Shown: positions 1 to 64,000, counted from the stretch's first letter. The stretch is DNA of 64,000 nucleotides from Myxococcota bacterium (GCA_965140415.1 OZ223209.1:4000001-4064000); one strand, 5' to 3'. The notes: a model not told the origin generated them from the letters alone. A program made the numbers and translations.

Positions 1-1044
1 GCCTCATTGGCATTATTGGATTTGCCCCCCGATAACCCCTTGTGCCAAACCATGAACGAAATTGCAGGCGCAGCGGGACGAGCAGCGGAACTGACCAAGC
101 AATTACTTGCTTTCAGCCGCAAGCAGATCATCGAACCCAAAATTCTGGATTTAAACGAGTTAATTCAGAATCTGCATCGTATGCTTGCGCGCTTAATCGG
201 CGAAGACATCCAGTTGGAAACCGAATTCAGAAATTCCCCTTGTACGGTTCTGGCAGACGCAGGTCAAATCGAGCAGGTGCTGATCAATCTGGCAATCAAT
301 GCCCGTGATGCGATGCCAAAAGGAGGAACCCTCACCATTGAAACCAAGCGAATGCAAATCGACAAATCCTATTTCCAGGATCATCCGAGTCTGGAAATAG
401 GCGATTATGCCGTGCTTACGGTAACGGATACCGGCCAGGGCATGGATCTGAAAACAAAAGAACGTCTCTTCGAACCATTCTTCACGACTAAACCTCAAGG
501 ACGCGGGACCGGTCTGGGATTGGCCACGACCTATGGTATCATCAAACAACACAATGGCTTTATCGAAGCGGATTCCGAGCCGAATCAAGGTTCTGCCTTT
601 ACGTTGTATCTTCCCTACAATGAGAACAAGCCTGTTAAAAAAGAAAAATCCGACCAACCCAAAATGCCGACGGGCACAGAAACCATTCTCGTTGTCGAGG
701 ATGAATCCATTGTCCGGAAAATGGCCGTAAAAATCCTGAATCGTCAAGGCTACCATGTATTGTTTGCCTCTGAGGGAAACGAAGCCTTGCAAATCGCCAA
801 GGATTATGACAAACATATTGACTTGTTGATGACCGATGTCGTTATGCCGAATATGAATGGCCGTGAATTGTCTGAACAATTGACACAATCTCGGCCAGAA
901 TTGCGAGTGCTCTTCACTTCGGGATATACCGAAGATGTTGTAGCGCATCACGGCGTACTTGATGAAGGTGTTCACTTTGTAAACAAACCATATTCACCGG
1001 AAACCCTTGCCAGAAAGGTACGGGAAGTACTCGACAAAGTTTGA
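1..1044 (+). CDS. Hybrid sensor histidine kinase/response regulator (5' truncated by window edge)
   Basis: HATPase motifs (INLAINARDAM, DTGQGM, FEPFFTTK, GTGLGL) and C-terminal receiver (VVEDE, TDVVMP, KPY); frame open from base 1. Confidence 0.93.
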   Translation, partial: ASLALLDLPPDNPLCQTMNEIAGAAGRAAELTKQLLAFSRKQIIEPKILDLNELIQNLHRMLARLIGEDIQLETEFRNSPCTVLADAGQIEQVLINLAINARDAMPKGGTLTIETKRMQIDKSYFQDHPSLEIGDYAVLTVTDTGQGMDLKTKERLFEPFFTTKPQGRGTGLGLATTYGIIKQHNGFIEADSEPNQGSAFTLYLPYNENKPVKKEKSDQPKMPTGTETILVVEDESIVRKMAVKILNRQGYHVLFASEGNEALQIAKDYDKHIDLLMTDVVMPNMNGRELSEQLTQSRPELRVLFTSGYTEDVVAHHGVLDEGVHFVNKPYSPETLARKVREVLDKV

Positions 1045-1180
1045 GAGTTCCAATCTTTCTTCCGGAATATGGGCGACACCGCCACCGAAAATTATGCTAA
1101 CAGGTCCACACAGCAGCTTCTTCGATACCTCGTAAGATTGATGAGGTAACGAGGTTCCGATTTCATTTTAAAAAAAAGGC

Positions 1181-1208
1181 TTGACGGTGTGTATCTCCCG
1201 ACTAGAAT
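1181..1208 (+). promoter_or_regulatory. Sigma70-type promoter of the TetR gene/operon
   Basis: TTGACG-16 nt-TAGAAT about 46 nt upstream of ATG 1255. Confidence 0.6.
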
Positions 1209-1254
1209 GGCATGTCAGTCAGCCACAAAACTACAGGTTGGCAGTGAGAGAACA

Positions 1255-1914
1255 ATGGATCCACAGGAACGCAAACAAGGAATACTGGAAGCAGCAAAGC
1301 AGGTCTTTGCCGAAAAGGGTTATCATGATGCCGGAGTAGCCGACATCATTCAAAAGGCGAATATCGCTCGCGGTACGTTTTATCTCTACTTCAAGAGCAA
1401 ACATCAGGTTTTTACCGCACTGGTGGAAAACATCGTCGAGTCGATTCGTAGCATCCTGGTCCCTCCGACATTCGATCAGGAAGACGCAATTCTGCTTTGT
1501 CTAAAAGACAATTTAGAGCGCGTCAAGAACTTTTTCATGAATGATCCTGATCTGTTACGAATCTTTACAAATGAACGTACCGCATTAGATCTCGACTCTC
1601 GCGAACGACTTGGAGAGTTGCAGGTGCAACTCGTTGCGCTAATGAGTGATTTGGTCAAGCAAGCACAAAATCGCGAAATTTTGCGCCCGTTGAACCCGGA
1701 TATCGTCGCTTATGCGTTTTTCGGCTCGTTAAAAGAGCTTTTTGAAAACCAAATGATGAGCGGCTATTTGGAAGCGGAAAGCGATCAAATTACCAGCACC
1801 TTGTTGGATTTATACATGTTCGGTTTGATTACGCCCGCCTATCAAATCAAGGCGCAAACAGAACTGGACAAAGCGAAACAGCAGGAAGACGGTAAGACTC
1901 CTCAGGAGAACTAA
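1255..1914 (+). CDS. TetR/AcrR family transcriptional regulator
   Basis: N-terminal HTH ILEAAKQVFAEKGYHDAGVADIIQKANIARGTFYLYFKSK; ATG 1255 preferred as start. Confidence 0.93.
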   Translation: MDPQERKQGILEAAKQVFAEKGYHDAGVADIIQKANIARGTFYLYFKSKHQVFTALVENIVESIRSILVPPTFDQEDAILLCLKDNLERVKNFFMNDPDLLRIFTNERTALDLDSRERLGELQVQLVALMSDLVKQAQNREILRPLNPDIVAYAFFGSLKELFENQMMSGYLEAESDQITSTLLDLYMFGLITPAYQIKAQTELDKAKQQEDGKTPQEN

Positions 1915-2008
1915 CGGCACTGTCGTCTGCTAAAAAACATACTTTTCCTGCGTGTCCAACACTTTGACAAGGATGTTTGGAACACGTGAAATGATAGGAG
2001 ACATGGTT

Positions 2009-2821
2009 ATGACGCGTATCGCGACATTCTTTCAGTTAATAACGATCACGATGGTATTGCTGGCAGCAACATCTCTTTTCGCCCAACAACAAGAAAACGA
2101 AACTCCTTCAAAAAAAGAAGTGAAAACAAATACATCTGCAACACTGACTCCGCAACAGATTCTTGAAAAAACCGATTATCTAAACAGTGGCTACGACGAT
2201 CAGATTATGGACAACACGATGACAATCGTGGATGTGGACGGCTCTAAGAAATCCTATAACATGTGGGTCAAGCAGAAAGGTGCGGAGACGCGCTTCGTCC
2301 GCTTCACTTCGGGTGAAATCAAGAACATGTCCATGCTTGTGGAACCGGGCAACAAGGTACACGTTTATCTACCTGGATTCAAAAAAGTGCGCAAAGTCGC
2401 CGCCCATGCCATGAACCAATCCTTTGCCGGCTCCGACTTTTCCAACGAAGACATTTCCAGCGCTTCCTGGGGAAAAAATTACATTCCGGCAATCGAGCGT
2501 GAAGATGACACAGCCTGGTATCTGAAATGTACTCCCAAACCCGATGTAGATGTCAACTACGCCTGGGTAGTCGTTAAAGTGGACAAGAAAAATTTCCACC
2601 AGTTGGGAGTGGATTATTTCAATGACAAGGGCGAACGGGTCAAGTATCAGACCTGTGAGCAGCTTACGACCTTCCCCGGTGGCGCAGTGCGAAACAAAAT
2701 TGTCACGATGGGTGATCCTCGCACCGGTCACAAAACGATCTTGACCGTCAATGATTTGAAGGTCAACCAAGGTCTGAGCGATTCCATTTTCAGCGTACGC
2801 CAGTTACGCTGGGGACGGTAA
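2009..2821 (+). CDS. Outer-membrane lipoprotein-sorting (LolA-like) periplasmic protein
   Basis: Signal peptide, motifs YLPGFKKVRKVA, SFAGSDFSNEDI, C-terminal GLSDSIFSVRQL; AGGAG RBS 8 nt upstream. Confidence 0.82.
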   Translation: MTRIATFFQLITITMVLLAATSLFAQQQENETPSKKEVKTNTSATLTPQQILEKTDYLNSGYDDQIMDNTMTIVDVDGSKKSYNMWVKQKGAETRFVRFTSGEIKNMSMLVEPGNKVHVYLPGFKKVRKVAAHAMNQSFAGSDFSNEDISSASWGKNYIPAIEREDDTAWYLKCTPKPDVDVNYAWVVVKVDKKNFHQLGVDYFNDKGERVKYQTCEQLTTFPGGAVRNKIVTMGDPRTGHKTILTVNDLKVNQGLSDSIFSVRQLRWGR

Positions 2822-2979
2822 TTCGTCAACGCCGTTGTGCGGGGCAACGGTAAACATGATCCGGTAATGGAAAAAAGTAAAGGAAATCAAGTACCCGAGC
2901 GGTCGGGAGGGTTGGGGTTTGTCAATCTCTCCCAGTCGCAGAGGCTTTTTTATTATCAACCCTTTAGACAGATGGTACC

Positions 2980-4551
2980 ATGAAAACACACACTCTACGG
3001 ATTTTAGCTCTCTCCCTGTTTCTGCTGGCATGCCACCCCCTCGCGGTTCATGCAGCGGATTGGACGGAAATGATCGATTTCTCCGGCTTTCTGGAGAGCG
3101 ATCTTCGCTTTATCATTGAAGATACACGCGGACTTAAAGAAGGAGATGGATACGAATTCCAATCCAACCGCAACGATCTCAATTTCCGCTTGAGCATCTA
3201 CCCGACGGATCGAGTCAAAGTGGTAATCGATTCCCGCTTCCGCTTCTATGGTTTCAGCGAATCCGAATACCTGACCGATCTGAATATTCGGGACAAGACC
3301 GACCCGTGGAGCCTGCACCTGGACGAAGCCTACGTCAGCATCCAAGGCGTACTCTGGGAGAATTTGGATGTCAAAATCGGACGTATGGCGTTGACTTGGG
3401 GAACAGCCGATCAGTTCAACCCAACCGACAATATCAACGCGCGCGACTTCACAGACCCACTGGACTACACCACCAAAGTCCCCAATGAAATGGTGGAAAT
3501 CAATATGTATCCCACCGATTGGCTTACACTGAGCGTCGTATGGGTTCCGATATTCAAACACTCACTGCTGCCCTCTTCCGCCAATCTGGGCTTTGCCGTC
3601 GATTACGATGATGATGGCAATATGTATGCCATCCCGGCGCTACCCATCGACGACACAGGCAAGCAGCAATTGGCCGCTCTGGGTGAACTGCTTGGTCCGC
3701 CCAGCACCGATGGAACCATGGATACCAGCAATTTACATTTCGAGGATATCCTGATCAATTTACGCCAGCCTTCAAGGAAAATCGAAAACTCCCAAGTTGC
3801 AGCCAAAGCGCAATTCAGTGTGTGGGATCTCGACTTCTCTTTCAGCTACTACTATGGCCGGTTCTCGTATCCCGTTCCGGTCAGTGCGGCGGCTGTCGTC
3901 GATTCCCCGACACCGGATTTCCAGAAATTCAACATCGGCATTCTGGTCGATGTTTTATATCCGCGCATGCACGTCGCAGGTTTCGACTTCAGCTATTCCG
4001 CGTCATGGCTGTTCGACATCGGTATTTTCGGCGAAATGGCAGTCATTTTCCCGGAGCAGGTCAATTTCGGTCTGCGCGCCTATCTCGACGGAGAACAGGT
4101 CAGCGCCGACATTCATAATGTCAATGTACCTGATGAACCTTTCATCAAGGCGACAGTCGGATGGGACTACACCTTCACCAGTTGGCTGTATGTCAACACC
4201 CAATACGTACGCGGCTTCTTCGATGAATTCAACGACATGTACGGTATTCACAATTATTGGGTAATGGCGCTGGAATTCAAATTTTTGGATGATGAGTTAC
4301 AGTTCCGCATCGCCAACGTACTCAACTGTGACGATCTCTCCGATAACTTCTTCCCGCAGCTGACCTGGATCATCGTTCCATCGGTGCAGGTCATTGCCGG
4401 AGCTTTTGTTTACTTCGGCAAAAACGATCGCACGGACCCGGATAATCCCGCAGGACTGGATAATCTGGCTGACTACGCGGATAAAGAAAAGTTCGGATGG
4501 CGTGCCACTGGCCGTAGCATTGCATTCGTCAAAGTCAAGGTCAACTGGTAG
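2980..4551 (+). CDS. Outer-membrane beta-barrel protein (DUF1302-like)
   Basis: Signal peptide, LDEAYV, KIGRMALTWGTADQFNPTDNIN, alternating strands, terminal W; next to LolA-like and MMPL genes. Confidence 0.72.
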   Translation: MKTHTLRILALSLFLLACHPLAVHAADWTEMIDFSGFLESDLRFIIEDTRGLKEGDGYEFQSNRNDLNFRLSIYPTDRVKVVIDSRFRFYGFSESEYLTDLNIRDKTDPWSLHLDEAYVSIQGVLWENLDVKIGRMALTWGTADQFNPTDNINARDFTDPLDYTTKVPNEMVEINMYPTDWLTLSVVWVPIFKHSLLPSSANLGFAVDYDDDGNMYAIPALPIDDTGKQQLAALGELLGPPSTDGTMDTSNLHFEDILINLRQPSRKIENSQVAAKAQFSVWDLDFSFSYYYGRFSYPVPVSAAAVVDSPTPDFQKFNIGILVDVLYPRMHVAGFDFSYSASWLFDIGIFGEMAVIFPEQVNFGLRAYLDGEQVSADIHNVNVPDEPFIKATVGWDYTFTSWLYVNTQYVRGFFDEFNDMYGIHNYWVMALEFKFLDDELQFRIANVLNCDDLSDNFFPQLTWIIVPSVQVIAGAFVYFGKNDRTDPDNPAGLDNLADYADKEKFGWRATGRSIAFVKVKVNW

Positions 4552-4565
4552 GCAAGGAGAGAAAC

Positions 4566-5894
4566 ATGTATAAACTTAAAACAATCATTCCCGTATTTCT
4601 TTTCGTTCTCTCCCTGCTTTCTCTTTCCGGCTGCTGGGAGACCGATGGACTGGACTTGCTGGACGAAATGTATCCCCCGGATGGCGATGCCGATCTCGAT
4701 GCCGAGTTGCAGGAAATCGATTTGGGTGAAGTAAGTGGAGAAGGCCTTCCCGGGCGCTGGGCCATGAAAATGACTCTGCACGGCACAATCAAACCGCTTT
4801 CAACTGATCTGGATCTGTCATTGACGAATTACTTCATCGCCGACATCAACGAAGACGGTTCGCTGATGCGCCTGACCTTCTGCCAGCAAGACTCGGATAT
4901 CAACGCTGAATTCGCGAAATCGGAACTGTTGGACGAAACCGCAGAGAAACTCCGCGAAACCTTGATCGATGTCCCTCTGGAAGGAGCAGGAGACAAACTT
5001 CCCGCCAACACCGTTGGCTGGACCTGGGGAGTTCAGATGGAAGATCCGATCAACGACAGCTTCCCCACTGAAAAAGATGACAGCCGTATCTTCGATCAGG
5101 ATGAGGACGGCAATCCTGGAGTTTCCGTGCATATCGTCTTGGGTGATGCGACCCGCTACATGGCTCGCCGTTCCGTATGGAATCTGTCGGATGGCGTGTT
5201 GACGGCGGATAAGGACGGCCAGAAGGACCAGTGGATTCTCGGTACAATCGATACTTTCCAGATCGATGAAAAGGCGGTAGGTGCCAGCGATCCGATGTAT
5301 GAAGCGACCGCACCGATCAACCCGGTACTGGAAAACAATCTGTATATCATGAAGCGTGTGCCTGGCGGCGCCATGCCCAATGCAACAGATGGTGACATAA
5401 CTGACGGCGATGTGGTTGACGGCGATAACGCTCCCGATGGCGACACAACTGACGGTGATGTGACCGATGGCGATACCGCTCCCGATGGCGACATCACTGA
5501 CGGTGATGTGGCCGATGGTGATACCGCTCCCGATGGCGACACAACTGACGGCGATGTAGTTGATGGCGATACCACTCCCGACGGCGACACAACTGACGGT
5601 GATGTCGTTGATGGCGATATCACTCCCGATGGCGACACAACTGACGGTGATGTCGTTGATGGCGACACCGCTCCCGACGGCGACACAACTGACGGTGATT
5701 TAGTCGATGGCGATACGATTCCTGACGGAGACATCACAGATGGAGATGTTACTTCAGATGGCGTCATGGAGTCTGTTGAAGCACAAGAAAGCGACACCAC
5801 AAAACGAGCACGAATTCTGGATGATACGGGCTACACCTGTGAAGATCTGCTGCGAGACCGAGCTTCACTTTTCGTAGATGTACCAACCGATTAG
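4566..5894 (+). CDS. Lipoprotein with long Asp-Gly-Asp repeat tract
   Basis: Lipobox LSGC, DQDEDGNPG motif, C-terminal 16-aa DGD tandem repeats. Confidence 0.85.
   Translation: MYKLKTIIPVFLFVLSLLSLSGCWETDGLDLLDEMYPPDGDADLDAELQEIDLGEVSGEGLPGRWAMKMTLHGTIKPLSTDLDLSLTNYFIADINEDGSLMRLTFCQQDSDINAEFAKSELLDETAEKLRETLIDVPLEGAGDKLPANTVGWTWGVQMEDPINDSFPTEKDDSRIFDQDEDGNPGVSVHIVLGDATRYMARRSVWNLSDGVLTADKDGQKDQWILGTIDTFQIDEKAVGASDPMYEATAPINPVLENNLYIMKRVPGGAMPNATDGDITDGDVVDGDNAPDGDTTDGDVTDGDTAPDGDITDGDVADGDTAPDGDTTDGDVVDGDTTPDGDTTDGDVVDGDITPDGDTTDGDVVDGDTAPDGDTTDGDLVDGDTIPDGDITDGDVTSDGVMESVEAQESDTTKRARILDDTGYTCEDLLRDRASLFVDVPTD
5385..5762 (+). repeat. 48-bp (16-aa) tandem repeat PDGDTTDGDVVDGDTA, about 7.5 copies
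   Basis: Visible in DNA (cccgatggcgacacaactgacggtgat...) and in the protein. Confidence 0.95.
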
Positions 5895-5946
5895 GATATT
5901 CGGACGGCATTCGTAGGATTCGATCAAATTAAGGAGTAACATCGTT

Positions 5947-8586
5947 ATGGGCATCTGGGAATCAATTACCCGTTGGACACGTACACACCGCATCATCAGC
6001 ATTACCTTGGCTGTCTTGATCACTGCGATTTGCATTTCCATTGCACCGTCGATCGATTTTTCCGCGGATGCCACCCAGTATCTGCCTCAAGACAATGAGA
6101 ACGTTGCGTTCTGGTTGGAAAAAACCAACAACTACGGCGGATTCGACATTCTCATGATCGGTCTTGAGGAACCGGGGAAACCCTTGCAATCCGATAGCCT
6201 TATGCGTCTGGCGCGCATCAGCGACCGCTTGACCCAGGCCAAAGCGGAAGGCATCTTGTGGGTGCGCAGTCTGGCAAATATTCCAACGGTTCATGAAGCA
6301 CCAAACGGCACATTGAACAACGAAATGCTGGTCAACGCCATCCCGCGTACGCCCAAGGCTCGCGAGGATCTGGCCAAGCGCATCCTGCGCGACACACAAG
6401 CCCCCGGCTCGCTGGTCAGCCTCGATCTGAAGGGCTATGTCATCATGTTGCGTGCCGATAAACGCAAGGACATGCGTAAAACGGCCCGTTTCGTACAGAA
6501 TCTGGTGGAAGAAGAACGTGGCGATATGAAAGCCTATTTTTTCGGTGCGCCCTTCGTCGCCATTCAAATCACCAACAAGATTTACCGTATGCTTCCCTGG
6601 ATGATCCCGCTGTTTTTACTCGGTTTGTTCATTGTGCTGCGGATGCGGGTTCGCCACATACGTACAAGCGCCATCATTATCGGCAGTACCGGCGTGGCGA
6701 TTCTGTGGTGGTTCGGTCTGCTTACGATATTCGGTATCGAATTGAGCTCTACCGGTCTAAACGGTGTCTTCAGTGTGCTTGTCGCCGGTTCGATCCTCTT
6801 CGGTAGCGGGGCGGAACTGTGGTTGCGGAGAGATCCCAAAGACACGCCACCGTCGCCCTTCCCTGTCCGGCTTGGACTGCTCGCCCTGCTTGGTGCAGTT
6901 GCCTTTGGTCTGTTATCACAACTGACCGGCTCTTTCCTGACAGACTTTGCCTTAGCCAGTGCTTTCGGTCTGGTAGCGGTTCTCCTTGTTGGCCTGTTGC
7001 TTTTCCCGGCATTAATTGGAATGCTTGCTCCCGCACCCCGATTTTCGCAATCAGGTTCTGCAAACACCGGTATGTTTAGCGGAAAAGCTCGGGGCATCCT
7101 GATCGCAGTACTCTTAATCGTCGGTTTTGTCGGTGCGCCTAATATGCGCTTTTTCATCAATCTGCAAGATATGTTCAGCAGTCGGGATGAAATCGGCGCA
7201 GCGGTGGATTTCTTCGAGCGCAAACTCGGTGGAGCGGACTTCCTTCAAATCAATATCAAAGCGGATCTGCGAGATCCGGAAACCATGCGTCGCATCATGT
7301 GCTTAAGTGACCTGCTGGAAGGCAACGGGCATTTTGCGGACATTCGTTCGATCTCCCAGATTGTTGGATTCCTTGCGGAAAACTTCGGTGGCATTCATCG
7401 TATTCCGGATGAACGCGATGCCCTGGACAATCTGTGGTTCTTCCTTGAAGGGAATGAAGACATCCGATCTTTCGTACTGGATGATCGCTCTGAAACCATG
7501 ATTGTAGCCCGCATTCCGGGCGATCCTGCTCGCCAGATCGATTGGGCGGCAGAAGCTCAAAAAACCATCGATTTAAGCAAAGCCAAAGGAATCGAAGCCG
7601 CGCGCCTACGCCTACAAGCACTGGTCTCTCGCTATAAACTGGCCATTGACTCCAACAAAATCAATGCGATTCTAGCTGCTGTCAACGGCAAGCCTTCCAC
7701 ATCCTTGGATGAAAGGGAATCAGCCTCCTTACTGGAAGAGTTGCATACCTTCCTTTTATCGGATCAGGCTCCTTTCGCTCTAGCCGAAAGCGACTGGGAA
7801 ACAATCAAACCACTGTTAACCAGCGACGATTCCACAATTGAAAAGCAATTGCCACAAGCCATTTCCGGCCTGCAAAGTTACATCGAAATGGAGTATCCCC
7901 CGGAAGTGGCTAAGGAGCTAAGCGACACTCTGATCGTTCGTAAAGCACAAATCATTCAACGCGTCATCTCCGAACGACTGGTTGCGGAACTGACTAAGGG
8001 ATTGGATGCGAATACGATTCCAGGAGCCTTTCTACAACGCGCCCAAGGCGTCATGGCCGACTACCTAGCCCCGATTGCGAGCAACAATCCAGAAATCGAA
8101 TTCCGTATTACCGGTTTCCCAGCCCTGGCTGGTCCTGTTGAAGAACAGATGCTGAATGCACTGTACATACAATTGTTCGGGTTGAGTCTATTACTGGCGC
8201 TGGTCACACTGATTGCGCTGCGAAGCATCCGCCCCGCTCTTGTCATTCTGCTTGCTTGCAGCTTGGCTTCCCTGCTGGCGCTTGCTTTCGGGTGGCTGTT
8301 CAGCATTCATTCCGATTCGGCTTCCAGTACACTCTACATCCTGGCTCCGCTGGCAACCTTCCTGCTCTCGTTTAGATTGCTGGTTCCGTGGGACGATGAA
8401 AGCGGCACGGTGCGCATTATCCCCACTGCGTTTGCCATCGCTTTCGCTTTGGGAGCGCTTTCCCTGCTCGTTACCGGCGTTCCTCCTGTGATGCGACTGG
8501 GAGCGGTCATGTCGGATAGTCTGGTTGTCGCCACACTGGTCAGCAGTTTGGCGATTCGTTTCAACAATGGAAATTCAAACGGCTAA
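5947..8586 (+). CDS. MMPL/RND-family membrane transporter
   Basis: N-terminal TM, periplasmic domain, TM bundle, second periplasmic domain and TM bundle; context with LolA-like and barrel genes. Confidence 0.78.
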   Translation: MGIWESITRWTRTHRIISITLAVLITAICISIAPSIDFSADATQYLPQDNENVAFWLEKTNNYGGFDILMIGLEEPGKPLQSDSLMRLARISDRLTQAKAEGILWVRSLANIPTVHEAPNGTLNNEMLVNAIPRTPKAREDLAKRILRDTQAPGSLVSLDLKGYVIMLRADKRKDMRKTARFVQNLVEEERGDMKAYFFGAPFVAIQITNKIYRMLPWMIPLFLLGLFIVLRMRVRHIRTSAIIIGSTGVAILWWFGLLTIFGIELSSTGLNGVFSVLVAGSILFGSGAELWLRRDPKDTPPSPFPVRLGLLALLGAVAFGLLSQLTGSFLTDFALASAFGLVAVLLVGLLLFPALIGMLAPAPRFSQSGSANTGMFSGKARGILIAVLLIVGFVGAPNMRFFINLQDMFSSRDEIGAAVDFFERKLGGADFLQINIKADLRDPETMRRIMCLSDLLEGNGHFADIRSISQIVGFLAENFGGIHRIPDERDALDNLWFFLEGNEDIRSFVLDDRSETMIVARIPGDPARQIDWAAEAQKTIDLSKAKGIEAARLRLQALVSRYKLAIDSNKINAILAAVNGKPSTSLDERESASLLEELHTFLLSDQAPFALAESDWETIKPLLTSDDSTIEKQLPQAISGLQSYIEMEYPPEVAKELSDTLIVRKAQIIQRVISERLVAELTKGLDANTIPGAFLQRAQGVMADYLAPIASNNPEIEFRITGFPALAGPVEEQMLNALYIQLFGLSLLLALVTLIALRSIRPALVILLACSLASLLALAFGWLFSIHSDSASSTLYILAPLATFLLSFRLLVPWDDESGTVRIIPTAFAIAFALGALSLLVTGVPPVMRLGAVMSDSLVVATLVSSLAIRFNNGNSNG

Positions 8587-8649
8587 TCCGTCATCTTCCA
8601 TACGGCTTTCCGTTTACAACGCTAAAACCTCATGCTACGGTCATAATCA

Positions 8650-9564
8650 GTGATGGCCGTAGCATGGGAGCAAATATTGACCCGAATAAGCAAACATGAC
8701 GAGCGCCGTGTACGAATCGCGTTCGGTGCGCTTGAAATCAACGACCGCGAGTTTTTCGCGTTGCTGGATGATGCCAAACCCGCTCAACGCGGCTTGGTCC
8801 GCCATTCGCAAGCTCCAATATTGATCAAACTCTACAACCAATTCGGGTTACATGTCACTCTCGGCGATTTTGCCCTGGACTCAAACCGGGGATTGATGTC
8901 TACACGTCCCCTCGCCTCACCACAAGACCGCATTGTCTTCTATGCTGCTAAACAGGCCGAGCATGCCGCTTACCTGAAAGATTTGGAAAGACGAACGCTC
9001 GACGAGAAACCATCTTTTACGGAAAACACTGAAAAGCTTGGACTCGCACTGGGTTATCCGGCCTGTTGCATCCGCTTTTTTTTACAGCATCACCACCTGA
9101 CTACACCGGAATTCCACTTTGCCGTCATCAAGCAAACCAATGGAAGCGCCGTCGCAGAACTGAACCCATTCGAGCCGAAACGTCTGATCAGCCACGAACC
9201 ATGCTCGCTTAATTGCAAGGAATCCATACAAATCGCCAAACAGATCAATCTAGCCCAACCTCAGCCGCTGTCCCGTGAAGAACTATGTGGTAGTTATATA
9301 AGTTTTTCCAGCGGGGCCTGGGTCAAACTGGAAACCACAGGTGATCGGCGACGTATCGTTCGTTATCGCTGTCTGAATAGCTCGGAAGGCTCCTATCCCG
9401 GCACAAATTCCAACAATGTGCCACCCCAAGCCTTATGGCAGCTTTTACAACAGCACGGAACTTTGCATCTTGGCGAAAACAAATTGACCGTCAGTCACAA
9501 CGGCCAACATCCGATTGCTTTGAAAGGTCGTAACAAGCAGTGGCAATGGGTGGAGTTCGTTTAG
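8650..9564 (+). CDS. DUF483-like hypothetical protein
   Basis: Motifs LGLALGYPACCIRFF and HEPCSLNC. Confidence 0.6.
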   Translation: MMAVAWEQILTRISKHDERRVRIAFGALEINDREFFALLDDAKPAQRGLVRHSQAPILIKLYNQFGLHVTLGDFALDSNRGLMSTRPLASPQDRIVFYAAKQAEHAAYLKDLERRTLDEKPSFTENTEKLGLALGYPACCIRFFLQHHHLTTPEFHFAVIKQTNGSAVAELNPFEPKRLISHEPCSLNCKESIQIAKQINLAQPQPLSREELCGSYISFSSGAWVKLETTGDRRRIVRYRCLNSSEGSYPGTNSNNVPPQALWQLLQQHGTLHLGENKLTVSHNGQHPIALKGRNKQWQWVEFV

Positions 9565-9619
9565 AATAAACCTGAGACTACCAACAAACACGAAAAGGAT
9601 GTCAACATCCATAAACGAC

Positions 9620-9645
9620 ATACGCGCGGCAAATGCCGCGCGTAT
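9620..9645. terminator. Perfect 11-bp stem-loop, probable terminator
   Basis: ATACGCGCGGC-AAAT-GCCGCGCGTAT, 55 nt after the DUF483-like stop. Confidence 0.6.
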
Positions 9646-9654
9646 ATTCAGCTT

Positions 9655-9980
9655 TAAAAAAAGCGGGTCAGGTCGTTGGCTGGTTACTCCCGTTCATGCC
9701 ACACGCAAAACAGATCCAAACAAATAATACCCCTGTCTCTAACTACCCCGTGTAGCGGCCTCCCCGCAAGGCAATGATGGCATCTCTTCTCTGTAGCCAT
9801 CCATGAACCGGTTTGCCCGGTCCGCGTTTGAACTCCCCTCCTCACCCCTATGAGGATAACACTCATTCGATCACTCGAATCAGGCCGGAAGCAACGCGAA
9901 AGAACCTGGATTCCAAAATAACAAAAAACAACGGGAACCTAACCCAAAACCTCTATTCTCACTCAATCTCCCTTGCGCCT
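9655..9980 (-). ncRNA. Candidate structured non-coding RNA (unknown family)
   Basis: 5' and 3' ends pair (G-U pairs work only on the minus strand), internal short hairpins with GGG(G) loops, U7 tail, sigma54-like promoter; no convincing ORF. Confidence 0.5.
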
Positions 9981-9989
9981 AATAACACT

Positions 9990-10006
9990 TGCAAAGTTCA
10001 TTCCAA
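9990..10006 (-). promoter_or_regulatory. Sigma54 (-24/-12)-like promoter
   Basis: Minus strand TTGGAATGAACTTTGCA: GG-N10-GC with TTGC at -12. Confidence 0.55.
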
Positions 10007-10100
10007 TTCGAAAACTACTACACACTGATATCTATCAGCATGATATTACTAAAATTATCAATCAATACCCTTGTAGTAAATCCGTTGAGCGTCAATCTAG

Positions 10101-10115
10101 TGACAAATTTTGTCA
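10101..10115. promoter_or_regulatory. Perfect palindrome, candidate enhancer-binding-protein site
   Basis: TGACAAA-T-TTTGTCA in AT-rich DNA about 120 bp upstream of the predicted sigma54 start. Confidence 0.5.
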
Positions 10116-10263
10116 TTTTCCTGTAAAATTTGCGACACCACTGACAATCTTCGCCCAACATGAAAAAGAGATCAAAAACAAAGCGGTTATTCCTGATAAT
10201 TTGGAAAATTGCAATGTTTTTTGTAACATTAAGGAAGATATTTCTGCTATCCAAATGACTTCG

Positions 10264-10983
10264 TCACTCCTCAATTTCAACAAGCGACAGCTCCAGCTCC
10301 ATCTGGTTCTTCGGCATCGGCAATGTCACCGTAGAAGAGGAAAAGTCCTGCCGCTGTTGTTCATCTATGAACAAAGCAGGAAACAACACGCGCCCGACCG
10401 GAAGATCCGTAAAAGAACACGTTAAAGAAGAAGCCTGCTCCTCGCAAACAACCATCGGCAGTTGAAAACCGGTCTCTTGATCGATCATCGCAGCAGAAAT
10501 CACCTCTTCCGACTCAGCCCCCAACACCACAAGATCCATCTCCGAAGTTTCAAGCCGACTGACGGTCAAATCGACCATTCGAGTTTCTCCTGCCACAAGA
10601 TCCAATATTGCGGGCTCTTCCGTTGCATAACTTTTCAAGGTTTCCCCCTGCACCTTGAATAGTACAGCAGAGATGCTTCTCTCCGCTCCCGCCTCCACCT
10701 CAAGGCTCAACTCATACGCACTGGTCATATCAACTTCCGGTCCCAACACAAGTTGTCCGGTTTGAGGCTCAGTGAAATCCGCTGCATCCACCTTAACCTG
10801 AAACGCTACGGAAAATGCGTCTTCCTGCTCCTGCAACACTCTTGGCACCAAGCCGGTTTCATCCGTTATTTTAAGCGATACCGCTACACCGGCAGGTGCA
10901 TCTTCACCTTGAACGAAACAGCCGCCTAGGACAAGCGTCATCAATCCGGTCAGCAGGAACATCTTTATTGTTTGCCGTGCCAT
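10264..10983 (-). CDS. Hypothetical lipoprotein
   Basis: Lipobox LGGC, beta-rich acidic mature part; last gene of a tightly coupled operon. Confidence 0.8.
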   Translation of the reverse strand: MARQTIKMFLLTGLMTLVLGGCFVQGEDAPAGVAVSLKITDETGLVPRVLQEQEDAFSVAFQVKVDAADFTEPQTGQLVLGPEVDMTSAYELSLEVEAGAERSISAVLFKVQGETLKSYATEEPAILDLVAGETRMVDLTVSRLETSEMDLVVLGAESEEVISAAMIDQETGFQLPMVVCEEQASSLTCSFTDLPVGRVLFPALFIDEQQRQDFSSSTVTLPMPKNQMELELSLVEIEE

Positions 10984-10984
10984 A

Positions 10985-11788
10985 CTATTCCTTCACTTGC
11001 AAACGTACGGTAATCGTCGCCTTGCCGTGTTCCACTTCAACCCCCTGGCTCTGGCCGTTGACTTCTCCCGCACTGCCGCTGGAACCGGATTCCAAGCAGA
11101 CCGACTCGCCAGCGCTGGCGCGTTCGTCACGCTGCTGCCCGCCTTCGTTGCCGCCTCCGATTCCCACGTCCGCCTCGGTTACCGATACCGGAGCTTCAAA
11201 ATCAATCGGGCTATCGCCTTTTGTTTGCATTCCGGCGGTGCGAATTCCTTCGGGAACGGGTAGTTTCTTCCCTTCCGCCGAAAAACAATCCCATTCCGAT
11301 TCCGGCGATTTCGAATCGTCATGCCGAGAATGAGAAATGATTTCCTTCCCTTCACAATCCGTTAAACGGCTACCTTGCATCAAGCAGACGCTTCCCTGTT
11401 GATCCTCAATTTTGAATCGGCAGGTACCATGACAGGTCACATCCCGCTGGCGTCTGCAAGCGGTACTCCACGCGATGCTTTTTCCCGGAGGAGTTTCAAC
11501 TACGACACTACCTATCATCAATTTCGGAATCGGACTCAAGCGCAGACGGCTATTCTCCTCCAACAACACCAAACCCCGCTCCGGCGCGAACAAACGCACC
11601 CAGGCGCCTTTTCCCGTCGCGATTTCCGTTCCTAAAGGCACTCCGGCTTTGGTTTCCGGCACACTTGGATTGCGATTGACAATCACCGCCCCTTGCTGCT
11701 CTAGAATACTCCATTGCTGCGCCTGAGCCGGCATTGCCCACAAAACGCCCAGCAACAGTATCATGCCAAACAATACGTTTCGCATCAC
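10985..11788 (-). CDS. Secreted FecR-like domain protein
   Basis: Signal peptide; GTEIATGKGAWVRL...VLLEENSRLRL resembles the FecR beta domain. Confidence 0.6.
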   Translation of the reverse strand: MMRNVLFGMILLLGVLWAMPAQAQQWSILEQQGAVIVNRNPSVPETKAGVPLGTEIATGKGAWVRLFAPERGLVLLEENSRLRLSPIPKLMIGSVVVETPPGKSIAWSTACRRQRDVTCHGTCRFKIEDQQGSVCLMQGSRLTDCEGKEIISHSRHDDSKSPESEWDCFSAEGKKLPVPEGIRTAGMQTKGDSPIDFEAPVSVTEADVGIGGGNEGGQQRDERASAGESVCLESGSSGSAGEVNGQSQGVEVEHGKATITVRLQVKE

Positions 11789-13362
11789 CAGGCCCCCTTT
11801 CCGGTGAAGGTCAACATCACCCGGTGCTGAGTGTATTGATATAGATCCACCGTGCTGCGGTTATGGGTAGCATCGTAGGAAACGGAAAGGTCGAAATTGG
11901 CGGTCGGCGTGTAACTCAATGAAGCACCACCAGACAGCAAATGGTCACGCCGCGCCTCCGGCCAGTTCTGACTATCGTCGGAATGGTGATTGTTCAGATA
12001 TTCATAGCGCATCCATCCCACCAGTGAAACGCCATCGACCACAAGTCCGGAGAGTCCGGCAAACGGCCCCACGCCCCAGCGATCGTAATCCGCTCGACGT
12101 GCATTCTCGTAACGGCCATGAGCCTCTAAGAAAAGCTTGAGCCGTTCATCCAGAAAGAAGAAAGACTGTCCCAGGGTCGCACGCCCAAACGTATTGTCGC
12201 GTCCACGATGATGATAAAAACCGCGCCCTGCTGAAACTTTCAGGGAAGTTTGCGTGGTTGACTCTCCCAACTCGCCTTCGGTCACCGCATAACGCAGCCA
12301 ACCGGAATGAGACTCGCTATAAACGTACGTATCCGGCTCTTCAGCCATCGTTCCGCCATCCAGCCCGACCAACGAACCGCTGTATCCGACTTGAATTTCC
12401 TGATCCAGCCCGCCACCAATGAAGCGCAGACGATATCGTGGCGATACCAGTAGCGTCCAGGAAGAAAAATCATCTGCCGGATCTTCGTAATAAAAAGTAC
12501 GAGACAATGACAAATCCGCTCCAAGCAGATGTCGCGCCTTGCGCAACGGATAAACACCCAGTTTCAGCCGCAAACTTGTTCCAAACGAATCGGGGCTTTG
12601 CCCGCTCTCACTCGCAGGATCGTCCGGCTGCTGAATGACATTGCTTTCGTACAACAGGGAAATCGCTCCCGCCACGCTGATCAAGGGATAGCGCTGGGGA
12701 CCATCATAGGCCATCTGCAACATTCGCTGCGCCGAATCGGAAAAGGCATTCGGGCTACCAGGTCGGTCGATGTAGTTCGTTAAACTGCGTCTGGCGTGCA
12801 CGTTATCCTTCTGCTGCAATTGAGCCAGTCCGAGATAATAGTCGATCAATGGCAATTCGGACTTTGCCATTTGCGGAACCTTTTTAAAGTGACTTTCGGC
12901 TGTCATTGGATCCTGCAATCCCAGTGCAGCCAATCCAAGCAGGTAGTGATAGCGAGACCGCTGTGAATCGACCAGCAGCGTTTCGGCTTTGCGCAGAGTC
13001 CGCTGAGCCCAAACATGCTTTTCGCGTGCGAGATATACTTCGGCCAAGCGAAAATGAAGAGTGACACTCTTAGGTTGTGCGCGTAATGCACGCGCATAAG
13101 CCTTCTCTGCCTGTTTCCACTGTCGATTGCTTACATGCCAGGCAGCCATGGCTGTCAGCGCCTGCCAGCACTGCCGATCCTGTTGAAACGCCTGCTTCCA
13201 TGTTTGAATGGCGGACTGTTCTTCTCCTTGCAGCACCATCGCCTGCCCCTGTGCAACGGCGAAATTGCAAACCACATCTGCTTGCGCCGATGCAAATGGG
13301 ATCTGGCAACCCAACAAGATCGCAAGCCCCAACACCGATAGCAGGACTTTATTCCACGCCAT
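11785..13362 (-). CDS. TPR-repeat protein with C-terminal outer-membrane beta-barrel (Slam/DUF560-like architecture)
   Basis: Signal peptide, TPR helices (YLLGLA, YYLGLA), then YESNV and amphipathic strands, NRSTVDLYQY, terminal W. Confidence 0.7.
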   Translation of the reverse strand: MAWNKVLLSVLGLAILLGCQIPFASAQADVVCNFAVAQGQAMVLQGEEQSAIQTWKQAFQQDRQCWQALTAMAAWHVSNRQWKQAEKAYARALRAQPKSVTLHFRLAEVYLAREKHVWAQRTLRKAETLLVDSQRSRYHYLLGLAALGLQDPMTAESHFKKVPQMAKSELPLIDYYLGLAQLQQKDNVHARRSLTNYIDRPGSPNAFSDSAQRMLQMAYDGPQRYPLISVAGAISLLYESNVIQQPDDPASESGQSPDSFGTSLRLKLGVYPLRKARHLLGADLSLSRTFYYEDPADDFSSWTLLVSPRYRLRFIGGGLDQEIQVGYSGSLVGLDGGTMAEEPDTYVYSESHSGWLRYAVTEGELGESTTQTSLKVSAGRGFYHHRGRDNTFGRATLGQSFFFLDERLKLFLEAHGRYENARRADYDRWGVGPFAGLSGLVVDGVSLVGWMRYEYLNNHHSDDSQNWPEARRDHLLSGGASLSYTPTANFDLSVSYDATHNRSTVDLYQYTQHRVMLTFTGKGAW

Positions 13363-14206
13363 TTACGATGTCCTTTTCCTCTTCGATCCGGTCCCGCAAT
13401 TCCGTTTCCGTTTTAATTCCATGATAGAATTTGCCGTTAATGAAAATCCCCGGCGTTCCAATCACTCCCAGAGCCAGTCCTTCCATCTTTTCCTTGCGGA
13501 TACGGTCCAGGACATCCTTGGATTTCATGTCCTTTTTAAAACGTTCAAGATCCAACCCCAGCTTGCTCGCACACTGGTTCAATACTTCTTGCGAAAGGTC
13601 ATCACTTTCATAAAGAAGATCGTACATCGGCCAGAATTTTCCCTGCTTCTCCGCAGCCAATAACGCCTGGGCGGATACGAGTGCACTTTTGTGCTGTTTT
13701 ACCGGAAAGTTCTTGTAGTAATAGGTGATTAATCCGGTCTTTTCCTGGCTGATTCGTCGTAAAGCCGGAGCCGCAACGTTACAATACGGGCACTCGAAGT
13801 CCGCATAAACCACCACTTTGACCGCAGCCTTGGGATCACCGGAAGGCAATAATCCCGTTACATCGATCTGTTGCGTTTTGGGAGGATAGGCAGAGGCGGC
13901 CCGTTGCTCGATTTCGCGCAGAATATCCGCCTCGCTTTTACCTAAGATCGCGCGACGCACGACATAGGCCGCCAAACGCCTGGGAGTGTGCAAACTCGGT
14001 TCTTCATTCAAACAAGTCAGGATGGTATCGGAACATCCGGCATAGCATTCCGCCTTTTTCAGCACCGCTTCCGCCGTTGCCTTTTGTGTCCCCTGTAATT
14101 CCTTCGCGCCTTCAATCGCCGACCAAGGAATTGGATTCTGCTCCGCCCAAACCGGCATTGCGAACAGACACAGTAACAGGACACACATCCACCCACTCCG
14201 ACTCAT
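13349..14206 (-). CDS. DsbA-family thioredoxin-like protein with extra N-terminal Cys domain
   Basis: YADFECPYC active site, GTP cis-Pro loop, signal peptide, N-terminal CYAGC...C. Confidence 0.9.
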   Translation of the reverse strand: MSRSGWMCVLLLCLFAMPVWAEQNPIPWSAIEGAKELQGTQKATAEAVLKKAECYAGCSDTILTCLNEEPSLHTPRRLAAYVVRRAILGKSEADILREIEQRAASAYPPKTQQIDVTGLLPSGDPKAAVKVVVYADFECPYCNVAAPALRRISQEKTGLITYYYKNFPVKQHKSALVSAQALLAAEKQGKFWPMYDLLYESDDLSQEVLNQCASKLGLDLERFKKDMKSKDVLDRIRKEKMEGLALGVIGTPGIFINGKFYHGIKTETELRDRIEEEKDIVNGVE

Positions 14207-14682
14207 TATCCTCTCCTTTTTATCCAGCGGTCCAGGCCGTAACGACCATCATCACATATCAGAACGAAACCGGAACAAAACAACCACCCCAGATCGCGAA
14301 ACACGGTATGTACCCCGATCTCGTCGGCAGCCGCCTGACTGGCAAAGCAGCCGCAAGACATCTTCAGGTCTTTGGTCAGTGCAATACCCAAAGCGGCAAT
14401 AAACATCAGCATCATACCACTCACCAACAAAGCGGCTTCGCGCGTCCACAATCCCGCAATCAAACTTGCACCCACGATCAACTCAAGCCACGGCAGAAAC
14501 AAGGTAAACACATTGATCATCGCCAGCGGCAAAATCTGGTAGGTCGCAACCGACAGGGCGAAGACCTGCGGATCGTAGATTTTAAACAGGCTGGCCAATA
14601 CGAATACCAACCCGATATACACTCGTAGCGGTAACGCCAAACGCACCGCCCATGTTTTCATGTGCGTTCGCTCCAGCATCAC
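14206..14682 (-). CDS. MauE/DoxX family membrane protein
   Basis: Four TM helices, LPWLELIVG, SCGCF, FRD motifs. Confidence 0.88.
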   Translation of the reverse strand: MMLERTHMKTWAVRLALPLRVYIGLVFVLASLFKIYDPQVFALSVATYQILPLAMINVFTLFLPWLELIVGASLIAGLWTREAALLVSGMMLMFIAALGIALTKDLKMSCGCFASQAAADEIGVHTVFRDLGWLFCSGFVLICDDGRYGLDRWIKRRG

Positions 14683-15179
14683 TCGCCCTTCCCGTTTTCA
14701 AACAAACGTCGATATGTAGGCTCGTCCTTCAAATACCCCACATTCTCCAACTCGGTGGAGATCAATTCATCGGCCAATGCCTTGGCGGAAACGGCATCTC
14801 CTACCACAAGCAACGTGCGCCCCTCCTGTTTCTCGGCCAAACTCTTCACAATTTCTTCCGAAACGGGAAAGATAGGATCGTATGGAACCGAAAGTGCGGA
14901 ATCGGCATGTCCAACTTCAAACTGAGCGCCTGGCCGAGCATCGACAATCAGAAAACGCGCCCTGTCCAGCAAAACCGTGTCGAGAGAAATCTCCTGAGAC
15001 GTCTTCAGGGTTTCGGGACAATCCTGAAAAATCTCGTATGGTTGTTGTGCGACCCAAGGCAATGGGGTAGGTCGAGCTGCATTAACGACAAACGCCAGCA
15101 ACGCAGATAGCGAAACCAGAATCGCCATCCGTATGATCGAGCGCGTAATGATGCGCCGGTATCCCTCCATCAGACTCAT
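14679..15179 (-). CDS. Membrane-anchored rhodanese-like protein (no catalytic Cys evident)
   Basis: VDARPGAQFEVGHADSALSVPY; active-loop position reads VVGD; adjacent to MauE. Confidence 0.75.
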   Translation of the reverse strand: MSLMEGYRRIITRSIIRMAILVSLSALLAFVVNAARPTPLPWVAQQPYEIFQDCPETLKTSQEISLDTVLLDRARFLIVDARPGAQFEVGHADSALSVPYDPIFPVSEEIVKSLAEKQEGRTLLVVGDAVSAKALADELISTELENVGYLKDEPTYRRLFENGKGE

Positions 15180-15181
15180 CC

Positions 15182-16246
15182 TTACTTACAACAGCGGAAT
15201 CCCACGTTATTGATCGCTTCGGCTCCGTCTTTTCGAATGTACGTACACATGTGCAGCTTTTTCGAATTGCTGCAATTGTAAGCGCCCCCGCGCGCCTGCC
15301 CGCTCGGGTCGCTATCCCACTCCCAGACATTGCCGTTTAAATCGTAGGCGCCATACTCTCCCACGCAGTCCTCCAACACACCGGTCGGCACGACTTTGAA
15401 TACGACCTTGCCGTCATCCAACGCCTGTAATCCGCAACCGAACACGGGTTGCTCGCAAAACGTATCGATACCATTACAAGTTGCAGCCTCGTAGTCGGCT
15501 CCATAACAATAGTCCGCCTCCTCGCTGCCTTGACAAGCCGAGAGCCATTCGCCAGGGTTGCACAGTCGTTTCTCAGCGTGTTCGCAAGCCGATGCAGCCT
15601 GCTGTACGGAGAGATTCACCCAGGGCAATACGCCTTGTCTGGAAGTAGCTCGGCTTTCATCCGTTCCCGCGCTCGATTCCGTTGCATCGGGACGCGAAGC
15701 TTCATAGCGATCGATACAAAACAGCCCATCTACCGCAACCATATCTTCCGGACAACAAAGCAGATCCTCGTCGATCAGCCAGTCACAGTCGTTATCGATA
15801 CCGTCACAGATTTCGACACCGCCATTGGTAATCGTACATTCGCAACCTTCATCGATCTGGCCGTTGCAATCGTTATCCACACTATCGCAAACTTCTTCCG
15901 GATCTGCTGTCGGTTTGCATTCGCAACCGTTCTGAGGTTGCAAATCGGCATCGAAAAAGCCTTCATCACAAGCGATTAGACGACACTCACCGTGCACGCA
16001 TTCACTATCTGCTTGCGGTGCGCGTGGGTAGGGGCAACCTTGACAGCCCACGGAATTTTCGCAGCGGTTATTGATACAGCTTTCATCGATGTCGCAATCG
16101 AGGTCTTCCTGGCATTGCAGAATACAGGTTTTCTCTTCGCTACAGATCTGCACACCGCCGCAATCCTCATCCGTCAAACATTCACCCTCGACCACACAAG
16201 CCGAAAGTAGAAACAGACAACCCAAACTCCACACGAATACTCGCAT
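15182..16246 (-). CDS. Cys-rich lipoprotein with C-terminal FGE/SUMF1 (CLec-fold) domain
   Basis: Lipobox LSAC, CDGIDNDCD-type repeats, FCIDRYEA, YDLNGNVWEW, RGG, VGFRCC. Confidence 0.88.
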   Translation of the reverse strand: MRVFVWSLGCLFLLSACVVEGECLTDEDCGGVQICSEEKTCILQCQEDLDCDIDESCINNRCENSVGCQGCPYPRAPQADSECVHGECRLIACDEGFFDADLQPQNGCECKPTADPEEVCDSVDNDCNGQIDEGCECTITNGGVEICDGIDNDCDWLIDEDLLCCPEDMVAVDGLFCIDRYEASRPDATESSAGTDESRATSRQGVLPWVNLSVQQAASACEHAEKRLCNPGEWLSACQGSEEADYCYGADYEAATCNGIDTFCEQPVFGCGLQALDDGKVVFKVVPTGVLEDCVGEYGAYDLNGNVWEWDSDPSGQARGGAYNCSNSKKLHMCTYIRKDGAEAINNVGFRCCK

Positions 16247-16385
16247 CGCTCTTTCCCAATATCTTAAATCACGGTCAATTCAGAGAGAACCACAAACCGG
16301 TCCCATCCAATAATACCGGTGTTTTCCCAAGAGTACCACTGTATGGAGCTTTTGCAAGAGTTGGCTTGAAAAAACTTAGGTATTC

Positions 16386-17258
16386 CTAACGAAGGGTGTC
16401 TACATTGGAGGGTTGAGAGGCTTGGAAGCCATAGGCGTTTTCGATGCGCTGGCGCTGAATTTGGGCTTTCTGGTCAAGCTGCTGCTGTTCACGTTCGACA
16501 TCGCGCTCGATTTCACGATCCATTTGCATTTCCGCCTCACGCGCTTCTCTCTGCTGCTTAGCCTCTTCCTCTCGCAGAATTCGGGCTTCCGCCTCCAATT
16601 TACGCAGTTCCTGGCGTGCTTCCTGCTCGTTGGCACTGGCGCGAGCGGCAGTGGATTGATCCTGGGCCGAGGTTTCCGGCGGTGCAAGGGCTGCGGCTCG
16701 TACAATCTGCATTTTCGCGATGGTGCTTTCCGGTTCACGCTCCTTGGACGCGTCGATCCCGACTTCACCACCAACGGCATAGCGTCCGCCATCCGGCCCC
16801 TTTTCATATACATAATTGGGACCGGAAGTAATGTACTGCCCTCCCACTGCGACATGCATCTGCTCGTGCTGACGAACTTCCCTGTCCCGGCCACGTAGGT
16901 AGGACAGGTACTCCTGCTCCTCGGCAGTCATGACACTGCCATCGGGTCGCTTGGCGCTGGCACTGGTCTTCGCCTCTTTTTCGTTTTCTGCCTGCTCTTT
17001 TTTAGCTTGTTGCTCGCGAAGCAACCGGGTGTCGTCGTCTTCAATGGGAGGCTTGATTTCACCGGGAATACGGGTGGGGAAGATTTGAGGCACAACTGTA
17101 CCCGACCCCTCTGCGGAGCCGGTTGCGGAAGCCGTACTGGTCGACATAGTATCCTGAGAGACGGCTACGTCCCTTTGCCCTACGGATCGCCTTCCATGGC
17201 TTCCCCCCCCGAAGGATGGCCAAGTTGACTGGGCAAGGCCGGTCACTTTCATCGCCAC
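16386..17258 (-). CDS. SprA-related family protein (putative metalloprotease)
   Basis: RDREVRQHEQMH, GPDGGRYAVGGEV, RAAALAP..SAQD; GTG start with GGAGG RBS. Confidence 0.85.
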   Translation of the reverse strand: MAMKVTGLAQSTWPSFGGGSHGRRSVGQRDVAVSQDTMSTSTASATGSAEGSGTVVPQIFPTRIPGEIKPPIEDDDTRLLREQQAKKEQAENEKEAKTSASAKRPDGSVMTAEEQEYLSYLRGRDREVRQHEQMHVAVGGQYITSGPNYVYEKGPDGGRYAVGGEVGIDASKEREPESTIAKMQIVRAAALAPPETSAQDQSTAARASANEQEARQELRKLEAEARILREEEAKQQREAREAEMQMDREIERDVEREQQQLDQKAQIQRQRIENAYGFQASQPSNVDTLR

Positions 17259-17281
17259 ACCTCCATGTCCCTCAACTGTAA

Positions 17282-17309
17282 ATTATACAAGTTATAGAAC
17301 TTCTGTCAA
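17282..17309 (-). promoter_or_regulatory. Consensus sigma70 promoter of the SprA-related gene
   Basis: TTGACA-16 nt-TATAAT on the minus strand; palindrome AAGTT-N4-AACTT in the spacer. Confidence 0.75.
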
Positions 17310-17459
17310 TAGCTTTAAAAGCATTCTCAAAAAAATGGAATGTTACCCCATTTTTCCAATCATTGACCTTGTGAAATGCATGACGTATGCTGTTTCGCGA
17401 CTGATGATCCAGCATCGAACTCCGACCCCATGGGTCTTTTGAACAGGAAGGACAATCCC

Positions 17460-18176
17460 ATGACTCAGTATCGCATCCGGCCCTTGGTAGTGGGTTTGAA
17501 TGAAACCGACCAGGGCATTATGACCTATCAGAAATTCTACGGAGAGCGCATTCACCTGCCCATCTATGTATTTGCGCTGGAAGGCGGTCCCCAGAAGATC
17601 CTGATCGATACCGGACTGGAAGATTTCATCGTGCCGGAAGGCGTGGAAGAAAAATACGGTTTCAAAGTGCTGCATTTCGAAGATGCACTGGCTTCTATCG
17701 GCTGGAAACCGGAAGATGTAGACATCATCATCCACACGCATTTACACAACGATCATTGTGAGAATGATTATAAGTGCAAAAACGCCAAAGTTTACGTGCA
17801 AAAACAAGAACTTGAGTTCATGAAGAATCCGCATCCCCTGGACCATCGCTACTACGACGATGTCCTGGATGAAAGCGAGGTAATCGAAATCGACGGTGAC
17901 ATGGAGATCGTAGAAGGAATCCAGGTTTTCCTTAGTCCCGGACACACACCAGGGGGACAATCGGTGGCAATCGACACATCTGCGGGAAAAGCCTTGATTA
18001 CCGGTTTTTGCAGTAATAGCCGTAACTTCCCTAAAAATGGACCCGCCATCGTGCCGGGAGTTCATCTTGATGCGATGCAGTGCTATGATAGTGTACAGAA
18101 AGTCGTTGATTTTAAAGCGGATATCTTGATTCCGTTACATGCCATCGAAATCGGCGCGAAGAGCAGCATTCCCTGA
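17460..18176 (+). CDS. Metallo-beta-lactamase-fold hydrolase, N-acyl homoserine lactonase family
   Basis: IDTG, HTHLHNDH, PGHTPGGQS; ATG 17460 after AGGA. Confidence 0.85.
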   Translation: MTQYRIRPLVVGLNETDQGIMTYQKFYGERIHLPIYVFALEGGPQKILIDTGLEDFIVPEGVEEKYGFKVLHFEDALASIGWKPEDVDIIIHTHLHNDHCENDYKCKNAKVYVQKQELEFMKNPHPLDHRYYDDVLDESEVIEIDGDMEIVEGIQVFLSPGHTPGGQSVAIDTSAGKALITGFCSNSRNFPKNGPAIVPGVHLDAMQCYDSVQKVVDFKADILIPLHAIEIGAKSSIP

Positions 18177-18272
18177 TTCGCATGAAAACGCGAGGCAGAA
18201 ACGGACTTTATCCTGTTTCTGAAAACTCAGATTCAGGATAAAGCCCGAACTGTCCTCAGTGAGGAAATTGAG

Positions 18273-18626
18273 CTATCCTTCCAGAAATTCTCCACCTTCA
18301 GAGAGTTCATGAGTGGAAACCGCCTGCTCGATCAACTTACGTGCCTCCTCCAATAAGCGGCTGTCCACCACCAGGTGAACGTCCCCCATGATTCCGGCAG
18401 AAGTTGGAAATGATGAACTTTCCAGACTTCTCAAATTACTGACAATCCCCTCCTCTGCCAATATGGATTGCAGTTTGTCTGCTTCCATTCGATTGGCGCA
18501 GGCATACAACTCGACAAAATCCAGATCTGCTACTTCATCGAGTTGCTCGACAAGATCCTGACCACACTCGGCGCATACATCTGCACCACTGACGTACTCG
18601 ATTCGGCAATTCGGACAGTACGGCAT
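18273..18626 (-). CDS. Zinc-ribbon/DUF2007 domain protein
   Basis: MPYCPNC..CAECG followed by EADKLQSILAEEGI. Confidence 0.8.
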   Translation of the reverse strand: MPYCPNCRIEYVSGADVCAECGQDLVEQLDEVADLDFVELYACANRMEADKLQSILAEEGIVSNLRSLESSSFPTSAGIMGDVHLVVDSRLLEEARKLIEQAVSTHELSEGGEFLEG

Positions 18627-18881
18627 GTGACCCTCCTCCCATTTTCTTAGGATTCGACAGGTAAAAGCCTTCCTTCTAAATGATCCCCCTTCTTCCCTTC
18701 AGGGTCAATCGAAAAACGCGTACAGTCCATTTTTTCAATCCTCGGGTTTGCTGCTATGGCATCCCTAAATTTATCTTGTCAAGCGCTCACGAGCATGATA
18801 ATACTGACTTTCCAAAGCAATAGCGTTGTATTTTCAACTCAACGATTCCACCTATTTGGTCAATATAAGGAGATATAGTTC

Positions 18882-19637
18882 ATGTCAGGTCACAATAAAT
18901 GGAGTTCCATCAAGCACCGCAAAGGCGCCCAGGATGCCAAGCGCGGCAAGATGTTCACCAAATTCATTAAGGAAATTACGATGGCGGCCCGCGAGGGCGG
19001 CGGCGATCCGAACTCGAATGCGCGCTTACGTACGGCTATCGCCACGGCCAAGTCCGGCAGTATGCCCAATGACAACATCGATCGCGCCATCAAAAAAGGC
19101 ACCGGCGAACTGGAAGGCGGTCAGTTTGAAGAAATCACCTATGAAGGCTACGGTCCCGGTGGAGTGGCTCTGCTGATCGAAACCGTTTCCGATAACCGTA
19201 ACCGCACCACGGCGGAAGTCCGCCACTGCCTCTCCAAAAACAACGGAAACCTGGGCGAAAACGGTTGCGTATCGTGGATGTTCGACCGCTGCGGCTCCAT
19301 TACCATCGAAGGTGAAAACCTCGATGAAGACGAAGTGATGGAATTCGGGCTGGAGTTGGACGGCTTCAAAGATCTGGAAAAAGACGGTGATTCCATTACG
19401 ATCTCTACCGAAATGACATCGCTGTATTCCATTCGCGAAGCATTGGCCGAAAAGGGCTATAACGTTACCGAAGCCAAACTGAACCGTATTCCCCAGAACA
19501 CCGTGCAGATCGAAGGTAAAAAGGCCCAGCAGCTTTTCAAACTGATGGATATGCTGGAAGACAATGACGACGTACAGGACGTGTACGCCAATTACGAAAT
19601 CGACGATGAGGAAATGGAGCGTCTCACCGGGGAATAG
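18882..19637 (+). CDS. yebC: YebC/PmpR family protein
   Basis: MSGHNKWSSIKHRK, YEGYGPGG, DDVQDVYAN. Confidence 0.97.
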   Translation: MSGHNKWSSIKHRKGAQDAKRGKMFTKFIKEITMAAREGGGDPNSNARLRTAIATAKSGSMPNDNIDRAIKKGTGELEGGQFEEITYEGYGPGGVALLIETVSDNRNRTTAEVRHCLSKNNGNLGENGCVSWMFDRCGSITIEGENLDEDEVMEFGLELDGFKDLEKDGDSITISTEMTSLYSIREALAEKGYNVTEAKLNRIPQNTVQIEGKKAQQLFKLMDMLEDNDDVQDVYANYEIDDEEMERLTGE

Positions 19638-19666
19638 CCGGTTGAGGCTTTAGGAGATTACCTTTC

Positions 19667-20134
19667 ATGCGCATCCTTGGTATCGATCCCGGCAGCCGGT
19701 TCACCGGTTATGGTGTTGTAGAAGAGCAGTCGGGAAGATTGATCCATGTGGATTGCGGAGTAATCGCGCCATCCCCGAAACTTCCCATGGCGCAGCGCTT
19801 AAGCCATATCACCGATGGCCTGGAGCGCGTCATTGCCGAACATGCCCCGGATGCGGCATCGATTGAAGAAGTCTTTTCCGGTCGCAACTGGCGTAGTGCG
19901 CTGAAACTGGGGCAGGCACGTGGTGCCGCCCTGGTCGCTTTGGCTCACCACAATCTGGATGTAGCCGAGTACACACCGACAGTAATTAAAAAAACGGTTG
20001 TCGGCTACGGACGCGCGGAGAAAGAACAAATCCAGCACATGGTACGTGTGCTGCTGGGACTGCCTGAAAATCCGGAAGAAAACGCGGCGGATGCGCTTGC
20101 CATTGCGATTTGTCGCTTATTTCACAACCGCTAA
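19667..20134 (+). CDS. ruvC: Holliday junction resolvase RuvC
   Basis: ILGIDPG, LGQARG, ADALAIA. Confidence 0.97.
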   Translation: MRILGIDPGSRFTGYGVVEEQSGRLIHVDCGVIAPSPKLPMAQRLSHITDGLERVIAEHAPDAASIEEVFSGRNWRSALKLGQARGAALVALAHHNLDVAEYTPTVIKKTVVGYGRAEKEQIQHMVRVLLGLPENPEENAADALAIAICRLFHNR

Positions 20135-20160
20135 CCGATGCTTTAAGGAGTCGCGCTGCA

Positions 20161-20760
20161 ATGATCGCTGGCTTGCATGGAACACTGGTTGAAAAAGATC
20201 CCGACCGGGTCGTAATCGACGTGAACGGCGTCTATTACGAAGTGTTCGTAAGTCTTAGCACGTTGTCCGACTTACCGGAACCGGGAGAGCAGACGGAACT
20301 GATCTGTCACACTTACGTACGGGAAGATATCCTGGCGCTCTACGGTTTTTCCAGCAAGCTCGAAAAGGAATTGTTCCTTTCCTTGATCTCCGTTTCGGGC
20401 ATCGGTCCCAAGCAGGCGGGTTCGATTCTGTCCGGTCTGGCTCCGGCAGATCTGGCCCAGGCGGTCGTCAATGAAGACGTCGCCGGCTTGACACGCATTC
20501 CCGGTGTTGGAAAGAAAAAGGCGGAACGCCTTATTCTGGATCTGAAGGAAAAGCTGCAAAAACGCCTGATGCTGGAAAAGGAAGAGATTCCCTCGGTGGG
20601 TGGTCGCTTCACCTGTCAAGGCGATCTGGTTGCAGCATTGGAAAGCCTGGGGTACAAACGCAAGCAGATTCAACGAGTGATCGAAACGCTCTCCGAAACG
20701 CATGAAAAGAATACTCCGGTCGAGGAACTGATTCGACACGCCCTGCAAGAGTTGCAATAA
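20161..20760 (+). CDS. ruvA: Holliday junction branch migration protein RuvA
   Basis: [39 protein letters not shown]. Confidence 0.96.
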
Positions 20761-21830
20761 TGACCAGTAGAGATCAACATACGCTTTCACCGAACGCGAA
20801 CAACACGGATAGCCAACTTGAACGGGTGATCCGTCCGCGTACGCTGGATGAATACGTGGGTCAGACTCCAGTGGTGGAAAACCTACGGGTTTTCATCGAA
20901 GCCGCTAAAATGCGTGGCGACGTGCTGGACCACACACTGATCTTCTCTCCGCCGGGCTTGGGTAAAACCACGTTGGGAAATATCATTGCCAACGAGCTGA
21001 ATGTGTCTCTTCATAGCAGTTCGGGTCCGGCAATCGATAAAAAAGGAGATCTGGCCGGTCCGCTTACCAATCTGAAACGCGGCGATGTCCTCTTTATCGA
21101 CGAAATCCATCGTTTGAACCCGGTGATCGAAGAAAACCTGTATCCGGCGATGGAAGACTATTGTTTTGATATCATTACGGGCGAAGGACCGGCGGCACGC
21201 AATATCAAGCTGCCGATTCAACCTTTTTCGCTGATCGGAGCGACTACCCGAGCTGGCATGTTGACTTCCCCTCTTCGCGACCGTTTCGGCATCATCATTG
21301 AGCTGTCCTATTACAGCCCGGACGAACTCGTTCAGATCGTGCGAAGAAATTCCAAGATTCTGAACATCGCTATTGAAGACAAAGCAGCCTGGGAGATCGC
21401 CCGGCGTTCACGAGGAACACCTCGCATTACCAACCGCCTGCTGCGCCGCGTGCGTGATTTCGCGAATGTCGCAAAAGAGAAAAGTATCACATTAAAGATC
21501 GCCCGGTTCGCCTTGGAAAAGCTATGCATCGACGAAGAAGGGCTGGACCAGAGCGATCAGAAAATCCTGAATACCATCGTTCACATGTTCAACGGCGGAC
21601 CAGTCGGTCAGAACACGTTATGTGCAGCTCTTTCAATGGAAAGAGAATCTCTTGAGGACGTTTACGAACCTTACCTGATCCAGCAGGGCTATATCCAGCG
21701 CACACCGAAAGGTCGTGTAGCGACCTTACGCTGTTACCAACACTTGGGCATTGCACCTCCTACGGGGCAGCCTTCCCTCTTTCCATACACTTCCAGCGAC
21801 GAGAATGGCTTCGAATCGAACAACGATTAG
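20760..21830 (+). CDS. ruvB: Holliday junction branch migration helicase RuvB
   Basis: [38 protein letters not shown]. Confidence 0.98.
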
Positions 21831-22623
21831 CCGCCCGGTATCCTTCGACGGCATAGGAGTACACAGTGGTCGTCCCTGCCACATCAGTGTACTTCCATCG
21901 GACTCCTGCGGCCTGGTCTTCGTTCGCATGGGACGACGTATTCCGGCAAGTGTATCTACTGTCCGATCATCTCGTTTCTGCGTTACACTGGGAACAGAGG
22001 ATGTTGAAGTCGCAACCGTCGAGCATCTACTTGCGGCATTATTCGGCTGCGGCATCGATGATGCCGTTATTCAGGTCGATGGTCCTGAAATTCCGATTTT
22101 GGATGGTAGTGCCCTACCCTTTTTTCGTGCCTTCACAACTTGCGGTCTCCGGCAAAACGAAACGAAACGAAGCTGCATTACACTTAGCAACACCATCAAA
22201 GTTTCCGACGGCGAAAGTTATCTCATCGCCGAACCGGCTGAAAAGCTTGAACTGGACGTAAACATTCGTTACGACCACCCTCTTTTAGCATCACAGCATT
22301 ATCAAAATTTCTTTTCTAAAACACAATTCGCAAACGATCTTGTATCAGCCCGAACGTTCGGCTTTATCCGCGACTATCCCACCATGTACAAACAGGGTTT
22401 TGCAAAAGGCGCTGGAGAGGAAAATACGGTCGCTTTCGACAATGACGGTATTCTCAACCCGCCACTGCGTTTCCCGGATGAACCCGTCCGCCACAAAACT
22501 CTGGATCTTTTAGGTGATTTAGCTTTATTAGGTGCACCAATCGAAGCCCGTATCCATTCGCACATGGGAGGTCATTCTCTTAATGTGCGACTTGTGAAAC
22601 GCATCCTTCAACAAATCGGATAA
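21805..22623 (+). CDS. lpxC: UDP-3-O-acyl-N-acetylglucosamine deacetylase
   Basis: [41 protein letters not shown]. Confidence 0.95.
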
Positions 22624-22705
22624 ACACCCAAGCGGATTCTTTAAGATTTACCTGGAGTGTCAATCCTTCCGGAAAACGTAGACTGACCACTTCTCACAAA
22701 GACGC

Positions 22706-22743
22706 AAAAAGGGCCGGAAGCATTCGCCTCCGACCCTTTTTTT
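22706..22743. terminator. Bidirectional intrinsic terminator
   Basis: A5, GGGCCGGA...TCCGACCC, T7 between convergent genes. Confidence 0.75.
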
Positions 22744-22759
22744 GTTTACGCCCTACGGC

Positions 22760-25700
22760 TTAGTAGCCGATGGTCCAGTTCGACATGTTCTGCCAGAACG
22801 AGGAGAAGTCGTTCAGCAAGGTCATGGTCGATTCCATGTGCTCCAGGGTGTTGTTCAGATAAGATGCCGGATAAGGAGTGCCGGGACATTCATCCGTATA
22901 GAAGTTGCCCGGAACCATACCCGCCGTGCCTTCGCCGTACTCGGGATTTTCCAAGGTGGCGTTCTTAGCACACAACATACGAATGTTGCGGTAGCGTTCC
23001 AACAGGTCGTAAGCCGGGAAGGAACGATCGTCGCCAGGAACTTTGTGCGCACGGTAGTAATAGGTTTCTTTCGAGTTCAGCACTTCGATTTCGTCCTCAT
23101 TCGGCGCCGCCCACAAGTGACGTTCACCGACCGGAATGATATCGGTTGTGTAGTACTGGAACACGGTGTTATCCGCCATGGTGTTGGCCTGATTGAAGAT
23201 GCTCCAGAAGATCGGCTCGACCTTGTCAAAGTAAACCCAACTGGCGTGGATCGGGAAGTAGGTTTTGCCTTCCTGCGCGCTCAGTCGCTGGCACATATTC
23301 ATCGTGTTATCCACCGCATCCGGCTTGTAATCGTTCGGATTCGGTGTTTCACCGGTAGCGGGCTGCGCCCAATCGTCGGTCCAGTTCCACTGGTGCAGCA
23401 TGTTGACCGGCGGCTGGTACACTTTCATCTTGTATTTGTTCACACCGGTCTGTTCGACACAGTAGCGGCTGAACTGCAACATGTGATCTTCGTTCATGAT
23501 GTCGGACATCAAATTGTAGTTGGCATTGTCGAAACCATCGGATAGATAGGCAAAGGCATTAGCCATATTTTCGTAGCCATACTTGTCCACCGGCCAACCG
23601 GCGTTCGTCAGTACGAAACCAGCCGCATCTTTTTCGATCGTGAAGCCCTTGACCATGAGCTTTTCTTCCATGATGCCCAAGTCATCCTGACGGTTCCAGT
23701 GGTTCTTGTGATGATGACCGTAGCGCAGGTCCACATCGAGAATGGCGCCGCCCAGCGTTTCCTCAAGAGTCGCCTCATCGTAGATGTACGGATTCTTGAC
23801 GAAGTACTGCTTGTTTTCGTCTTCAAGCCAGCTGGTGAGCACGTGCTTACCCACATCCGGGCTGTACAGCACATCGTAAACCAGGAAGTTGTAACCTTCC
23901 ATACCGGCAATCAGGTAATCGCCAGCACCACCCGGGGTCAGAGTCTTGGTCACTTCCTGACCGTTAATGACTTCCGTCCACTCTTCAATGCCGTTGACCG
24001 CATACATGTAGTCTTTACGAGCCAGCGAGTTGCTGGGATCCTGAGGATCGGTCGTACGACCAGTAAGAATGTCCTGCCACTCCGGCAACTGGAAGCGATA
24101 GTAGTTCAAATCCAATGCGAAGTGAGCGAACGGGAACATACGCCAGAAACTGCCCCAGAAAGCGCGCTGACGACGGAAGCGCGGATTACCACGGCGGAAG
24201 AAACGCCAGAAGTAGAAGCGCTTGTACTGATCCGCCATATTACGGATGATATCGCGAGCGGTGTAGCCCTTATCCCACACGTTACACATCGGATCTTCGT
24301 AACGCCAGTGATCGGTACCGAACAGGTAAGGCTTGATGTCGCCATTGAGCTGGATACCCACGCGGCTGCCTTCTACCGGCATAGCATGAGTGACACCCTT
24401 TTCTTCGTTCAGATCCAAGGTGACTTCCGGTTCGTAGCGCAACTCCCAAACGGGAACCTTGGGATTGTAGCAGTACGTCATACCGGCTTTGTCGGTGCAC
24501 ACACAGTCCTCGTCGTTCTGCCCATCTTTCGGTGAACCGGGAACACAGGAACAGGTAATGTTATACAGGTCATCAGCAGTACAGTAGCGGTACTCCAACA
24601 GAGGTTCGACGACCACTTTGGGAAGTCCGTACTCATTCATTTCCACATTGTTGGATCCATCCAGCTTGTACTTCTCGACACCCTTTCCATAGACATACAG
24701 GAAAGCGGCGATGTCATACTTACCTAGACCGAAACCGTGGAAGTAAAATTCATCCATGTAATCCATGACGGAGGAGTACATGTACCAATCCATCGGAGTC
24801 GCAATGGTTTTCTGGAGATAGAATTTCTCGATCGGCACCGGATCGCGACCCTTTTTCGTTTTGAACTCCGCGATCTTGGCGTCCAAGTCTTTCTGAAGTT
24901 CAGGCTTCGCTTTCCAGTAACCGGTCTTCATCAGTTCGCCGTCTTCATTGACCCACTGATCGCCAATGTAGTTCAGCTCATCGGCACTGGCGTTGAAGTT
25001 ATGGCGCAGACCCAAGGAGTGACCCATTTCATGCTCGGCAACGCCCTTGAACATGATGCGCTCGACAGCGCGACGGATGTCTTCACGAGAGTAACCAGCG
25101 TCGTCCATCTTTTCGATGATTTCCAGGAAACCACCATCGAGCCATTCACCCATGAAGTAGCAACCCTTGGACAATTCGATTTCGCGATCGCGATTGGCGA
25201 TCATCGCCTCTTTGGTACCCCAATACAGCGGCGAAATCCCATACAGCATTTCTTCGTTGTAAGCGGTTGCTTCGGGGAATACGAAATCCAACACACCGCT
25301 CATGGCCATTTCGGTTTCCCAACGGGTTCCCTTGATGGCGCTCAGATCCAACGCTCCCTGTATCGTGGGGAGATGCTTGGCTTGAAGCACTTTGAGCATT
25401 TCAGCTTTTTCTTTGTTGGACTGTATTGAAAGCTCATCACTCTTCTTTCCGAGAGAGAGTTCACGGAAAGCCGGGTTATGCAAGGAAGAGGTCTTCCATT
25501 CCGGAGAGCCAGGCATCACAGGAGGAGGATTCACTTCGTCTTCCGGACGCGACTGCACTTCACCCTGGGTCGGGCGATTCGTGTATTCAGCGTCGATAAT
25601 CAGATCGTTCAACAGTTCTTCGTAACGCTCACGCGTCGGGTTGAAGCCGGCAAACAGATCATCATCCTCGCCGCTGTCGCCATCACGCATGCCTTTGATC

Positions 25701-27505
25701 ATGAAATAGCGTTCCAGTTCGCGGTGGGTCGACCACTGCAACACGGAACCGGCAATATGCGAAGAAGCCGAAAGGATCTGACCGGTTTCGGGATTGTCCG
25801 ACCACTGCGACACACCCAGAATACCGTATTCCGTGGGAGTATCTACCCAGTAGAAGAAGCTGTAACGAGCATCACCCAGTTCCGCTTTATAACGCGGCAC
25901 TTTGTTGCCTTCGCTGTCAACTTCGCAACGATGCTCACGCGTCACTTCGCAAGCCACCGGATAATTTACAGGCACGGCAACGCGAGAATCGATATCATCG
26001 CCAAAGATGGCTCTGATTTCATCCGGGGTAATCAGGTTCGGCAAACCTTCCGGGTTCACGCCGTCACGATCGTAATCATATTCCAAGAACTCATTACGAC
26101 GCAGTACGAACACATCGTTTTCATCCTCGGTGAAGCAGTACCGCTTCATTTCGGCAATCATGGCCGCCTGACGATCCGTGAACGCACCCTGATCTTCATC
26201 ATTCCAGTCACTCGGCGGCACCTGGCTCTCGATGGTGTAATCCAGGTAATAAAACTTCGAATCGTCCAATGTCATATCTTCAGGCCAGGTCTCGAAAGCA
26301 TCCGGCATGAAAAGAGAAGTGGCGGGATTGTCTTCGGAGATACCGGTAACCATCTGGCTCAGGCCATCGGCCAACTTGATCTGGGGACCGAAATCAGACT
26401 CGAAACCTTCGCCGTTTTCATCAAACGACTCACGCGCCATCTGGCCTTCGTATTTAGCCTTGGCAAACGCGTAGTTGTAATCGGCGGCGATCGAACAAGT
26501 CGTCAGAGCCAGATACTCGGGGAAGTTCGGGCTCAAGTAGGTGATGATTTTATGACCGTTTTCAATGTTGAAATAGTTGGCCCACTTGTGAATGTAGTTG
26601 TCACGGTAGCCGTATTGCGGGTCCACTGCGCGATAGTCGCGGGTGAAGAAACCGAACCGACGGAACATGTCATCCTGGTACTCCAACGGCACGAAACCGT
26701 TGTTGTCCAACTCTTCACGATCCACACGCCAAAAGAAGTGGCGGTATTCCATACGAGCCGGTTCCCAGCTGATGAACTCGTAAACATCTTCCCACGTATA
26801 AATGTTACGCCAGGAGTTGTTCGGGGACACGATCACGTCGGTGTAGAACGACAGCGAATCGGCCAGTTGGTCGCCGCCCGCCATGTGACGCATCTCGTAT
26901 TCCTTCGGATTGATCGCCTGGTTGTTCTTGTCGTGCCATTCCATCTGGTAATAGCCGGCAACAGGCTCATAGTAGAACGGATTATCCCAGTCGATGGTCA
27001 TGTTGAGATACTTCATTTCGAAGTTCGTCAACGCACTCGACGAAGGATCGATCACCATGTAGCGCGTCTGCCACCAGGGGTTGTCGCGATTCTCGGTCAG
27101 AATCGGCAGATCCTCACCGGTCGTGGTGTTTTCCGCCAGTTCGATGTCGAACTGATCCAGAATCGGGAACGCCAACACCGGCGTTTCCGCCAGGTCTTGT
27201 TTTCCTTCGGTATCCACGATGTTCTTGGTGTCGTACAGCGAGTAGGCGATCAACCAGTTCTGGGTGATTTCCCAACGGATCATCTTCAGATCGTTGGTTT
27301 CACCGATGAACGAGTAATCGACCGAGTACGGCAGATCGGTTACGGTCTGCTTGTAAAACCAATCTCCCTCGAACAGGCGCTTATCCAGAGCCAGAGGGTT
27401 GGTTTTGTCGACGGGAGCACGTTCTGTCATACATCCTGCAAGGATGAAAGCCAGAAGCATCGCGCTTCCCAAAACTGCGGCAACTTTTCTCAAATGGGCC
27501 ATCAT
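22760..27505 (-). CDS. Giant lipoprotein zinc-dependent metalloprotease (myxobacterial type)
   Basis: Lipobox LAGC; HEMGHSLGLRHNF, SSVMDY Met-turn, GKYD; 1581 aa. Confidence 0.9.
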   Translation of the reverse strand: MMAHLRKVAAVLGSAMLLAFILAGCMTERAPVDKTNPLALDKRLFEGDWFYKQTVTDLPYSVDYSFIGETNDLKMIRWEITQNWLIAYSLYDTKNIVDTEGKQDLAETPVLAFPILDQFDIELAENTTTGEDLPILTENRDNPWWQTRYMVIDPSSSALTNFEMKYLNMTIDWDNPFYYEPVAGYYQMEWHDKNNQAINPKEYEMRHMAGGDQLADSLSFYTDVIVSPNNSWRNIYTWEDVYEFISWEPARMEYRHFFWRVDREELDNNGFVPLEYQDDMFRRFGFFTRDYRAVDPQYGYRDNYIHKWANYFNIENGHKIITYLSPNFPEYLALTTCSIAADYNYAFAKAKYEGQMARESFDENGEGFESDFGPQIKLADGLSQMVTGISEDNPATSLFMPDAFETWPEDMTLDDSKFYYLDYTIESQVPPSDWNDEDQGAFTDRQAAMIAEMKRYCFTEDENDVFVLRRNEFLEYDYDRDGVNPEGLPNLITPDEIRAIFGDDIDSRVAVPVNYPVACEVTREHRCEVDSEGNKVPRYKAELGDARYSFFYWVDTPTEYGILGVSQWSDNPETGQILSASSHIAGSVLQWSTHRELERYFMIKGMRDGDSGEDDDLFAGFNPTRERYEELLNDLIIDAEYTNRPTQGEVQSRPEDEVNPPPVMPGSPEWKTSSLHNPAFRELSLGKKSDELSIQSNKEKAEMLKVLQAKHLPTIQGALDLSAIKGTRWETEMAMSGVLDFVFPEATAYNEEMLYGISPLYWGTKEAMIANRDREIELSKGCYFMGEWLDGGFLEIIEKMDDAGYSREDIRRAVERIMFKGVAEHEMGHSLGLRHNFNASADELNYIGDQWVNEDGELMKTGYWKAKPELQKDLDAKIAEFKTKKGRDPVPIEKFYLQKTIATPMDWYMYSSVMDYMDEFYFHGFGLGKYDIAAFLYVYGKGVEKYKLDGSNNVEMNEYGLPKVVVEPLLEYRYCTADDLYNITCSCVPGSPKDGQNDEDCVCTDKAGMTYCYNPKVPVWELRYEPEVTLDLNEEKGVTHAMPVEGSRVGIQLNGDIKPYLFGTDHWRYEDPMCNVWDKGYTARDIIRNMADQYKRFYFWRFFRRGNPRFRRQRAFWGSFWRMFPFAHFALDLNYYRFQLPEWQDILTGRTTDPQDPSNSLARKDYMYAVNGIEEWTEVINGQEVTKTLTPGGAGDYLIAGMEGYNFLVYDVLYSPDVGKHVLTSWLEDENKQYFVKNPYIYDEATLEETLGGAILDVDLRYGHHHKNHWNRQDDLGIMEEKLMVKGFTIEKDAAGFVLTNAGWPVDKYGYENMANAFAYLSDGFDNANYNLMSDIMNEDHMLQFSRYCVEQTGVNKYKMKVYQPPVNMLHQWNWTDDWAQPATGETPNPNDYKPDAVDNTMNMCQRLSAQEGKTYFPIHASWVYFDKVEPIFWSIFNQANTMADNTVFQYYTTDIIPVGERHLWAAPNEDEIEVLNSKETYYYRAHKVPGDDRSFPAYDLLERYRNIRMLCAKNATLENPEYGEGTAGMVPGNFYTDECPGTPYPASYLNNTLEHMESTMTLLNDFSSFWQNMSNWTIGY

Positions 27506-27555
27506 GATCCTATCGCCTCCTTAAGAACTACAGACCACTAGAGTAATGAATTCTC

Positions 27556-28560
27556 TTAGAATGAGTAACTCAAAGTCAAAGACGCCGCAGAGAACTGCGG
27601 GTCCAATGGATATGTGTAATCGTTCTGGAAACCGCCGTAACGCCGTTCGGGACCGGCAGTGGAGATTCCCAGTGAAACATTCAGATTCTCGTATGCGTTG
27701 ATGCCGATATCGGCGGAATACGCAATGTTGTTGTGACGCGCTTCGTTTCCGTCGCTGGTGTGGTAGCGCCAGTTATACGACCAGACGACAGCCACGCCCA
27801 TGTTCAGTTTCCATACGCTCAAACGCAACGAGGTGGCATTGCTGTAGGTCCACTCATTTAAAGGAATGGATTCAATGCCGCCATCGACATCGGACTTGAA
27901 CCGGTAGTCGGTATAGCCATGAACGTTTTTCTGGAAGCTGTTCGAGTTGGACAGCGACAAGCCCCATTTGCTGATGGAGAAACTCACACCCGGCTTGATG
28001 GCGTAATACCATTTGCGCGTCCATCCGGCGAAACGGCTGGTTTCGGGCAACACCTGCACCAGAGACGGCGTAATGGTGAACCCGGTGATTTCCGGATCGA
28101 TCTGAAACGCACGGCTGATACTAATGGATAGCGGATCGAAATCCGCTTCGTTGATCCTCACATCGTTTCCGCCAACCACATCGGAGGGATACAGCGTGCT
28201 GACATAGCCTCCCAGGTGAATGCTCAGCGAAATGTCCTTGGGCAGCATAAAGCTCGGATCCAGGGACAGAGAGTTGGACACCACCGGGCGCTCACGCGCC
28301 AGATTGTGCGATAAGGTGTACGAAATCGAAACGTTCCACCATTTGGCTTCTTCTTTCGCTTCGGTGTCGTTGCTTTCAACGGCGACACCTTCGCCTGCGA
28401 CCGTATCGGTCTTGGCATCGGCGGTATCGGCCTGAGCAAGGACGAGATTCCCCTGATCAATAGGGGAAGAATTCATGTTATCGTCGGCGTTCGCGCTCAA
28501 TCCGAAACACAATACAAAAAGAGCCAACAATAACCCAGCAACTGACGTGCGCTCTTTCAA
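27556..28560 (-). CDS. Outer-membrane beta-barrel protein
   Basis: TTG start with AGGAGG, signal peptide, amphipathic strands, terminal LSYSF. Confidence 0.75.
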   Translation of the reverse strand: MKERTSVAGLLLALFVLCFGLSANADDNMNSSPIDQGNLVLAQADTADAKTDTVAGEGVAVESNDTEAKEEAKWWNVSISYTLSHNLARERPVVSNSLSLDPSFMLPKDISLSIHLGGYVSTLYPSDVVGGNDVRINEADFDPLSISISRAFQIDPEITGFTITPSLVQVLPETSRFAGWTRKWYYAIKPGVSFSISKWGLSLSNSNSFQKNVHGYTDYRFKSDVDGGIESIPLNEWTYSNATSLRLSVWKLNMGVAVVWSYNWRYHTSDGNEARHNNIAYSADIGINAYENLNVSLGISTAGPERRYGGFQNDYTYPLDPQFSAASLTLSYSF

Positions 28561-28624
28561 CGTGGCCTCCTAAGAGATGACATCGAGGGTAGGTGGCACC
28601 AAGCCAAGGGTGCCCAGCCGCTAC

Positions 28625-28653
28625 ACTCTAATGAGAATGCATACTGTTGTCAA
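28625..28653 (-). promoter_or_regulatory. Sigma70 promoter of the barrel-protease operon
   Basis: TTGACA-17 nt-TAGAGT. Confidence 0.65.
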
Positions 28654-28721
28654 ACAATTCTTGACTTTTTCTGAACCAAACGCAAACAACGGAAACGTGA
28701 CGGAATCCAGCCGTTTACAAA

Positions 28722-29399
28722 TTACGGATAGCGGCTTAGAACCAGGCGGAATTCATGCTTCTTTCCAGAGAATTCCACAACCAATACAGCTAGTTGCGTG
28801 GGGTTGAAGTCGCTATAATAAAAGCCTGCAAACACGTCTTGTTTATACAGGCAAACATCCTTTTCGCACAGGGTCTTTTGAACGGCGTCCCGGAGCACGT
28901 CTCCAGGTTGGATCGTTCGAATGCCCTGCCGCAAGCTGATTTTCAAATCCTTGAACGCCTTTTCCGAAGCCCCGACCAGATAAAGCGGAAACAACAGGTA
29001 ATCCTGCTTTAGAATATCAGAATAGTCATCTGGTTTCAGAACCTTACCTTCGCTGGCAGCCATCGCGGCACGGTGGCTGATCTGGAAAAGCTTGGTCATT
29101 ATGTAGCCGTTGGTTTCGGTTCCCGGCGTTCCAAATTCATAATTTTTAAAGATCGATTCAGGCTGCGCTTTTTGCGCCTGACCTTTTTTGATCGCGTCTT
29201 GCACCTGTTCGGGGGTTGGGCTGGTTTCGACTGCCACAGCCTGCGAAGCCATGGAAAGCAGGACGTAAACTGCCAGAATCTCCAGAAAAAGCGACAATGC
29301 GAACGAACCGTTTCGAGGCCGGACGCATAACCTGAAAGTCGTAATACCGGTTCCGTTCTGGTTTCGCGCGCGCCGCAGCTTCTTCTCCATTTCACCCAA
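28722..29399 (-). CDS. Hypothetical secreted protein (start uncertain)
   Basis: Long ORF with hydrophobic signal-like segment ending SQAVA. Confidence 0.65.
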   Translation of the reverse strand: MGEMEKKLRRARNQNGTGITTFRLCVRPRNGSFALSLFLEILAVYVLLSMASQAVAVETSPTPEQVQDAIKKGQAQKAQPESIFKNYEFGTPGTETNGYIMTKLFQISHRAAMAASEGKVLKPDDYSDILKQDYLLFPLYLVGASEKAFKDLKISLRQGIRTIQPGDVLRDAVQKTLCEKDVCLYKQDVFAGFYYSDFNPTQLAVLVVEFSGKKHEFRLVLSRYP

Positions 29400-29895
29400 A
29401 GTACAACGATCACGATCTCATTGTACGAGGCGTCGCCATAAATGCAAGACAAAAATGCAGAAAAATTATTGTTTTTCGATAAAACCTTACTGCGTTGCCA
29501 TAAGACTTTTATTAATACAATCCTAATGCATTGATATTATTAGTATATTGTAATTTCTGCCATATTGCCGCACTGCATCAAGCAAATTACATCAGCGCTC
29601 CTAAAATACAACGGCAGAAGAAAATAGCCTTAATATTTCGGCAAAACCTCCTGACATGTTCATTTATTTTCCAGATTGAGCGCGCAATTTACTTGAGTGT
29701 AAATCTTGAGACTCGCCCCTCCTCCCACTCGCCATCCGGCTTCTTCAACTTCCAGTAGACTCAATTTTCGATAGATAAAACCTGCAACCGAACCTCAGAC
29801 AGAGTTATTTTAAGAAAAAGCGTCACACCTTGCTTGAACGGCTCCTTATCGCATGATAGTATTCATGCGTTTCCTTTTCATACAGGAGTTCTCTT

Positions 29896-31185
29896 ATGCA
29901 GATGGCCAAGATCCTGTTCTTGATACTTGCCTGCCTGGCTTTCTTCCCCGCTTGTCAAAGCAGCGATTCTACCTGCAATCAACAACCTACCGATGGCGAT
30001 ACAGATTGCCCTACTTGCAGCACCTGTGCGGATGCCGATAAGACGTCCTGCCCATCTAACGGTGATCCGGACTGCCAAACTTGCGAAGTCTGCCCAAGTT
30101 GTGGCGACCCGGATTGTCCCTCCTGTCCCGCCTGTGATGGAGATGTGGAAACCGACGCCGAATCGGATGGAGATCTCGAACCGGAACAACCCAGACAGCG
30201 CATCGGTAACGACTGTCGTAACAACCACTGCTTTCCCGTCGCTCCGACAGGTCAGAAAACCTGCTACGACAACGTGGGTGAAATTCCCTGCCCTGGCGAA
30301 GCGGGCAGTGTAAGCTGTGCCGAGACACCCTTCTGCGGTCAGGACGCCCAGTATGCACCACAAATGGAAACCAGCGAGCGATTCGTCATTTCCTCCTTGA
30401 ATGAAAAGGAAGTTGTAACAGATCGGCAAACGGGTCTGGTATGGGAACGGGAAAGCTTTAATCAGAGATGGGCAACTGCCAGTGGGCATTGCTTCTCCTT
30501 AGCGCAAGATGATTCACTCGATTGGCGTTTGCCTTCACTGCTTGAGCTTAGAAGCATTGTCAACCACGACTATTATGACCCGGTCATTGATGATCAACTA
30601 TTCGAAGGCGTCGATATTTGTGGATGGACTTCTTCTCTCGCATTCTGGGGATACCCGATTACATTGACGATGTGGAATGGCTTATCCACTATTGAATGTG
30701 GAGGCACCGGTGGGCCAGATACATATGCCGAAATTCGCTGCGTACATGGCGGCCCTGAAATCAAGATTGGAGAACGTTTCGAAACACTACAGCATGGAGT
30801 AGAGCAGAGCATTATTTGGGATCGAACTACCTTGTTACAATGGCAAAGCAACATTCAGGAAAACAAAACCTGGCAAGAGGCGTTATCCTATTGCGAAGCT
30901 CTTGACTACAGCGGTTATAGCGATTGGCGCTTACCGAATATCAACGAAGCAGTTAGTCTTACCGATATGGCCTTCTATCCTCAGAATGACATTCTTGCAA
31001 CACAATTTCCGGCGATGCCCAAACTGCGTTTCCATACCTCCACCACCTACGCAGGAGATCATACTATCAATTGGATTGTAGACTACTTTGAGCGACTGTA
31101 CCAGGCCGGTCATTGGGACCACACGGATAAAACCACCCCATTGGCCGTACGATGCGTGCGAGGACGGAGTTATGTAGAGGAATAG
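29896..31185 (+). CDS. Lipoprotein with CxxC-rich linker and two DUF1566 (Lcl/CLec-like) domains
   Basis: Lipobox FPAC, AGGAG RBS, PTGQKTCYD, GQDAQY, TDRQTGLVW, DWRLP twice, RCVRG. Confidence 0.88.
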   Translation: MQMAKILFLILACLAFFPACQSSDSTCNQQPTDGDTDCPTCSTCADADKTSCPSNGDPDCQTCEVCPSCGDPDCPSCPACDGDVETDAESDGDLEPEQPRQRIGNDCRNNHCFPVAPTGQKTCYDNVGEIPCPGEAGSVSCAETPFCGQDAQYAPQMETSERFVISSLNEKEVVTDRQTGLVWERESFNQRWATASGHCFSLAQDDSLDWRLPSLLELRSIVNHDYYDPVIDDQLFEGVDICGWTSSLAFWGYPITLTMWNGLSTIECGGTGGPDTYAEIRCVHGGPEIKIGERFETLQHGVEQSIIWDRTTLLQWQSNIQENKTWQEALSYCEALDYSGYSDWRLPNINEAVSLTDMAFYPQNDILATQFPAMPKLRFHTSTTYAGDHTINWIVDYFERLYQAGHWDHTDKTTPLAVRCVRGRSYVEE

Positions 31186-31199
31186 CCTGCAAGGCTACC

Positions 31200-32774
31200 C
31201 TACGGATAACTGAAGCCCTGCGTGTTTCCTTGTCCAAAGGGAGTTTCCTTTTCCGATGGCTCCAACAGTCCGGCAAAGGGCGGGTAGGCTTCGCCTGCGC
31301 CTAGGCGCACCTGTCCGGCAGGTCGCACTCGGATTGCGGCAACTCCTTCCACCGGGCAGCTATGCTCGCATTGACCGCAGCCGTTGCACCGCGTTTCGTT
31401 GACGACCGGGCGACGGTCGCCGTTTTCAACTTCCACCCAATCGATCGCGCCGTAGGTGCAGTGCTCGTCGCAGACCAGACAGACCCGCCCGCGCTCGTAA
31501 ACCACGCAGCGCATCGGATCGAGAATGGCGTTACCGATACGAGCCGATTTCTTTTGAATCAGATCCAGTGCCCGGATGGCGTCGGTCGGGCAGACTTGCC
31601 CGCAGCCGTTGCAGTTCTGATCGCAAGCGCCCAGGCGCATCGTCGGCACCGGCGTCATGAATCCGGCAGCCCCGGCTTCGGTCAGCGCCGGTTGCAGGCA
31701 GCCGGTCGGACAGGCTTTGATACACTGCCCACAACGCACACAGGTGGCCAGGAAATCGTCCTCGGGGATAGCTCCAGGCGGACGCAAAGCCTTATCGGAA
31801 ATCAGCCTGCGAGCCGGATTGAGCGCCAGCCAGCTTGCCGTCAAGGCCCCACCACCGATCCAACCCAGCGCCTGCCTGCGCGACAGATCGGTGCTTGGAT
31901 TCAAGCCGGTTTTGGATAAGCTCGGGTTAAAACTGGTCACATTCAGGTGGCAATCCGTCACGCAGCGCCCGCACTGGATGCACTCGGCGCTATCATAACC
32001 ATGATAATCATGCGGATCGATGGCTCCGGTTTCGCAGGTTTGCGAACACTTGCCATCTTTATCGCAGGCGTTCGTCACCTGTCGCCGGAAAAGCGACACA
32101 CGCGCGGGAACGGCCAGTAGCGCCCCCAGGGGACAGAGATGGCGGCACCAGAAACGGTGCTGATAGCGCCCCAACCAAAGCAGGGTAATGAAAAACAGCA
32201 ATGACAACAAACCCAGAAAACCGAATACCGGCTGCTCGAATTCGGCACGCGCCAGATTCATCCAGCCCAGCCATTCGAAAACCGGGCGAAGCAGATCCAG
32301 CGAAAGGTTCAATAGCGACGACAACAGCGGCCAGACACCCAACGTCAGGATGCGCGTAATCCAACTGATCGGATCGGCCAGATAAGCCAGCGCCTGCCCG
32401 AACAGGGCGGCGGCAAGAATGGCAAGCAGCAACCCGTACTTTAAAAAACGCAAGCGCCGGGCATGATTGGGCCATTTTCTGCGCTTGCCTCGCGTGAAGA
32501 ACAGATCGTCGCCCACTTCCAGGCAGGTCCCCATGGGACAGATCCAGCCGCAGAAAAACCTTCCCAGCACTACTGTCAGCACCAGCATACCCACACCGTA
32601 ACTCAGTGCGGGAAGCCAGCTTCTGGCGGCGATGCTTGCCTGTAACGACAGCAGCGGGTCGATTTTCAGAAACGCATCCTGCACTGCCACCGGAGAAGGC
32701 GGCCAGCGCGTCAACGCAATCAAGGTCACGAATAGCGCCAAAAGCAGCAGTTGGATAATACGACGCAGGCTCAT
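31200..32774 (-). CDS. Membrane polyferredoxin (NapH/MauN-type TM domain plus MauM/NapG-type 4Fe-4S domain)
   Basis: GRFFCGWICPMG, WCRHLCPLGA, LRPPGA, multiple CxxCxxCxxxCP. Confidence 0.9.
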   Translation of the reverse strand: MSLRRIIQLLLLALFVTLIALTRWPPSPVAVQDAFLKIDPLLSLQASIAARSWLPALSYGVGMLVLTVVLGRFFCGWICPMGTCLEVGDDLFFTRGKRRKWPNHARRLRFLKYGLLLAILAAALFGQALAYLADPISWITRILTLGVWPLLSSLLNLSLDLLRPVFEWLGWMNLARAEFEQPVFGFLGLLSLLFFITLLWLGRYQHRFWCRHLCPLGALLAVPARVSLFRRQVTNACDKDGKCSQTCETGAIDPHDYHGYDSAECIQCGRCVTDCHLNVTSFNPSLSKTGLNPSTDLSRRQALGWIGGGALTASWLALNPARRLISDKALRPPGAIPEDDFLATCVRCGQCIKACPTGCLQPALTEAGAAGFMTPVPTMRLGACDQNCNGCGQVCPTDAIRALDLIQKKSARIGNAILDPMRCVVYERGRVCLVCDEHCTYGAIDWVEVENGDRRPVVNETRCNGCGQCEHSCPVEGVAAIRVRPAGQVRLGAGEAYPPFAGLLEPSEKETPFGQGNTQGFSYP

Positions 32775-33738
32775 GCCGTCATCTTATGTATGTTTAGTTT
32801 TGCAAGATCGTAGCTGCCTATGCCACGAGAAGCAGCATCGACCAGATATTTGATATCCGCCGGCTTGTAGCCCTCGCCTCCGAAAGGCGCAAGCGTCAGG
32901 CCATAGGCATCCAGTGCCACCGGATCGATACCCGCAACGATCGTGTTCAGCGCTTCCACTTTCCCAGGTCCACCGGGACCGCCGGTCACCAGCGCACGGG
33001 TAGCATCCAACAGCGTGAGCTTGGGACGAATAAAGGTGGATATATCGGCAATGGCGGTATTGAGATCGTGCCAGAAATGCCAGCTCTTGCGATCCTCGAC
33101 CACGCCCATCCAGTTTTTCATACCAAAGGACACCTTCGCCGAACCATGGGACTTGGCCACCGGTAAATTGATGATGCAGTCCGACTCCATGATATCGCGG
33201 GCAACCTTGATTTTCTTCAGCGTCTTGCCGCCGGGAATCGTGACCTCTTTAAAGAAGGTCTCTCGCTGAATGACGTATACGAAGGTATCGTCCACGCCCT
33301 TCATCATGTCCTTGACCCCGCAGATATCCAGCGCGATATCGGGTTTATGACAGGGATAGTCGTAGATCAGCACCCGCTTGGCCCCAGCAGAAAGCGCCTG
33401 TTCGGCCACAGCCCGAACCACGCGCGGATCGGTTGTCGTCGCCGCTTCGGGTTTGTTGGCAAATCCCATATTCGGCTTGATCGTGACCACATCGCCCTTG
33501 GAAACAAAACGACCGATACCGCCCATGGCGTCGATAGCCGCACGCACGTTCTTGGCAGGATCGGCACCGACGACGACAGCCAGATCGGGTTTACCTGCCG
33601 CCTTCAAGGCGGATTTCACCGCCGCCTGTTCCGCCGGTTTCAACGGAACATTTTCCGCCGCCTGCAACAATCCAGGGAACCCGGCAAGCAATCCGCCGCC
33701 GCCAACAACTTGATGGCTTCTCTTCGTGACAGTTTCAT
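32771..33738 (-). CDS. DUF362 domain protein with Tat signal; one-base frameshift near the 5' end
   Basis: VTIKPN, INLPVAKSH, GMKNWMG; RBS-ATG 33738 MKLSRREAIK is out of frame with the main ORF (968 nt total). Confidence 0.8.
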
Positions 33739-33932
33739 GATGACACCCTCTTTGCTGGTTTGATGGACTCTTTTAGGAACCGCTAAATGATTCAAACCCT
33801 ATTTCGAACTGAGTTCATTCGTATTGTAACGGATTCGCGTTTCCGGGAAAAGGGGTAAAATCATAGGGCAGGCATCACCTCCCTCTGCTATACTGGCTTT
33901 ATCAATTTCTGCATGATGGAAAGGAAAACGAG

Positions 33933-34325
33933 ATGCCCGAATCGATTCGTATTCTGGTGGAAGGGCAGAACATTCAAGCCGACCGAGGCATCATCATCGC
34001 CCCAGTGCAGGCGTTGGAAAACCAGGCGCTGGTCCGCTGTCTGACCGGTGGGGAAGCCTCTTCAGGCAAGCACATCGCCTACTCACTGGCTCAAATCGCC
34101 ATCGAGCGCCATATGGACGGCGAACTGCAAGCCCATCTCGTTGCACCCGAAACCCCGATCCGGATCATCGCCGATGGTGAATCGATTGCCTGCGAAGAAG
34201 GTCTGCTCATCGCCTGGACCGAGGAGGACATTCAGCTTTGGGCCCACGAAAAGTGCGACGTTCGCGACCTGTTAAAGGTCGTTCATCGCGCCTGCACGCG
34301 CTGGATTCGTCTGGATGTTCGCTAA
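33933..34325 (+). CDS. Hypothetical protein
   Basis: 130-aa ORF with AAGGA RBS and typical codon use. Confidence 0.7.
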   Translation: MPESIRILVEGQNIQADRGIIIAPVQALENQALVRCLTGGEASSGKHIAYSLAQIAIERHMDGELQAHLVAPETPIRIIADGESIACEEGLLIAWTEEDIQLWAHEKCDVRDLLKVVHRACTRWIRLDVR

Positions 34326-34492
34326 GTTGCAACTCGGCAACTCGTTCCCCAAATCAACAAACCACCGAAAAATCCCCAGCCGCACGGAAGACATTCCGAA
34401 TATTATTCGGTCCTGCTGCCATATTCCGACCTTAAGACCGTTTTTTAGACGGCTTTTTCATGATATTTTTTTCATTTATTCGGAATCTTTCC

Positions 34493-34676
34493 TTGACGCC
34501 GTAAATCAAATCCGCTAGCGTAAGCCCTCATTTTGCAGGCGATCCGGCCAGAACTCGTAACAATATCCGGTGCCCCTGCATCGTAGCGTTCGACTTTCGC
34601 GATACAGAAGACGGAGGGGGATTCGCAGTTTCCACCTCGTTCACTGCTTCGCATTGACCATCATGGAGAAAACAAC
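34493..34676 (+). promoter_or_regulatory. Promoter and ~150-nt structured leader of metY-metX-hom (possible riboswitch)
   Basis: TTGACG-17-TAGCGT, then several stem-loops before the GGAG RBS. Confidence 0.45.
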
Positions 34677-35924
34677 ATGTCCGACAAACATCCCCTTGGT
34701 TTTGCCACACGTGCACTGCACGCCGGATACGATCCCGCTCAGCACAATCAGTCGCGCCAGACGCCGCTTTATCAGACCACCGCTTATTGTTTCGAAGATG
34801 CCGACCACGCCGCCCAGTTGTTCAAGCTGCAACAATCCGGCTATATCTATTCGCGCATCAATAACCCCACCCTGGATGTACTCGAGCAACGCATTTCCGC
34901 ACTGGAAAACGGTTCGATGGCGGTTGCCTTTGCCAGCGGTATGGCGGCGGTTTCCTCCGCTATATTGACAATCCTGCACGCCGGAGATGAGATCGTCTCC
35001 AGCGCTTCGCTGTATGGCGGCACCTATAATCTGTTCGCCACCACCCTGCCCCGCTACGGCATCACGACCCATTTTGCCAAAGCCGCCGATACTGAAAGTT
35101 TCAGAGAGGCCATCACGCCGAAAACAAAAGCCCTGTATTGCGAAACCATCGGCAACCCAGCCATCGATATTCCCGATCTGGCCGCGCTGGCCGAACTGGC
35201 GCATGAGCATGAGATTCCGCTGTTCGTGGATAACACCACCGCAACTCCGTATTTATGCCGTCCCATCGAACACGGTGCAGACGTGGTGATCCATTCGGCC
35301 AGCAAGTTTATCGGTGGGCATGGCGGCTCGATGGGCGGACTTGTAACGGCGGGAGGAAATTTCAACTGGGTCAAGTCGTTCCCGTTTTTGGAAGACTACC
35401 AGGATTTCGAGTCGCCCTACATCATGGCATTACGCCTCGACATTCTCAGAGATTTAGGCGGAGCGATGGCGCCTTTCAACGCCTACCTGATGATCCAGGG
35501 CTTGGAAACGCTGGCGCTGCGCATGAAGCAGCATTGCCAAAATACAGAGATCGTCGCCCGTTGGCTGGCGGAGCGAGAAGAAGTGGACTACGTCAACTAT
35601 CCGATTTTCGAGGATCACCCTACCCGTAAAAACGCGAAACGCTACCTGCCCCAGGGCTGCTCTGCGCTACTCTCTTTTGGGCTGAAGGGTGGATACGATG
35701 CAGGCAAAAACCTGGTGAACCGAGTGAAGATGATTCATCACCTGGCCAATCTGGGCGACACCAAAAGTCTGATCCTGCATCCGGCCTCGACTTCACATGA
35801 GTTGTTGACGCCCGAGCAGCGACTGGCGGCGGGGGTACCGGATGAACTGATCCGCCTAAGCGTCGGCATCGAAGACGTACAAGACATCCTTAACGATCTG
35901 GAACAAGGGTTGCACCGTGACTGA
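34677..35924 (+). CDS. metY: O-acetylhomoserine aminocarboxypropyltransferase (sulfhydrylase)
   Basis: YIYSRINNPT, HSASKFIGGHG PLP lysine, ANLGDTKSL.HPASTSH, RLSVGIE. Confidence 0.93.
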   Translation: MSDKHPLGFATRALHAGYDPAQHNQSRQTPLYQTTAYCFEDADHAAQLFKLQQSGYIYSRINNPTLDVLEQRISALENGSMAVAFASGMAAVSSAILTILHAGDEIVSSASLYGGTYNLFATTLPRYGITTHFAKAADTESFREAITPKTKALYCETIGNPAIDIPDLAALAELAHEHEIPLFVDNTTATPYLCRPIEHGADVVIHSASKFIGGHGGSMGGLVTAGGNFNWVKSFPFLEDYQDFESPYIMALRLDILRDLGGAMAPFNAYLMIQGLETLALRMKQHCQNTEIVARWLAEREEVDYVNYPIFEDHPTRKNAKRYLPQGCSALLSFGLKGGYDAGKNLVNRVKMIHHLANLGDTKSLILHPASTSHELLTPEQRLAAGVPDELIRLSVGIEDVQDILNDLEQGLHRD

Positions 35925-37065
35925 CAGACCGCTGATTCTTTATGCCGATAACCGCCCCGCGCCCAATCAGGCCGGGCGTTTGGCCACCAACCGCCTGCAC
36001 AAATGCAACCTCGGTCGTTATACGACCGAAGCAGGAGAGGAAATCGTCAATCTTCAGGTGGCCTACCGTGTATTCGGCACACCCTCGCCCACACGCGACA
36101 ACCTCGTGCTGGTCTTTCACGCCCTCACCGGTGACGCCAACTGCGCCGGTTACGACGACACGGACGGTCACAACCCAGGCTGGTGGGAGGGCGTTTTTTC
36201 ACCGGCAGCCGCGCTGGATCTGTCAACAACCTGCGTGATCTGTCCCAACCATCCCGGCAGTTGCTACGGTTCCAGCGGTCCGTTGGATCGCGCAGTGGGA
36301 AACACAAGACCCATCGGCCTGGATTTTCCGGAGTTGACCTCGCGCGATCTGGCATTAATCCACCGGGAATTGATTCGCTATCTTGGAATCGAACGTTTAA
36401 AAGCGGTGATCGGAGGTTCGCTTGGCGGCATGGCGGCCCTGGAATGGGCCATCGAATGTCCCGGGCTGGCGGAAAAGGTCGTCGTCATCGCCGCCCCAGC
36501 CAAAAGCAGCGCCCAGGCGCTGGCCTTCAATCATTTGCAAAAGAAATGCTTCGAGTTGGACCCCAGTTTCAAGCAGGGACGCTATCACGACGGTCCCCGG
36601 CCTACGCTGGCACTGGCACTGGCGCGGCAGATCGGCATGGTGACCTATCGCAACCCGGAAGAATTCGAAGGACGGTTCGGACGCACCCTGCACGAACAGC
36701 GAAAAGACGCGCGCACCTACGAAATCCAGAATTACCTGGATTATCAGGGCAGCAAGCTCGTGCAACGCTTCGATGCAAATAGTTACGTCAAGCTGCTTTC
36801 CGTGCTCGACGAGCATGACATCTCTCGCAATCGCGGTAGCCGCAAGCAAGCGCTACAACGTATCTCCGACAAGCTATTGTGCGTCGGTATCGACTCCGAC
36901 ATTCTGTATACGGCCAAGGAGGTCAAGGAGTTGTATGAACTAGCACGTCAATGCGGCGTGCAGGCGCACTACGGGGAGTTGATCTCCATTCACGGGCACG
37001 ACAGTTTTTTAATCGAATACGAGCAGCTAAACCAACTGCTGACGGAATTTCTAAAAAGCGATTGA
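35917..37065 (+). CDS. metX: Homoserine O-acetyltransferase
   Basis: HALTGD, GWW, GGSLGGM, RFDANSY, HGHDSFL. Confidence 0.93.
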   Translation: MTDRPLILYADNRPAPNQAGRLATNRLHKCNLGRYTTEAGEEIVNLQVAYRVFGTPSPTRDNLVLVFHALTGDANCAGYDDTDGHNPGWWEGVFSPAAALDLSTTCVICPNHPGSCYGSSGPLDRAVGNTRPIGLDFPELTSRDLALIHRELIRYLGIERLKAVIGGSLGGMAALEWAIECPGLAEKVVVIAAPAKSSAQALAFNHLQKKCFELDPSFKQGRYHDGPRPTLALALARQIGMVTYRNPEEFEGRFGRTLHEQRKDARTYEIQNYLDYQGSKLVQRFDANSYVKLLSVLDEHDISRNRGSRKQALQRISDKLLCVGIDSDILYTAKEVKELYELARQCGVQAHYGELISIHGHDSFLIEYEQLNQLLTEFLKSD

Positions 37066-37107
37066 AGCAACAATCAATAATCCACTGGAATCTAAACGAG
37101 GAAAATC

Positions 37108-38391
37108 ATGGCAAAGACGATCAAGCTGGGACTGTTCGGACTGGGCACCGTAGGCGCGGGGCTGGTGAATATCATCGAGCGCCGGAAGGCGGAGTTACTG
37201 GATCAGGCGGGCATCGACCTACAGATTTCGCGCGTTCTGGTACGCAATCCATCTCGCAAACGCGCCTGCCCTACCGATGGCCTGCGCTTGACCACCCGCC
37301 CCGAAGACCTGTTTCAGGATGACAGTATCGACCTGTTTGTGGAATTGATCGGCGGCACCGAAGACGCCCGGCGCATCGTGGAAACCGGGTTACAAAAAGG
37401 TAAAGCGGTCGTTACAGCCAATAAGGCGCTTATCGCTACCAGCGGCCCGGAGTTGATGTCGTTGGCGCGCTTAAAGAACGTGCCCTTCTTCGCCGAAGCC
37501 AGTGTCGGCGGCGGCATTCCAATCCTAAAAGCCCTGCGTGAAAGCCTGGTAGCCAATGAGATCATGGCAATTTCGGCAATCATCAACGGCACCACCAACT
37601 TCATCCTCACACAAATGGAAGAAGAAGGTCTGAGCTATTACGAAGCCCTGAAACTGGCTGGAGAAAAAGGATTCGCCGAAGCGGACCCGACGCTGGACGT
37701 CGAAGGCATCGACGCACAGCAGAAGCTTTTGATCATGGCGGCGCATATCTGCGGCGGCGTCTTTCCGCAGGGCAAGATTCTATGCGAAGGCATCACCCAG
37801 CTTTCCGACTCGGACTTCCGCTTCGCTCACAAGCACGGCATGACCATCAAGCTGCTGGCACTGGCGCGGCGGCGCGGCACGGACTTGGAGTTGCGCGTAC
37901 ATCCCACCTTGATTTCACAGAAACATCCCCTGGCCAGCGTGCGCAATGAATTCAATGCGGTACTGCTGCACGGCGACGCGGTGGGCGAAGTCATGCTGGC
38001 CGGGCGTGGTGCAGGCGGGATGCCAACCGCCAGCGCCGTCTATGCGGATATCGTGGATATCTGCACACGCACGACCATCCTGGGCCAACCGGAATCGGCC
38101 ATACAACCGCTACGGATTTTGGAGCCGGAAAAGATCGAAAGTGAGTATTACCTGTGCTTCACGGTAGAGGACAAGCCGGGCGTGATCGGCGATGTCACCG
38201 CCATTCTGGGCCGACACGACATTTCGGTGCGCTCGGTTGGCGCGGAACTGATTCCCAATGTACCGGAACTGGGTTTGCTGGAAATCATCCTGCACAAATC
38301 AAGCGAGGCACAGGTACGAAAAGCGGTAGACGAAATCAATCGCCTGCCGCGCATCATCGGAGACGGCAAGTTCATTCGAATCGAGAGGTAG
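37108..38391 (+). CDS. hom: Homoserine dehydrogenase with ACT domain
   Basis: GLGTVG, TANKA, EASVGGGIP, NGTTNFIL, AEADP, GAGGMPTASAV. Confidence 0.96.
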   Translation: MAKTIKLGLFGLGTVGAGLVNIIERRKAELLDQAGIDLQISRVLVRNPSRKRACPTDGLRLTTRPEDLFQDDSIDLFVELIGGTEDARRIVETGLQKGKAVVTANKALIATSGPELMSLARLKNVPFFAEASVGGGIPILKALRESLVANEIMAISAIINGTTNFILTQMEEEGLSYYEALKLAGEKGFAEADPTLDVEGIDAQQKLLIMAAHICGGVFPQGKILCEGITQLSDSDFRFAHKHGMTIKLLALARRRGTDLELRVHPTLISQKHPLASVRNEFNAVLLHGDAVGEVMLAGRGAGGMPTASAVYADIVDICTRTTILGQPESAIQPLRILEPEKIESEYYLCFTVEDKPGVIGDVTAILGRHDISVRSVGAELIPNVPELGLLEIILHKSSEAQVRKAVDEINRLPRIIGDGKFIRIER

Positions 38392-38415
38392 CAAATAAGC
38401 ACTGCTAAAGCACAA

Positions 38416-38448
38416 AGGCCCGAAGGCAAAAACCTTCGGGCCTGTTTT
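38416..38448. terminator. Intrinsic terminator after hom
   Basis: AGGCCCGAAGG-CAAAAA-CCTTCGGGCCT-GTTTT. Confidence 0.8.
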
Positions 38449-38466
38449 ATTGTGCGAATACGATAA

Positions 38467-39744
38467 CTATTGGCGCTCGAAGAGCACGTCGAAATCGATC
38501 TGGCAATCACCACCTGCAATATCCTGCACGTTGGTCAGATACACATGGGCTTCGCCAACTCCCTGATCGCCGCTGAACGTCACAATCGCCGTCTCCGTGG
38601 AAACGACATCCATGGTCTGGATGTTGGTTTCGCAGGTGATTTCCGTGTTACCACGAAACACACCGAACAAGCTGTCATCTGCGTTCAGGTCGCATTCTCC
38701 CTGAATATATAGAGGTTCGGGACCGGTGATTTCCACATTATCGATAATGGCACGCGGGTCGAAATTGCCGATGATCGGATCGCAGGTCGTCGCGGTGGTC
38801 GTCAATGTCCGTTTCCACTGACCGGAGGTATCGAAGCTGACCGCTGCCGAATTGTCACAGGCGGGCAGGAAGCACTCGCCATCGCCCCACCAGGGGCTGC
38901 TGGGCGGCCATTCGTCGCCATCGCCGTCAGTCACATCACCATCTTGATCGCCGTCGGGAGCATCACCATCGGGTATATCGCCGTCCGGCACATCGCCGTC
39001 CGTCCCTTCACCCTCTTCGTCAAGATCGCCATCGGGACCGGTGTAGGGTTCGATGACGATATCGAAATCGATGTAGCAGTCTTGTCCTCCGACTTCGGGA
39101 ACGTTGACCAAAAAGACTTTTGCCGTTCCTTCCGCCCGATCGCCGTTCCAGGTGAACTGGGCCGTTTCCAGGCTGGTGACATCCATATCCTGCAAGTTGG
39201 TCTGGCAGGTGATTTCGTCGTTACCCAGCAGGATACCGATCACTTCGCCATCTTCGACCAGGCATTCGCCCTGGAATTCCATTTCCGCCGGGGGATATTT
39301 ATGAATGTGGCCAACGTTGGCCAGTTCGTTTACCTGGGCGATTATATCGCTGCAATCGGTGGCGGTTGTCTCGACAGTGCGCTGATAGCGACCGGTGAAC
39401 GTAACGCTCGGTGTCGTGTCGGTGTGACATTGCGGCAACACACAAACGCCGCAGGCTCGATCCCACCATTCCTCGGCGGGCGGGAAGTCGTTGGCATCGG
39501 CGTAATCGGTATTGGCGGGCTTGCATTGCACTTCGCCGTCGGTATCGCCGTCGGTCTCCAGATCTCCATCGGGAGTATCACCGTCGGGAGTATCTCCATC
39601 CGGTGCATCTTCATCACCTGCGAGATCACCGTCGGTGTCGGTATCGCCATCGGTATCGATGGGATCGTCATCGCCGCCGCAGGAACTGAGCGCAAAGGCG
39701 TTGGTCAGTACGAGTAGTAAAATTAGAAAAAGAAACTTCTTCAT
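38467..39744 (-). CDS. Lipoprotein with DGD tracts and two tandem homologous Cys-containing domains
   Basis: Lipobox LSSC; duplicated WW..C.LP.C, TTAT.C, GEC, EITC.TN, DC.IDFD; GGAGG RBS. Confidence 0.85.
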   Translation of the reverse strand: MKKFLFLILLLVLTNAFALSSCGGDDDPIDTDGDTDTDGDLAGDEDAPDGDTPDGDTPDGDLETDGDTDGEVQCKPANTDYADANDFPPAEEWWDRACGVCVLPQCHTDTTPSVTFTGRYQRTVETTATDCSDIIAQVNELANVGHIHKYPPAEMEFQGECLVEDGEVIGILLGNDEITCQTNLQDMDVTSLETAQFTWNGDRAEGTAKVFLVNVPEVGGQDCYIDFDIVIEPYTGPDGDLDEEGEGTDGDVPDGDIPDGDAPDGDQDGDVTDGDGDEWPPSSPWWGDGECFLPACDNSAAVSFDTSGQWKRTLTTTATTCDPIIGNFDPRAIIDNVEITGPEPLYIQGECDLNADDSLFGVFRGNTEITCETNIQTMDVVSTETAIVTFSGDQGVGEAHVYLTNVQDIAGGDCQIDFDVLFERQ

Positions 39745-39976
39745 CTGCATCCTCCATAAACAACCGTTGTGATGGTTATCCCTTGTGGTGAGCCATTGTG
39801 TCCCAATACTCGAAAATCGCATGAATCCTAGCATGAAATGGAAAAATTGTCTATCGCAACTTGACGTAGTTCGAAGCGGTTTTTAATTCGGACCATATAC
39901 GAAAAAACCGGTGGCGATTCAAAGCCCGCGCACCGGCATCGTTACCCGAATGGGTAGCTACTTCATTCTCTACAGA

Positions 39977-40822
39977 TCAATACTCGTACCAGCCTTTTCC
40001 GGTTTTACGACCGAAATGTCCTGCGTCCACACGCTCGTTAAAAGCACCGGCCAGCTTGAAGCGGTCGCCGTAGGCTTCGGTCAAGGTGGCGTGTACATGC
40101 TGCAACAGATCCAGGCTGACATTGTCGCTCAAGCGCAAGGGACCGACCGGATGTCCCAGGCCCAGTTTGCAGGCGGTGTCAATGGCTTCGATATCGGCTA
40201 CACCTTCATCCACCAGGCGATAGGCTTCCGCCATCATCGCACACAGAATACGGTTGACGACAAAGCCTTCCACATTCTTGACCTTGATCGGGGTCTTGCC
40301 GATCATTTTGCAGAATTCGGTGCCAAGCTCTACACTCTGCTCGGTAGACAACAGACCGGGAATGACTTCCACAAGCTGCATAATCGAAGCCGGAGAGAAG
40401 AAGTGCAAACCGATAAAGTTTTCCGGACGCGCCGCTTTGCCCAGCTTGGTGATGGAAATCGAGGACGTATTCGAGGCGAATACGCATTCGGGCTTGCACA
40501 CGGTATCCAGTTCTTTGTAAGCCGCGTGTTTGATATCCAGGTTTTCCAGAATCGCTTCAACCACGATGTCCACATCGCTGAAGCTGTCGTAGCTGTCTAC
40601 CGGATGCACCAGCGCCAGGATTTCATCCTTTTTGGCGGCTTCCAGTTTGCCTTTTTCCACTTGCTTGCTCAGAATCTTATCGATGCGTTGCTTGCCTTTT
40701 TCGGCCAGCTCAAGGCTGATTTCTTTCATTTCCACTTCAAGTCCGACACGGGCGCAACAAAGCGAGATTTCCGCACCCATCATACCAGCTCCCAAAATAC
40801 CAACCTTTTTAATTTCCGCCAT
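39977..40822 (-). CDS. hbd: 3-hydroxybutyryl/3-hydroxyacyl-CoA dehydrogenase
   Basis: GAGMMG, VEAILENLDIK, ASNTSS, GLHFF, GFVVNR, GRKTGKGWY. Confidence 0.9.
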   Translation of the reverse strand: MAEIKKVGILGAGMMGAEISLCCARVGLEVEMKEISLELAEKGKQRIDKILSKQVEKGKLEAAKKDEILALVHPVDSYDSFSDVDIVVEAILENLDIKHAAYKELDTVCKPECVFASNTSSISITKLGKAARPENFIGLHFFSPASIMQLVEVIPGLLSTEQSVELGTEFCKMIGKTPIKVKNVEGFVVNRILCAMMAEAYRLVDEGVADIEAIDTACKLGLGHPVGPLRLSDNVSLDLLQHVHATLTEAYGDRFKLAGAFNERVDAGHFGRKTGKGWYEY

Positions 40823-41113
40823 AATCCAGTCCTTTCTGCGTGGAGTATAGAAATGCGGAGTTCCCCGCAATTCAAACATTCCCAAAGCGGCTCATCCGGC
40901 TGCACCGGGTATACCGTCTGTAGGATTCCCATTTTGTTGACTGCCGCCTGAAGGCAACTTGCCCGAGACGGTGTAAAAATGGTTTACCTTTCCTGCGGCG
41001 ACTTTGCAAGATTTAAATAAAGAGTTGCAAATCAAGCTTGAATAAACCGGATTTTTTGGGGTTCAACTCCCAATTCCGGCGAGCTTGCTCGGTTTGAATA
41101 AACAGTGGTGGTC

Positions 41114-41292
41114 GCTTCCTCTTCCCTTCCCCGACGGAGCCGCCTCGCATCATGAGGCTTGAATAACCGGGGTACTAGCGGGCGGCCGTCAAGGCCGGAG
41201 CAACGCGACGTTCATATAGCCTTGACGGCGGCTCGCGCCCCGGTACAAGCCACAGATGATGCGTGGCAGGTAACGGAAGGCGGAAGGGAAGC
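41114..41292. other. 179-nt imperfect rod-like inverted repeat
   Basis: Nested arms GCTTCC/GGAAGC, CGCATCAT/ATGATGCG, GGCTTG/CAAGCC, ACCGGGG/CCCCGGT, GCCGTCAAGGC/GCCTTGACGGC. Confidence 0.8.
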
Positions 41293-41360
41293 CCTTCCTT
41301 GATGGTGGGCCCTGTGGATTTCTATCCGCCCGTTTCCCTCCCCGCTTTTGGGATCGGAAC

Positions 41361-42815
41361 TTAAGGGATATATTTCAAGGTGCGCGGTTTGATACAGTCT
41401 TCCTTGCCATCATAGGCAAAGGAAACACGGTTCATTTTCTCTTTGACTTCGAAGCGGTAGTTGTGCAGGAAAATCAACACGCCGGGATGAACTTCCCCAA
41501 TAACGTCCACATGGGCATTCTCACAAGCTTCCATATCGTGAGTTTCCAACCATTCCTCGATTTCTGTAATCATCTGGCGGAATTTCTTGGCTCTGGTCAA
41601 TAGCTTGGCCATTTCCTGCTTCATGCTGGGAGTCAAGTTGGCGCCCTTCTGTTGGGCTTCCAATAACGGTTTGGTCTGCTTGACGAGTTCAATCAACTCT
41701 AGTTTCAAGCGTTTACTTTCGCTTTCCAGAATATCCAGGCTCAATTGAACTTTGTTGCTGAATCCGGCGTAAATCAGCGTGCGTACGCCGCTGGAGGCCC
41801 CCAGGGTACGCGCCACCAATCCATATGAGGCGTAGGTCGCACCGCCCACAATCGGTCCCTGTTTGCACCACAGGCGACCATGACAGTTGGCGATGGCGTG
41901 GAACAATCCCTTGTCGATCTCGCAATCCTGCTCGCAGAAAATTTCCGTCTGATTGACGTATTTCGCTTTTATTTTGTCAACGGCTTCCACTTTAGCGTTT
42001 TCACCGATCAGACCTTCTTTGCAAATCACACGCTTTTTCGCTTTAAGATTGGCACCTTCCGTACTGCCTTGAACCAGGATATCTCCCCCGGCAGTGACAT
42101 CGAAATTCAGAATCACATTCTGCCCGATTTCAATCGATCCGATGAAGTCCAGGCTGTCGCCGGATAGATCGGCCAGGCTGTTGATTCGCAGTGTATCGAT
42201 AACACTCAAGGTCTTGTTGTGAATGGCAAGATAGCCAGCCGTGGTCGAATAGATCTCGCCGTTTTCCTTTTCCACTACCCCTTCGCCGAGTTTGTAAAAA
42301 ACGCCATCGCGAGTACGTTCAATCAACTCCCCGAAAATATCATATATTCGTAATTGGTTTTGGAAGTCATCAGGTGGGAGGCGAACGGCGACGAGTGTTT
42401 CCTTTTCAATATTGAGAATCGGTAACTTCGCTTTTTTCTTCGAACCGTGTTCCTCTTCTTCATACAACTCCTGACGAAATGTCCAAATCGCATCGTCATA
42501 TTGCTTGAACAGAACATCGTAAAGAGGAATCGTATTTTCAAAAGTGTCTATGATTTTTATTGGTTTTTGCTTATCGATTGTCTGGCGGATCAGGTCTTCA
42601 TCTTCCAGCAGTTCCCATTTCACCGCTCCTTTAATGCCGACTTCCTCAAAGAAGGGTTCAATGGCTTCACGAGTAACCGGTTGCTCAAGCAGCAGATAAC
42701 CCTTGATGGCTTCTTCATCGGTGAGCAACTGCGCACCCAGCTCCGCTGCGAGCATGTCGAATTTCTTAATGGAAACCAGACCGTATTTACTTTCTTCTGC
42801 CATGATGTTTGCCAA
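41361..42815 (-). CDS. FapA/DUF342 family protein (start TTG 42815 or ATG 42803)
   Basis: LDFIGSIEI, VTAGGDILVQG, IVGG, LG...RT, coiled coil, VHPGVLI. Confidence 0.8.
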   Translation of the reverse strand: MANIMAEESKYGLVSIKKFDMLAAELGAQLLTDEEAIKGYLLLEQPVTREAIEPFFEEVGIKGAVKWELLEDEDLIRQTIDKQKPIKIIDTFENTIPLYDVLFKQYDDAIWTFRQELYEEEEHGSKKKAKLPILNIEKETLVAVRLPPDDFQNQLRIYDIFGELIERTRDGVFYKLGEGVVEKENGEIYSTTAGYLAIHNKTLSVIDTLRINSLADLSGDSLDFIGSIEIGQNVILNFDVTAGGDILVQGSTEGANLKAKKRVICKEGLIGENAKVEAVDKIKAKYVNQTEIFCEQDCEIDKGLFHAIANCHGRLWCKQGPIVGGATYASYGLVARTLGASSGVRTLIYAGFSNKVQLSLDILESESKRLKLELIELVKQTKPLLEAQQKGANLTPSMKQEMAKLLTRAKKFRQMITEIEEWLETHDMEACENAHVDVIGEVHPGVLIFLHNYRFEVKEKMNRVSFAYDGKEDCIKPRTLKYIP

Positions 42816-43046
42816 CCTGGTTATTGTACAATAAACTCATAATAGCACTAGAAATTCATAATAATTTTATAATATATTACTAAAATTGTCAAATATTACA
42901 TATCAATTTCGTAAATATCTACAGATCTGTTTCTGTCAGGAAACACTGGCACTGGCAAAGCGGAGCCAGAAGCCAATCTGTCAATTGGGAACTGACTGCA
43001 ATGGATAGAGAAGGATTCTGTAAAAACAGGAATGCAGCAGGAACGA

Positions 43047-43769
43047 CTACTCGTCGCGAAAACGCATTTTCAACACACCGAGCATGGCTTCGACAAAGAT
43101 TTTCTTGCTCATTTTGGATTGTCCGCGTACCCGGTCGGGAAAGACAATCGGTTTTTCAATCAGTTTTAGCCCGGCGTTATAGCAGCGATACTTGATTTCG
43201 ATCTGAAAACCGTAGCCGGAGGTTTCCAGGTTTTCCAATCCGATCGTCGCCAGGGCTTCCCTGCGGAACCCGTTGAAACCACCGGTTAAATCCTGAATGG
43301 GCGCTCCAAGTATCGTGCGGGCATAGAAACTGCCACCCCAGGAGAGGAAACGCCGGAAAGCCGACCAGTTCTCCACGCCACCACCACTCACGCGCCGCGA
43401 TCCGATGACGACGTCATATTCTTTCAAGGCTTCGACAAACTCAGGTAAATACTTGGGATTATGCGAGAAATCGGCGTCGAACTCGAAAATGTAACGGTAG
43501 TCGCGCGCCAAGGCCCATTCGAATCCGGCCAGATAAGCGCGTCCCAGTCCCTCCTTGGCGGTGCGATGCAACACCTTTACCCGCTGATCCTTTTCTGCAA
43601 GTGCATCGGCAAGTTGTCCGGTGCCGTCCGGGGAATTGTCATCGATGATCAGGATGTTTGCCAGAGCAACCTGCTCCAACACGGCTGGAACGATTTTTTC
43701 AATATTTTCTTTCTCGTTATAGGTCGGGATGCAAATCAGCGCGCCCGCCCCATTCTGCGCATTACTCAT
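43047..43769 (-). CDS. Polyprenol monophosphomannose synthase (GT2)
   Basis: IPTYNEKEN, DDNSPDGTG, GLGRAY, DADFSH, DLTGGF, GYGFQIE. Confidence 0.92.
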   Translation of the reverse strand: MSNAQNGAGALICIPTYNEKENIEKIVPAVLEQVALANILIIDDNSPDGTGQLADALAEKDQRVKVLHRTAKEGLGRAYLAGFEWALARDYRYIFEFDADFSHNPKYLPEFVEALKEYDVVIGSRRVSGGGVENWSAFRRFLSWGGSFYARTILGAPIQDLTGGFNGFRREALATIGLENLETSGYGFQIEIKYRCYNAGLKLIEKPIVFPDRVRGQSKMSKKIFVEAMLGVLKMRFRDE

Positions 43770-44346
43770 GGCTTGCTTCCTCGGTTCGCTTTGTTTTCCA
43801 AGTCCAATGATAGTTTATCAAAAAGTTCCAGAAGGTGGCAACACCAATACCGATCAACTGGGAGCCGTATTTTAAAAGCCCTACATCGGGTGGCTGCAAG
43901 ATCGGATGAACGATCCATTTCTGCCAGAATCCCACTGCATTTCCGTGATATTGCATCTGACCGAAATCGTTGAAGATCAGGAAGAACCACAGCAGGTTCA
44001 GGCTAACGAAGACCGTCCACTGTCCCAGCGCGCCGATCAATGAGACCAGGTGAAAGCGAGCCCCGCGCGACAGCGTCGAAGAAGTTCCCTCGCGCCGATC
44101 CTTGAAGGTCCACCATTCATTGATGATGAAATTGCTGATAATGGAAATCTCGATCGCCAGTGCGCTGGCGAAATTGGTTTGAAGCTTCATCAAATCGGCA
44201 AACAGCGCCAGAAAGCCGAGATTGACCACCACACCGGAAAGTCCTACCGTACAGAACTTCAAGAAACGGGTCGAATAAAACGGGCGCAGATTTTTGATCA
44301 AACGGGCGACCACGCACGGTCCTTTCAAGTATGGATCACGAATCAT
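43762..44346 (-). CDS. GtrA family flippase-like protein
   Basis: FLKFCTVGLSGVVVN, NFIINEWWTF, WNFLINYHWTW. Confidence 0.88.
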   Translation of the reverse strand: MIRDPYLKGPCVVARLIKNLRPFYSTRFLKFCTVGLSGVVVNLGFLALFADLMKLQTNFASALAIEISIISNFIINEWWTFKDRREGTSSTLSRGARFHLVSLIGALGQWTVFVSLNLLWFFLIFNDFGQMQYHGNAVGFWQKWIVHPILQPPDVGLLKYGSQLIGIGVATFWNFLINYHWTWKTKRTEEASHE

Positions 44347-44406
44347 CTACACGAAAGAACGCCCACAGTACGAACCATGGAACGGATTGTCAAGATTTTC
44401 GGCGCA

Positions 44407-45273
44407 TTATTGGAGCACGGCTCCAATGTATCGATCCGGATTCACCGCTTTGCCCCGCTCGGTAATCTTGAAGTGCAGATGGGGTCCCGTGGCGCGACCG
44501 CTAGCCCCCATCAGGCCGATAGGCTGCCCGCGTTCGACGTATACGCCGCGCACCGTGAGAATTTCCTTTAAGTGGCAGTAAAAGCTTTTATAACCGTTTT
44601 CATGCACCAATACAACCAGTCGCCCTGCACGGCCTTTGTAGCCGGTGTAGATCACCCGTCCTCTCTCGGCGGCGTAGATCAACGTCCCGCTGGGACCGGC
44701 CAGATCGATTCCGTCGTGGAAAGACGGCATCCGGGTGAACGGGTCCAGCCGTCGCCCGAAAGGCGAGGTAATGGCAACATCGCTGACCGGCCAGATGAAC
44801 TGGAAAGGCCGTATCGTCGGCTTGTGTTCCTCGTCGTAAACGGGCACCTCGACGATCGAAACGACTTTAGGCTCCTGTACCTCCACAATGGCTTTATCGA
44901 TGCGATGGGTCAAGCGCCGCAGGTCGTATTCCAGATCCTTGGGAAAGGAACGATACAGGTGAAAGGCATCGGCGATCAGCGTATTCAAGCGCCGCTTCAA
45001 GCCGAAGAGTTGAGTAAGTGTGATGCCGCCCCAATCCAGTTCGTGGTCCAGGCGCTGCTCGATGCTCAACGTCATCGACACCCAGTGAGAGGCTTCCACG
45101 GCGCTCATCTCGCGCAGCAAGGCGTAATCCTGCCCCACGTCCACAACTTCTTCCATGATTTCAACGGTCTCTTCGTCGCTGTCCGGTTTGACGGAATGCG
45201 GCGCACAGCCGCCTTGTCCAAGCGACACAACCAGCGCACCCAAAACTGCCAACCACATCCATCGAACTGTCAT
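44407..45273 (-). CDS. M23 family metallopeptidase
   Basis: FIWPV, ITSPFGRR, HDGID, YCHL, TGPHLHF. Confidence 0.92.
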   Translation of the reverse strand: MTVRWMWLAVLGALVVSLGQGGCAPHSVKPDSDEETVEIMEEVVDVGQDYALLREMSAVEASHWVSMTLSIEQRLDHELDWGGITLTQLFGLKRRLNTLIADAFHLYRSFPKDLEYDLRRLTHRIDKAIVEVQEPKVVSIVEVPVYDEEHKPTIRPFQFIWPVSDVAITSPFGRRLDPFTRMPSFHDGIDLAGPSGTLIYAAERGRVIYTGYKGRAGRLVVLVHENGYKSFYCHLKEILTVRGVYVERGQPIGLMGASGRATGPHLHFKITERGKAVNPDRYIGAVLQ

Positions 45274-45282
45274 GCGCGTAGT

Positions 45283-46530
45283 CTAACTTGAGAAATTGAT
45301 TTCCGCAATGCGTCGACGCGATTCGCTGAAAGCCTGGCTGGTTTCCCGCAATCGGGTAGACATGACCTGAACGAAACTCAGCAGAATTTTTACGGAAAGG
45401 TGAGCTTCCTGGTGAAGCAGATTGTAAAAGTCGTTGCGCTCGATCACGAGCAGGTCGCAGTCTTTTGCGGCGCGTACGGTGGCGGAACGCACGGAATTAT
45501 CGATCAGCGCCATTTCTCCGAAGTGCTTGCCCCGATCCAGGGTGGTCAGCAAAATGTTGTCCTTGATGACATCAGCCGAACCGCGCACGAGGATATACAT
45601 ACGGTCACCGGCTTCCTTTTCGCGGATGATGATGTCGCCTTTTTTGCGGTGTTCGATCTGAACGATGTTCAGGGTTTTGACCAGTTCGGAATAGTTCAGC
45701 CGTTCGAATAAGGGAATCTGACGCAAGGCTTCCAGTTTGCGATTGACCTGGATGTCGCCCTCCGAAAGCGGCAGATCCGGCACTTCCACCGTAACGGCGG
45801 TGATGTTGTCCTTGCCTCCGCGACTGTTGGCCAACTCGACCAGGCGGCGGGTGATATCCTGAAGACTCTGCTGGTCAAACATCGATTGGATCTCCTCATC
45901 GGGCAAATATTCGTACAGGCCATCCGAACAGAGCAGGAAACGGTCGGCGGGGGCGACTTCCACATGCATCGTATCCACCGACACGCTTTGCAATAGCCCC
46001 ACTCCGCGCGTGATCACGTGCTTGTATGGAAACGCCTTGATCTCTTCCGGGGTCAATAGACCCTTTTTGATCTGATCCTGCACCAGGGTGTGGTCTTCGG
46101 TGACGTGATGCAGTTGACCGTCGCGAATCAGGTAGATGCGGCTGTCGCCGACGTGCGCGATAAACGCGGATTTGTCGATCAATAACAGCAGGCTCAGCGT
46201 GGTTCCCATGCCCTGCTTGCCCGCTTCCGTTTCGCCCAGCTCATGGATCTTCTGGCTGGCTTTCTGCACGGCCTCTTCCAGCATCCACAGAATCTGGCGA
46301 CGCAGATCGGTCGTCGGACCGTGGCGGTAGGTTTCCAACAGTTTTTGGCGACGATACACCTCGGCGGAAACGACGTCCGTGGCCATGCGGCTGGCGACCT
46401 CACCGGCCTGATGTCCGCCCATGCCGTCGGCCACGACGAACAGGCCCAGCCTCTGGTTGTCTAGAAAGCTGTCTTCGTTGTGCGGGCGTACCTGACCGAC
46501 TTCGCTGAGTCCGTACGATTGTAATTTCAT
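45283..46530 (-). CDS. PP2C Ser/Thr phosphatase fused to a cNMP-binding domain
   Basis: NED, VADGMGG, HVGDSR, CSDGL, DN; C-terminal FGEMAL...RSATV. Confidence 0.93.
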   Translation of the reverse strand: MKLQSYGLSEVGQVRPHNEDSFLDNQRLGLFVVADGMGGHQAGEVASRMATDVVSAEVYRRQKLLETYRHGPTTDLRRQILWMLEEAVQKASQKIHELGETEAGKQGMGTTLSLLLLIDKSAFIAHVGDSRIYLIRDGQLHHVTEDHTLVQDQIKKGLLTPEEIKAFPYKHVITRGVGLLQSVSVDTMHVEVAPADRFLLCSDGLYEYLPDEEIQSMFDQQSLQDITRRLVELANSRGGKDNITAVTVEVPDLPLSEGDIQVNRKLEALRQIPLFERLNYSELVKTLNIVQIEHRKKGDIIIREKEAGDRMYILVRGSADVIKDNILLTTLDRGKHFGEMALIDNSVRSATVRAAKDCDLLVIERNDFYNLLHQEAHLSVKILLSFVQVMSTRLRETSQAFSESRRRIAEINFSS

Positions 46531-46636
46531 CCTGTAACCTTCGACTTTTAAAGTTACACTAAATATAGTATAATTAGTATATCACTATAAGGAAAAAGAA
46601 ACAAGAGTTTTGATGGCGGGAAATTCGGGGAAAACC

Positions 46637-46664
46637 GTAGGTCGGATTAAATTTTAATCCGACA
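46637..46664 (+). repeat. REP (GTAG family)
   Basis: GTAG-GTCGGATTA-AATTT-TAATCCGAC-A. Confidence 0.9.
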
Positions 46665-46706
46665 TTTCCATTGTATTTCCTCCGGCATTTGACGTAGTAT
46701 TAATAC

Positions 46707-47213
46707 ATGAAATCATTGAAGCGCTATTTTGTTAAGGGAGGGTTGTATTTTTTTACGGTCGTGTCACATAATCGCCAACCGAATTTTTGCGACACGACTT
46801 TTCGTGCTGCCCTGCGCTCATCAATCGAGCGTGTTCGAGTGCAGCATCCTTTCAATATTATAGCTTGGGTGCTGCTGCCAGATCACCTTCACTGTATCTG
46901 GACGCTTCCGCAGGACGATGCCAAGTATTCCATAAGATGGAGTTTGATAAAGAGGAGTGTTTCTTTTCAATTAAGAGATTCCGATTGGTTTCGAACAAGT
47001 GGACGATTGTGGCAAAATCGGTTTTGGGAGCACAGTATCCGTAATGAAGTGGATCTAGAAAAGCATTTCGATTACGTTCATTTCAATCCGGTTAAACATG
47101 GTCTGGCCGAAAAGCCATCCGATTGGGAATGGTCAACATATCATCGGTATGCGAAAATCGGGTATTACACGGATATCAAAGGACCGAAAGATGTGGATGT
47201 GGGGCGCGAATAA
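46707..47213 (+). CDS. rayT: REP-associated tyrosine transposase (RAYT, Y1 HUH)
   Basis: YFFTV, LPDHLHCIWTLP, WQNRFWEH.IR, YVHFNPVKHGL, W.WS. Confidence 0.93.
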   Translation: MKSLKRYFVKGGLYFFTVVSHNRQPNFCDTTFRAALRSSIERVRVQHPFNIIAWVLLPDHLHCIWTLPQDDAKYSIRWSLIKRSVSFQLRDSDWFRTSGRLWQNRFWEHSIRNEVDLEKHFDYVHFNPVKHGLAEKPSDWEWSTYHRYAKIGYYTDIKGPKDVDVGRE

Positions 47214-47219
47214 AGAAAT

Positions 47220-47247
47220 TGTCGGATTAAAATTTAATCCGACCTAC
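47220..47247 (-). repeat. REP (GTAG family), exact reverse complement of 46637-46664
   Basis: TGTCGGATTAAAATTTAATCCGACCTAC. Confidence 0.9.
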
Positions 47248-47340
47248 AAAGCTAAGATATTTGTTCTACCACCCCCCCCATAACCAAAACGACCCGATCT
47301 GTATAGACCGGGCCGCTGTGTTTGGATTCTTTTAAAAAGA

Positions 47341-48045
47341 TCAGAGCTGGCCGCGCTCGATGTACGCCCGGATGCGATTGCCGCCGCCCCGGCGTGCTTC
47401 TTCCATGGCGCTTTCCGCTTTGCGCACCATGCGGTCTACGTTGTCCGGTTCGTCCAGCGAGGCGACCCCGATAGACAGGCCCAGCTCGCCGCCGTAGTTG
47501 TTGAAAAAGCTTTCGCGAATACGCTCGCTGATGATGCGCCCCTGCATGCGATCCGTTTCCGGCAGGATTAACGCAAATTCATCGTTTCCGAAACGGAAGG
47601 CGGTGTCGTATTTACGGGTGGCCGAGCGGATCAGGTCGCCCAGGTAACGCAGTACGCGGTCGCCTTCGCGCAGGCCGTGATTCTGGTTGTAACGATGGAA
47701 GTAGTCGATATCCAGGTACAGAATCGAAAGGTTGTGCGAACGGCGCTTGGAGCGGTCGATTTCGGCTTCCAGCGTACGGAAAAAGTGCTGGGAGTTGAAC
47801 AGCAGGGAGAGCGAGTCGGTAATGGTCGCCTTGATGATTTCCTGTTTGTGCACCTTGCGGACCATTTTCCAGAACTGCAACAGCAGGGTGAAAAACAGCA
47901 CGATCAGTATGTACTCGATCCAGTTGCCGGTATTGACACTCAGCGTTTTGAAATCGATGTTGCTTAATACAAACAGCACGGCGAATACCGCCATCAATAA
48001 CAACAGCGTCCGGGTCAGTTTCTGTTGAGAGGTTTTTTCTCCCAT
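47341..48045 (-). CDS. Membrane GGDEF-domain protein with variant GNDEF motif
   Basis: Two TMs, DIDYF..YN, GD, RKYD I-site, RFGNDEF. Confidence 0.88.
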   Translation of the reverse strand: MGEKTSQQKLTRTLLLLMAVFAVLFVLSNIDFKTLSVNTGNWIEYILIVLFFTLLLQFWKMVRKVHKQEIIKATITDSLSLLFNSQHFFRTLEAEIDRSKRRSHNLSILYLDIDYFHRYNQNHGLREGDRVLRYLGDLIRSATRKYDTAFRFGNDEFALILPETDRMQGRIISERIRESFFNNYGGELGLSIGVASLDEPDNVDRMVRKAESAMEEARRGGGNRIRAYIERGQL

Positions 48046-48067
48046 GCCTGTCTCCTTGCGTCTGTTT

Positions 48068-48994
48068 CTATCGCGTCGGAATCTCGAAATCGCTCCATTG
48101 CGTCTGTTCACCGAAGGCCCGAATGCGCTGTGACAATTGCTCTGCGGTCAGACCGGTGAGCCGGTCCACGGAAAAATCCTCGACCGTAAAGGAAGCCATC
48201 ACCGTGCCGGTGACGATCGCCTGCTTGATCTGCTCCCAGCCGATGGTTTCACAGCCGGAGAGATAGCCCATCATGCCTCCCGCGAAGCTGTCGCCCGCGC
48301 CGGTCGGATCGGAAACGTTCTGCACCGGGAAAGCGGGCAGCAGGAAGCTTTTGCCCTCGGCAAACAGCGCGCAGCCGAATTCGCCGCGCTTGACGATCAG
48401 ATATTTCGGCCCCATGGCCAGAATTTCGGGCGCAGCCTGGTGAATGTTGCGCTTGCCGGTCAGCAAAAAGGATTCTTCGTCGTTGATGACCAACAGGTCC
48501 ACCCGTTTCATCACCGCATCCAGATCCTCGCGGGCGGTGTTGATCCACAGGTTCATCGTATCGCAGGCCACGAAGCGCGTGTTTTCCATCTGGTCCAGCA
48601 CGTCGGTCTGTAATGCCGGCATGATATTGGCCAGAAACAGATCCGTGGTTTTGCGGTACTGCTCGTTCAACTGCGGCTGGAATTTCTCGAACACGTTCAA
48701 GTGGGTTTCCAGCGTCGTGCGCTCCACGAAATCGTCGGAATACACACCCGACCAGCGGAAGGTCTCCCCGCCTGCCACGCGCTGCAAACCGGTGGTGTCC
48801 GCGCCGTGTCGATTCAACAGGTCGATATGTTCCTGTTTGAAGTCCTCACCGACGACCGCCACGATGCGCACGCCCGACATCAACGAGGCTGCCAGGCTGA
48901 AATAGGTGGCCGAGCCGCCCAGAATGTCCACGCGGGATTCCGCAGCGGTTTTGATGGAATCGTAAGCAACCGATCCAACTACCAATACACTCAT
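48068..48994 (-). CDS. PfkB family sugar/nucleoside kinase
   Basis: VVGSVAYD, GGSATY, NDEE, DPTGAGDSFAGG. Confidence 0.92.
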   Translation of the reverse strand: MSVLVVGSVAYDSIKTAAESRVDILGGSATYFSLAASLMSGVRIVAVVGEDFKQEHIDLLNRHGADTTGLQRVAGGETFRWSGVYSDDFVERTTLETHLNVFEKFQPQLNEQYRKTTDLFLANIMPALQTDVLDQMENTRFVACDTMNLWINTAREDLDAVMKRVDLLVINDEESFLLTGKRNIHQAAPEILAMGPKYLIVKRGEFGCALFAEGKSFLLPAFPVQNVSDPTGAGDSFAGGMMGYLSGCETIGWEQIKQAIVTGTVMASFTVEDFSVDRLTGLTAEQLSQRIRAFGEQTQWSDFEIPTR

Positions 48995-48997
48995 AGC

Positions 48998-49870
48998 TTA
49001 TCCCTTCCACAAGCGCCCGGCGATCACATCCAGGCGGTTCTTTTCCTCTTCGGAAACAAGGCTCATATCCGTGAGCACGGCGCCACTTAACGCCTGCGAA
49101 CAGGCACAGTTGCGCGTTTGTTCCATATCAATATTCTTAACGGCCAATTTCAGAATTTCTTGAGCGATTTTAACATTTTGAGCAAAAGTCGCCACAATTT
49201 TCTCCGCAGAAAAGGCTTCTTCGGACTCGTGCCAGCAATCGTAATCCGTAATCATGGCGATGGTCGCATAGCAGATTTCCGCTTCGCGAGCGAGCTTGGC
49301 CTCGGTCAGATTCGTCATGCCGATGACGTCCGCCTGCCAGTTGCGGTAAATGTGCGATTCGGCTTTCGTGGAAAGCTGCGGTCCTTCGATGCACACATAA
49401 CTTCCGCCTTTGTGAGCCTGTGCACCGGCCTGCACGGCGGCGTCGTAAAGAATGTCTGCCAGCTCACCGCAGATCGGCTCGGCAAAGAGGATGTGCCCCA
49501 CGATGGAGCCGTCGAAAAAGGTGTGCTTACGCTGCCGGGTGCGGTCGATAAACTGATCCACCACCACGATATGTCCCGGATGATACTGTTCTTTCAAGCT
49601 TCCCACCGCCGAAACGGAAAGAATCTGCTCGACGCCCAGTTGCTTCATGCCGTGGATATTGGCGCGATAGTTGACGTGCGGCGCGCTGATCACGTGCCCG
49701 CGACCGTGACGCGGTAAAAACACCACGGATTTGCCGAACATCTCACCCAGTACGTATTCGTCGGACGGATCGCCGAACGGGGTTTGCAGACGCCGCGTTT
49801 CCTGCGCCTGAAAGCCTTCCATCTGATATAATCCGCTGCCTCCGATTATTCCAATGCGGCCCTTGGCCAT
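48998..49870 (-). CDS. mtnP: S-methyl-5'-thioadenosine phosphorylase
   Basis: GIIGGSG, PRHGRGH, EGPQLSTKAES, GMT, EAKLAREAE, TDYDCW. Confidence 0.93.
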   Translation of the reverse strand: MAKGRIGIIGGSGLYQMEGFQAQETRRLQTPFGDPSDEYVLGEMFGKSVVFLPRHGRGHVISAPHVNYRANIHGMKQLGVEQILSVSAVGSLKEQYHPGHIVVVDQFIDRTRQRKHTFFDGSIVGHILFAEPICGELADILYDAAVQAGAQAHKGGSYVCIEGPQLSTKAESHIYRNWQADVIGMTNLTEAKLAREAEICYATIAMITDYDCWHESEEAFSAEKIVATFAQNVKIAQEILKLAVKNIDMEQTRNCACSQALSGAVLTDMSLVSEEEKNRLDVIAGRLWKG

Positions 49871-50199
49871 AAGCACCTCCAAAGCTTGTACATGAATGGA
49901 ACGAACTTGTCGCTGCTAGACTAGGTATTAATCATTTTTAGCCACAGATCCTGTGATTTTGTGCCATCGTCTTACGCGATCGAAGATCGTGGAAGGCTGT
50001 GTGTCTTCAATAAGTTACACACGGCCTCCCGGAATTTCCATTCCGTGAGACCATGGCACATCATGATTACTCGATGGACAGAAATGAGTAATAACTCCTC
50101 TAGAATGTCAACTGCTGTAATTTACCGCAGTTTACCAATCCATCCAAGAAATTTCACGGACGCCATACGCTCGCATCCGATCTCATGTTTTTCACTGAT

Positions 50200-53100
50200 T
50201 CACATTGCCCGCTCAAGCTTTTCGCCTGGATAGCAGACCCGCAAGTACGGGCAGCCCTCGCGCTGACAAAGCGCCTGTGGCTCCATCGGCCAAAGATCGA
50301 AGCTGGTTTGCGATTTCTCTTTAAGATCGAGCAGCAGGGTTTCAAGGTGTTTCAATTCGCTCCGTAAGGTTTCGGAAGCGACATCCACCCCACGCCAGGG
50401 ATTCTCATCGAGAATGTAGGCCACCGCCGCCCGACAGCGCTCCGGCTTCAGATTCGGAATCAACCCGTTGACGACCATGGCGTAAAGCTGAATCTGCAAG
50501 CGCGCCATTTCGTGACGCCGGGAGCTATAGGAAGCCAGTTTGTAGTCGATCAGCAGATAGCCCCCCTGCCCGTCCAGGCATAATGCATCGATGCGCCCTT
50601 TCAGCCGCAAGCGATAGCCTCCGGGAGTCTCCAACTGGGAGACAAAGGGTAATTCCGCTTGAATCTGCTTTTTATTGAACTTGGCATCGGAGGGAAAACG
50701 TCCGCAGCGTTGCAGATAGGTGAAAAGTTCCTTGGCCCAGGCGGATTGCGGGTCCAGGCCATAGTCAAGCAGCAACGCTTCCCATTGCTCCCATTTCGCC
50801 TGCTCCTCCGAAAATCGTTCGAAATAGCGATGTACAAGCAAACCGCGCTGCAATGCATCCGGTGGATCTTGCAGCGCCAGCAGTTCGTCGGGTTGGGGCT
50901 GTGACCACAACAAGGTGGAACGGTTGAGCAATTGCCGCAGATGAAAGCGCCGCTCGCAGGATTCCAGTTCCTTCAACAGCGAAACACTGAAGGTGCCCAG
51001 ACTCGCTCCCCTCCGTTCGACCGGCTGCATCGTTTGCGCCAGTCGTTGCAACTCGGACCAGTCATGAGAATGGATTTGAGTGCTTGAATCTGTTTCCGTT
51101 TCCATGTCCTGTGTCGGAAATTCCCGGGTTTGGGGAGTATCCAAGATCGTCAACGGGATATCCGGCTCCACCTGCTGAACGTGGGACATCACCCAATCGA
51201 ACCAGCTCATCTTCTCCAACTCTTTCTTGGCTGATTTTTTTGGATCGTAATAGCCTGTTAAAATCAGATGATCTTTGGCGCGCGTCATGGCGACGTAAAG
51301 CAGGCGTTGATATTCCGACAACTCCTCCTGCCGGTCTTTTGCTTTCAACTCCTGCGAATCGGCGGTATCGTAGGCGACCTGTTCGGAGGGATCGATCAGT
51401 TTCATTCCCACGCGCACCCCCTGACCGATGAAGATCTGCCCCTGCCGCCCCTGAAAGCGCTGATCCAGATCGGGCAGCGCCACCACGGGAAATTCCAAGC
51501 CTTTGGATTGATGAATGGTCATCAGCCGCACCGCGCCCAGATCCGAACAACTTACGCCTTCGCCTTCGCGCACGGCGATTCGAACCAGATCCTTTACGCG
51601 GGCCAGCAGGGCTTCCACATCGAAACCGGGTTGGGATCGCTCCCAGCCCCGCACCAATCTCAAAAACTTTTCGACATTCCCCGAGCGCCGGTTTCCTTCT
51701 TCTCCCTGCCCGGCTATGATCAGCAGATCCCCTTGATACAGGATTTCTTCGATCAGTTCCGATACCGGCAATAACGGCATGCGCCTGCGTAGCGTTTCAC
51801 AAAGCTCTACGAAGTTGCATAAGCGCTTTTGCTCCGCTTCGTCCTCTGTTTCCTGCTCGGCAATGACTTGCCACTGCGACAAAACGAAGTTCTGCGCCAA
51901 CCAGCGTTCATCGGGTAAGGCAAGCAATTTCGTCAAGGTGATGTCGGAAAGCAAGGCCGCCGGAGAACGCAGCACCGCGACGCGTGCCGAGGAATCGGCA
52001 GGTTGCAACAGAAAACGCAGCAGGTTGCAGAGATCGACGATTTCGGGACGCTGATACAAGCCCCCGCTTTGACTGATCACATAAGGCACGCCCGCTTCCC
52101 GTAAAGCCTGCTCATAGAGACCGGCATGGGTCATGCGGCGCAGCAGAATCGCCATATCGCCATAACCGGCATTGCGTTTCAAGCCACCGCTTTTCACGAT
52201 GCTCAAAGGCTCATCCAATGTAGCAATCGCCTTAAGACGAGCGGCAATCGTTCGCGCTTCGATACTGCGGCGTTCGTGCATCGAGTCGCCGTGCTGAATG
52301 CTGATCACTTCCACCGGTGCCGAGCTTGCCGCGCTTTCTCCCAGACCGGGTCTCAGGTTGTCGCCCTGGCCGTAATTGACGGCATACGGATCGTCATCGG
52401 AGCCGCTCATCATGCGTTCGAAAAAGCGATTGAAAAAGCCGAGCAGGCCACTTTGCGAGCGGAAGTTGTCGTCGAAAGTCAAACGCTGCGCGCCGGTTTC
52501 GGTTTTCTGCCAGTCGTTTTCCAGTTCCCGAAAAACGGCGACATCCGCCCCGCGAAACCGATAGATGGACTGTTTACGGTCACCCACGAACAGAAAACGG
52601 GTCGGCGGAAGGTTCATGGTTTTGCAGACCGCCTCATCGCGCCGAATCAGTTCCAGCAGACGTTTTTGAATCCGGTTGGTATCCTGAAATTCATCCACCA
52701 GGACCACATGAAAACGGGCCTGCAATTCCCTGCGAATGTCGGTCCGATCCTGTAACAGTCGAATCGCCAGCCGTTGCAGATCGTCGAAGTCCAGGCGATT
52801 GGCCTGGCGTTTGGCTCGTTCGAAACGAGTTGCAACGGCTGAAGCCAGTTTACGCAAAGCCGCCACATCCGGCAGCGCGGCATACTGGCAGTACAACGCC
52901 TTTGCACGTTCCATATGCGCGACCAAAGGAGCACGCATCGGTTGAACGGCTTTGGCCCAGTTTTTAAAGACCACGAACAGGCTTCGCCAGTCGTTGAAAA
53001 AGCGCAGCGCCTCCCCAATGGGAATTTTCGCCAGCGATACCTGCTGGAAATCATCCAGCTTCAAGCGATGCTCCAACAGGCTGTCGATTCCGGCGCGGGT

Positions 53101-53766
53101 TTTCTCCGTCAGCTTCGTTTGCTCGGCGCTCTGCTGTAAGCGCTCCAGCAGATTTCGATACGACTGCAACTCGGCATGCAGCAGTTCCGTCAATCGCTCG
53201 CGTTCGGAAGGCACATCCAATGGTTCGACCGGTGCGCCATGTGAGGAGCGGATGATCGCCCGTGTCGACTCACTCAATTGAACAAAGCCATAGTTGACCA
53301 GCAAGCGGCGCAGATCGGGCAGCGGGTCACTCAGATGGCGAGTGAGTTCCTCGTTTGCCGCGCGTTCTAAAAGCCGCTCGCGCTCCAATTCGTCCGCCAG
53401 GGCGAAGTCGGGAGAAACGCCCGCTTCGAAGGCGTAACTTCGCAGCAGACGACCGCAAAAGCCATGAAAGGTATGGATGTACGCATCGTACAGGTGCTCG
53501 TCTGCGTCGCCGCTTCCATCGGACTCCCGCGCGGCCAGTTCTTCGGAAACCTTTTCGCGCAACTGACGAGCCGCTTTATTCGTGAAGGTGATGGCCAGAA
53601 TGTTTCCAACCGTCACCGGCTTGGGATAGGACGTGCTGCCTTCCAATAGCCGCAGGAAAAGCTCAACCAGCGCGGTGGTTTTTCCCGTACCAGCCGAAGC
53701 CGATACTAAAATATCCGTTTCGAAACGGAAAAGTTCTTCTTTCTGCTCGGACCAGAGAAAAGCCAT
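50200..53766 (-). CDS. AddA/UvrD-type ATP-dependent helicase-nuclease
   Basis: ASAGTGKT, ITFTNKAA, VDEFQDTN, VGDRKQSIYRFRGAD, TIHQSKGLEF, YVAMTRA; nuclease GRID..IDYK. Confidence 0.92.
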   Translation of the reverse strand: MAFLWSEQKEELFRFETDILVSASAGTGKTTALVELFLRLLEGSTSYPKPVTVGNILAITFTNKAARQLREKVSEELAARESDGSGDADEHLYDAYIHTFHGFCGRLLRSYAFEAGVSPDFALADELERERLLERAANEELTRHLSDPLPDLRRLLVNYGFVQLSESTRAIIRSSHGAPVEPLDVPSERERLTELLHAELQSYRNLLERLQQSAEQTKLTEKTRAGIDSLLEHRLKLDDFQQVSLAKIPIGEALRFFNDWRSLFVVFKNWAKAVQPMRAPLVAHMERAKALYCQYAALPDVAALRKLASAVATRFERAKRQANRLDFDDLQRLAIRLLQDRTDIRRELQARFHVVLVDEFQDTNRIQKRLLELIRRDEAVCKTMNLPPTRFLFVGDRKQSIYRFRGADVAVFRELENDWQKTETGAQRLTFDDNFRSQSGLLGFFNRFFERMMSGSDDDPYAVNYGQGDNLRPGLGESAASSAPVEVISIQHGDSMHERRSIEARTIAARLKAIATLDEPLSIVKSGGLKRNAGYGDMAILLRRMTHAGLYEQALREAGVPYVISQSGGLYQRPEIVDLCNLLRFLLQPADSSARVAVLRSPAALLSDITLTKLLALPDERWLAQNFVLSQWQVIAEQETEDEAEQKRLCNFVELCETLRRRMPLLPVSELIEEILYQGDLLIIAGQGEEGNRRSGNVEKFLRLVRGWERSQPGFDVEALLARVKDLVRIAVREGEGVSCSDLGAVRLMTIHQSKGLEFPVVALPDLDQRFQGRQGQIFIGQGVRVGMKLIDPSEQVAYDTADSQELKAKDRQEELSEYQRLLYVAMTRAKDHLILTGYYDPKKSAKKELEKMSWFDWVMSHVQQVEPDIPLTILDTPQTREFPTQDMETETDSSTQIHSHDWSELQRLAQTMQPVERRGASLGTFSVSLLKELESCERRFHLRQLLNRSTLLWSQPQPDELLALQDPPDALQRGLLVHRYFERFSEEQAKWEQWEALLLDYGLDPQSAWAKELFTYLQRCGRFPSDAKFNKKQIQAELPFVSQLETPGGYRLRLKGRIDALCLDGQGGYLLIDYKLASYSSRRHEMARLQIQLYAMVVNGLIPNLKPERCRAAVAYILDENPWRGVDVASETLRSELKHLETLLLDLKEKSQTSFDLWPMEPQALCQREGCPYLRVCYPGEKLERAM

Positions 53767-53824
53767 GACAATCCCCAAACTGCAATGCCGACGAGAAGAA
53801 AAGGAACGGAAGACGCCTGGAAGT

Positions 53825-53855
53825 AAAAAGGCCCGGAAATCAGCTTCCGGGCCTT
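53825..53855 (-). terminator. Intrinsic terminator
   Basis: Minus strand GGCCCGGAA-loop-TTCCGGGCC-TTTTT. Confidence 0.75.
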
Positions 53856-53874
53856 GATCGTTATCGATGAAGCG

Positions 53875-55317
53875 CTATTTCCAGATCGGCGATGGCTTCA
53901 AGGTTACTTTGTTGTGTTCGATGCGAACATTGAAAACCACGCGTTTGCATCCATGCCTTGCGACCAGTTTCTGCTCGGTGCGCTCAAGCTTGGCGATCAG
54001 TTTGTCTTTGGTGATCATCGAGACATCCTCGCCCACCTGCTGCTTGGCCTGGACGAATTCCTTGAAGATGCGCTCGTAGTATTGATCCTCCGATTCGGCT
54101 CCCGAATCCGCCGCTTCGGATTGATCGCCTTCGTCCATGGTTTCGATAAGCATACTGCCCTTATCCGCCGCCTTGGGTTTGGCGCTGTCCAATACGCCGC
54201 GTACGGTCGCCCGCTCGGCTTCCTCTTCATCCTCTGGAATATACTTCCCGATCAGGATGGCAATCATCAGGTTAAGCGTCTGTCCAACCTGATTCAGGAA
54301 CAGGTCGTCGCTGGAGAACTGGTAATCCTTGTTTCCAACGATAATCTGATGCGCGCCTTCCAGCACGAAGTCGACGGTGTCGTAGGCCTTCTGAATGATG
54401 ACGAAACTGCCGGAGATCCCCAGCATGATCAACAGGATCGTGAAGATCAGCAGGAATTTGCGAGCGCCGAAGAATTCATCGAGCCAATGCGTTTCCGAGC
54501 GCAGCAACATGAATCCGACCAAACCCTGCCCCGGCACCGTGGCGATGGGCGACAGAATCACCAGGTAGTCTTCGTCTACCAGTTCCAGCTTTTCTTCGAA
54601 GTAGTCATTTTTCGACAACAACACCTGGGCGATTTTGCTGCCGTTCTGCTGCACGAATTTGTGCAGGGCAACATGCCGAGCGCTGCTTAGCGAACTGACG
54701 ATCACGCGATCCTTGCTGAAGAAAGCCAGTTCTCCCATCGCGATGGAACGTTCCTGCTTGATCAGGTCTTCATCGAATGAATTGGCAGAGATCATGGCGC
54801 CGATGACTTTGTCTTCCTTCACGACAGGAACGACATCGACCATCATGATTTTGTTTTCGAACATCCAGATATCTTCGCCCGGAGTTCCAGCCAACGCTGC
54901 CTTGACAACCGGAAAATCTCCGTAGCGGTTTTTACGCCATTTCGCAACCAGGGTGCGTCCCAGTTCCACGCCCTCGGCGTCCACCACCACGAATTGATCG
55001 GCAAAATATTTCAGCCGCGAGAGAACTTCCAGTTTCTCGAACAGCTTGAAATGCCTCTCTTCTGCCTGCTCGGGAGTTTCCGCGGGCATGGCAACCGTGT
55101 TGACGACTTCCGGCTCTTTGGCAAATTGCCGAACGATATCAAGCCGTTGTTCGCGAGTCGCTCGCTGGCCGTTCACGTAAGTGGTGTAACCGTGAATCAG
55201 GCTTTGTTCCAGTTTGTTCTGCGAATCGGCCTCTAGTGTGCCCACGATATAAAAGTGGGTCAACAGTGCAAAGACCAACAGGACTCCACAAATCAGCAAT
55301 CCAAGTTTCAAGCGCAT
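53875..55317 (-). CDS. Membrane protein with Cache-like periplasmic domain and MXAN_5187-type C-terminal domain
   Basis: TM-periplasmic-TM-HAMP-like; C-terminus FKEFVQAK...LVARHGCKRVVFNVRIEHNKVTLKP. Confidence 0.7.
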   Translation of the reverse strand: MRLKLGLLICGVLLVFALLTHFYIVGTLEADSQNKLEQSLIHGYTTYVNGQRATREQRLDIVRQFAKEPEVVNTVAMPAETPEQAEERHFKLFEKLEVLSRLKYFADQFVVVDAEGVELGRTLVAKWRKNRYGDFPVVKAALAGTPGEDIWMFENKIMMVDVVPVVKEDKVIGAMISANSFDEDLIKQERSIAMGELAFFSKDRVIVSSLSSARHVALHKFVQQNGSKIAQVLLSKNDYFEEKLELVDEDYLVILSPIATVPGQGLVGFMLLRSETHWLDEFFGARKFLLIFTILLIMLGISGSFVIIQKAYDTVDFVLEGAHQIIVGNKDYQFSSDDLFLNQVGQTLNLMIAILIGKYIPEDEEEAERATVRGVLDSAKPKAADKGSMLIETMDEGDQSEAADSGAESEDQYYERIFKEFVQAKQQVGEDVSMITKDKLIAKLERTEQKLVARHGCKRVVFNVRIEHNKVTLKPSPIWK

Positions 55318-55445
55318 GGCCGCCCCTATTTGTCGTTAGGATTTCGTTTTTTTTTGCACCAAAGCGGTGGTCGGAACCCTCCGAACCGCCCTCCAAGAAA
55401 AACCGTTTGGAGGTATTGTACCCGTTTTCCCCAACTTTTCAAGCT

Positions 55446-56147
55446 TTATTCCGCCTGAACGTCATAGCCTTCATTTCGCAGGCGATTCAGCACCTGACGA
55501 CGAATCCTCTCATTTTTAAATGGTCCAATGACCACCCGGTAGATTTTTCCTGACGTTTCGATTTGAATGGTGCGAAAACGACCTTGAAGAAAACTGCGAA
55601 TGCGCTCCGCCTTCCATTGCGCATCGTACTCGCCGATCACCAGGCGACTACCCGCGTAGCAGGGCGTCTCGTGTTGCTCGGATTGAATCGTTTCGCCCCT
55701 CTCTCCATTGGATAGAATGACCGCCCGCACGCGCGCCGTGCCTTGCGACACATAACCCAGTTTCTTTGCCGCGCCATAGGACAAATCCAGAATTCTTCCT
55801 TTTACGAAGGGACCGCGATCGTTGACGCGCACGACTACCTGACGTTGATTGTCCAGGTTTGTGATTTGCAGCCGTGTGCCCAGGGGCAAACTGCGATGCG
55901 CAGCGCTTAATCCATACATATCGTATACTTCGCCGCTAGCCGTTTTTCGTCCGTGAAAGGGTTTGCCGTACCAGGAAGCAACGCCGGTAAAGGAGCGAGT
56001 GTCACTATTTTCAGGCCGCTGTTGAAAGGAATGATTGCCGCTTGCGCAACCGATTGTCAGCAACGCGGATAGCGAACATACAAGCATGGCCATTAATAGT
56101 CGAGTGGCGAAAATCATCGCGCGTCCTTTTCCGATAATTCTTGTCAT
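55446..56147 (-). CDS. rlpA: Septal ring lytic transglycosylase RlpA family lipoprotein with SPOR-like domain (start uncertain)
   Basis: GVASWYG..FHGRKTASGE, AAHRSLP, VRVNDRGPF, DLS. Confidence 0.92.
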   Translation of the reverse strand: MTRIIGKGRAMIFATRLLMAMLVCSLSALLTIGCASGNHSFQQRPENSDTRSFTGVASWYGKPFHGRKTASGEVYDMYGLSAAHRSLPLGTRLQITNLDNQRQVVVRVNDRGPFVKGRILDLSYGAAKKLGYVSQGTARVRAVILSNGERGETIQSEQHETPCYAGSRLVIGEYDAQWKAERIRSFLQGRFRTIQIETSGKIYRVVIGPFKNERIRRQVLNRLRNEGYDVQAE

Positions 56148-56390
56148 CTATCCGGCAGACAATTTTGAAAAGTGCCGCCACTTCGTGTAAAACCGGGGCG
56201 CAACAACGTGACAATCCCAGAAACTGGCACACGAAGGGACGCAAACCGCACTAAAGCTACACTAAATGACCGTAGATGACCACTTGGATTTTCACATCGC
56301 GTGTAAAAACCGGTCAAAGCACTGACCCACATTCCTATTTGCCCATTTGCTTGGCAAATCAGGCTTTTTTACTGTGTGTCACCGGTTCGT

Positions 56391-56425
56391 TGTGGTGGGT
56401 TGTGGTAGGTTGTGGGTTGTTGTGA
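56391..56425 (+). repeat. 10-bp-periodic TGTGG direct repeats
   Basis: tgtggtgggt/tgtggtaggt/tgtgggttgt/tgtga. Confidence 0.75.
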
Positions 56426-56434
56426 ATAAGTATA

Positions 56435-56780
56435 GTAGGTCGGTCAGATTTTCTGACCGACAAAAACAAAAAACTATTCTCCCGCAACATCATCATCTGC
56501 TGGCACTCTCTCTGTACCATAATATCCCATTCGCATGTACTTATGAAAGGTTGACGTTCACAACCAAACTCACACTGCCCAAATGATGGGTTATGAAGCG
56601 GTAGCTCGTTCCGTCTTTTACCATGTAATCGGGGACATGACCCTTGGTGCCGTAGACAAAAATGTCGTGCAAGAAATTTGCACGACCTACTCAACTTAGA
56701 TCCTTCATATGAGGATTGTATCATTTGTGGCAATTGAACATCAAGAGCAAAACGTCGGACAAAAAATTTGTCCGACCTAC
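56435..56780. repeat. Cluster of three 28-bp GTAG-REP variants (56435-56462 +, 56663-56690 -, 56753-56780 -)
   Basis: Each is GTAG plus a 9-bp perfect arm starting GTCG, a 5-nt loop and the complementary arm. Confidence 0.85.
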
Positions 56781-56930
56781 CCGGCTGAACAAAGGGTGGC
56801 ACGTGGCCAAGCGGAGTGAAACGGAGCTTGCCCGTGTTCTTGTTTCCGCACATGGGCAAGCTACGCTTAGCCCATGCCACACATTCGTGTTTTCAACGTT
56901 CAGAGCTTGTCATTGCGCCATCGCCGCCTA

Positions 56931-58032
56931 TCATTTCGACAGCAGGTATTCGCGGATAAAGCGCTCCAGATCACCATCCAGCACGGCGTCGACGTTGCCG
57001 GTTTCGTAGTTGGTGCGATGGTCCTTGATCAAGCGATACGGAGCCAGCACGTAAGAGCGGATCTGGCTGCCGAAAGAGATGTCCTTCTTGTTCGCTTCGA
57101 CTTCGCGCTCTTCCTTGCGGCGTTTGTCCAGTTCGTATTCGTAAATTTTTGAACGCAGCAGCTTCATGGCGGTGTGACGATTTTTATGCTGGCTGCGCTC
57201 CGCCTGGCAAGCCACGACGATACCGGTAGGAAGGTGAGTCAGCCGCACCGCCGAATCGGTGGTATTGACGTGCTGACCGCCCGCTCCCGAGGAACGGTAG
57301 GTGTCGATGCGCAGATCCGTTTCGTTGATTTCGATATCGATGGATTCGTCGACTTCCGGGGTCACGAAAACCGAGGCAAAGGAAGTATGTCGACGTTTAT
57401 TGGCATCGAAGGGAGAAATGCGCACGAGCCGATGCACACCGGCCTCCGCCTTGAGATAGCCATAGGCAAAACGACCCGAAACGGTGAATACGGTGTTTTT
57501 GATACCGGCTTCTTCACCCGGCAGCAATTCCACGATTTCCGTTTGATACCCCTGTTTTTCCGCATATCGCAAATACATGCGCAGCAGCATGTCCGCCCAA
57601 TCCTGGCTTTCCGTACCGCCAGCCCCGGAATTGATGGAAACGATGGCGCCGTTCTCGTCGTTTTCACCGGAGAGCATGCGCTTCATTTCTTCTGCCGCCA
57701 GCATTTCCTCGAACTGCCCAACCTGTTCGGTCAGATCCGGAATCAGGCTATCTTCCTGTTCCTCCTCGATTAATTCGATCAGCGCCTGGATATCTTCCGC
57801 CTGTGTGAGCACGGTGGAGAAATCCTCGATTTCCAGTTCGAGGATCTTTTTTTCCTGCATCAACACTTTGCTCTTTTCCAAATCCGACCAGATCGCCTCA
57901 TCGGCCAGTTGCTTGTCGCATTCGGTCAGTTTCTGCTTTTTACCCTCTAAGTCAAAGATGGTCCTTCAACACATTCAACTTCTTACACAACTGTTGAAAG
58001 TGATATTTCTGCTCTGAAAGCTCCTTGGCCAT
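56931..58032 (-). CDS. prfB: Peptide chain release factor 2 with programmed +1 frameshift
   Basis: ATG 58032 with AGGAGG; codon 26 CTT-TGA-C (57957-57951); SPF and GGQ motifs. Confidence 0.97.
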
Positions 58033-58328
58033 CTTTTTTCCTCCTTACATAGTTCTTCTGACAGGCCGATTTGCCTGCCTTCGCTCCGGTCGGAATGGCA
58101 GCTCGATCACCAGGCAATCGAAACAGGACCATTTTGCCGTTGGCCGATGTGTAACATATTCTGGCCCGATCATTCAAATAAATTGACGAATACGTGCAAG
58201 ATGACTATAACTAATGGGGCGCAATAGTTCCAGCAGCATCAGGGATCGCGGCGCATTTTCTGATCTTTTCAACGTGGTTACGCGAGGCCGGTTCGTTCGG
58301 CTTTCCTAGGCGACAAGGGAACGGAAAT

Positions 58329-59399
58329 ATGGAAGAAAAAATTGCCGGCATTATGTTTGCGGATATCATGAACTCATCTGAGTACGCAAACGTGATGAGC
58401 ACTGCAAACTATCACAATTTCATTATTAAAAGCTTGCAGGCAATCTGTGCGGACGAGGCGGCCTACTTCCTCTCCACACACCCGCAATATCGGGGATTGC
58501 CGGAGTATTCCACCCGCGACCAGATGGCGGAAGAATACAATTGTCAGTTCCGCACGGTCGGCGACGAGATTCGCGTCTTTCTGCATTCCGGGGATGAATG
58601 GGCGGATACCAATCACCTGATGGAAATCGCCATTCGCCTGAAACTGCGCTGGCTGTTCTGTGAGTTCAATAAAACACGCATCAAACAAAACAAGCCCCCC
58701 GAGGAACTGGCCATCGGTATTCATACCGGCCCGGTGCTGATCGAAGAAAACAAGCCGGAAGGCTTTGCCATGAATGTGGGCAAGCGCATCGAAGGCGAAT
58801 GCCGCAACGGCGCGCTGTGCCGCATCCTGTTCCACGCCAACAGCGTCAACTACATTCAGTCCTATCAAAAGCGTCCGAACGCCGCCTTCTTCGTCGAACC
58901 TCATTTCAGCGACGTGTGGACCTTCACCGGTAAGGGCATCGCGCAGGAAATCCCGATTCGCGAACTGAAGTATTTCACCTTCCTGGGACAGTCGGAAGTG
59001 CTGCGCTTTTTGGATATCGATCCCAAGTACTTCATCAAGCATCTGTTTGCCGCATCGACACTGGCGCCATATCCCCATTTCATTTACAGTACGCTGCTTA
59101 GCGCTCTGCAAAAGCTGGGTATCGACGATTACACCTTCAATTATATCGAAGACCTTTGCACCAAGGTATACCAGTACCTGCGTTACGAAGACATTCTGGA
59201 TATGATCGTACAGGTGTACGAGTATCGCTACCGCAACAGTTTTAAAACCATGAGCACCAAGCAGAAAGTAGCGTTTTTGCAATCGTTCCATTCCTGGGCT
59301 GCCGAAAACGACTTCAAGTATCGCTACCTGGAAGAGGATATCCGTAAGGAACAGCACCGGCTCTCCACCTACTTCAAGCACCTGCCCACGAAAATCTAA
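58329..59399 (+). CDS. Class III nucleotide cyclase domain protein
   Basis: MFADIMNSS, VGDE, IGIHTGPV, N..KRIE, F.GKGI; helical C-terminal extension. Confidence 0.8.
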   Translation: MEEKIAGIMFADIMNSSEYANVMSTANYHNFIIKSLQAICADEAAYFLSTHPQYRGLPEYSTRDQMAEEYNCQFRTVGDEIRVFLHSGDEWADTNHLMEIAIRLKLRWLFCEFNKTRIKQNKPPEELAIGIHTGPVLIEENKPEGFAMNVGKRIEGECRNGALCRILFHANSVNYIQSYQKRPNAAFFVEPHFSDVWTFTGKGIAQEIPIRELKYFTFLGQSEVLRFLDIDPKYFIKHLFAASTLAPYPHFIYSTLLSALQKLGIDDYTFNYIEDLCTKVYQYLRYEDILDMIVQVYEYRYRNSFKTMSTKQKVAFLQSFHSWAAENDFKYRYLEEDIRKEQHRLSTYFKHLPTKI

Positions 59400-59435
59400 G
59401 TTCACCTGCGACCTTACAAGTCGCGCTCATAAAAT

Positions 59436-59466
59436 ACGGAAGGCCGGTTTCAAACCGGCCTTCCGT
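59436..59466. terminator. Perfect hairpin between convergent genes
   Basis: ACGGAAGGCCGGTTT-C-AAACCGGCCTTCCGT. Confidence 0.7.
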
Positions 59467-59492
59467 CGTTTCAAGGGATCTGCTTCCAACGA

Positions 59493-60236
59493 TTATGCGC
59501 CTTCCGTTACACAACTTTGTACGACGCATTCCTGGTAGATTGGCAGGCAGTAGTCCATCGTCTGCTGTTGGTCGCAGTCTTTTTCCACGAAGCAATCGAG
59601 GTAGTCGTTGACACACTGAGTCGCGCAGTCGTCGACAGACAGGGATGCCTTCGTTTCTTCCAGAATCTGATTCAACTGTTCTTCATCACCGCAGCCACCA
59701 TATTCGATTTTCTCCTGGAAGTAGATGTACCATTCCTCATAGAAACCGGTCTGGCCCTGCGTGTCCTGCAAGGCAAACATTAAAATGACGCTGGACCCGG
59801 CGAGATCGTCGTCTTCGGAAAAATTACCCATTAACGTGGCCGTTCCGGCCTCCTGATCCAACTGGTGCTCTACGACGAAGTGTTTGTCCGCTTCCACCCG
59901 TTCTTCCATTTCGTCGTCGAAGTCGTACGCCGCCGCCGTGACAATAGTCGTGGGCACGGTGGCCGCAGGCGCTTCCGAGTCGATGTAGAGCGTCACCGTG
60001 AACTGCGGCGACTGATCCAGGTAGGCTTGCGGAAAATTGACGGCGCTGATCTGCGGACCGGACTGGCTGCCCGCCGGGGCGCTTTCGCTTTTCAATTCCG
60101 AATCGTCGAACTCCAGATCTTCCAACAGTCGATTGGACAACTCCTTGGCAGTGAGCGAGGCGTCGCTGTCACTGCAAGCCGTTATACCAAAGCACAGAAT
60201 CAACAACCCGACAATCCCCCATTGAAGTCCCTTCAT
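59493..60236 (-). CDS. Hypothetical lipoprotein with Cys-rich C-terminus
   Basis: Lipobox ITAC, acidic, several C-terminal Cys. Confidence 0.8.
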   Translation of the reverse strand: MKGLQWGIVGLLILCFGITACSDSDASLTAKELSNRLLEDLEFDDSELKSESAPAGSQSGPQISAVNFPQAYLDQSPQFTVTLYIDSEAPAATVPTTIVTAAAYDFDDEMEERVEADKHFVVEHQLDQEAGTATLMGNFSEDDDLAGSSVILMFALQDTQGQTGFYEEWYIYFQEKIEYGGCGDEEQLNQILEETKASLSVDDCATQCVNDYLDCFVEKDCDQQQTMDYCLPIYQECVVQSCVTEGA

Positions 60237-60543
60237 GGTCCGTTCCTTTCCTAGCGTGTTATGGTGTTCACCCACTGTAAGCATACGAAACCCCGGGAAG
60301 GACTGTCAATATAATTGCGAAATTGAGTTTGTTCGGCTTCCACCCTTTTCACAATAATCCCACTTTCTTATCTATTCTTCTCACGAAACAGGCCATGATG
60401 CGTATTTGATTTCCCATCTTTCTCCTAATCCCGTATAATACTTGCAGATATTGATTTTGTGGGACAGTCGACCGCAAGGTTGGGAATGGATTCCTTCGGC
60501 GGAGTTTATCGAACCGACCGAAGACAGCCGGAGAAGAGGCACG

Positions 60544-62571
60544 ATGGCCATTCAAGTGTACGAAACCAAAAACTCGCGCGACAGTGAAAACGTTTATCGT
60601 TTCCTCTACGAAATCTGGGCCGGCGATTCGGAACCCGATATCGAAGGCGTGGACCGCGAAAAACGCTGGATTCGAGATGAACTGGACGCCTGGGCGCGTC
60701 AATATGTCGCGGTGGATGAAACGGGCCGCATTGTGGGTTGTGTGCGCATCAATTTGATGGAAGAAGGCGAAGCCGGAGAAACGCTGAACGAGCGCATGAA
60801 GTTCAAGGAGTTGATCACCACTTTTGGGCGTCCACAGGTGAGCTATGTGTCGCGACTTGCGGTAACGCCCTCCCAGCGAGGCGGCACCGTGGCCTCGCTG
60901 CTGCTGGCGGCGGTGATCCGAACCCATCAGAAAAAGAATATTCCCGTCGGCACTTTCAGTTGTCCGATGAACCTGGTTCCCTTTTATTACCGCCTGGGGA
61001 TGCGTCCCTATACCGCCAACTATCACGCGGGATCGGGTGTGCGCGTACCGCTGATTCTATGCGCCACCGATGTCGGATACCTGCGCACCATCGAATCGCC
61101 GATGTTGAAAATCATCCCCAGAAATGTGGATGACGAGGGCATGACGGCGGACAAACTACGAGAAATCTTCCCCGATTTCCAGAATCCCGGTTTCGATCGC
61201 GCCTCCTCAAAGGGCGTTTGGGCCCGTTTGGCGTATGCCTCGCCGCAGGAAAGCGACAGCCCGGACATTCGCCTGTTTGCCGGCTTGTCGCAAAAGGAAC
61301 TGAGCACTACGATGCTTCATGTCTCCCGTATCGAATTCGACACGGGCGATCTGATTTTCAAGCGCGGCGAGCGGGAAGAAGGCATGGGGCTGGTGATCAG
61401 CGGAAGTTTGGGTGTCAGTTTGGAAGACAATCCGGACAGTTCGCACATCATCGCCGTGTTAAAACCGGGAGAAACCTTTGGCGAGATGCAGGCGTTTGGC
61501 GCGGGAGAACGCACGGCCAACGTGTTGGCGCTGGAAAAAAGCGAAGTGATGCTGCTGCCGCCGGATGTCCTGGACCGCGTGGTTCGCTCCAATGCCACCC
61601 TGGCGTTGAAACTTTCCAAGAATCTGTTGAAGATTCTGACGACCCGGCTGGCCTCCACCAATCATCTGGTTTCCAGTTTATCCGCCGGAAACGATCAGGG
61701 AATTAAAGTGCAGCGCCCTGCCCTGTATCGCCATCTCGACGAAGCCGATGTGCGCAGCCGCCTGGATAGCGATGCACTCTTGGCTGTTGAAGAAAATGAA
61801 CTGAACCTGGGAGAACTGGAGATCCAGGCCGCCATCGCCGAACAGATCGAGTTGGAAGCATTGAAAAGCATCGGATTGACGGATGGCATGACCGTGATGA
61901 CTTACGGCACAGGACAATCTCTGATTTCCCGACTGGTGGCGGAACAGATGACAGAAAGCCCGATCATCGGCGTGGAGCGCAACGCCCAGCACTTGGTGCA
62001 GGTAAACGACCTGATCTCCAGGCAAGGGCTGGACCGTTGCAGCTTTCTCGCCGGACAGGCGGATCATATTCCTTTAGACGATGAATCGGTCGACTTCGCC
62101 TATGGCCGTTTCTTCCGGCAATTGTTCCCCGAACATCAAAAAACCTTAAAAGAACTGCGCCGCCTGACGCGCCCCGGCGGCATCATCTGCGGCATGGATG
62201 TCGATGATGATTCACTGTTACTGACTCCGGGCAATGAGTGCGTGACGGAACTGAATCAGCGGGTGGCCGAAGTGCTTGCCAGCGCCGGGCGTACGTCTCA
62301 TACAGGCGGACGCTTATTGACCTTTTTCCGCGAGGTTGGATTGGAACTGGTGCGGGTTGAAGCTTTGCCGGTAACGACACAGGATCTTTCCGCCGAAGAG
62401 TTCTTCCAACTGGCCTTCGGCGTCAAGTGCGATATTCTAGAGCAGGCCGGTGTGATGGATGAGGAAAGCATCAAGTTGATCGAGCGCATCCGTCACAGTA
62501 TCGAGCGAGAGGACGCTTTTGGCGTATTGACGCTCTACCTTGCGCATGGTGCGGTTCTACCGCAGATTTAG
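60544..62571 (+). CDS. GNAT (LuxI/FeeM-like) - cNMP-binding - SAM-methyltransferase three-domain protein
   Basis: VSRLAVTPSQRGG...FYYRLG; IFKRGE..FGEM..RTANV; IPLDDESVDFAY..LKELRRLTRPGG. Confidence 0.82.
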   Translation: MAIQVYETKNSRDSENVYRFLYEIWAGDSEPDIEGVDREKRWIRDELDAWARQYVAVDETGRIVGCVRINLMEEGEAGETLNERMKFKELITTFGRPQVSYVSRLAVTPSQRGGTVASLLLAAVIRTHQKKNIPVGTFSCPMNLVPFYYRLGMRPYTANYHAGSGVRVPLILCATDVGYLRTIESPMLKIIPRNVDDEGMTADKLREIFPDFQNPGFDRASSKGVWARLAYASPQESDSPDIRLFAGLSQKELSTTMLHVSRIEFDTGDLIFKRGEREEGMGLVISGSLGVSLEDNPDSSHIIAVLKPGETFGEMQAFGAGERTANVLALEKSEVMLLPPDVLDRVVRSNATLALKLSKNLLKILTTRLASTNHLVSSLSAGNDQGIKVQRPALYRHLDEADVRSRLDSDALLAVEENELNLGELEIQAAIAEQIELEALKSIGLTDGMTVMTYGTGQSLISRLVAEQMTESPIIGVERNAQHLVQVNDLISRQGLDRCSFLAGQADHIPLDDESVDFAYGRFFRQLFPEHQKTLKELRRLTRPGGIICGMDVDDDSLLLTPGNECVTELNQRVAEVLASAGRTSHTGGRLLTFFREVGLELVRVEALPVTTQDLSAEEFFQLAFGVKCDILEQAGVMDEESIKLIERIRHSIEREDAFGVLTLYLAHGAVLPQI

Positions 62572-62925
62572 ATGATCTATTACGCTGTCAAACTTTGTAT
62601 GTCGAACAGGACAGGTCCAACCGGATAACCCTCATACTACCAGGAGAGACAGATGTCGAAACGGACCGCTATACGTTGTTTCGACCGCAATTTTGTTTGT
62701 TCTGACATCCAAACCACGTAAGTGAAAGCACAAACAGACCTTCTTACATTGGTGGATCAGAATCTTTTACCTTCCTTACCTTTTTAATGTGGAAATGCTT
62801 GCAAATATTTCTTGACTTTTTTCTCCCAGGGAATTAAATGGTAACGCCGATGCGGGCAGTACCAATTGACTGTTCGACCAGGTTTTGTCTATGTCGCTTA
62901 TTACGACATGTTTGACAATAGATGT

Positions 62926-63000
62926 TCCCCAGTAGCTCAATGGTAGAGCGGGTGGCTGTTAACCACTAGGTTGGCGGTTCAAGTCCGTCCTGGGGAGCCA
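62926..63000 (+). tRNA. tRNA-Asn (GTT)
   Basis: TCCCCAG/CTGGGGA acceptor stem, D arm, anticodon loop CTGTTAA, GGTTCAAGTCC T arm, encoded CCA. Confidence 0.97.
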
Positions 63001-64000
63001 GTAAGAACGCAAGCCGTCGATTTCACCATCGGCGGCTTGTTTTTGTTTAGCCCCTTCCGCAGCTTCCGCAATCATATCAAAGGGTTCGCGCCATGTGGGG
63101 TGCATGCTGCCTTCCTTGAAGGAGCAGTTGCAAAGTAGCAAATTGAGCAATCGGCGCTTTTCATGACTTGATTGGCTTTTAAACAGTGATACCGCATTGT
63201 TAGCCAAGTTTAAAAGTGTCACCCCCAAATCAAGGTAGCTGTCCTCGGCGTTTTGGTGCTTGGCAATGGCCCCCATGCACTCGTCTTGCTCCTTACGCAC
63301 GCCCTCGGCCATGCCCTTGAACATATCGTCCCCAATCAGGCCACTCAGCTTGTCCTCATACATGGCGTGCAGCTTCTTTTGCAGGTTGTCGTAACGGCGT
63401 TGCAGCCGCTTAACCGCATCAGCATGGAATTCCTTCTCCGTGGAATGGCTTTCTTTGAGCGCTTCCACCACCCACCCCAAGATTTCGTCGTCAAAGTGTA
63501 GTTTGGCCAGCAAGTCCACAAACAACTTGTCCAGCACCTTTTCCCTGACGTTCCTTTCCGGGCACTTGCCTTTGGATCGATACCCGGAGCAACGGTAGTA
63601 CACGTATTTGCCTTTGTGCAGGCTGCCGCTCATGGCACCGCCGCAATGGCCGCAAGTAACCAACTGCGCATAGGCAAACTTTTTGGGGCTTTGGCGGCGG
63701 TTCGTGGTTCTGCGGTTATCCAGCACCTTTTGCACTTCGTCGTATAGCTCCTTGGGCACGATGGCTTCGTAGTTGCCTTGGTAGTATTCGCCTTTCCACT
63801 CGAAATCGCCGGTGTAAACCAGTTGCCGCAACATCTTGTGGACTTGGCTTCTGACCAGCTTTCTGTAGGGCGGTTTGCGGTTGCGCAAGCCCATGTCCGT
63901 TGCCAAATCCACGGCTTGCGAAATGCAATATTGGCCGGTGGCGACCTCTTGGTACAGCCGCAACACCAATGGGGCAGTTTCGGGATCGGGTTCGATCACG
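62959..64000 (-). CDS. Large serine recombinase (C-terminal part; 5' end outside window)
   Basis: Recombinase domain Y.G...G.YEAIV, zinc ribbon CGHC..YYRC..C, coiled coil; last codons antisense to the tRNA 3' half. Confidence 0.9.
   Translation of the reverse strand, partial: VIEPDPETAPLVLRLYQEVATGQYCISQAVDLATDMGLRNRKPPYRKLVRSQVHKMLRQLVYTGDFEWKGEYYQGNYEAIVPKELYDEVQKVLDNRRTTNRRQSPKKFAYAQLVTCGHCGGAMSGSLHKGKYVYYRCSGYRSKGKCPERNVREKVLDKLFVDLLAKLHFDDEILGWVVEALKESHSTEKEFHADAVKRLQRRYDNLQKKLHAMYEDKLSGLIGDDMFKGMAEGVRKEQDECMGAIAKHQNAEDSYLDLGVTLLNLANNAVSLFKSQSSHEKRRLLNLLLCNCSFKEGSMHPTWREPFDMIAEAAEGAKQKQAADGEIDGLRSYWLPRTDLNRQPSG
63001..64000. mobile_element. Left edge of an integrative element at tRNA-Asn
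   Basis: Recombinase convergent on and overlapping the tRNA 3' end. Confidence 0.7.
63010..63044 (+). terminator. tRNA terminator embedded in the recombinase CDS
   Basis: CAAGCCGTCGAT-TTCACC-ATCGGCGGCTTG-TTTTT. Confidence 0.75.

Follow-up and report, generated by a model that had tools for sequence, protein, structure and literature searches.

What, if anything, is encoded by a gap of 699 bp between two convergent ORFs when none of the reading frames inside it resembles a known gene? In our ORF map this gap occupies positions 9565–10263 of the window, by which we mean the whole 64-kb stretch of DNA that was analysed and which is part of a 5.98-Mb genome in a single contig. The gap had been predicted to hold no credible gene and our searches bore this out, since the ORFs inside it fell into no Pfam family and the 60- and 78-residue ORFs had no homologue in the protein collection. 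Neither the Pfam nor the protein homologue searches found a gene remnant in the gap. The sequence features on which the original prediction drew, when it proposed a structured RNA here, were all found where it had placed them.

On one side the gap is bordered by a DUF483-like gene (8650–9564, plus strand). On the other side is an operon on the minus strand in which a putative lipoprotein gene (10264–10983) is the last gene, and to which an unassigned ORF (10985–11788) and a gene for a TPR/beta-barrel protein (11785–13362) also belong. The operon-side half of the gap (10000–10260) has a G+C content of 31–37%, below the genome's 52%. In the other half G+C is 47–60% and the minus strand is rich in G (G 0.33, C 0.18). 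On the minus strand at 10021–10042, a weak hairpin and the U-rich stretch after it resemble a terminator (nine pairs, three of them GC; –8.8 kcal/mol, z –1.6) and are possibly the end of the upstream lipoprotein operon. Between the candidate RNA and the convergent DUF483-like gene there is a strong GC-rich hairpin at 9618–9643 on both strands, stronger on the minus strand (–27.9 kcal/mol, z –5.45) than on the plus strand (–21.5 kcal/mol, z –5.03); as modelled, it is likely to be a two-way terminator. The locus of the candidate RNA is single-copy with no paralogue elsewhere in the genome, which rules out a mobile repeat. A retron is also ruled out because the convergent gene starts downstream and leaves no room for a reverse-transcriptase ORF.

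The predicted RNA, its fold and its G tracts

The body of the predicted RNA runs from 9979 to 9656 on the minus strand, that is, for 324 nt from the presumed start to a U7 tract at 9662–9656 that had been claimed before and is present. Folding revealed no local hairpin ahead of this tract (z –0.03), so that termination would involve a long-range helix or else the RNA would end after the 9643–9618 hairpin. The true 3' end may therefore lie past that hairpin, in which case the RNA would be about 365 nt long.

The minimum-energy fold of 9979–9656 has –111.8 kcal/mol (ViennaRNA) and the 324-nt RNA has six helices with a pair probability of at least 0.86. The two ends are predicted to meet in a closing helix, P1. 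Its 5' strand at 9929–9954 (AGAGGU, GGGUUAGGU and CGUUG) pairs with its 3' strand at 9659–9678 (CAACG, ACCUGACCC and GCUUUU), which leads into the U7 tract. Pair probabilities in this helix are 0.86 for GGGUUAGGU/ACCUGACCC, 0.68 for CGUUG/CAACG and 0.64 for AGAGGU/GCUUUU. The first two of these pairings had been part of the original prediction and appear in the minimum-energy fold; a third that it proposed, GUUAUUUU/GGAGUAAC, is absent from it. Inside the closing helix the fold contains five domains. Domain A (9824–9897; –29.8 kcal/mol) is a three-way junction whose helices have probabilities of 0.85–0.99, among them the hairpins AUUCGA/UCGAAU (0.99) and UCCUCAU-AGGG-GUGAGGA (0.97). It is followed by hairpin B at 9805–9823 (GGACCGG-GCAAA-CCGGUUC; probability 0.88, –10.8 kcal/mol), hairpin C at 9776–9801 (GAUGGC/GCCAUC around a 14-nt purine-rich loop; 0.99), hairpin D at 9758–9772 (GCCUU-GCGGG-GAGGC; 0.93) and domain E at 9698–9756, a long irregular hairpin of –19.4 kcal/mol closed by GCUACACG/CGUGUGGC (0.97). 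Five of the six local hairpins proposed earlier were retained in this fold with probabilities of 0.88–0.99. The sixth, the 4-bp hairpin CUAC/GUAG, was not, being supplanted by the 8-bp helix GCUACACG/CGUGUGGC.

We compared the folding energy with that of shuffled sequences. On the minus strand the 200-nt core (9897–9698) had z-scores between –3.6 and –4.4, versus –1.2 for the plus strand, and z-scores of –3.6 or lower occurred in two of 102 random 200-nt windows of the genome that served as controls. The fold of the core thus clearly exceeds chance, and does so on the minus strand alone. The whole RNA gave weaker values (z –1.9 to –2.5) and we count these modest scores against our best explanation.

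The five GGGG runs that drew attention to this locus start at 9848, 9838, 9765, 9749 and 9733 and lie within 119 nt (9848–9730), with spacings of 6, 69, 12 and 12 nt. Across the whole genome, on both strands, there are five clusters with at least five runs of four or more G per 120 nt. Three are coding repeats, one is in the 5' leader of a cold-shock (csp) gene and one is the candidate locus, so that two of the five are intergenic. The clustering of G runs clearly exceeds chance. Three of the runs share the context [A/C]GGGGU[A/G] and the genome contains no second locus with three such motifs within 120 nt. Two GGGGAG/GGAGG motifs in the RNA look like ribosome-binding sites. Where three runs had been placed at hairpin loops, the minimum-energy fold from ViennaRNA has two of the five in loops, namely 9848–9845 and 9765–9762, with unpaired probabilities of at least 0.95. 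The latter, in hairpin D, is mostly in the loop (0.95–0.97 for three of its Gs). The run at 9838–9835 in domain A is paired and those at 9749–9746 and 9733–9730 are mostly within stems of domain E; these three paired runs count against our best explanation.

Contig coverage and the 60-codon ORF

To look for traces of a transcript we used four sequencing runs, X1 to X4. All are available as contigs, which cannot show the start, end, strand or level of a transcript, and DNA may be present in RNA libraries. In run X1, from which the genome may have been assembled, the whole stretch is contained in one contig. Run X2 covers the stretch evenly with flat depth across the locus, many of its loose ends start with GATC, and it adds nothing on transcription. 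Run X3, from the same study as X1 and of unrecorded kind, has one contig of 328 nt that spans 9645–9972 and is identical to the window. The word depth of this contig is 26.4, versus 2.6–4.7 for the four X3 contigs on flanking genes. This run has no contig over 9349–9644 or 9973–10398, and such uncovered parts carry no evidence. Given its unrecorded kind and the limits of contigs, we count this coverage as weak evidence. Run X4, a wetland metatranscriptome, has one contig of 290 nt at 9735–10024 that is 98% identical to the window with five differences, and it has no contigs on the flanking genes. This contig extends past the predicted start by 45 nt in the upstream direction, across the promoter motif described below, and its reach to 10024 counts against both a clean start at 9979 and our best explanation. 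We regard the X3 and X4 contigs as hints of a transcript.

The X4 contig also provides a natural variant. The differences listed for it (plus strand) are 9773 A>G, 9782 A>T, 9784 C>T and 9800 T>C. With these four changes the pairing state was the same at 322 of 324 positions and the folding energy went from –111.8 to –112.2 kcal/mol. Three of the four are within hairpin C. In hairpin C one change makes a G-U pair out of an A-U pair and another gives the stem an additional pair; the remaining two fall in a loop or linker. Four changes are too few to serve as proof of selection on the fold.

Inside the RNA, on the same strand, is a 60-codon ORF with an ATG start and four Cys codons (9684–9866). 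If the transcript were the mRNA of this frame or of another small ORF, the open ATG-started frame with its cysteines would be explained, and we consider this very improbable. No Shine-Dalgarno sequence was found upstream of the ORF, although canonical GGAG/GAGG/AGGA is in use in this genome, and the AUG lies within a stem of probability 0.99. The ORF had no Pfam match and no homologue among proteins of 33–105 residues. All four of the listed wetland differences are non-synonymous in this frame (M23V, R28K, C29S and C32R) and two of them replace a Cys. For these reasons we judged the ORF to be non-coding.

Promoter motif and regulatory setting

The minus-strand element TTGGAATGAACTTTGCA at 10006–9990 had been proposed as a sigma54-type –24/–12 promoter. 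It is present with the exact GG-N10-GC spacing and would predict a start at about 9979. The extended sigma54 consensus is TGGCACG-N4-TTGCW, and TTGGAATGAACTTTGCA matches this at 10 of 12 positions. Matches of that quality occur at 47 intergenic and 294 coding sites genome-wide, a density ratio of 1.39; matches at 11 of 12 positions are 8.7-fold denser between genes. On a matrix built from the 27 best intergenic sites of the genome, TTGGAATGAACTTTGCA has 10.4 bits, a value equalled or exceeded at 70 intergenic and 224 coding sites. Where the best sites of the genome read TGGCA[CT] it reads TGGAAT, and nearly all of those sites have the C of TGGCA. Taken singly the motif is within chance and proves nothing, and both its 10 of 12 matches and its lack of this C count against our best explanation. 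The end of the motif is 12 nt ahead of 9979, and the X3 contig starts at 9972, 7 nt after the start that the motif predicts.

The genome has the machinery for such a promoter. There is one match to Sigma54_DBD, corresponding to rpoN, and there are 32 matches to Sigma54_activat, 29 of which have E ≤ 1e-25. None of the latter is within the 64-kb window, and this absence of an activator gene counts against our best explanation. The claim that the RNA is sigma54-driven is thus plausible given rpoN and about 29 activators, and is weakened by the poor motif and by the X4 contig that crosses it. We consider sigma54 control of the RNA to be about an even call.

Upstream of the motif is an AT-rich region of 55 bp with imperfect dyad symmetry (10091–10145; GC 31–37%), at a distance of about 104–130 bp from the –24 element and start. 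It contains the 15-bp palindrome TGACAAATTTTGTCA at 10101–10115, which is perfect and set in AT-rich DNA, as had been described. A second, degenerate copy of the palindrome is 21 bp away, a 20-nt direct repeat has the same 21-bp spacing, and the 21-nt arms of the dyad are 71% complementary. From its sequence and position, the dyad is a candidate binding site for an enhancer-binding protein, and the 21-bp spacing would suit paired activator sites. The palindrome has no other copy in the genome, near sigma54 sites or elsewhere, so that it ties no regulon or activator to the locus. The looser form TGACA-N5-TGTCA has eight genomic sites with about six expected, and taken singly the palindrome, like the motif, is within chance. 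No match to the IHF consensus was found between dyad and promoter (10010–10100), and we count this against our best explanation. The whole window has 48 IHF-consensus matches with 47.7 expected. No G-run cluster comes after any other sigma54-like site in the genome. That the genome has a textbook sigma54 non-coding unit at another locus counts in favour of such a promoter. A second sigma54 unit, at 283.7–284.1 kb, has a CUCCCCCC tract before its terminator (genome positions 284,056–284,063) and is a possible partner RNA.

Conservation, proposed mechanism and known systems

No part of the region matched Rfam 15 at gathering scores, be it riboswitches, large ornate RNAs or any other family, which was the outcome originally expected and agrees with the earlier view that hallmarks of tmRNA, RNase P, SRP or 6S are lacking. 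At E ≤ 10 the best Rfam scores were 14.5–17.5 bits versus thresholds of 35–50, and nothing relevant was among them. A Y RNA is argued against by the lack of a Ro60/TROVE gene in our searches of the genome. BLAST against 40 relatives and 400 genomes of the phylum returned chance matches of 21–35 nt (E 0.001–0.01). A covariance model of the 200-nt core, which scores 248 bits on the window itself, reached at best 16.0 and 13.7 bits (E 0.08 and 0.34) on 60 relatives. A search for homologues in related genomes had been proposed as a check and none was found in about 460 of them. Nor did we find a homologue among metagenome contigs (protein search and a 20-nt pattern) or genome-collection contigs (gapped pattern and protein search), or a match among viral contigs (two patterns) or plasmids and phages (blastn). 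Structure and function are thus without comparative support, and this counts against our best explanation. We treat the missing homologues as weak evidence because the set holds no second genome of the genus, because orthologous proteins in the family are merely 25–38% identical and because a sigma54 non-coding unit of the same genome that is far more convincing likewise escapes detection in those 40 relatives. Relatives of the upstream lipoprotein gene are present in eight of the 10 genomes of the order, this one included. The DNA downstream of these genes had no similarity to the locus (best E 0.67), and the gaps there are roughly 20–370 nt, not 700, as read from crude raw ORF maps. If real, the RNA is probably restricted to the host species and its very close kin, such as the near-identical wetland relative.

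The explanation we prefer, tentatively and with confidence somewhat short of even, is that the minus strand of the gap carries an independent gene for a structured non-coding RNA of about 320 nt, possibly sigma54-driven, that acts as an RNA decoy. Sigma54 RNA polymerase, activated by an enhancer-binding protein at the 10091–10145 dyad, would most likely be the enzyme that transcribes it, starting at about 9979. The ends of the RNA would then pair as closing helix P1, which leads into the U7 tract, and the five internal stem-loop domains would display G tracts, with two of the GGGG runs in loops. We infer that the RNA would most likely act in trans via RNA-RNA pairing, its exposed G tracts serving as decoys for C-rich, anti-Shine-Dalgarno-like seeds as in RosA and RsaI of Firmicutes. 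The start, sigma factor and activator site, like the mechanism as a whole, are deduced from sequence and predicted fold. A decoy mechanism is preferred, with low confidence, because RNA sponging is the known precedent for stand-alone sRNAs with multiple exposed G tracts. The genome contains no locus with three complementary [C/U]ACCCC[U/G] motifs, and the absence of such a partner locus counts against our best explanation. When the G-tract region was compared by RNAduplex with 18,816 intergenic windows, covering part of the genome, the energies were dominated by long spurious loops.

Other explanations have to be weighed against this one. It is rather unlikely, in our view, that there is no functional RNA at all and that the gap is spacer or decaying DNA with accidental G-richness and fold, the contigs being DNA or noise. 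Such a view would account for the orphan status of the locus in every collection searched, for the 2% of random genome windows that fold equally well, for the unrecorded kind of X3 and possible DNA in X4, and for relatives that, on raw ORF maps, have the lipoprotein operon with no 700-bp gap after it. It would leave to coincidence that a G-run cluster, a strand-specific fold, a –24/–12 motif, a dyad, a U7 tract and a strong terminator all occur in this gap and that a contig agrees with the predicted limits of the RNA; the gap shows no gene remnant, and missing homologues say little when a stronger sigma54 unit is equally undetectable in 40 relatives. It is distinctly unlikely that the RNA is real and arises in another way, either as a processed or read-through 3' tail of the lipoprotein operon or from a weak sigma70-type promoter, with the –24/–12 element there by chance. 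The X4 contig that reaches 10024, upstream of the motif, the weakness of the hairpin after the operon (–8.8 kcal/mol), the scant enrichment of 10 of 12 matches between genes (1.39) and a possible poor –10 box, TGTTAT at 9987–9982, all fit such an origin. By contrast, a promoter scan of the minus strand returned no sigma70-like promoter, motifs as good as this one have a genome-wide rate of about 3e-5 per position, and the distance between this one and the X3 contig end at 9972 is exactly right, with an AT-rich dyad at enhancer distance.

Less probable still is the mechanism originally put forward, in which the same RNA is a sponge for a protein that binds GGGG loops or forms a G-quadruplex. 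The extreme rarity of the G-run cluster, the threefold [A/C]GGGGU[A/G] context and the only other intergenic cluster being the csp leader, which makes a shared G-tract reader conceivable, all favour it. Sigma54-driven sRNAs that titrate proteins are known, and CrcZ and GlmY are described as decoys (PMC13501541). With two of five runs in loops and no partner protein that we can name, the sponge for a GGGG-binding protein gained no support. The genome has neither Hfq nor Ro60/TROVE as far as our searches found. A G-quadruplex was absent from the minimum-energy fold of the whole RNA and of each sub-domain even with quadruplexes allowed, and the run spacing is unlike that of a compact quadruplex. 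Binding of the CsrA type also fails, and with it the suggested analogy to CsrB/RsmZ, since the 324 nt contain nine GGA where about seven are expected from composition and at most one of these, at 9763, touches a high-probability loop. The genome does have CsrA, adjoining FliW on the same strand; CsrA paired with FliW is antagonised by a protein. What stands of the original proposal, as the best reading of the gap, is a structured RNA of about 320 nt from the minus strand that does not code for protein, in keeping with the lack of an Rfam match, the strand-specific fold and the contig coverage. Lower again we rank a two-RNA sigma54 circuit, in which the G-tract RNA, as a decoy under activator control, would titrate the C-rich, anti-ribosome-site seed of another sigma54 sRNA such as that at 283.7–284.1 kb, or the titration of a new kind of G-tract-binding protein with the csp leader as a further target. 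Either, if true, would be a type of sponge not described outside Firmicutes and Gammaproteobacteria. Summed over all readings in which the RNA is real, a lineage-restricted, non-coding sRNA gene at this locus seems fairly probable.

Orphan sRNA candidates are already numerous in the literature and this is one more. If real, it would be a lineage-specific regulatory RNA in a poorly studied order with about 29 sigma54 activators and no Hfq, and would provide a handle on post-transcriptional control there. Its dense G tracts predict pairing with C-rich seeds.

The closest functional parallels to the preferred decoy are RosA of Bacillus subtilis and RsaI/RsaOG of Staphylococcus aureus. These are independent units in which predicted single-stranded G-rich tracts pair with C-rich sRNA seeds (PMC8216469; bioRxiv 10.1101/278127), and two G tracks of RsaI bind the C-rich RsaG, RsaD and RsaE (bioRxiv 10.1101/278127). 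By prediction the candidate is likewise stand-alone, with two GGGG tracts unpaired (9848 and 9765; P ≥ 0.95). RosA and RsaI do not depend on Hfq and we found no Hfq gene in the candidate's genome. This is a functional class and not a homology family, and there is no sequence or Rfam similarity between these RNAs and the candidate, in which two of five G runs are predicted to be exposed. They are also shorter (229 nt for RosA and 144 nt for RsaI versus about 320 nt), and are transcribed from sigmaA promoters under CcpA whereas the candidate is possibly sigma54-dependent.

GlmY and CrcZ are sigma54-dependent. Qrr1-5 (activated by LuxO), GlmY (GlrR/QseF) and CrcZ (CbrB) combine a –24/–12 promoter with an upstream activator site and have no ORF; the candidate has a putative –24/–12 element and a candidate activator site, and its small ORF is judged to be non-coding. 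The candidate is not homologous to them, has no adjacent activator gene and has a sub-consensus motif (TGGAAT). CrcZ works via CA motifs and Hfq and GlmY via RapZ. Both of these RNAs act as decoys (PMC13501541). CsrB/CsrC and RsmX-Z resemble the candidate in having multiple hairpins and G-rich loops like ribosome-binding sites. They differ in that GGA in the candidate is at chance frequency and outside loops and that CsrA of this genome is paired with FliW. The candidate shares with 6S RNA the pairing of its 5' and 3' ends in a long closing helix, with a multi-branched core instead of the central bubble of 6S RNA. It was rejected as a 6S RNA, having no 6S score at E ≤ 10, and the genome's own 6S RNA is at 1,786,401–1,786,581 (73.8 bits).

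A second candidate sigma54 unit in the genome

Outside the window, the same genome contains another candidate sigma54-driven non-coding unit at positions 283,546-284,112 of its single contig (G000:C1). Three GCAACA/TGTTGC boxes lie immediately 3' of a sigma54 activator gene, and 3' of these boxes is a promoter, TTGGCATGAACATTGCA, that is a near-perfect match to the sigma54 consensus TGGCACG-N4-TTGCW (11 of 12 positions). The promoter is followed by approximately 390 nt with no ORF of at least 120 codons. This unit includes loops rich in C as well as a CUCCCCCC tract, and its terminator is canonical; there was no match to it in Rfam and no DNA match among 40 related genomes. The unit looks like a sigma54-dependent sRNA with a predicted anti-ribosome-site seed, and its RNA could be a partner of the G-tract RNA, the candidate structured sRNA with five GGGG runs encoded in the window.

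Other clusters of G or C runs

The only intergenic cluster of runs of four or more Gs in this genome, apart from the G-tract RNA locus, is in the 5' leader of a gene for a cold-shock protein (392,340-392,490), where six such runs occur in 150 nt. The Rfam cspA thermoregulator model scored 16.3 bits at this leader versus a threshold of 78. A 3' UTR between convergent genes (346,740-346,830) has four runs of four or more Cs within 40 nt with a strong terminator hairpin directly 3' of them, and may be a source of a C-rich 3'-UTR-derived sRNA. The genome-wide scan for G or C runs also found a CRISPR-like array (3,775,800-3,776,310) with a repeat unit that includes CCCCACGGGTGTGGGG and a spacing of approximately 60 nt.

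A recurring palindrome and the lipoprotein operon

The palindrome ATGGGCAA-N6-TTGCCCAT surfaced as false matches in the sigma54 motif search. Approximately 10 intergenic copies occur in the genome (for example, at 745,466, 835,943, 1,223,556, 3,829,404 and 5,806,150) and they are probably operators of one transcription factor.

Within the window, a three-gene operon on the minus strand (10264-13362) comprises genes for a TPR protein whose C-terminus resembles a beta-barrel porin and for a putative lipoprotein, along with an unassigned ORF. No Pfam family matched the lipoprotein, and relatives of it are found in 8 of the 10 genomes of the order, including its own.
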